A stretch of 52,314 nucleotides of DNA, counting the filler, from Sphacelaria rigidula (lineage: Eukaryota), in the NCBI GenBank assembly GCA_964200075.2. It is 3 parts of 3 records of this genome, joined end to end, with 100 filler letters (N's around TTAATTAATTAA, not from the genome) between each part and the next. Parts side by side here need not be neighbours in the genome. Positions count along the whole stretch, not along the records: positions 34,948 to 52,314 come from CAXNAA020001098.1; 2 more parts are not named here. The stretch is one strand, 5' to 3'. Made by a program: the position numbers and the translations under genes. Shown in pieces: positions 1-52,314 of this stretch. The notes beneath the pieces were generated by a model. The model was not told where the DNA came from. It saw nothing but the letters and a program-made list of their open reading frames with translations, and did no database searches. Within the stretch, counting starts at the first letter, position 1. Each line of letters begins with the position of its first letter.

Positions 1-1813
1 TGTGCTTACAGCTACACGTCGATATCCTACCCAGGGATATCAAGGGCCTCAGTTGCCAGCTATTTTTTGCGATCTGAACACCACCCCTCTGGCCTTGAGC
101 AAAACTGGTTATGTCACCCTCATCAGATGTTCATGGCGGTCAGGTCAGTATGGTGAACGTTTGTGCGGATGTTAGGTGGGCACCGCGAGGGGTGTTTGCT
201 CAACAGTGATTTTTAGGTGAATAGCATGAGCTAGCCTGAACGTGCAGATGCTACACCCCCCCCTTTCTTGTGCTTCATTGCCAAGGCGGATATTGTTATG
301 CCGATACCATTGGGATCGCTGTCAATTAGTCCACCTGACGTTTCGAGTCACGGCGTCGTATTCACTGTGTTTCCAGCGTTGAGGAGATGTGTGGTGTGCC
401 ATTGTCAATCCTGGGACCTTGTTCATCGCCTCAAGCAAGGTAGCGATAAACAAATTTGGACTGCTTCGGTGGGACCGGCTTGTGCTTGCTTCAGACTTTA
501 ATTCATCGATTTGTGGCGACAACTGTAACTTTTTTGTAGCGTAAGTGCTTTTGGCGATCGCTCTCAGGGGGAAATCAAGCGCCATCGTTTCTGAGGCCGA
601 CCCTCAAGTCAGCCCGGAGTACACCACCATAGTGTGTATACCGGTGTGTCTGATCACAAGCATGCCTATTTGCTTCGGTCAAGCATCCAACCTCACTGTT
701 CTGGTAGAGGTCGTGTGTCCGGGTTGGCAGAGTGTGCATCAAGCCCACCGGCGTTGATGGGGGCACCGTGCTCCCCCGATTTGGTTGCTAGAGAGCCTGC
801 ACGTGTTTTCCACCCCAAGTTGTCCAGGTGCAGTTGCTTTTGCCGTGTGTCTACTTGCTTCCTCCAACTCAGATTGCTTGAGCCTGTACGCGTTTTTCAT
901 CCGAACTGTCCAGGTACATAACACCCCAGGACACCTCATTACACATTATCCTGCCGTGTTGTACGCTCCTTTTGTCCCAACTTCGTACAAAGCTCAAGTA
1001 GCCCCTACCCCAGAACTAGTAGCTGCACGCCCCTACGGTTCCACGGCGAGGTAACGATTCTCCCAGGACATGTGCCACAAGAAAACCAGCAATTCTACCC
1101 GACGAGTTCTTGCCCAGACGCCAACACACCTCAGTGACTACTACTCTTGACAAGCAAAATTACCGGTTGCCCCGTCCATGCATACTCTATCGACACGTCG
1201 CAGGCTACCGCTCCAGGATATACGACATAGCACGTTCGCCGACCGACGATGCACAAGGGATGAGCATACAACACCGGAGCATGATATCCCGACAGCACCC
1301 GCTCTTCGACGGACGATCTCGCACGAACAGCGCAAGGCCACGGTTTGACACAATCATTAAAACTCGAATCTAATCTCACAAAAAGCGCACCCCCAGTCCA
1401 GACGGGATGTCTCCATGCCCGGGAAGTCTGAATAATGGGGGATCGCCGCTTACTTTTTTTTTTAATATGGGGGGCGTACTCATTTGTCGCTTGCCGTAGT
1501 CGTTCGACCATCGACCCCACATCCCTTTCGATACGGATTTTTTTTTTAGGGATGAGGACGACGCATGCATTCGTGATATATGGGCGCAAGCGGCGCAGCG
1601 AACACTGCCCCCTAAACCCTCTCATCTGCAATCGTGGCAGTCCGGATCGAGTTACTTTACAGAAAGATTTTCACCATATGATTGCAATGAGATAGGTCCG
1701 TTTGCTTGAATCGGCACCGCGTCATTCCCTACTACGGTAAAAGGGAAAAGCTGTCCACCAAGTTGTCCCTTTTTCAAGGCGAAAGGGGCGCGTGCGACCC
1801 AGCACTTGGATCT

Positions 1814-14367
<12,554 letters not shown>

Positions 14368-16418
14368 TCAAGGTAACGCGGGATGTCAGGAGCTAGCGGT
14401 AAAGCAGGCGCACTCATGAGCGGATTTCTGCATCTATTTTTCATCATGATGGACTCATCTTGTTGCGCGAGGCGAGGGGACGCTTGTACGTTTGTAGGGA
14501 AACAGTGCAGCATGGCCTGCTTCTCCTCAGCGCACGGCGGCGGTGGGCGCACTCGAGGCGTGTAAAACAGAACGCATTCGAAGTGTGCGGATTGGTGAGG
14601 CGACATCTTCAATTGAACACTCAAGCGGTTTTTGTTTTTGGGGGGGTGTTGTCGCAGGCAGCATGGCGCGCGTGTTTTCACTTCGGTGTGCACTTTGAAT
14701 CGTCGTTCATTGCATCACACAAAGCCGCCCAAGGGGCGAGGCACGTCTTGAAACCCGTACAACAGTTGAGCAGACATGCTGAAGAACGCGTCATGAGGGG
14801 GGTTCGGCGACATGATCTATCGCTCATGGCACCACGAAGCGCGAAATCCTCGTGGAACTCTCAACATATGTACCAGATGCTCGGAGGAATTTCACGCTTG
14901 CCTAACGTCTCACGTCGTTTGTAACCGTTGGCCGCGAGCCTCGTCTCGGAACAGTAGCTTTGCTGACAGTGCGGTAGGTGGGCATGGGTCTGTGTACCTT
15001 TTTGAGGGGGACATGAGACAAACCCGTTCGCTGGGAAAAGCCAAGACACTTTTTTATCAGTGCATCGAGTCCTGACGTGATACCACGATACACGGCAGCT
15101 GCAATTCAAAAGCGAATATAAGGGCGCAACCACGACCACACTTTGTGTGTGAGGCTCAGGGCACAATCTTGGCCCTAAAATTAAAAAATCGCGGCTACAG
15201 TAGCATGTCACATTTGTGTGCGAAGTGAAATAATACGCGAAAGACTGTGGCCAAAACCAAATATCTGAAAAGACGTGTACCACTGTAACGTTTCAGCATC
15301 CAAGAGATGGCAAAAAATAAACGCATATCCGTGATCCTTGTCCTAAAATCAGTCTGCACTAAAAAGTTTGCTGCATAATTTTGGTATTTCATTCCTTCAG
15401 GCTTGCCGCGGATCAGGACAGTCCCAGTTCGGGTTTCGAGCTCCATAACCCGCGTGCCCTGCAGCGCTGTGAATACGATAGCCAGGACAGTACCGCGGTA
15501 ATTTGTTTGTATCTTGCATGTAGCACATGCTTTACATGTACAAATCAAAAAGCCGGTGCATCGAGAGACGCTCGTCACAGAACCGCCACCGTTGGCACAA
15601 CAGCAGCCACAGCCCGCGAGGAATCCGGGATGTGAATGGTCGAGAGAGTGTTCCCCGCCGTGTGTTCGGTTAGTGATAAGTGAGGGAAGCTGGGGTAACA
15701 CGGAAAGTGATCCACCCCTGTCTTCTTTTTATCGTTTGTTGAAGTCTCTGGTGGTGCTTCTGTACATGCTCCTCTGTACTGTGTCCCTGACTTGTATCGT
15801 TTTCGTAGTTCCCCTTTTGTCTGTTACCCCTTCACGCCTCCATCCCTCTTTCACTGTTTCTTTCTTCTCTCTGTTGAAGCAACGGCAGTTCGGCACCTTG
15901 CTTCCGTCGGGTTCATGGGTGAGAGCGCATGCCCACATGCCTTGATAGAGCGATCCAAAATGGCTGAGCCGCAATCTGCTCGCACGGCCTTTTCGCTGTG
16001 TTCTGTGTATAGGGAGCACGTGCTTTTTTCTTACTTTTTCCGGCGGCCTTTTCTACTTTTACTCCGTTATTGTTCTCATTATTATTACTGCAAAGTTTGT
16101 CGGTTGTTCTCCCTTCCCTTTTTTCTCTCGGCTTGGTTGTTTTGTTCTTCAGTTTACTCCCTTTGCTCGACCCACCTTACTTTCCCCACTTTTCTTCTTT
16201 AGGCTGCTCCTTATGGTGGACGAAATTAAAAATTAGATTAGTGCCTTTTCGGAGCTTTTACGTCGTTTCATGCCCCAGAAGAGGGCTGGGCGGATTATGA
16301 CACCTCGGAAAAGTTATACTCGAAAAAAAGTGCGCCCACCCGTAACGCAAAGGTACAAGTAGGTGTGCTGAAACCGTCACAACGAGTACAACAAGCACAA
16401 CAAGCATAGAAAGGCATT

Positions 16419-16480
16419 CATTCCAGGGTGTCAAACTCCGCCTATAGCCCTCCTTTAGGGGGGTAAAACGACGCAGAAGG
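16419..16480 (+). mobile_element. Fragment of the foldback element arm at 18030-18090
   Basis: CATTCCAGGGTGTCAAACTCCGCCTA..TTTAGGG..TAAAACGACGCAGAAG matches 18029-18086. Confidence 0.7.
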
Positions 16481-17377
16481 TAAAAATAGGGCATCTTCCC
16501 ACGTTTAAAAAAAAACATATATATATATATATATTCTGGTTTGCCATGAGAAGCGGCAGTAAGCGTTTCCGTTTTTGTTATGTACCTTGGATCCGTCCAT
16601 ATTGTATCTAATGTTCACGACCAGGTCTCTCGGGGATCAGTGAATGTGCGACAATCAATCAACTGACCAGGACCGATTTTCGACGGCATGCGGGACTTCG
16701 CGAAAAGTGCTACCTCGGGAAGACTTGCTGTACTCACCCAGAGATATCTAGGGCATCTTTCCCGATCTACCATGCGCCTAGTATGCCCTCTTGCCGGACA
16801 GATGATTTCTCAAACCGTGAACAAGACGTTTTTCTTTCACATTTTCTGAGAAATTCTCGGAGAAAACGCGTTTTTTTTCAAGGAATTGTTTGGAAAAGCA
16901 ACTGCCCAGCCATCAGTCAAACTAGGGGCCTGAAAGTTCGGAAAAGTCAGCCAGAAACTTGTCCTCCCAGAACCCCCCCCCCCCCCCCCCCCCAACCCCG
17001 ACAAAAAAGCCAAAACCCATCGGCCCGAACCCCACAGGACAGACGACGCGAGTGNNNNNNNNNNAAGTTCGAAAAAGCCCGCCAAAACCTCGTCCCCCCA
17101 CCCCCCCCCCCCCCCCCCCCGTTTTTGGTGAGAACCGGGCGTGCTCCGTCCGGGCTTTTTCGGGGCGGACCCCTGATGGGGTTGGCGTCAGTTGGCGATG
17201 ATGCTGTAAAACACGCCACTCACTGCATAAGCTAGGCAACTAGATTGGCGATTTTTTTGCGCGCTTGCATTTTTTTTGCGGAAACCATGATGGTAGTCGA
17301 GCTGGGTGATATTGTGCGGCGTGGGAGAACCTCAACTCCGCACAATGGGGATGATCGTACTACGTGGTGTTTACATG

Positions 17378-17477
17378 NNNNNNNNNNNNNNNNNNNNNNN
17401 NNNNNNNNNNNNNNNNNNNNNTTAATTAATTAANNNNNNNNNNNNNNNNNNNNNNNNNNNNNNNNNNNNNNNNNNNN
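17378..17477. other. Artificial scaffold linker / assembly gap
   Basis: 44 N + TTAATTAATTAA (stops in six frames) + 44 N, exactly 100 bp. Confidence 0.97.
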
Positions 17478-17667
17478 GGGAGAAACGATGGCTATACTAG
17501 TAGATGGATGGTGGCCAGAGACGGCGAAACAGGACGGGGATACGATATGTAATGTATGGAAGAAACGTTATGAGCACCTAAATGTTGAAGATGTTTCTAT
17601 TAGGAGTAGGAGCGATGCTCCGTCTTGGAAGGGATGCGTGGTCAATGGTCAAACGACTCAAGCCGCT

Positions 17668-18144
17668 CCTTGAAGCCGCTCATTAAGATAGACAAAACTT
17701 AAAATCTGGAAAAATGCCGTTCTGGAGCTCTCACGTGGTCTTTCGCCGTGAAAGAGAGTTAGGCGGAGTTTGACATCTTGGAATGACTTGCTCTATTAGT
17801 TGAGGCGGTTCCAGAACATCTTTTCGTTTCCGGTGGCCGCAGTTTTTATTTTGGCCAAACAAGAATTTTTGTTACAGAATGATCAAGTCCAGAGAAAAAT
17901 GGCGATTTTTTTAGATATGGCTGTTTTTGACCGTCCTGGGACAAAAATTATTGTTTGGCCACATTAAAAACTGCGACCACCGGAGAACGAAAATATATCC
18001 TGGAACCGCCTCAACGAGTAGAGCAAGTCATTCCAAGGTGTCAAACTCCGCCTAGCTCTCTTTTAGGGCGTAAAACGACGTAGAAGCTCCAAAAATACAC
18101 TTTTCCAGATTTTATTCTTGTCTGTTACAGGGAGCGGCCTAAGG
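17668..18144. mobile_element. Non-autonomous foldback DNA element with ~215-bp terminal inverted repeats
   Basis: 17668-~17885 is a degenerate reverse complement of ~17927-18144 (e.g. AGGCGGAGTTTGACATCTTGGAATGACTTGCTCTA vs TAGAGCAAGTCATTCCAAGGTGTCAAACTCCGCCT). Spacer ~40 bp. Confidence 0.85.
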
Positions 18145-19713
18145 CAACAAACAAGGAGAACGCCCTCGCCGAACACACCACGACGCTTAGCGCTTGGTGC
18201 TTGAGGGTGAGTCTGGTCCGACGAATACCCGGCGTGCTCCGTCCAGGCTTCGTTGGGATGCGAGGTTAATGGTATTATGTCTACGTTATGCATGATCATG
18301 CGTACCTCCCCCCCGGCTGAGTGGACCCGGGAGCGCCGCCGAAGGCGAAAAAAAGTGCGGTATTTGGCTTGTTTCCCCTTCAAACATGTTCTCCGTGGTG
18401 TGCAACCCTTACAAGAGAAACGACACTCATCATCACTCATTAGGGTAGATGGTACGCATTCTATTGATACCCTGTCATGAGCTCGGGATCTCTGTTGTCC
18501 GATGGCAAAGGCCTCGAAAGTCGGAAACACCCCCACCCCTTTTCGCTGAGATCTTTCAGGGAGGGGATGCGTTTGCTTCATCCCCGGGAAAGGGGATGGG
18601 ATAAGAAATGCCATAAGGGAGTAAGCAGTATGCGGTGAAAACGTTCTGACGATGCCCATCGCATGTTCGGGGGCATCGCTATTCATGTGTGAACGCCTTC
18701 GTAACTAGCGAAAATGGTAAATATCACCTCCATCGTGTCTAGAGACGGGACTGAGCGATTCATCCTCGGGTGGGGAGAAATAGGGGGCGGGGATGAATAC
18801 TTCATCGATAACACATTATATCGATGTGTATGTATGCTCATGTGCATCGTCATTCGTGTTAACGGGCAAAAACGATGGAGACCACCCGGGTGACAATTGA
18901 GTTGGGGAGGGTGCGTACATCAAATATCTGGATCAGGAAATATATTCATATTTTGTTATTTCCATAGTCCAAGTTTCTGATAAATATTTCATGTAATCCA
19001 AACATCTTGAACTTTCATGCCATCCAAACGTGTTGCCACTTGCACGGTATAGGCCGAAGCGGTGGATAACACCCCTAACCTCACGGTCGAAAGCACCCCC
19101 GGGGACGGCTATGTCATGTCCCCTGCGACGGCGCACCCCCCGCTCAAGTCCGACTTCACGAATAGTGTTCATTAAAAAAATAGTATGCGTCATCTGTCCA
19201 TTTTTGGGCTCCTCATCAGTTTCCTCATGTATTGAACTCGTATATCTCATAAAGGTGGCCTGAAATAGCGTGGAATGCCCTTTATAAAAAATTGTGTAAA
19301 TGTCGGCGGTGGCGGCGAACTTGAAAAAAATGGACAGCTGGCGCCCTCGTCGCTAGTTCCACTTGAACTCCAGTTCCAGTATAATCGATAGTATTAACTT
19401 ATTCAGTTTTACGGCTCTAAGAATATCCGTTTTTGCGCAAAATTGTTGTGCTTGACATAATGTTAAACCTTCGGGCTTCTGCGGACAGTGATGCTGGCTT
19501 GACGACGAAAATATGAAATCTTGTCGTCTGTCTTGTCATATGGCGCAGAATGTGGGATATTTATCGCAGGAAAAGGATGCGCGTGTTCTTGGCTGTGTTG
19601 GCAGTTTTTGCTGCAAGCATGAATGTGCCTTGATCTACGCGTGATGGTACTTGTTTGGCAGTATACTTGCCACCAATTCATCCCTTTGCTGCTGCAACCC
19701 TTGTGTCGTGCAG

Positions 19714-21040
19714 GCGGAGTTTCTTCGCGATGCACTGTATCGATTCTTGCCAAGCGTGACTTTGGAAAGAGTGAACAGAGTTATCAAGAGATTGCAAGCG
19801 GGAAAGTTTGAAGGGACGCTAGGTCGCGACATGGGGTCATCAGGCGCGAAGAGGTGTGGGGTACTTGCTGTCGTTGCCGCTTTGGTGACAGAGAAGAAGA
19901 TATTGCGGATGTTAACGTGGCGATGACTGAAGTTGCTTCATTTCGAGTTACTGTACAGTAAATGGGAGCAATATGTTTGCACAGTATTCGTTTGGGTGGT
20001 AACGGGAAATCACAGGAATGACAGTACTTCCTTGGTAATTGCTTGCAGAGTAAGGGGAGAACATGATTTGCTCGGTAACGATCTGGATCGGAACGGGAAC
20101 ACAATCTCCTTGGCAACATGACTCGTCAGTTGTATTGGTTGCATACGTAGGCTACCTCGGTAAACCGATGTTTCCCCGCCGTGCTGTACAGGGCCGACAG
20201 TCAGGAAAGTAGCAATGGGCGAGAAGGCCTGATGCGAGTAGGACAGACGCGCCAGGGGAGCGCTGGTGCAGACCAGGGCGGCAAGCCGGACAGCAGCACC
20301 AAGGGTGCTCCACGAGGTTCCACCTCCACGACGTCGGTGAAGCCGACGTCTGTCAGCGACTCTCTTGGAGCGGCGATGCCTGGAAGCTTCTTGACAGCGA
20401 CAGATCTACAAGAACTCGCCAGAGTATACGTCGTGTGCTTGAAGTAGAGTGGCAGTGCTATAGGGAAACACACAATCATGCTCCCGCGCTGGCTTGAAGG
20501 TTGCACGAGAGAAGTGGGTTGGTTGCGTTCACTGTACCACGTGCGATTGAGCCTAGCCTGCGCTCGGAAAGGCACACCACGCGAGCCAGACGTGTTGTTG
20601 GTTTTCACGCGTATGTCTGTGCTTGTATGCAATGGCGGGTAGCTGCTGGCAACCGATTGTTTTTCTGTTCCCATCCCGAGTGACGAGCGTCGGAATTGTC
20701 TGTCATTGGGCGGACAAGATATATATGTATTTGGGAGGGGCAACCGAGTTCGTGGCACTTTCCATGTAGACAGCAAACTGATCGCACACCTTCGTGCGCT
20801 AGACAATTCCTGCCCGCAGCTGTGATCATCAAATTGGCGACTCAAGTTCGTATTGGTCGGGGTTGTCCTGGTGGAGTTGGAGAAAGTACGCAGCTCCCAC
20901 GAGTGGGAGTAGAGACGTGGCGAAGAAACACAAAATGTGATCGAACTCTCTTGAACGGCAGCTGACACCATCCACGTTCTTCGAAGCGAAGTAGAAGCAT
21001 GTAAAGAGTTATGGATACGACAATACGACACTGAAATCAG
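19714..21040 (+). pseudogene. Spliced gene fragment of unknown function, probably pseudogenised
   Basis: Exon-like blocks 19714-19853 and 20192-~20423 join in frame via a phase-2 GT-AG intron (AEFLRDALYRFLPSVTLERVNRVIKRLQ...). A third AG/GT-bounded block at 20770-21040 reads protein-like but has 3 in-frame stops. Confidence 0.35.
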
Positions 21041-21599
21041 GTATGTGGAGTAATGCGTGGCGCCAGTTCAAGGCCAAAGGTTCTGCTTGTCATTTTCTCC
21101 TCTCGAATCGAAGCCAAGATCTCGCATGACCATTGTCTAACCGAGCGGCAATACGAGTAGCGAAAATCTCACATGCCCATATTTGAATCGAGAAAAGACG
21201 CGTGATTCTCGTGGATCATCAGCAAACTCCTCACAATGTAAAATGAATTATGCCCGAGTGCATCAAAACCCAGTGAAACTACACTTGAAGACTTCTACTT
21301 CCAAAGAGCACGTGTTATTGTACATCCGATTCGGCGGATCTACCCCGGCCGCCAGAGGACACGCATAGCCACCTACCTATCTCCGCCCCAAAGCATTAGA
21401 CTCGACTTGTCTCAATCCCTTCACATCCAGGGCGGGTCAACAGAGTGTCACCAACATTTTGAAGTTGCCGATCCGACTGATGACCCCCCCTGGCGGCCAG
21501 AGTGTCCAAATTGCATAGTAAAAGATGATTCTCGAATGCTATCCTCTTCGAACCGCACGAAACTCACATGGCCATGTTGGAGCTGGTTCAGGGAAGTGG

Positions 21600-22456
21600 A
21601 CACAGTGTTGGACGTGGTCATTGGAGTATGAAAACAATTACAGCCGGTCATGCTAAAAACCTTGATGGTATTTTTGTACATTTCAAGCGCATTCAGACAA
21701 CTTCCGGTAGTGGCTTCCCATGTTCACCGAGACCAGCTTGCATGGTCATCGTTCAAAATACGAGTTCGACAGATGAGTTGATACAAGATGACAAAATTTG
21801 CGAGACGGCCCGTTCTCACGCATCACAGAAACGACGAGACATACGTTCGGCAACATCGTGAAATTAGCTCCAGGGTCGTTTTTAACGATGGAAGTACCTT
21901 TGGAAACTTTTCATGCCCTCTTCCACTCTCCAACTGTGAAAGGGTGACACAGTTTGGGGCCCACGTCCACATTCTAGATCCATCACAACTGTGTCATGCC
22001 AGCAGCGCAGCTGCCCAAAACATCATGATCACCAGTAACAGCAGAATCATATCTCCACGCAGTGTAGTCATGGGGTTTTGCAGTAGTATCAGTAAAGGAC
22101 CTGTGCGTGCCCCAAATTGCATGAAACAAGCAGCAGGAGTGCTCATTTTCCGGTGTGCTCCATTTTCCGATGTGGAGATGGAAACGTACAATGCCGTGGG
22201 AAAAGAAGCCACTCACGTTTCCGAATTGAAATATAAATAATGAAAATATGCCTGGAAAATGTGCAATAATGACTTTATGCGTCGTTAATCCTTTGACCGC
22301 GAGGGTACGTAGTCCATCTGTATTATGCACACCTCCTTCAGATGAAACTGATGCCGATTCAACGGATGATCTACTTTCGCCGTCAAAGGGTTGAGAACGC
22401 TTAAACTTGAAAAAGAAATGAATGACCAGGAGTATCATGATCACCAAGTTCGGCAT
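21600..22456 (-). pseudogene. Possible decayed acyltransferase-3 (OafA-like) gene
   Basis: HNTDGLRTLAV...VIIAHF...VSGFF resembles the AT3 N-terminal pattern DGLRxxA..VvxxH..FFxlSGF. Downstream frames are broken. Motif recognition only. Confidence 0.3.
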
Positions 22457-22790
22457 GAATTACTCACCCGAAGGATACACACACAGAATACTCAGAACGC
22501 ATTCCAACAAAACCGTGAAGCACATGGAAAAAGCAAGAACCGTTGGTGTGAAACAAACATCTGTCCCTAGGTTCACTCCAAACTGCTTCTACATATCCGC
22601 CCCCTGGAATATTTCAAGTTGATTCATTCCTCGGAGGTTTGCGGGTGCTAACTCACATGGCGCACGCACATATTCGAACGTTCTCCGAATTGCACTCCCT
22701 GAGTACCTGAAACACGGCAACCTGCACGACACTGATACTCGTCAAACACAAAAACACTGGTGATCGAAAGCACCAGGAAGAAAAGAGCCA

Positions 22791-25700
22791 TCAGTCCGTC
22801 CGAGAATGTCTCGGGGCGCGAGAGTGGTACACTGCGGTAGAGGGGGCATGTAAAAACAGCTTCGGCGGCTGCTGTTGATGCGGGGAGGTGCGCCTTCTTA
22901 CGGCAGTGCTATCCACGTCCGCTGTCCGTGCCCCTGCTGCCCCCGCCCCTTCAAGCGCCAAATCAACAGCACCGTTAGGTCTGGAACTGCATCGTTTGCT
23001 AGACTCCAGAGCCGTCTCCCTGCCACCGCTGCCTAGGCATGTCCCCCCTGAGGCATCTTCTCCCGCCACGTTCGTGTGCTCGCTTTCGTCTACACGACTA
23101 CTAGCAACCGAGGACCGAGCGAAACCCCAGCCAGCTGCAACCCCCCGAACGGAAGTCACGGAGAGTGATGGCAACAGTGCAGGGGTCGCAAACGTGCCAA
23201 GTGGACGGAACTTTTCTGCCAGGGATTTGCCTTCGCCCACGGGAGTAACGAGGCTTCCATCCTCCATGGTACACCTCCGACGGGTCCTCCTCTCGGACGA
23301 GGAACCACCAGCAGTACTAGGACTACAAGTAGAAGCGGCCGGAGAACAGAAGGTGGGCGAGTCGGCGAGCATATCCGCTTCTCGACGTCGTTTGCGTTGC
23401 TTCTTGTTCCCGTTACTGTTCGTTTCTCCAGACGCACCCGGCGGAGAGCAAACAGCGCCGCTCTTCGCGACATTGCGCCGTTTTTCGGGGGCAGGTGACC
23501 GTTCTGTGCTGCCTCGCTTGCTTTTGCTGCTGTCTTCGTCCGTTCCTTGCTGCCGTTTCCCATCCAACCGCCGGCCACCCGCACTAGCACAGATAGAGTC
23601 GGCTGCTGAGGTAGGGCGGGAGCGTATGTTGCGGCGGCTGAGCTCCGTACAATCGACAGCTGAGCGGCGCCTTATTCTGTCCTTGGTCCCCCTTCGGCTT
23701 TCGGGAGATGAGGACGTCGTACATGCAGCCTTTGCGATAGCCCGCGCGTATTCCGCGGAGTCAGCAAGAGCCTGCAACGCGCGGGGGCGGCGGTCCTTTA
23801 CCTTGCTTTTACGCGTCTCATTGGACGGGGAGAGCAAAGAGGAGCGAGCGCCAGGGGCAGCGAAGGAGGAAGAGTCACCCTGCTCCTGGTGTTCCGCTAA
23901 TGAATTTGTGGTAGCGGTTTCATCTGTCTCGCTATCCGGTGGTGGTGGTAGACCTTCATGAAATATCCCAAGCGCTGAAGCGCTCAACCTGGGCACATCC
24001 CGAACAGATCCAACGCGCAGCGTCACGTGTGGGGTGCGCGCCGCCGTCGCAATCAAAACATCATGTGAGGTCGACTGTGGGGGCGAGCCCGTCGCTCCCT
24101 TTATTTCTTCACCAGCGTCATCTCCATGCAGTTCCCAAGCAGCCGAAGGGATCGCTTTTCTTCGTTCTCGTCCATTCACCGGCGACGGACGTACCGATAG
24201 CCCCGTCATCTTGCTTTCACCAGCTGCTGCCGTCTCAGGTATAGCCACCTGCTCGCCGCTGGCGTCGGCTGCGACATCTTTCCCCGGCACTAATATGTCC
24301 ATGTCCACGAGGTCACATGCTTCGTCGATAGGGCGTGTAGAGGATGACTGTTGTCGCTGCGACCCGCACCGTGGCGAGGCACTGGCGGGCCCCGACGGAC
24401 GTGTCGGTGAAATCACCGCCGGCGCATGTACGTTCTCCTTGGCTGCGGTTTGTGCCTGGCTCATCTCACCACCGGCGGCGCCGGTAGCGATGCCAATCGA
24501 CTCAGAGGGTTTCACCACTGAATCCGAACCGGCACGTGCCAAACCCGCATTGTCTTTCGCGGTGGTGGCTGCAGTGAGGTCTAGTGTATGGACGGAGGAC
24601 GGTGACCCGGGCATCACCGCGGTCGTATCTGTTAGCCCGTTGCCATCCCCAGAACTTTTTGCTAACTTCGTCCTCACCCCCACAGAAAGCACACCGAAAC
24701 CTCCGCTGTTGCTATTGCAACTTGGAGCACTCGGCTGACCGGTTGATTCTCGGCACATAGCTCGGCTGTCTCCTTCGATAGCATCACTCTGTTCGGACGG
24801 AGCTTGCGCGCAATTGCGTCCAGTCGTCGACACAACGGGAGTGGAGGCGGGGGCAGCAGCGCCAATTTCTCCGTCGCGGTCAGATCCTCTTTTGAGGTTA
24901 CGGTGGGTACGATAATCACTCTCGTCTTCGGCAACGCGACTCGCCAGCGCTAACAGCAGGGTGAAACTAGGGTCCTTCGCCACTGAGGCCTGGTGCTCCT
25001 CTCCGGCGCAGTGCTGCGCGAGGAGTGAAATGGAAAAACGAATATAGTACAGGAACAAAACATGTGAAATAAGTCACGATACACTATTCGGCGAATGGTG
25101 CGCCCACCCATGAGACAAGTTGGTCTAGATTCCGAGCTGGTTTTACGTGACACGGTTGCACACGATCAGAGAGAAATGTACTACGGCAGCAGATCTAACA
25201 CGGGAAAACGCTTGTCATCGTATCACCTCTGACATTGTACCGATGTACTGCCTCTCGCAACATTCACACCACCCGCCTCGCCGAGGCCTTGGAGGGCCAC
25301 CAGGCATGCCAAGGGCCGCGGGGGGCTTTCCCTTCCAGCCGTCACCACCGAAGGATTGAACGTTGGCTTTTTTTTTCTGCTTGAGAACTTCTCGAGCCCA
25401 CTGCGTAAATTTTTAGTGGGGTAGAGGGAGGAATGGAGGGCGGGGTCAACATGTGTGACGACGCACGCACGCACGATGAAAGAAGAGAGCCAATCAAGCA
25501 CAAGCGCGACGAACAGAATATGCGAGCAAGCTGTTTTCTTCTGAGCTATCCTAGTGTCATAACACGAAATTGCAAAATCGAAATCACCCACCTGTTCACG
25601 CGGTGTAAAGGGACATATCCCTGGCGGGGCGTCGTGGTGCAGGTTGCACTTGCGCATGAGCTCCGGGGGTAACGCCTGCAGTGCCCAAGGGATGGCAGGT

Positions 25701-28700
25701 GGGTTTTCGGTTTGAAAAAACGACAATTGGCTAAGGCGAAAGGCGGAGGGAGTGGGAATTTGGAACACGCCACACTCGTATGCCCGCTTGACAGCCGCGC
25801 ACGATAAAGACTACCGCAGGTACGCAGCTCAACGCAGAAGGCCGGCAAGAACAAATATGACCACGAGCAATGTAGAAGGAAGTTCTGCTTGAACTCATCT
25901 CTGCGCAGGCTTCACTAATGAAGTCATGAAACTTGGGAACTGACGCGTGTACCGATATCGTGCATATGAATCAAATCCGACACCGAAAGTGTGGGCAGAA
26001 AAAATGCAACACGGTTGCAGAAAACGACTCTCCTGCATCATTCCCGTTTTCGTTTGACAATCAACATCGTAGGATTCGTTCATCACCTGAACTCGATCGG
26101 CCTCCAGCCCGTCCAGATCCTTGATCACCACGCGTGGGTGTTCTTGCGACTTGAAGCGGTCGCAACCTGTTGAAACGTTTCGCCGGCTGCGAGTGGTGCT
26201 GAGCGAGGGTCGAGCCACGGCTTTCCCCTGATGGAAGATGATAAAGGTAGCGATAGAAAATATCAAATAAGCTGGAAGAAGTTGGTCGGAGTACAGCGGG
26301 CTTTTTCGGGATGGTACAGCTCTCGTGTTACGTGAGGGCCACCGCAGCCAATCTCAACCCTGACCCGCACCTCCGGCACATGGACACACGCATGCAAGAG
26401 GCAGAGCAGATCAAAAAGCCCTGTGCTCACAGAGCATCCCTCGAAGTGCAGGTAGACCACTCTTGATCAGCTGAGGCCGTTGCCCACACATCCACCCATG
26501 AACGATTGCGACGCAATTGGTCATGGACACACCAAAAAACAAAGAAACTCTCTTCAGCTCGGCTACTGGTCTGCTGCCATCCCGCAAGCGCCCCGTTTTG
26601 ACATAGATTTCGCTGGCGAAGTGCTCGTTCGCGATGGTCGTACGCACACCTTGCTGGACAGAGCAGCCAACGATCTCATGCCAGCAGCTGTTTTCCGCGC
26701 GCCTGTCCGGGCAGTCTCTAGACCCCGAAGCCAGTGCTCGAAGGCGACAGCCGAGATCACTGCGGCGCCCAGCTGGCGCGCTTTGCCGGCGATAGAATAA
26801 GAAAGCGTGTCAGTCCGCTGTTGTGTCAGGTGTCCTGCTACTCCAGGCTGCGGCTGTTCCGTTTGAGCTTGGGTCATCTGTCCACCATCACGCATCGTAG
26901 GCCACAAGGGGTGTCGTCACATGATTATTGACGGACAGGCCGCGGAAGAGCACAATAATGAAATGTCGATCGTTCGGTAGCGTTTGGTAACCAGCGATGA
27001 AAGTCAACATCCAAGATATCACAATGACGTGTTTCCCAGATTATGCCAAAGCTCCGTTCACCACCATAGATAGACAGGTGGTGATAAAGATCATGTTGTT
27101 TTTCTAGCGGGCAACACTTGGCCCATATTCCAAGCAGACGGGTCGTCGGACGGGTACAAAGCACTGCCGTACGATTGAATATCCTGAGTTTAGCTCGAAT
27201 CGATGGAGTGCAGTAAGATGGCACAACCTGCAAAATGTTGAGCGTTTACAATGGAACGGAAAGTTCAATAGATAAGGCGCAGGTGACATTCGGGGAAGAG
27301 TGAAGGCATGGTACTGAAAAAATACTTGGTTTCGGAGGGCTTCCCACGAAAGTAACTATTTATAGCAAAGATGGGGCACACAGATAGTCAAATGAAAATG
27401 GCTCTCACCATTCGCTGAATGCGATCCCTCCGGCGCCCTCGCGATTGACCAACGCCAGCCGTAACCGCTGCTGCTAGTTTACCACTAGATCCTTCTATTG
27501 GCACATTTATATCTCCTGCTGTTACGCTCGCTGCGTTCACGCTTGCTGCTACTACACACACGGTAACATCTTCGCCCGGAAAATCCTTGCTGACAGTCAA
27601 TCCCGCCTCGCCGGCCCGGGTCGTCAAGTTCTGGTATCTTCCCACTAAGCTTGGGTCGAAAAAAAATACATCCTGCATGCAGTTGAACATTAGCGCGTGC
27701 GTGTACAAAAAGAGTCGCGCCACAGCAGTTAGCCCATGATCCCAAGGGGTCAACCCATCTCTCCCCAGTACACGCCTTGTGTTTCGGTATCGTGGAGTAG
27801 GTAAGCACTCCCGCACCGCGTCAACTCTCGGCGAATAAGCTGGGTCAACTTGTCGCCTACTCATGTACACCCGGTTCAACGTCTTGCCCACTTATGTACA
27901 CCCGCTTTCGACGGTGGAAATAAGATACTGCGAATAATGAACCCAACGCATTGGGAATCGAAACCACGTTTTCTCCACCCCAAAGCTGATGGTTGGACCA
28001 CTGGACCACCGGCGTGCGGCGGTAATGTTCTTCGAAAAGCGCTTGTCGACGTAAGCTATAGCGTGCAACACAGTTGAGTGGATTTCGACGTACTGTTGTA
28101 CCGTCGTGTGCAGAGATGGTGTAGCACCCCAGGGTAGGTAGTTGTTTAACTTCGATTTACCTTAAGTAAGGAATATACGCACCGCACGCCCGAAAGATTG
28201 CGTTTCATCAAAAGCTATCGACGATCTATTCCGTCACCCACGGTGTCAAGATCCACACAGGCATTTCAAAGTCAAGTAGTTCCCTTCGGCGCGAGACCAC
28301 GAGGTCATGCGAGGCCATGCACCCCTAAGCGCAGAACTCACGGTCTGACTATATTCCACCAGGCTCAACTCAACCGACCGGACCAGAAGGACGTACGAAA
28401 AAAAGTGCGTGAATTTTGTTGCGGCGACTTTTACACAAGTATTGCTACTGTAGTGCGAAAGGTGTTCGGTGCCCACAACGACACCGTGTGACATACAGTA
28501 GTGGGCAGTCCAACTATTCAACTATTCAGGGGTGTTTTGGGGTTTCCCTTGCGTACTAGTCTTCGATAGAACTCGAAATTGCTAGCGTCGGTAGATTTTG
28601 GCACATGAACAGATTATCCCCGAAACACAGTGCCCAAGCCAGTGTCAATTGGTGTTATCGGGCGATACGAGTAAATACCCCATTTATCAGGAGGGTGTTA

Positions 28701-29982
28701 TTGACCGTTAGTGCTAGAAGAAAAAAATGTACATTTATTCGCAGATATGATCGACAGGCTCCATCGACCGAAAATACCGAAGAGTTCGAATCTGGGCTGA
28801 AACGTGGCAGGACCCCCGATGACCGGTCAGCCCGTAAGTCACCCAATATTGAGCACAGATGATTTTTCTCCTTGGTATGTGGAGCGGATACAAATATATC
28901 TAGATCCTCAATGTGATGAGCGGTGGCAAGCGAAAAGAGCCCAAGAAAATCGCCAATTACGAAAAAAACAGACAAAATGACAAAGAATAAATGGTTAGAC
29001 CACCCGCCACTACTTCATGTCTGTGAACATCATGGTTTCAGTATGGTTGACCATATCGGAACTGTTGACCCGCGATGGCCCCCCGAAAAACAAGCTCAAG
29101 CTGAAGGGCGTGGTGTAATAACCCTGAATGTGAACATGTGAGCCAACGATAACTGTTTACGCCTTTCTTTGACCTTAGGGATACCCCTGCAGAACTGTAG
29201 AGATGAACAACAAAGTTCGTGAGCAGACAGCAGCTGAGCATAGGCCCGTGCGCTCAAGACCGGCTGTACGCTGTAGAGTAGGTAGGGAACCGGCAGAACC
29301 TCATCGATACGTACGGGACAGAGGAATGAACGCCATCCAGGCAACGGTCGGGAAGGAGAAAAATCGGCGCCCTCCCTCTTCCTGAGTGATCCCAAACGCG
29401 CGCAATGTACGTTGCACCAATACCTGCACATGGCTGTACGCTCTGACTGTTGCGGGTTCCTTTACTTCAAGGTAACGGACATGGCAGTGCATCACACACT
29501 ACTGTACTATTGCGCATTGCTGTACTCTGAATAGATCGTCAGTATGGTACTGCTCTGTATCAGTAACCTAATCAGTGTACAGGTACTGAGGAACTGTTGT
29601 ACTGTTTAAGACGTTGTGCCGTTTCTTGTCACCTGACGGTCAGCCAAGGCACAGGGGATTCATGCCAGCTGAACGGGAGAAGATGGAAACGCGACTGCAC
29701 CTCCCCAAAACCAAGCACGCCAGGACAGATAGTTTGCTTGACATCTCCCGTCTATAAATGTAGACGCACATGAGATTGTTTGGAGCAGAGATGCAGTGCT
29801 CAACAGAGGTCACCGTACAGCAGTAAAGGGAGGAACATAACGGCGCCAACTCCAACAGTCACCACATTCGCCCTGCTATCTGTAAATTTGGGAACCAGCA
29901 CAATGAAAGGAATGGCCCTAGGCTGTGGAGAGACGTATGGACAAGGTATGAACACATAGCTCACCTTGGCGGACAAGCTCAT
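22791..29982 (-). CDS. DBF4: Dbf4-like regulatory subunit of Cdc7/DDK kinase (BRCT-like N motif, M motif, DBF4-type zinc finger, long low-complexity tail)
   Basis: Phase-0 GT-AG exons: 27409-27672 (DVFFFDPSL..GLTVSKDF..VTVCVV), 26650-26877 (SIAGKARQLGAAVISAVAFEHWL), 26087-26227 (HPRVVIKDLDG), 25592-25675 (PPGICPF), 25227-25400 (GWCECCERQY), 22791-25013 (HCAGEEH.., then S/A/T/R-rich tail to TGA). Zinc finger is C-x2-C..H-x5-H split by an intron. Tentative phase-compatible 5' exons: 29965-29982 (GCC-ATG, MSLSAK), 29633-29751, 29161-29194. Confidence 0.8.
27735..28021 (-). mobile_element. tRNA-derived SINE, copy 3 (in DBF4 intron)
   Basis: Minus strand has A box TGGTCCAGTGG, B box GGTTTCGATTCC, then AGTATCTTATTTCC..GAAAGCG and GTTGACGCGGTGCGGGAGTGC..GGGGAGAGATGGGTTG, as in copy 1. 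Confidence 0.75.
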
Positions 29983-30180
29983 GGCGATCGCACTCGCTTG
30001 CGTGGGCTACAGCATGAAGTGGTTTGAACCCTTCAATCAAGCAACACGGACAAGTTTTTGAATTTCGGCACGTAATGACTACCACATTTATGAAATAAGG
30101 GCAACGGAGGGCGATCCATCCGATCGTTGGAATCTTCGACTTCAGCATTGACTGCGAGTATTATATATATATATATATAT

Positions 30181-30359
30181 TACGTAATGGGTTAATGGCG
30201 TGTCATATGAGTGTTTCTTTTGAAGAAGCACGTTTTTGTATTAAAATTTTAGATATTTTATGGGATGAAGGGTTAATTAGAGGATACAAAATAATAGATA
30301 ATGGTCTTACACAGATATTTCTTTTGTATAGTGGCGGATATTCTCAAATACAACGTTTA
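30181..30359 (+). pseudogene. rps8: Organelle-derived insertion (NUMT) of ribosomal protein S8, internal fragment
   Basis: AT-rich, intronless, uninterrupted RNGLMACHMSVSFEEARFCIKILDILWDEGLIRGYKII..IFLLY matches the uS8 pattern IRNa....ILxxEGfIxgy. Bounded by (AT)n and (TATC)n. Confidence 0.8.
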
Positions 30360-30959
30360 TCTATCTATCTATCTATCTATATATATGAGTATATCACTGC
30401 CCTTCGCGCAGTAATTTTCCATCCACGTCATTATACAGGTATTTCTAAAGTCTTGATAAAAGTTCCGGCTAAGACTTGAGCTGCGAAATGGGTATCAATC
30501 TTGAATGGACACGGCGCTGCTCCTCTGTATTCAACAAACGAAAAAAGATCAGTATAACGGTTGTTTGTTCGGAGTACCATGTACAGTAAGGTATATATAT
30601 ATGTCAGCCGAAAAAGCAACACGTTTTTTACCACCCCCGAAAAATTACGGTGCGGTGCAATTGAAAAAACATGATGAAGCAGGGAAGCGGAATCTTTTTG
30701 ACAAAAAAAATGTGGGAAGCACCCATGACTACTGTTTCGAAGAGCTCCGTCTTGGGTTTACCCACCAAAGCGCACGAACTAGCTATGTATGGGTATTTTT
30801 CTGGAGGTGAGAGAGTTGTACAAACCTTCAAGTCATTTTCCATCTTGGCATCCAAACAGAGAACGGGCCTTGAACGGGCTTGTAGGTTGTGGGAGCTTGA
30901 TGGGAAGAGCTGCGAACCAATGAGGCGCCAGATCTGGGCTCTGCACCGAACTGGGTAGT

Positions 30960-33280
30960 GCTGCTGCACCAAAACCACTCAGAACTCGCCCTGACGATCG
31001 AGATTACATCAACAGTAAGGTGATTGGCGCATACGACCGCGAAGTAAACAAGGATATTGGTGGCACCCTGCTCAACCTTCGTGCCGAAGACAGAACCGTC
31101 TATCTCGTCGACATCTGCTTCAGCGCGCGCTAAAAGGCCAATCCCACGCGTTCGAAACGACGAAACTCCCGACGACAATATATCGATTCGACTATGTGCT
31201 CCTGCGCTAAGCAGAGCGCTGTCGTCTCGTACGAACCGCGGGCGTAGACACAGTGGCGAAGAAGGATTTCCATCATTCAAATCATGTGTCGACCCGACCT
31301 CTGAGCCGAAGAGCCACCAACCGCTAGAAACACGATCGCACCGAAGAAGGTAGAAGGAGACAGCTGGACCACAGGCAGCTCGCGAATCGATCCATCCGGG
31401 GGGAGATGTTTCGCGCTATTGGAGCACAACTTTGTTCCGCAGTCCACCTCACTACAACACCCATGGTCTATAGCTCGATCGCATCTTAATTTATATCGTC
31501 TGCACAATGGCGACCGAGATAATCCCACCAGCATCGGGACAAACGCGCCAACTCGACTGGTGCGACCCCAACACTCACGGACAGACTGAGGCCGCACTGT
31601 AGGTTAATCATGACGCGCGAGAAGCCGCAGAAGCCGCCCCAACGAAGAAGGCTGCCTTCGCGACCGACAAATTACTCAAGCAGCTTGATGAAAAACGCAA
31701 TCGCAACCTGTCTGCGCAATCAAGTCAAATAATATGAGGGAAGCCTCCGAACCAGCGGTGACCAGAAGGGCATACATGCGCATCTCAAGGGCATGAACCC
31801 AGAGGGGTCCGAGAAATGTCAATCTCACAATATCAACGACGGAGAGGACAACTTTCTGGGAGATCGAGTGGACATCACCGAATGGTTAGCGCAGATACGC
31901 CTACATGCTGCTGAATGTGAAGGCGGACACCATCGACCCCACCACCGTGATGCGATATGATGATCGCGTGATTCCCAGACTGCTAGAGCTCGGTGGAGCT
32001 CAGACTACTTCGCAATACACGTGTGCTTTGTTGACCTAGCGAAAGCGTATGACTCGTTTGGCCGCGATCTTCCCTGGACCGTGCTCGCGTGATTCGGGGT
32101 GCCCTCTGAGATAACCGCAGTCAGTCGCCAGTTCCATGACGCGAGGTGGACGTATATAGTAAGTAGATGGATAGCCGGCAGCCATCGGACCGATTCGAAA
32201 TCCAACGAGGACTCCGACAAGGATGCGTGCTGGCCTCACCGCTTTTCAACATAGTCTTCGTACCCGTCCTGGGTACGGCGAAGGAGGCGTTTTTATCGAT
32301 CGAAACGGTGTTACATGGCATGGTGTAAAGACGGGACCGTAAAAAGAAGTGCGCCGGGGGGAAGAGGAGAATGGGCTTCAAGGCGGGGAAGATAGCGCCG
32401 GGCCAGGGCTACAAGGACTGGAAGGTGGTACCTAAGCTCAAGAGATGAGGATGAGGCAGGACACAAAGCGCTCCGACAGTTGCTGTGGGGTGAGCTGTAC
32501 GCCGACGATACTGATATTGTGCCACGGTCACAGATATGCGTGCGAACACCAGACTGACCGTGTCGGAGAAGAAGGTGGGCACCATGTGCATGCGTGGACC
32601 GCAGCAAAAGCAGACACCTTCACATCAGGGCACCGGGGCAACGGTGTGCCCAAACAGAGAAATCCGTGTGCGTAGAGATATCTATCAACGGAAAGGTTGA
32701 CATGACCCCCGAGCTTCAACGACGGGCCGGACTCGTGCGGTGGAAGTGCAGAAAGCTCGATCGAGTGCTCTACGACAGAGGGACATCGGCCGCACCGCTG
32801 GACCTTACTACTCCAGGTCCTCCTCTGCGGCTACTCAACACAGACGCGAAAGTTGATCCACCACAGCAATTGCGCACGCGTCACTGACTCCCATTTGCGA
32901 TGCATTTGATTATTCCGCGACCGGGAGATACTGTTTTCTGCGTGAAAGCTCTCGAGAGAGCTGGATGGGAGCGCATCGGAACAAAAATCAAGGGCGTAAA
33001 CTGCGAACAGCGGTCGCTGGCCCATGAGGATTATGGATGGAGCGTTGGAAGGAGGGGAGCACGAAGTAGAGGAAGGGAAAAATATAGCAGAACCATCTTG
33101 ACCAACGACCTGAGAAAATTCGGGACGGGTTTTACAACTGGAAACAGACGCTGAGAACGACATCCGATGGTACGACGAGGTGGACGACGGAGTGACGAGA
33201 ATCATTACGGCATGGGCAACCGGGGAGAAAGCCGCTAGCTAAACAAGAAAAAAGAGAAGGAGAGGAAGAAAAATGACAAA
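30960..33280 (+). mobile_element. Decayed RTE-like non-LTR retrotransposon (APE + RT remnants)
   Basis: Broken frames give KVIGAY..LL, YRFDYVLLR (APE C-terminus), CFVDLAKAYDS, GLRQGCVLASPLFNI, LYADD, LTVSEKK. Boundaries approximate. Confidence 0.8.
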
Positions 33281-33399
33281 ACGATTTGATCGAACGGACC
33301 TCACTTACCTCCCGCCGATTGCACGGTGCTGCATACGGTAGCAATGTTTTTTCTGATTCATGTCTATTTTTCTTTTTACATATTTTCGTTCTCCTCAAA

Positions 33400-34550
33400 A
33401 AATGTCTACTTTTCTCTTCCTCGTTCTCTCATTGGTTGCCTCTGGATATGTCTACTACGTGTATGTACCCTTAGATTATTTCTATTACTTCTTCTGGTAA
33501 ATCGTGATTGCTGTATTAGCATGCCGTTGCTCGGTTCTGTTCCTACGCGATTTTTTTGTGTTGATGGTGTATTCCTTTTTGCGTGGGAAAGTATAATCTG
33601 CCGTTCGCCACTGGAGAGTCGTACCCCCACCAGCGGAGTGGTGTTTTCATGCGTGCTTGCCCGAAAATATTCTATCTTTAGACCACGGGGTGCTATTATG
33701 GGCTCTTGTTTCGCAGTCGAGGAGTGGTCCCGAAGCTTCTCAGATCATAACCAAGGATGCCCGCCAGTTCTTTCCCGTACCCCCGTTTATGTTGCCCCCC
33801 TTCCCGTCCAGACTTTCGCCCACAGTCCTCTTGGGCCGGCGATCGTTGCCCAGGCGTACAACTTTTCCAGCGGACTAGAGTCGCCTACGGTTGGTTATTT
33901 CAATCTTCTCACATCCCGTGATATCCGGGGTTTCTACGTGGGAAAGAACTTTTCCGATGGGCCTGCGGAATTGTCGGATGCACCGCAGCAGGAGATGGTC
34001 TTTCTGGGAGTCCACGCTGAGGAGCCGCGTAGGAGGACTTCGAGGACTTTGGCCTTCAGCATGTGGATCTTGGGATCCAGTGGTGCAGCCGGTGCCCCTC
34101 TGCCATAGAGAACTCAGCCGAGCTTTCTCAACTTCCACCACGCGAATGGGGTCCGGTGTTTGATGTCGGGACTCGTGTCAGCATCTCCGCTGATGTAGGT
34201 TCTTAGATAAAAAGAAGTTATCTGCCTGAACGTATCGCTTCCCCGCTGCCCTGGTGTCCATTGTGTCCGCTTGTCGGTGCGGTGTAGGCATGCATATGGT
34301 CTCCGATTTCTTCTCCGACACGGTCAATCCAAATGCTTTGCACGCTAGGACAGATGCTGTCGTGATCTTGGTAAGACTTGCCGATGACGTTGACACAAAG
34401 CCAGCGTCATCGGCGTGCAGCGTACTCCTTGAACCTCTCCTCTTCGACATCCTTGGTCTCCCTGGACTTTTCAACCACCTTATCTTGGCAGCCTTGGCCC
34501 GGCGCCACCTTCCCTCCCTCGTTTCCCCTCCTCGTCTCCCCCCACCCCTT
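33400..34550 (-). mobile_element. 5'-truncated RTE-like LINE, same family, opposite orientation
   Basis: LHADDAGFV..AFGLTVSEKKSETICM, then KIHMLKAKVLEVLLRGSSAWT. Nucleotide similarity to 32390-33280. Confidence 0.8.
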
Positions 34551-34847
34551 TTCCCCCATTGTGCGCGGTGGGAAACCTCAACTCTGCGCAAAGGAGATGG
34601 GCGTACTACGTGGTGTTTAAATGGTAAGGCACCCATAAGACAGTGTGTAAGCCGTGGCTGTCTCTGGAAGTGGCGATAACAGAAAATGAAGCAACTCATA
34701 GGAGACTGCCATCCAAATGCAAGATAATCAGTACGCTTCAGGCCGAACAATCTTAGCAGGATGCAGCTCACCCTTCATGCGACTCGCGGAACACACCGCG
34801 GCGTTTTGCACTTGGTGATTGATCGCGAGCCTGGTCCGGCGAAAACC

Positions 34848-34947
34848 NNNNNNNNNNNNNNNNNNNNNNNNNNNNNNNNNNNNNNNNNNNNTTAATTAAT
34901 TAANNNNNNNNNNNNNNNNNNNNNNNNNNNNNNNNNNNNNNNNNNNN
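34848..34947. other. Artificial scaffold linker / assembly gap
   Basis: Same 100-bp N/TTAATTAATTAA construct as at 17378. Confidence 0.97.
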
Positions 34948-37900
34948 AAAACGAAAATCCGCAACACAAGGCAGAAAAACAACACGTGGCAACCGTCCTT
35001 GTAAACGGGAGCGGTTATCGTGTGTATGAAGCAAGCAGGGTCAAAACGTTTCAGCCAAGAAGGTCAAAACATTTTCGGCAACCCATGTCAATATAAAATT
35101 AACGTAGTACGCACAAAAAAAGGGGACACGTCATTACCAATCCTGCAGGGGGGAGCGGTATGCGTGTGCGGAGCGGTTGGGCAAGAGCGCAATTATTCCA
35201 GACGGGGAGGTCAGGTATATGCAGCGCTCGCTACTAAAACTCTCACCCGAAAAGGCAAAAAAATAAAGAAAAATACCGACGACATATGCCACAAAAAAAA
35301 GAGGACACGTCATGACCGGTCCCGAAAAGGGAGGCGGCACTCGCGTGCAGAGCGATCGAACAAAAGCGCAAATATTCCAGATGTGTGCGTCAGCTATGGC
35401 TAGCGCTTGCTCCGGAAACTTTTCCATCGAAACAAAAAGTCAAAGATAAAGACCATGTAATAACAAAGCAAGACAACATGTGCGTACAACGAAAAACAAA
35501 TGAAGACAGAATCAACTCGTGGCAACTGTTCCGTTGGACGGAATGGTTGTGAATGTACGGCGCGGAGGACGGAGCTTCAAGGTTCCAGACTCGGGGTCAG
35601 GAATGGAACGATCGTCACTTGTACTTCGCCAGATGAACCCAGGAGTACCCAAGAAAAGTACCCATTGAACACAAAAAATCGAACACAAAGGACGAGGCGA
35701 AAAGAAAAGGAGACAAAAACACAATATAACAAAGACAACAACAAAGGCAAAGAAAATCGAAGCAAAACAAACAGGGTCCAAAGCAACAAAAAAAAACGTA
35801 ACGCAAAAACAAAGAATATAAAATACAAAAACGAAAGACCAAATACCAAACACGACACACCGACACACATCAATCCCTACGAGTACGGGGCTAATCAGTA
35901 CGAAAAAAATTGAAGTGGAGGAGGGGGGGAACACATGGTTTTCCAACGACGCTACAATGCAAGACAAGCGACTCGAACGCGGTGCACTACGCAAGGTGAA
36001 TGGGGAAGCAGACTCGGATGCGGCATCATGAGTCATTTGCATCCCAAGCGGTGTCCGTGTTCCGTAGAACGGCTGTTTCGAGTTCGCCTTGGTCGTGTCG
36101 TTGGAGGCACCAGGATCCCCTCCGAGCGGTCGGCTCCTCGGTGTAGTACGCATCATCAAAGCGAATCTTAAATGGGCTCGGGTCATCGAAGAAACGGTTC
36201 AAGTAATAGTGGTCAGATGCAGGGTCGACAAAATGAATTTTACCCAACCACCACAGTGAATCCAAAGCCTTATACCAAAAATACGCCCCTTTCGGCAATC
36301 GTTTCCCATGGAAACACTGCATGTATTGTGAACGCGAAAGAAGGGTATATCCTGTCACAACAAACCGCGCTGAGTGTTCACGTGTCAGTTCTCGAGCGGC
36401 AGCTCCCTTGCGCATCGACCGATATCTCTTATTCAGCGGGCGGTGTTGGACGGTATCTCCTACCCAGTACAGCAATATTTCCCGACGAAAATGACGCAAC
36501 TCAATCTCACGGTCCCATGTAACACGCATGATACCCTTCCAATGTGTTTGATACATTACCGCTATCTTATTTCCACGATCACGAACCAGTTGATGACCCA
36601 AAATCCTATCTACCTCAACGCGTTCCAGGGGTGCGTCCGCATCCGCGACCGCCATATGATACGGCGGAGTTTTGATCGTATTATACTTGGTCAACACATA
36701 CTGGCTAAGCCCTACCGGCAGTTGTTTGGGCATGTCAGAAGAGTCATGAAGGGGGATGCACGGTTTGCATCGTAGCATCGAGACGCGATTTTTCGGTTTC
36801 AAACCAGGTTCATCCGTGGGAAAATCTAAATACAAAAGTTTCGCTCCCACCGGACTCTTGTCGGGTGCGGTAGCGCTCGGACCAACAGCTAAAATTTCCC
36901 AAGGACCAGTCCAATTCAAGGATAGTTTCGCCTTCAACACTTTATCCAAAGATGATGATTTCGAGCTAGCCCCTTGATTGATGGTCTTCACATCGTTATA
37001 CACCCATGCCCATTGGCCTACCTTCCACACCGGGCGGTTATGCACCACATCATCCAACATCGAGTTCGCCCTGGCCACCTTGGCCAAATTGATTTGGTTC
37101 TGTTCTCGTACCACTTCATATGCAAGACGGAGACGATTGCTAACCGACAAATGATACTCTGCAACGTCACGATCCAGACTCTGATGTCCACCTGTATTTT
37201 TGCGTTCGAATACCGTTAAAGGTAACCGAGGCATGCGTCCAATATGAATTTCATTCGGCGACAATCCCGTAGCGGCATTGACTGAATTGTTGTAGTTCAT
37301 CTGGACAAGGGGCAGGTGCAGATCCCAGTCCATCTGTCTCTCATTCGCTACAGCAGCAAGCATCTGCGCCATCGTATGGTTCATTCGTTCCGTTCCACAT
37401 TGGTGGAAGGGTGATATGAGCTAGGTAAAATGCAATGGGCACCCAAAAGGTCACTGACGGCGGCAGAAAGTTTGTCTGAAAAATGCGGGCCGTTGTCAGA
37501 GAGTAAGCGTTTGGGCACACCCCACAGTGGGATGTGCATGTAGACAAGAATGTTGGCGGTACGTTCCGCGGTATAACTACTGGGGGGGACGGCGTGCATC
37601 ACCGCATGTCGACTAAATCTATCCGTAAACAACAAAGTATACTTCCGTCAGGGGCAAAGGACCAAATTAGTCCCACGACCTACTTCACCAGGTCCGTTTG
37701 GGAGTGGCATTGAAACAATCGGCCAACGAACTGTTTGACGAGAAGTTTTTCGCACCTGACACAAAAGACAACGCCTCACCCACCATCGACAACACTGATC
37801 CATACAAATCCATCAATAAAAACGTTCCAACATCTGGGAGGTCCTAATGGCGCCTAAATGAGTCGATGCCTGTGAATGGCATTCGTGTAGAACCCATGGG

Positions 37901-40900
37901 CGCAGTAGCATCGGAACATAAATACGTACGGGGGCATCGCCCAACAAACGGGCGTGACTAGTTGTGGATTTCCCTCCAGGAGGGTTCGTGGGAGGCCGGT
38001 GAACTAAAAGTACAACGCCATTATCATCCGTATAAAGCATGCCTTTACGCGATAATTCAGTAACTTCATCCTGTGTGGTGGCTCGGTGGGGCCCTACTGG
38101 CAAAAGGAACCCAATTTCTGGAAAGGGGGAGGGGCATCCTTTGGATAGATAATGTATAGCTGCTCTACAAACAGGTTCAGCTTGCTGTTCCCGGGCCCAA
38201 TCGGCGTGAGAAAAGAGGTTCAGTTCCTTGAATACACTGTCGGAGGGGTTGTCCAAAACGCAGGGGATCGAATCGCCGTGGGATAGACACGAGGCGTTGT
38301 TTGGATCAAGGTCAGAAGGGGTGGTCAGTGTATGCTCAAACGGAACGTTCACCTCTATTCCTACGTTGTGGAGGGTGTCGGATGGTGTGGTACCGAAGGT
38401 GGTACCATCACGGGGTGGGAAAGGCACAGTCGACGTCTCGACTATGGTGGACAGAGATGGTTTGGAAGGTGTCAATTTTCTGGGGGCTTTGCGCCGTGGA
38501 GGTAACGGGGGCGCAAGAAGGCTATCGGGGACTGTAATGGGGTTGGGGATTGGGAGGTCTGGACCGGCTGCTACCAGGGCGGCAGCCGTTTCCGCGGCCC
38601 GGCGTCCTCGGGTCCGGCTCAAGATGAGGTCTCGGACTTGAACCGGGAGGACGCAGTCAGTAGAAACCGGCTCTACAGCGCAAACCAACCGATGACCAGA
38701 CGCACGAAATTGATCATACCCGCCGGTAGTTGCACGAATTTCACTCCTAACTGAACACAACGATCGTGGAGCCAAACTGCCCAATACAGAAGCGTGAGCC
38801 GAAGGCGTCAGCTTATTTTCAATAAGTGCCGAGTTGTGGTTCAGTAAGAATGGCCTAGGAACTCGATGCGTGTGGCTCCAATGCGGGATTTAGATGGGGC
38901 GAGCTTCAAATTGTGTTGTTTAAAACGAGCAAAGAAGGACGCTAAGTGTTCGACGTACTCAGCAGGTGTACTGCCGTGAACCACCGCATCGTCGAGGTAC
39001 ATGCGGCATTTGGACAGTCCATCAATGACGCGAAACACCACACGTTGAAACGCTCCTGGGGCGCCAGCGGCACCTTGTGGAGTGACCAGTCACTCATATA
39101 GACCTGATGGGGTGCAAAACGCCGTCAGCTCGATAGAGTGCGGATGCATCACCAGTTGGTCGTAACCGGACTGCATGTCGAAGTTCGAAAAAACTTTTCC
39201 CCCGCCGAGGGAGTCGATGATTTCATCAATCCGGGGAAGAGGTAGACGCGCGATTTTGGTGACTGCGTTCAATCGTTGATAATTGACGATCAGTCGGATC
39301 TCACCATTCTTCTTCCGGACGACTACCAAAGGCGAGGCCCACGGAGACGTTGAGTGCCGTATGAACCCGGCGGACAAGCATTCGTCGGGAATTACTTGAA
39401 TTTTACCCGCTAGAAGAGGGTTTGTACGGTACGGGCGCATGGCGATAGGTGTCGTGCCATCAGGAATGTTGATTTTGAACGGTATAGTGTTGCAGCGTCC
39501 TAAATCTGTTGACGATTTGGAAAACCGTTCAGAGTACCGTATCAAGATGGAGCGCAACCAATCAGTCACCGTGGGTGTCCAACCCTCACCAGATGAATCA
39601 AACGCAATGTGTCTCAAATGGGGGAGAATTTCATCCCATAATCGTTGAAAACTAACACGTTGCTCTGGCGAGAATGTATCTAGTAAGGCAGTCGGAGGGT
39701 TTGTGTCAGGCGCATCAGTCGATTCGTCTACAACCATGGGATCAGTCTTGTCGAACGAAGTGGAACCGTTTGTCTCTGAGCTGTCTGATGATGTTTGCGG
39801 TTTTACCTTCAGACATACATTCGACAAGGCTGCCCGTAGGAGGGGCGCTTGAGCAAAACCCAACAACTGACCAGGGAGGACATCGAGACATGCAGAGGAC
39901 GTGAGGGGAATGGATTGCCGACCCTCATGGACAAATACATCGGTCTGATCAAAGGGGGGAATACTGTCTGGGGTTTGGTTGGGATTGGTTAAGTCGACCA
40001 AGCACTGTCCAGTGAGGGCGCGGGATCCGTTCCGTCTCACAAGATTCACATGAATGTGTTGAGGTTCACGGGACAGAGAGACGACGTGGTCTCCAACATG
40101 ATACAGTCGAAAAGCATTACCTGTTTGTGTTGGGTCATCGACATCGGCCTGAGCCCCTGGATCAGCGTCGTGATGTCCCAATTTCAATCTGCCTGTCAGT
40201 AGTCGGTTCAAAACAGGTGAGTTTGTCGTGTATGTATGTGTGGAAAAACGTAGCCAGCTATCACGTCCCAAGAGAATATCAACCGACATGGAACCATCGG
40301 GCACAATGAGTGCCCACACAGCTAATCGTGCAGTGGGACCCGTGTCATCGAAGAAGTGCACACTGAGTCGTACTGTTTGATCAACCGTAAGTGGAGTGGA
40401 GGCACTAAACCCGCCAAAAACACGAGGCGGAACAGTAGAAAGGCAACGTTTGTCTGCTGCTCCAGCGTTCATCATGTGTTGCCAGCAGCTGGCTGTGATG
40501 AAAGTTTGTGGCGAGCCAGTGTCGGGCAGTGCAACGGCCATCAAAGGGCGCGTTGCATGCACTCCACTATGTACACCTATTCGGGTTGTGAAGGAGGCGT
40601 CATACATTAGTGCAGTTCCACTTACCAAGTCGGGTCCGTTTTCCCACAAGTGATCTGCAGCCACATCGCTCTTGTGTTGTTGGGCAATGGTACTAAAATA
40701 GACTCGAGATTGATCCTCCGGAACAAATGTGTTTCCCGAAGGGTCGTCGTGGCACGGGGGGGTTTGCATGGCGTGTGGTGCAGTAGACAAAAGTTGGATT
40801 TCGCACACAGTCAGGGATGGACGACGCCTAGGAAAGGAAGTGGATGTGGATGTGCGCAATAATTGTTTGAAGCTATGAGAAACAGGGGAGAAACAGCCGT

Positions 40901-42490
40901 GATTGTACTGCAATTTTGACGGCACAGCCGGGTTTTGTCCGGCACCATGAGGCATACATGCAGGGCGTAGCGGGTTTACTGTCCCTACAGTTGTCAACGC
41001 TACTTTATTCTTCAACATAGATTCCGAGGGGTCGGCAGGAAGCGGTGCTGATCTGTTCGGGATCTGGGAAACACCGACCTGTTCTACGACAAGGCCTTCA
41101 TCCGCTGTGACCGGCACCCGGGCACCTTCTTGGTGGGCGGATGCAGCTTCAACGACAGGTTTATTTACAGTTTCATCCGGAAGAGCCCTCTCCTGGTTTC
41201 GCGTATAGCGCACTCTAGAGCCGGCTGTTCCAGGGGCTTTTGGGAAGTTGACAAGGTCAGTCCTTTCGTGGCTACACGCGTGGCGCTTGGTCGGCACTGT
41301 CGCTTGGGGTTCCTTCCCAACCCGCTGAGCTACGGAAAGCAAGGGTTCGGCACTGGCGCGCGTAGTGCACGAGAAATTACGCTCACCAAAAAGAAGGGGA
41401 CCGGGCACACGCGGAATTTCGCACGCGTATTACCGGGTTCGACTGGACTCCTGAGTCCTTCTCGGGGCTGGGGAGTTTCTGTAAACGTTTCATCCTACGA
41501 TGAGCGGTCGTAGTGGTTACAGCTACCGTATCAGGAGATGTTCCTGCTTCTAAGGCGGCAGGCGCTACGCTACACGACTGCCAATTCCGCGGGGCGATCG
41601 GATCCAACTGGCATTGATTACGACCACTCGGAAATACAACTGGGTGATCAGATCCAGTATGAAAACACTGGGGTTGGTCATTGCGCATTAGGGAATCGAA
41701 GCTGTGTAATTACCGTGGTGTATTACACCGCTAAATCATGTACACAAATATCAAGTGAAAACGAGAGCCAAAAATACAAGGTTTTCGAGAGAAAACCGTG
41801 AGCTGGTGTTCGGCTGTGTGTGAGCAGCGGCCGATCGAAAGAGAACCGTACAGCTTGTATGAAACAAGCTACCTCTGAAGTCCTATGAATGTGGAAGTAT
41901 AAGCAACTACCGCAAGCAGTAGTGCCGTATACACCGAACGCAAGCAAGCCATACCCTTGTGGGGTGTGGGCAGGCGGTCCTGTTTTCGACTTGCTAACCC
42001 AAACTGCTGTTTCTCTCTCTCAATACAATAGCCCAGCTGTCGAAGTGGGAACAGCCCCAAAGCCAGCAAACAAGTAACAATGGTGAATGAGGGTAGAAAT
42101 ACAGCACTGCTAAGACTCATGTCAAAGCTGTGGACTCGCGACACTGAAGACAGGAGATCGGTGGGTAGCTGATGAGTGAAGCTCTTCTTTATATCCAATG
42201 AGGCCTGAAGGCTGTAGTCGGGGTTTTCGAGTGGGACAGGGGGGTAGAGCAGCTGCCCATACATCCGTCTGCCCCGCAAACAAATCTCGTCATAATACAA
42301 AAGCACCGTGACGCGCCGTACCTTTAGGTAATCAAGGCTGTAGTAGTAGCAGGTACACGCGGCTAATCGGGTACAATCCATCTACCTTCAACCCGCTGCG
42401 TCAACAATACAAGGATCGAATCCTGTCTCATACAAACACACATTCGACTAGAATATTTCCATACCCGCTGGTCGTTTCTAGGGACCATCT
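34948..42490 (-). mobile_element. Ty3/Gypsy LTR retrotransposon A (chromodomain-bearing, decayed, internally deleted; LTR pair not visible)
   Basis: Domain order PR-RT-IN-chromo on the minus strand. Decayed gag-like region ~41400-42470. Possible PBS TGGTCCCTAG near 42478-42487. 3' end runs into the gap; both boundaries are approximate. Confidence 0.85.
36026..41408 (-). pseudogene. pol: pol of element A: protease, partial RT, integrase, chromodomain, extra C-terminal domain
   Basis: PDTGS..DILLGRD (protease); SPWASPLVVVRKK, LPLPRIDE, TAFCTPSGLYE, YLDD, EFLGH (RT); H..HLG..CLLC, TDRFSR, LLSDNG (integrase); EVDRILGH..YQTHWKG..TWD (chromodomain). Several stops and frameshifts. Confidence 0.9.
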
Positions 42491-42833
42491 GCATATCCAC
42501 AAGGAACTAGTTCTAATTCAGGCACTCAGTCATTTACCATCACAGAAATAGATAAAAAAAATGCTGACAAAACCCGAAAAGTCTGATGTGCTTCGTTGGG
42601 TTCGTATACCTGCTTCTGCTCCTTGCCCGTTCTGTCCCGATGGCCTCAGATGCCGGAGGGCATTGTTTCGACAATTAAAATTATCCTGATTTTGTTTTTT
42701 TTCTGTGAACTTTGTTGCAAGGAATTGATCAATGAACATTGACAAAATCCGAAACTTTTGGCGGGCTTTGCGGGGTGTATATTTGCTTCTGCTCCTTTAA
42801 ATATATATATATATGTGTGTGTTCTAATATAGG

Positions 42834-43200
42834 TGTGGAGATGGCCATTTAGGCATGTGCGGAGAGATTTCCTTTCATGACGTGTAACCTAGTGAACGGC
42901 TGTTACAGGGGTATGGTCGCAGTAGCCCCGAAACTTCCATATCTGTACAGCCGGATCTGGGACCCCAAGGTAACACGGATCTTCCCAGCGAACTGCTGGC
43001 TATCCCTGGGGATCATTCTTGACCAAGACTCTCAGACTTCATCATCGGGCTAACTTGCTCGCGCTCGTCGAGCTTTCCCGAGTGATCCACTTTGCCTCAA
43101 CCCCACGACTTACGGTCAATCCTTGACTACATAACCCGAGGGAAATCATCGGCCACCTTCGCCGGTTTCTACCGTCACCGGGAGTCCCACGACTTCCACA
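42834..43200 (+). repeat. 5' LTR of element B
   Basis: TGTGGAG..TTCCACA; 13 substitutions vs the 3' LTR by manual count (~96.5% identity). Confidence 0.96.
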
Positions 43201-43201
43201 T

Positions 43202-43214
43202 TGGCGAACACCAG
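43202..43214 (+). promoter_or_regulatory. Primer binding site of element B
   Basis: TGGCGAACACCAG, 1 nt after the LTR; priming tRNA not identified. Confidence 0.7.
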
Positions 43215-43276
43215 TTTCAGACAAGTGCGCGAGACCCTCGGATTTGTTTTTTCTACCCCGTTATACATCATTCATC

Positions 43277-45295
43277 ATAGGGAGGAACAACAACAAAAAC
43301 AGCGGAAGCAGCAGCGGCGGGTCAACGGGCGCAGGCGCAGACGCGTCTTCGTCCTCTCCTGCCCAGCCGACGTTTGCTCAAGTAGCACAGGCACCGACCC
43401 CGGAAAAATCAGCTGCCTCGCCCGCGACCCCCTCGTCGTCCACGCCAGCCGCGCCCTCGTCGTCGTCCAAGCCTGGGGTTTCTTCGTCCCCCTCGGAGGA
43501 AAAATCCGACAAAGGCAAGAAGAGGGCACGTGACCCTGAGGGGAGGACACGCTCCCAGGCCGGCAATGCCCCCAGCGACCGGGGCAACCGCTTTTCTCTC
43601 CTCCGCGAGGAGAATGAAAGCAGCTCCGGCCTTGGCGACACGGATCCCGAAAACGTGGGCAGGACTCCCTCATCGAGAGCCGTCACCTTTTCCGATCCAG
43701 TGCCAGGACACATCAAAGAGGCAACTCAAAAGGTAGCCTTGAAAACTATGGAGCAACACTTCAACAAGGGGACGGACCCTCCTGAGTGGGCTTTGCGAGC
43801 GCTGGGGATGCTGGACTCCCCTCAAGATGTGGTCCAGCAAGTACACCAGGTGAACCATGGGGCGGCAGTGGAACAGCCAAACTTGGAGGTAGAAGTAGTG
43901 AGGGGTACTTCCGTACATCTACGTCGCGGTGATCATGCACCTAATGACACGACGCCGCCAAGCTCTCGTAGTGTACAGGCACCAACCACGCCACCTCGAT
44001 TGTCCCGGGCGACTAATAATGTAGTAGATCAAGTCACTGCACAAAATCATTCGCCTGGCACAAACTCTCAAACCTCGCTGACTTCCACCCAAGTTCACCC
44101 GAGCAACGTAGGTTACGCATCCACTACGAACCAACAGGTGATCAGTAGTCCTCAGACATTACTCATGTGCCTGGCGGAAATTTTTCACCCCAAAGGGCAC
44201 CAAATTTGACCTCCTCGCATGAAAACCAAAATCGATCAAGTGCTATCGACAATATAGTACACACTCCTCGATTCACGCTCAAGCAAAACGATCTCGGTTC
44301 TAACATGGTTTTGAGAGGACTACCAACTGAAGACATTCCAACGATAATGCGACAGTACCGGTCCCGAGTTGAAATTGACTCGCAGGATCAATGCACGCGA
44401 GAGGAAATCGATCGCTGATGCATCAAGCATTTACAGCTCTTACTGAGGGACACAGCTCTCGACGCCTACACAGATCTCGCAACCGGTACCTTAGAATGGT
44501 GGACAGAGGCGAATCTCGAAGCCCTTCGGGCACAAAGAGTTGAAGTATCTACCAGGGCCCCCGCATCATGGGACGAGTGGGTCGATGCTAATACGAATTT
44601 ATACTCTGAACCTAATCGCATTGGAATCCTCGCCCGGGCGGAGCTCAAGTTTAAGGACCACCACACTGTAGACTCCTATGTGCTAGAAGTGTCCAAAGCA
44701 CACTCTCGTTTTTACGCAGAGGCCGCACGAGTCACGCCATATGGTAGGGACCCAGTTAGCTTCGCACGGGAAGCCAGCCAGACGGCTGCGTTTGAAGTAG
44801 GATTCCCGCCACATATCAGGGTTGAAATCGTACGCGAAGATCCAACTCATAGCTTTCAGGTTGCAAGAGCCCGCGTAAAAAAAACACGAAACCAATTATT
44901 TGCGCGGGACTCAGCCAGAAATTTCCAATCCCTCTCCGACCCACGTTTCATCTCTCGCCATGCACAGCTCCTCTCAGCTCGCGGAAACAGTCGCCGATCA
45001 AGGGCAGCAAATTGAAACATTGTTGAGAGAGAAACGGTGGGCTGGCGGAGACCGCGGAAGGTCGAAAAAACGTTCTTCACACCCGGGGGACAAAACGGGC
45101 CCATCACCTTCTCCCAGTGAGACAGCAAAACGTAGTCGGTCAGTGAGTAGAAGGCGTGGAAGAAATGATAGTCAATCAAGAAAAAAAGGCGAGCGTTGCA
45201 CATACAAGCCGTGCAGGTTCAAACACAATCGTTCCATAGAAGACTGTCAACTAGCGAAGAAACATAAAGAGCAGCTGTTAGCGTTAGGTGTTTGA
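43277..45295 (+). pseudogene. gag: gag of element B (interrupted)
   Basis: Low-complexity S/P/A-rich N-terminus directly after the PBS; basic C-terminus with a knuckle-like CTYKPCRFKHNRSIEDC; several stops and frameshifts. Confidence 0.65.
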
Positions 45296-45799
45296 TGGTG
45301 CCCAGAGCAGGGGTCCTCGCCCAGCGAAGGGACACGTGTACAAGCGAAAAGAGCAACTACCGTGCAGTCTGTCGGAAACGTTTTCAAGGTAGCAAGCGTG
45401 ACGCAGAAGTACAGAAAATCGAGGGAAAATATTGTGCACCACGAAATGAGTGTGGACCCTCTGGTGGGAGATAACAAGGGCAAGAAACGTGTGCGGTTTG
45501 CCTGCCAAGGCGTATCTTGTTTTGTGAGGTCATGTAAGAGAGTACATGTGGAAAGGGTGACAGTTGCAACGGCTAGAACAAAAGAGCAAATGGGGAATAC
45601 AACAGGTCAAGATCAGATGTTACGTGGGAAGCATCGCCACCTAGAAATTGCGCCCCAAGCTGCTTTTGTAACCAAGACGTCTCGGAAAAATAATGAAAAG
45701 CACAGATCCAATTTTTTCCCCTCAGGCTCGGCAGACTTCGAGCCTTTCTCCATGTCTTCGTTAGCCCGCTACCCTAGGAAGCCGGCAACATTACGACTT

Positions 45800-48700
45800 G
45801 CATCAGCAAGAGTACAGGTACCCGCCAGAGTCAACGGAATGGAGGTTCCGGCCATAGCCATTGATACTGCTTCGAATCTTCCCATAGTCAGTCTCAAGTT
45901 TATTCGTGCACATCCTACTTTGAGAGAGCAGCACATTTAATCCGTCTTATCGCGTTCTATAGTTCTACGAAGTGCTGACGGTCCCCCAATCACGATAAAG
46001 GGATTTATTCGCTTTGACCTTACGCTGGGTGACATAACCTTGCCCGTCGAGGCATTTTTCCTCAGGAATCTCGGGCCAGATCTCATGCAGATAGAGAATT
46101 CGGTGATGAGCGCATTTGGCGAGATTCTCGATTGGCAGGAAGAAACCCTGGCGTTTTGTAGTTCAACAGTTTGTCTAACAGCTACTCATCGAAGAAAAGA
46201 CAGAAAATTTCATCCGAAGTTTTCAGAATATGATTATTGTTCTGTCATACGGGTAGCAACGACTGAAAATGTACCGGTGTATCTTTCAAAAAGATGCTCC
46301 GTCCCGCCGCGAAGTGAGATGACTCTCCTGATCGAAACTAATGAGCCGCCAAAACTCACGACTGAAGCGATCATTGAGCCAAGAATTGTAACCAGGGAAG
46401 ACCTCCAATCCAACAAAGTACCGGATGCTTTTAGCCGCTTCGTTGTAGCACGCACAGCCTGCACCTGGTCAGCGGTCGACAAAGCAGCTATGGTACAAGT
46501 AGCAAACCCGTCGAATAGACACATCCAACTCCCAAGAAATTTACTTTTGGGACACATCACACAAGTCGAAAAAAATGATCCGACGGGAAACGCCGGTGAA
46601 ATTTAACAAGTTGAAGCAAATAAGCCGACGGAAAACGTCAGTACAATTCACAAGCTGAACGGAAAAATACTGACGCCCGAGAAGAACTGACAACAGCGCT
46701 CCAAAATGGATTCAGATATAGCATGTTTTCTGAAAATCAGAAGAGCCAAGTGCTCGACCTATGCATCAAATATAGGTCCGTCTTCTCACTGTCACAACAA
46801 GAATTAGGTTGTTGTACAATTGGGGAAGCAACTTTCCCCCTTGTCCCGGGCACCAAGCCCGTCGATCGGGCCCCGTACAGAGCCAACCCCAGAATTCAAG
46901 AAGTCATCGACAACTATGTACAGGGGATGGAAAAAGACGGAATAATCGAACAACGACCCAGCCCATGGGGCTCGGCAGTGACGATCGTAGCTAAACATGA
47001 TGGTACCGCCCGATTTTGTTTTGACTACAGATCGACGCTCAATAAAAGTCTTGTGCGAAATTCATGGCCAATGCCTAATTTGGAAAGCCATGTGGATACG
47101 GTGGCAGGTGCCAAATTTATCTCTGTCTTTGATGTACAGAGCGCGTTCCATCAGATCCCAATAGCGGAGGAGGAGAAAGAAAAAACGGCCTTCGTTACAG
47201 AGAAAGGTAAGTGGGTTTTCAACAGGCTACCGTTCGGCCTGGCATCTTCCCCGTTCATTTTTTCGCGAATAATGGCTCTTACTTTCTCACACTTTGGACC
47301 CAGGAGCGATCTCTTGGTGTACATGGATGATTTGATCGCCTGCTCCTCCACATGGGAAAGTCACCTCACTCTACTGGAAGACATGTTCCAAGTACTGCAA
47401 AAAGCAGGTCTTACCCTAAAGCCCTCTAAAGCACAGTTTGGTCCCAAGGAGGTCAAGTACCTCGGCTACACTTTGTCCGCCGACGGGATCAAACTTGGGG
47501 AAGACCGCGTAAAGGTCATCTTAGATTTACCTACACCAACGAACATCAAACAATTACGTTCAGTGTTAGGGACGATTAATTTTCTGAGGAAATTTATTGC
47601 GAATCTCGCACAGGTAATTGCTCCGTTGGTAGATCTAACGAAAAAAGAGGCAGCCAAGGAAGTAGAAAAACGCTGGAATCACGAACATGATTCAGCTTTT
47701 GCCGAAGTAAAAAGTCTTCTCACCACCGCTCCTGTCCTTCACTTCCCGGACTTTTCAAAGGAGTTCACCATTCAAGTTGACGCGTCTGGAGAGGGTGCTG
47801 GGTCGGTGCTCACCCAAGATAAAGGGGGCAAAACTGCAACCGCAGCGTATTTCAGTCAGCGTTTCAATCATGCTCAGCGGCACTACTCTGCTACACTCAA
47901 AGAATGTTATGCAGTTGTAATAAGTATACGACACTGGAGGCCCTTTTTATAGGGAAACATTTCACGTGTGTGACAGACCATGCAACACTACGGTACCTCT
48001 ACTCCATCCAAGACACGAGCAATATGTTGACAAGATGGGCGATAGCTTTTACAGTCCTTTGACTTCACTGTGAAGCACAAACCGGGAAAATTAAATATCG
48101 TTCTGGACACTCTGTCTAGGCTCTTTCGGTTTGAAGAAGACCAGAATAATGAGGTCAAACCCCTGCTCGCGCCAATTGGTCGGAACGTCCCAGAGGATCC
48201 CAAATTGCACGTGAAGAAACGGCACCAACCGTTTCAAATTTCAGCGGATAACTTGGATAATCTCGAACCAGTACAGAGCGACAGAGAGCTGTTTACCGTC
48301 AATGCTACCCACACAAGCGCTACACATTTTTTCACGTCTGTAAACAAAGACAAGTTGCGAACCGAAGAGGCAAAATAATATGGCTCTTATTTTCAATATC
48401 TGACAGACGACGACGCACCGTTACCGGAAAAGGAGACACTGACTTCTATGTCCTACTTTTTGCTCCGTGACGGTATTTTGTTCAGGTCATACTTGCCAGG
48501 GAACCTTCGAAAAAAAGGCACCGACCGCGATAGACTAGTGCTACCAGAAGCTCTGGTTAATTTCGTTCTGCACTCCTATCACGATCATGTGTTGTCTGGA
48601 GGTCACCTTGGATTCAAACCGACGTATGAAAAGATTAAGAACAAATATTATTGGCCGACATTGAGCCAAGATGTGCGAAAGTGGTGTCAACGTTGCCACT

Positions 48701-49938
48701 CATGCCAGAGAAGAAAGACGGCCCATAACCGTCCGAAATTGCCTGTTGGCCACGTACCTGTGAACAGACCTTGTGAGCGGATATCGATAGATCTTGTCGA
48801 ATACAAGACGATTTCAAATTCGTCAGCCGGCGTGCCGTGTAAGTATGTAATGTCTGTGATGGATCATCTGACACGATGTGCACTGTTTATTCCCATACCG
48901 AACAAGTCCGCCAATACGGTGGCAAGAATGTTGGTAGACCGTGTCTTCACGACGTTTGCGATACCCGAAAACTTAATTCTGATCGCGGTAAAGAGTTCGA
49001 GAACCGGGTGATACACCAGTTGCAGTTGATCTTGAAGTTTGACAAAACACGCACGACACCATTCCGCCCTCAAGGCAACTAAACTCTGTTTCAGAACGCG
49101 TACACTCAAATTTGCACGCTATGTTAGCCATGCATAGTACGGTCGAACAAGACAACTGGGCGTCTATACCACCCTTCGTGCAAATGGCGTAAAATACATC
49201 ATTCAACAACATCTCAGTGCAAGACACACCCTATTTTGTCATGTACGGACGTCAACCAAAATTACCTGTCAACATTAGTGTGGGCATTTCCGAAAAAGAG
49301 CACGCTGTGGATGCTGAACAATACGCGAAAGAGACAAAAAAAACTTGCAGATAGCTTTTGAAATAGCAAGACGCAACTTGAAAAAACGAGCAGACAGACA
49401 AAAGGCAAGCAATGATAAGCTCAAGCCATATCCTGTCTTTAACCCTGGCCAACAAGTGCTACTGTTCAGGCCACACCAAGACACAGACGGTCCTGATCCA
49501 ACGTTGGTATTACTATGGCGGGGGTCATACAAGACCGTCAAACAAATTTCTCCGGTTGTTTATAAGGTCAAGATTAGCGAAGATGCGAAAGAGACGTCGG
49601 CACACCTTGCTCACCTTCAGCAATATTATCCACGAGAACGACCCCCAGCTCCCGAGTTTGACCGACTCGACGAGTATTTCCTAGGCAAAAAACTACCCCT
49701 GCCCCAACTTGACCGTCCGGAAGTAACAAAACCAAGAATTGAACGTTACATCGTTGACAAGGTGGTGGGCCACAAACGAGGTCCGGGAAGAAAGAGCCAT
49801 CAAAATTACAAGTACCGTCTCCGTCTTCAAGGCTACGGGCCGTCAGTAGACTTGGAGTACCGAGCGGACAGAATGCCACAATGTCAACAACTCATCAACG
49901 CGTATCGAATAAAACACAAGTTGGATAATACGCGCTAA
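45800..49938 (+). pseudogene. pol: pol of element B: protease, RT, RNase H, integrase, chromodomain
   Basis: IAIDTAS; SPWGSAVTIV, KTAFVT, RLPFGL, YMDD; VDASG..YSATLKECYAV; HDH..GGHLG..CHSC, IDLV, VMDHLTR; YIVDKVVGHK..YRLRLQGY. Stops at ~45938, 46604, 47950, 48376 and later frameshifts. Confidence 0.93.
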
Positions 49939-50335
49939 TTTGACTCGCCATCTTAAAATTCGAAAAAAAAAAAAGGAGAGAGAAAAATATAAGGCGAGCT
50001 GAAAAAAACATCGTGTCATGCTTACACGACCAACAGAATGTCTGAAAAAAAAAGAAGCGTATAAAATCAAACCAAGTTGAATAATACGCGCTAAGATGAC
50101 TCGCCGTCCCCAGAATTCGTAAAAAAATTAAATCAATAAATTAAGGCGGGCTGCAGTACTTTTTCGTGTCAGGCCTACACGGCCAAAATAATATTCAGAC
50201 ATGAACGCGCATTAAATCAGTTCAAGATAACGTTATACGCGCTAAGTTGACTCGCCGTGTCATAAATCCGGAGAAAAGAGAAAAAATTATAAGGCGAGCT
50301 GGAAAAAATAATCGTGTCATACCTACACGACTAAC
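49895..50335 (+). repeat. Three ~151-156-bp tandem units overlapping the pol stop, with conserved inverted-repeat stems
   Basis: TACGCGCTAA at 49929, 50085 and 50236; each unit has CTCGCC..GGCGRG and TCGTGT-N7-ACACGR. Confidence 0.85.
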
Positions 50336-50901
50336 AATAACATCGGGACAGACCTCACGATCGAAAACAGATCGACGGTGAAGAGAGACTTGGATTTTGA
50401 ATCAAGCTCTTATCAGCATAAGGGAAACTTGCTGACAAGCATTGTCGTAAAAAGCTCTTTCTACTCTGAGCAAAATGCTTCGAGAAAAGAAAAGCACATT
50501 TTTTCCACCGCTGTACCCGATATCATTTCTCCCTGGTTACCTAATATATCACGCGGCCACCATACCTCCACTCCTCTGCAAGTCATGAGCGGACTTTATT
50601 GGCACAGACCGTCGGATACGGTAATCTGTGTAAATCGTTCAGCTGATCACTGAACGAAAGTTGCACGAAATTTAATGGAAAACAAACTATTTTCCAATTT
50701 TTTCTTTACACGAGCCTGAAGGAGAACGTCGATAAAATTCATTGGTTAGTGTTTCTCAACACCCAGTATAGAGGATATGGCGCGTTCAACTCCAGGCTAC
50801 TATAAAATTATCTCAGATAAACACAAAAATTAGACTCCCCAAAAATTATCATTCTCCCGAATGCCCGCCACGAGCCTTCACAGATGGCCTCGCGGCGCAT
50901 C

Positions 50902-50917
50902 AAAGGGGGGGGGGTGA
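50902..50917 (+). promoter_or_regulatory. Polypurine tract of element B
   Basis: AAA followed by a G-run then TGA, abutting the 3' LTR. Confidence 0.9.
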
Positions 50918-51284
50918 TGTGGAGATCGCCATTTAGGCATGTGCGGAGAGATTTCCTTTCATGACGTGTAACCTAGTGAACGGCTGTTACAGGGGTATGG
51001 TCGCAGGAGCCCCGCAACTTGCATATCTGTACAGCCGGATCTGGGACCCCAAGGTAACACGGATCTCCCCAGCTAACTGCTGGCTATCCCTGGGGATCAC
51101 TCTTGACCAAGACTCTCAGACTTCGTCATCGGGCTAACTCGCTCGCGCTCGTCGAGCTTTCTCGAGTGATCTACTTTGCCTCAACCCCACGACTTACGGT
51201 CAATCCTTGACTACATAACCCGAGGGAAATCATCGGCCACCTTCGCCGATCTCTACCGTCACCGGGAGTCCCACGACTTCCACA
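50918..51284 (+). repeat. 3' LTR of element B
   Basis: 367-bp direct repeat of 42834-43200. Confidence 0.96.
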
Positions 51285-51469
51285 TAGGCATCACATATAA
51301 TTATAAAAAATAGTATATACTGCCCCTTGATAAATATTCACATGTATATAATTATATAATATATGAATACATTGCTTACAATATATAATATAGTATATAT
51401 TAAGGAGAAGAAGCATTTGTATAATATAAACCTATAATATAGATCTATATTATATGATATATAATGTAT

Positions 51470-51710
51470 GAAGTATAGGATATGAAATGTAATATATGAA
51501 AAATAATATATGAAATATAGTATATGAAATATAGTATATGACATATTGTAAATGGAATATAGTACATGAAACATAATATATGAAATATAGTATATGAAAT
51601 ATAGTATACGAAATATAGTATATGGAATATAGTATATGAAATATAGTGTATGAAATATAGTGTATGAAATATAGTGTATGAAATATAGTATATGAAATAT
51701 AATGTATGAT
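51470..51710. repeat. AT-rich 14-bp minisatellite (TATATGAAATATAG)n
   Basis: Visible directly, more than a dozen degenerate copies. Confidence 0.9.
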
Positions 51711-52314
51711 TTAATATATATATGAGGATCTCTCTACGGTCTACGCCGGCTGACCGCATCCGCCAACGCTTCGGCAAAAAACCAGGGGACACACGGCTGG
51801 ATGTCCCCCCCCCCCCTTCAAAAACTCGATTTTTCGATCTTGGGGCCTATGTGCCCTGAAGTTGTTTTTCGCTGCCCCCTCGTTAGGTATGCCCAAATAG
51901 CAATGAAGCTCCGAAGCGAAACTTGCGTACTATGAAAAGAAGACGAGAATGCTAAAGAACAACACAGTCGTTGCTGCCTCACCCACATAGACTACACATA
52001 AGAGGAAAACGCGACAGATATCGACAGTAGGTAAAAGGCAACGTGAACAACCGTGTACTATCTACGACGGACTCTAGGGGTACATCACAACGTGCCCGCT
52101 GAAGACTGAGGATACTGAACAATGCACGGAAACGTACAATAGAAAGGGAATGCTGCACGATGTATGCCGTGCATCCGAAGCGTGTTCGTGTTAGTAGGAG
52201 TCGCTCATAGTTGTGTTAACAGCAAATTGTGCGAATTGAGGTTTAACTCTGAGGTGAGGCTCAAGTGGGCAACCCGACTTGCGAAATGTTTGTAGCAGAA
52301 GTACCGAGGATAAG

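Follow-up and report, generated by a model that had tools for sequence, protein, structure and literature searches.

Chromovirus Pol proteins normally end soon after a single chromodomain, and HIV-1 integrase is tethered by the PWWP domain of LEDGF/p75, a host reader that is bound non-covalently. In chromovirus integrases such as those of MAGGY and Tf1 the chromodomain lies past the integrase C-terminal region and is thought to tether integration to marked chromatin (PMC11541908); the capture of reader domains by transposable elements for targeting is established (PMC11541908, PMC12477816, bioRxiv 10.1101/2021.11.30.470311). The closest described relatives come from Ectocarpus, whose chromodomain-bearing Gypsy lineages are, in the passages describing them, unrelated to the chromovirus and Chronos clades (PMC12477816). 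Gypsy-12_Ec32 exemplifies a lineage of NADAR- and chromodomain-carrying Gypsy elements (Genome Biol 2025, PMC12477816). Gypsy-10_Ec32 stands for a lineage, found in Ectocarpus and Tribonema, of Gypsy elements that carry a Tudor; it is reported as the first transposable element with a Tudor domain (PMC12477816). The family described here shares with the Gypsy-12_Ec32 lineage its place among brown-alga Ty3/Gypsy elements, a YbiA-type NADAR domain at the Pol N-terminus and a chromodomain at the integrase C-terminus; the passages on that lineage give it a chromodomain only, whereas the present family, compared by description, adds a linker and a Tudor-like barrel. Like Gypsy-10_Ec32 it is a stramenopile Gypsy element whose integrase has a Tudor fused at its C-terminus, but the text passages on Gypsy-10_Ec32 place it in a lineage separate from the three chromodomain lineages and mention no chromodomain, while the present family has both (PMC12477816).

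The window, a stretch of 52,314 nucleotides of Sphacelaria rigidula DNA made of three joined parts and their filler, contains a 5'-truncated, frameshifted and RNase-H-deleted member of this brown-alga Ty3/Gypsy family on its minus strand, and a second retrotransposon, element B, on the plus strand. Residue numbers below refer to the last 211 amino acids of the minus-strand frame.

36026–36028, minus strand: stop codon closing the Pol/integrase frame (window translation)
36029–36091, minus strand: poorly conserved C-terminal tail beyond the barrel, residues 191–211
36092–36307, minus strand: predicted Tudor-like five-stranded beta-barrel, residues 119–190 (AF2, Foldseek, VIA, HMMER against PDB)
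36308–36457, minus strand: conserved 50-residue helical linker, residues 69–118 (AF2, alignment)
36458–36628, minus strand: chromodomain, residues 12–68 (AF2, VIA, alignments)
36029–37420, minus strand: intact 464-aa frame with the C-terminal part of the integrase core, GPF/SH3-like region, chromodomain, linker and Tudor (translation, tblastn)
37390–38214, minus strand: zinc-binding domain of the integrase and the N-terminal portion of its core, read in a different frame (tblastn)
38215–38846, minus strand: gap in the place of RNase H (tblastn, Pfam)
38847–40841, minus strand: protease/reverse-transcriptase region, where family homology starts (tblastn; weak RVT_1 match in Pfam)
42834–51217, plus strand: element B, with 300-nt LTR pieces 96% alike

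The stop-to-stop frame 36026–37420 translates into 464 aa. It contains the chromodomain strings EVDRILGH...YQTHWKG...TWDREIEL...ILLYW at about 36628–36464 and continues past them for another 145 aa, including LPKGAYFWYKALDSLWWLGKIHFVDP...HYYLNRFFDDP...GSWCL (36298–36104), so that both the strings and the in-frame extension quoted in the preliminary description of this DNA are found where it had placed them. Database proteins match the last 200 aa of the frame (33 proteins, E 1.9e-119 to 1.7e-10) as well as the last 144 aa (252 cluster representatives at E<=1e-3), and therefore this is no chance open frame. Among family polyproteins aligned by tblastn, residues 1737–2183 of P0256 correspond to 37411–36065 at 48% identity, and residues 1465–1745 of the same protein to the zinc-binding and N-terminal core region at 49% identity, where the Pfam Integrase_H2C2 match is weak; a frameshift near 37400 splits the integrase core. 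The gap of 632 nt stands against about 445 residues in relatives, and neither Pfam nor tblastn of family polyproteins detects RNase H in it. Residues 409–910 of P0274 align to 40841–39303. Homology begins past the NADAR position of relatives: no NADAR, gag or LTR is recognised upstream of the protease/RT region, and NADAR yields no match in the window copy by tblastn at E<=1 or by Pfam. LTR searches and blastn found no LTR pair for this element in the window, and the copy is therefore treated as truncated. Element B carries RT, RNase H and an integrase zinc domain. Its own chromodomain-like stretch (ERYIVDKVVGHK...YRLRLQGYG...) is followed by a stop about 30 codons on, and the tail is missing from it, as had been noted for the second domain beforehand.

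Full-length relatives in Sphacelaria, Ectocarpus, Pylaiella and Nemacystus encode NADAR, RT, RNase H, integrase, chromodomain, linker and Tudor in one frame. The full Pol of the family thus reads NADAR–(protease)–RT–RNase H–integrase–chromodomain–helical linker–Tudor-like barrel. Intact frames span 2070–2195 codons, the longest being that of locus L002, where 2195 codons run from NADAR to Tudor without interruption, and the barrel lies at the extreme integrase C-terminus of intact relatives. NADAR (PF08719) precedes RT in 7/7 family polyproteins of at least 1950 aa, with E between 1e-38 and 1e-49, and all of these carry the chromodomain. NADAR is absent from the four shorter models scanned, three of which (P0205, P0246, P0247) begin nearer RT and one (P0212) inside RNase H. 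Ectocarpus sp. CCAP 1310/34 holds the member P0243. Upstream of the chromodomain, the integrase has a GPF/SH3-like C-terminal region of its own (alignment; Pfam SH3_Tf2-1).

The last 211 aa of the window frame are modelled by AF2 with pLDDT 87.1 and pTM 0.76, with residues 204–211 falling below pLDDT 50. The chromodomain is predicted as a three-stranded antiparallel sheet (residues 17–27, 33–41 and 47–51) against a C-terminal helix (52–67), and VIA agrees with this fold. Chromodomains of HP1, CDY1 and Chp1 superpose on it with VIA Z 7.0–7.5 and rmsd 1.2–1.7 over 50–54 residues (HP1 1kna_A: Z 7.0, rmsd 1.2, 50/52 residues; CDY1, 6v41: Z 7.4, rmsd 1.5, 54/61 residues); chromo-shadow domains, at Z 6.8–7.2, score within one Z unit of them. 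The window sequence does not reach the gathering score of Pfam Chromo (PF00385), at 12.4–14.1 bits against a cut-off of 25.1; the model matches 10 of 32 family members at E<=1, with a best value of 0.0026, and sequence searches against PDB return the chromodomains of MPP8 and Swi6 at E 0.3–0.5. The methyl-lysine cage was placed by reference to the residues that form it in MPP8 and HP1. By column counts on the MPP8 alignment the full three-aromatic cage is absent, one position in three being aromatic: the first (residue 15) is occupied by Leu, Ile, Val and Met (16, 8, 4 and 3 rows), the second is W41, kept in 30/31 rows, and the third (residue 44) is Leu in 19 rows, Ile in 10 and Phe in one. 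In its loss of the first and third aromatics the domain resembles a chromodomain type, 'group II', that is said to go back to Gao et al. 2008.

The linker folds in the AF2 model into a helix (78–94), a short strand (105–107) and a second helix (110–116), with R84, A87, A88, R90, E91 and R94 near-invariant in the family alignment; from about residue 103 (GYxLV) onwards it accompanies the barrel in non-Pol proteins too. The barrel is conserved as LPxGAxxWYKxxDGLWWLGKI ... YxVRFLDDPGP ... GSWCLQxH. Both the 211-aa model and a tail-only model built from a 93-row alignment (pLDDT 87.4, pTM 0.79) predict a five-stranded SH3-like barrel with strand pLDDT of about 90, the fold that the preliminary description had anticipated. 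In Foldseek the first 25 ranked matches (18 rows listed) are Tudor chains of PHF1 or PHF19, with probability 1.00, E 0.0086–0.03, 29–36% identity over 47–52 columns, TM-target 0.64–0.70 and rmsd 2.0–2.6; all E-values of the barrel exceed 1e-3. VIA aligns 6wau_A with Z 5.2 and rmsd 2.3 over 55/57 residues and the RDM15 Tudor with Z 5.5, and the Z values of the barrel, 5–6.5, fall where VIA regards scores as common for small barrels, the top row being the SH3-like domain of TraI, which is no reader. In HMMER searches of PDB only the PHF19 Tudor covers the barrel, at E-values from 0.038 (profile query) through 0.12 to 0.43 (query with one sequence). No Pfam family, Tudor families included, scores above its cut-off for chromodomain or barrel in the window sequence or in 32 members; Agenet, a Tudor-like family, weakly matches six of the 32 (best E 0.013). 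The protein atlas has a best score of 0.85 and gives Spin/Ssty, Agenet and Tudor-knot clusters at 0.78–0.80 as leads only, and the viral structures of BFVD give no meaningful match.

The Tudor of the Polycomb-like proteins PHF1, PHF19 and MTF2 is thus the best structural and the only sequence-level match of the barrel, over some 50 residues, with the common motif D-G-L-x-Y/W-L-G-K-I ... h-V-x-F-x-D. The PHF19 cage presumably consists of W50, Y56, F74 and Y80, a numbering that fits the aligned PDB chain. Y56 aligns with W138 (W in 88/93 rows) and F74 with F157 (F in 76/93 rows), but the W50 column holds Ala, Ser and Gly (44, 20 and 19 rows) and the Y80 column Ile, Val, Ala and Leu (38, 17, 15 and 8 rows). 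The full four-aromatic cage of the PHF19 type is therefore absent by alignments and column counts, with two of four positions aromatic. In contrast to PHF1 and PHF19, the barrel has small or aliphatic residues at two of the four positions of the H3K36me3 cage; the E-values of the match are marginal, a strand–helix element precedes the barrel, and the whole sits within a transposon integrase. Further aromatics of the barrel are conserved: W129, Y130, W137, Y153, Y173 and W184. The cage conservation that the preliminary description proposed to look for thus failed to appear in complete form in either domain.

We favour, with a probability of about 0.6, the reading that the window holds a decayed copy of a family whose Pol ends in chromodomain, linker and Tudor, and that this tail would bind a feature of the nucleosome and thereby bias insertion, by analogy with known tethers. 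After processing of Pol the integrase would retain the tail; in the intasome, binding of the tail to the nucleosome would tether the pre-integration complex and bias the choice of sites. A mark on a histone tail is the likeliest such feature; the Tudor pocket, with W138, F157 and the acidic D159/D160, would do most of the reading, and the cage-poor chromodomain would add a second contact or serve as a packing partner. Parallels would be the chromodomains of chromoviruses and the PWWP by which LEDGF tethers HIV integrase. As in the LEDGF/p75 case, a Royal-family barrel may tie integrase to marked nucleosomes, a functional analogy we propose; unlike there, the element supplies its barrel in cis, and this barrel appears Tudor-like rather than PWWP. 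Since neither domain has a full cage, both "two readers" and integration targeting are what we infer. H3K36me3 is a candidate mark because the barrel resembles PHF1/PHF19, and H4K20me3 and H3K79me2 are candidates in view of published passages that associate them with repression (PMC13076208) and with repeats (PMC12477816).

The incompleteness of both cages would suit a tail that binds nucleic acid or another protein rather than histone marks and serves intasome assembly or nuclear steps—as a chromo-shadow-like dimer for integrase multimerisation, by DNA binding of the kind seen in PWWP or the SH3-like domain of retroviral integrase, or through a methyl-arginine partner. Chromo-shadow domains match chromodomains in VIA score, generic SH3-like barrels (TraI, KOW, Spt5) occur among the Tudor rows, and, with its pTM of 0.76, the model of both domains looks more like one rigid, packed unit than like two free readers. 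We nevertheless regard this as rather unlikely: at the sequence level the tail is matched by chromodomains (MPP8, Swi6) and by PHF19, whose Tudor reads histones, few residues are conserved better than the two cage aromatics and the acidic pair that follows F157, and the integrase already has its GPF/SH3-like region upstream.

The preliminary description left the second domain as PWWP/Tudor-like. The SH3-like Royal-family barrel holds up in AF2, Foldseek and VIA, but a PWWP identity is very improbable and was rejected. The pattern G-x-x-h-W-x-K ... W-W recalls PWWP, and PWWP structures occur among the matches (3pmi at rank 31 and 3llr at rank 34 in Foldseek; the Shuguo PWWP with VIA Z 5.3), but they rank below the Polycomb-like Tudors, which make up the first 25 ranked Foldseek matches and all PDB sequence matches covering the barrel. 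The P-W-W-P motif is lacking: the tryptophan pair, W-W in 87 and 88 of 92–93 rows, has no flanking prolines (L-W-W-L-G-K). No C-terminal helical bundle follows the barrel, just short helices at 92–97 and 104–107 in the numbering of the tail-only model, and Pfam PWWP matches 0/32 members. By model and sequence comparison, the barrel is best described as Tudor-like, closest to PHF1/PHF19, rather than as PWWP.

Chromodomain, linker and barrel are real, confidently folded in the models, coupled in Pol proteins and under purifying selection. Among stored proteins with a chromodomain match and at least 125 aa downstream, 109/110 have the barrel, and 13 of 16 long polyproteins end in chromodomain, linker and Tudor. 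Mean pairwise identity across 12 polyproteins is 0.73 for the chromodomain, 0.61 for the Tudor and 0.54 for the linker; the same proteins give 0.68 for RT, 0.75 for the integrase core and 0.62 for the whole Pol, against 0.46 for an inter-domain spacer and 0.34 for the extreme C-terminus. In Tudor codons pN is 0.24–0.41 against pS of 0.69–0.83 in all nine informative locus pairs; synonymous sites are saturated in most pairs, leaving the comparison of pN with pS and a few ratios, and dN/dS is 0.16–0.20 where dS is computable. L003 and L004, the one close pair, are separated by just one synonymous change. Two 90%-identity clusters, with 185 and 197 members, sit on long contigs and point to recent amplification of copies with an intact tail. 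The family-wide conservation and the selection that the preliminary description had put forward for checking are both borne out by these figures, the former across the 252 representatives. It is hardly credible that the tail lingers from some earlier domain capture, tolerated but now functionless: the window copy is dead and many database members are fragments, but the tail is as conserved as the whole Pol and far above spacer and extreme C-terminus, pN is far below pS, chromodomain and Tudor stay coupled, and intact frames and large near-identical clusters exist.

The same Tudor module is also carried by the non-Pol coiled-coil/RS-rich proteins P0051 and P0061. P0244 is a further Tudor protein outside Pol; these three may represent a host gene, a domesticated gene or a non-autonomous element. 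A search with the N-terminal part of P0051 returned itself alone, and Pfam found nothing in it. A quick tree of the module has no true root and leaves 50 of 96 forks open, and for these reasons no direction of transfer between Pol and non-Pol Tudor is drawn.

According to the published passages, methylated H3K27 is absent in the brown algae analysed, H3K9 methylation is absent in Ectocarpus and sporadic in other species, and DNA methylation is lacking in brown algae (PMC12477816, PMC13076208); PRC2 subunits are absent from brown algal genomes (PMC13076208). A more far-reaching view, doubtful and offered tentatively, is that chromodomain, linker and Tudor form a composite chromatin-recognition unit that arose in a lineage devoid of H3K27 methylation and wholly or nearly devoid of H3K9 methylation. 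The unit might recognise a chromatin state peculiar to brown algae, for example heterochromatin marked by H4K20me3 or H3K79me2, or gene bodies with H3K36me3. On this view the Tudor module might also have passed between the transposon and the non-Pol protein, which would be either a host reader that was captured or a transposon domain that was domesticated.

The expectation that the architecture is undescribed stands in part. Tudor–integrase fusions in brown algae and the NADAR/chromodomain lineage were published in 2025 (PMC12477816); the chromodomain–Tudor tandem does not occur in the text passages of that paper, figures and supplements aside, and we found no description in the literature of both domains on one integrase. 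No Tribonema-named protein is among the named matches of the family searches.

Fusions of readers to integrase are natural experiments on the choice of chromatin by mobile elements. Here an abundant and apparently recently active family, as its large near-identical clusters indicate, joins a cage-poor chromodomain to a PHF1/PHF19-like Tudor. Its tail of about 200 aa offers a concrete probe that lends itself to expression, and existing ChIP-seq maps and assemblies permit a test of insertion sites. Taken with the published passages, these observations suggest that the NADAR Gypsy lineage has more domains than its published map shows (PMC12477816); if so, Tudor domains would be commoner in brown-alga retrotransposons than the one reported lineage implies. 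The two-domain tail, common to the whole family, probably steers the insertion of its new copies.

The strings on which the preliminary description relied lie in place in the minus-strand frame 36026..37420 (464 aa) of the studied Ty3/Gypsy element, and its observation of a chromodomain followed in frame by a second domain is borne out. With residue 1 set at the start of the last 211 residues (window 36029-36661), the tail of the integrase is laid out as follows:

36458-36628, minus strand: chromodomain, residues 12-68
36308-36457, minus strand: linker, residues 69-118
36092-36307, minus strand: barrel, residues 119-190
after the barrel, up to the stop at 36026-36028, minus strand: loosely conserved C-terminal tail of 21 residues

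Pfam returned a Chromo match below threshold and nothing else credible in the tail, so it had to be established whether the tail forms a genuine domain. The AlphaFold2 model built from alignment A1 (pLDDT 87.1, pTM 0.76) displays three strands and a helix at residues 17-67, a linker in which a long helix (78-94) is followed by a short strand and then a second, short helix, and five strands at residues 127-189; the same five strands appear in the tail-only model from alignment A2 (93 rows; pLDDT 87.4, pTM 0.79). The chromodomain matches those of HP1, CDY1, Chp1 and MPP8 (Z 7.0-7.5, rmsd 1.2-1.7, 50-54 residues), with chromo-shadow domains at most 1 Z unit away. For the barrel, the best 25 Foldseek ranks (18 rows among the matches listed) all fall to Tudor chains of PHF1 or PHF19 (probability 1.00, E 0.0086-0.03; 47-52 aligned columns, 29-36% identical), with a target-normalised TM of 0.51-0.69, or 0.15 on multi-domain PHF1 chains, and a separate Foldseek search gave a similar picture; the Tudor domains of Drosophila Pcl and MTF2, TDRD3, PHF20 and PWWP domains rank below. 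In VIA-align, Spindlin, Agenet (AGDP3), RDM15 Tudor, PHF20L1, PHF19, LBR, UHRF1 and SETDB1 score Z 5.0-5.8 and the TraI SH3-like domain 5.9-6.5, values in a range (5.0-6.5) that is common for small barrels. PHF19 Tudor provides the only PDB sequence matches over the barrel (E 0.038-0.074 when searched with the A2 profile, 0.43 for one sequence alone), and Pfam Agenet is touched by 6 of 32 members (best E 0.013). The models and matches identify the second domain as a putative Royal-family barrel of the Tudor type. Of the PWWP/Tudor-like identity proposed earlier, the Tudor part is supported by Foldseek and the PHF19 matches. The PWWP part is not: the WW pair is without flanking prolines, no helical bundle follows the barrel, and PWWP matches rank lower. 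Contradicted by motif and ranking, PWWP membership is very unlikely.

Aromatic cages were compared by alignment to MPP8 (chromodomain) and PHF19 (Tudor), combined with column counts, at what we take to be the cage positions of these reference proteins. Neither cage is complete. The chromodomain retains one of three positions, the second (W41, 30/31), the first and third being aliphatic (L16/I8/V4/M3 and L19/I10/F1). The barrel retains two of four: W138 at PHF19 Y56 (88/93) and F157 at PHF19 F74 (76/93), with A, S or G at PHF19 W50 and I, V, A or L at PHF19 Y80 (F in the window copy). F157 is followed by two acidic residues, D159 and D160, a feature shared with PCL proteins, and W129, Y130, W137, Y153, Y173 and W184 are further conserved aromatics of the barrel. 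Because the cages are incomplete, the two domains can be called "two readers" only presumptively. The main rival explanation, that the tail serves multimerisation or binds DNA or a partner protein rather than histones, is one that we regard as possible, if rather unlikely.

Near-invariant residues occur all along the chromodomain, linker and barrel in alignment A1. The last 200 aa return 33 protein matches (255-812 aa long, E 1.9e-119 to 1.7e-10), led by a protein named Sphacelaria rigidula (89% identity); 31 have at least 65% query coverage and 37-89% identity, and the remaining two, P0032 and P0033 (Ectocarpus sp. CCAP 1310/34), cover 31% of the query and end just past the chromodomain. A phmmer search of 1.84 billion representatives with the last 144 aa recovers 252 proteins at E<=1e-3, of which 87 reach E<=1e-10. 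The named family members belong to four brown algae: Sphacelaria rigidula, Ectocarpus sp. CCAP 1310/34, Pylaiella littoralis and Nemacystus decipiens. In 13 of 16 long proteins, RT, RNase H and integrase come first and the very C-terminal end is made up of chromodomain, linker and barrel; the three without the full C-terminal set, P0258 included, are all Ectocarpus gene models. In local profile scans of 307 proteins, whose mode of collection biases co-occurrence counts, the barrel is present in 109 of 110 proteins with a chromodomain match and at least 125 aa downstream, and the chromodomain in 109 of 129 with a barrel match and at least 115 aa upstream. Among the 20 barrel proteins without a chromodomain match, 14 retain the linker, P0098, P0151 and P0160 look out of frame upstream, and three represent a separate non-Pol protein (P0051, P0244, P0061).

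Conservation is uneven along the polyprotein.

Mean pairwise identity by region (12 polyproteins, 66 pairs)
Integrase core: 0.75
Chromodomain: 0.73
RT: 0.68
Tudor barrel: 0.61
Linker: 0.54
RNase H-integrase spacer: 0.46
Extreme C-terminus: 0.34

The suggested dN/dS check, made on five DNA loci of relatives from metagenome contigs, indicates purifying selection on the Tudor codons: across all nine informative pairs pN ranges from 0.24 to 0.41 and pS from 0.69 to 0.83, and dN/dS, where dS is finite (three pairs), lies at 0.16-0.20, rough values under synonymous saturation. The tenth pair (L003/L004) differs solely by one synonymous change. Locus L002 is a single open frame of 2195 codons, and one tblastn segment spanning NADAR through Tudor aligns it to a polyprotein of the family. 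That the tail is a functionless relic is contradicted by its conservation and is scarcely credible.

Some gene models look composite. In P0258 the barrel is broken after LPVGARL and followed by unrelated Copia-like sequence, and P0249 (Nemacystus) has Copia-type integrase domains upstream of NADAR; both look like nested insertions fused into a single gene model. In P0031, a gene model from Nemacystus decipiens (EukProt), TIMP and WSC domains are linked to an incomplete chromodomain, linker and Tudor of the family; it is probably a chimeric prediction spanning a transposon fragment, real exonisation being conceivable. In the non-Pol proteins P0051/P0244 (828-832 aa) and P0061 (612 aa), Pol domains, chromodomain and integrase are all missing. 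Similarity between them runs the length of the proteins (29% identity, E 5e-62), and each has a coiled-coil-like region, an arginine/serine-rich region and a C-terminal GYxLV-helix-Tudor (strand-helix-barrel) module that is 44-49% identical to the one in the window. A quick tree of modules, unrooted, places them in one supported group (SH-aLRT 98) among transposon sequences. They could represent a donor host reader, a domesticated copy or the ORF of a non-autonomous element.

The window copy itself is dead and fragmentary, its last 464 codons being intact by chance. It is homologous to the family between ~40841 and 36029 and changes frame near 37400. In place of ~445 residues, RNase H among them, it has 632 nt, and searches of the copy for NADAR, gag and an LTR pair came back empty. 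Just downstream of the stop, a T-rich low-complexity stretch (minus strand) lies at 35500-35900, where no polypurine tract or LTR start was assignable. Element B, an unrelated Ty3/Gypsy copy (42834-51217, plus strand), comprises:

42834-43133 and 50918-51217, plus strand: LTR pieces, 300 nt, 96% alike
46624-47949, plus strand: RT and RNase H
48379-49008, plus strand: integrase zinc domain

As described earlier, Element B is without the tail; it has its own chromodomain-like end, with a stop ~30 codons later. It is situated directly upstream of the place at which the studied element lacks its 5' part, and may therefore have inserted into that element. The window also holds a tandem array of a 14-nt unit at 51405-51754 (~25 units; 17 overlapping 126-nt copies reported) and two long minus-strand open frames, 22791-25073 (760 aa) and 20201-21067 (288 aa), for which no Pfam family reached E<=0.01.

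NADAR (PF08719, E 1e-38 to 1e-49) precedes RT in all seven polyproteins of at least 1950 aa; it was not found in four shorter gene models, three of which begin nearer RT and one (P0212) inside RNase H. The text on Ectocarpus describes four Gypsy lineages, three with "putative C-terminal chromodomains", one of these with an N-terminal NADAR (example Gypsy-12_Ec32); the fourth, Gypsy-10_Ec32, has a C-terminal Tudor, is called the first TE with Tudor, and has a Tribonema homologue (PMC12477816, Genome Biol 2025). By its NADAR and chromodomain, the studied family fits the Gypsy-12 type. In the text passages on these lineages, no Tudor is mentioned for the Gypsy-12_Ec32 lineage and no chromodomain for the Gypsy-10_Ec32 lineage (PMC12477816). 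Our literature search found no description of a chromodomain and a Tudor on one integrase; transposon capture of Chromo and PHD domains is reported as well documented (bioRxiv 10.1101/2021.11.30.470311). Unlike the studied family, the Ectocarpus centromeric element ECR-1 reportedly keeps all three cage aromatics (PMC11541908).

Among histone marks, H3K27me3 and H3K9me1/2/3 are reported absent in Ectocarpus (PMC12477816). Methylated H3K27 is likewise reported absent from all five species analysed in PMC13076208; H3K9me3 was detected in one species there and H3K9me1 in two, including the outgroup S. ischiensis. H3K36me3 is described as a mark of active chromatin in brown algae (PMC12477816, PMC13076208), and H3K79me2 and H4K20me3 as accompanying repression (PMC13076208) and repeats (PMC12477816). 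The reading we consider most likely, at a probability of about 0.6, is that the integrase would bring the tail into the intasome, where it would bind a nucleosome feature, mainly via the Tudor pocket, and that this binding would bias insertion.
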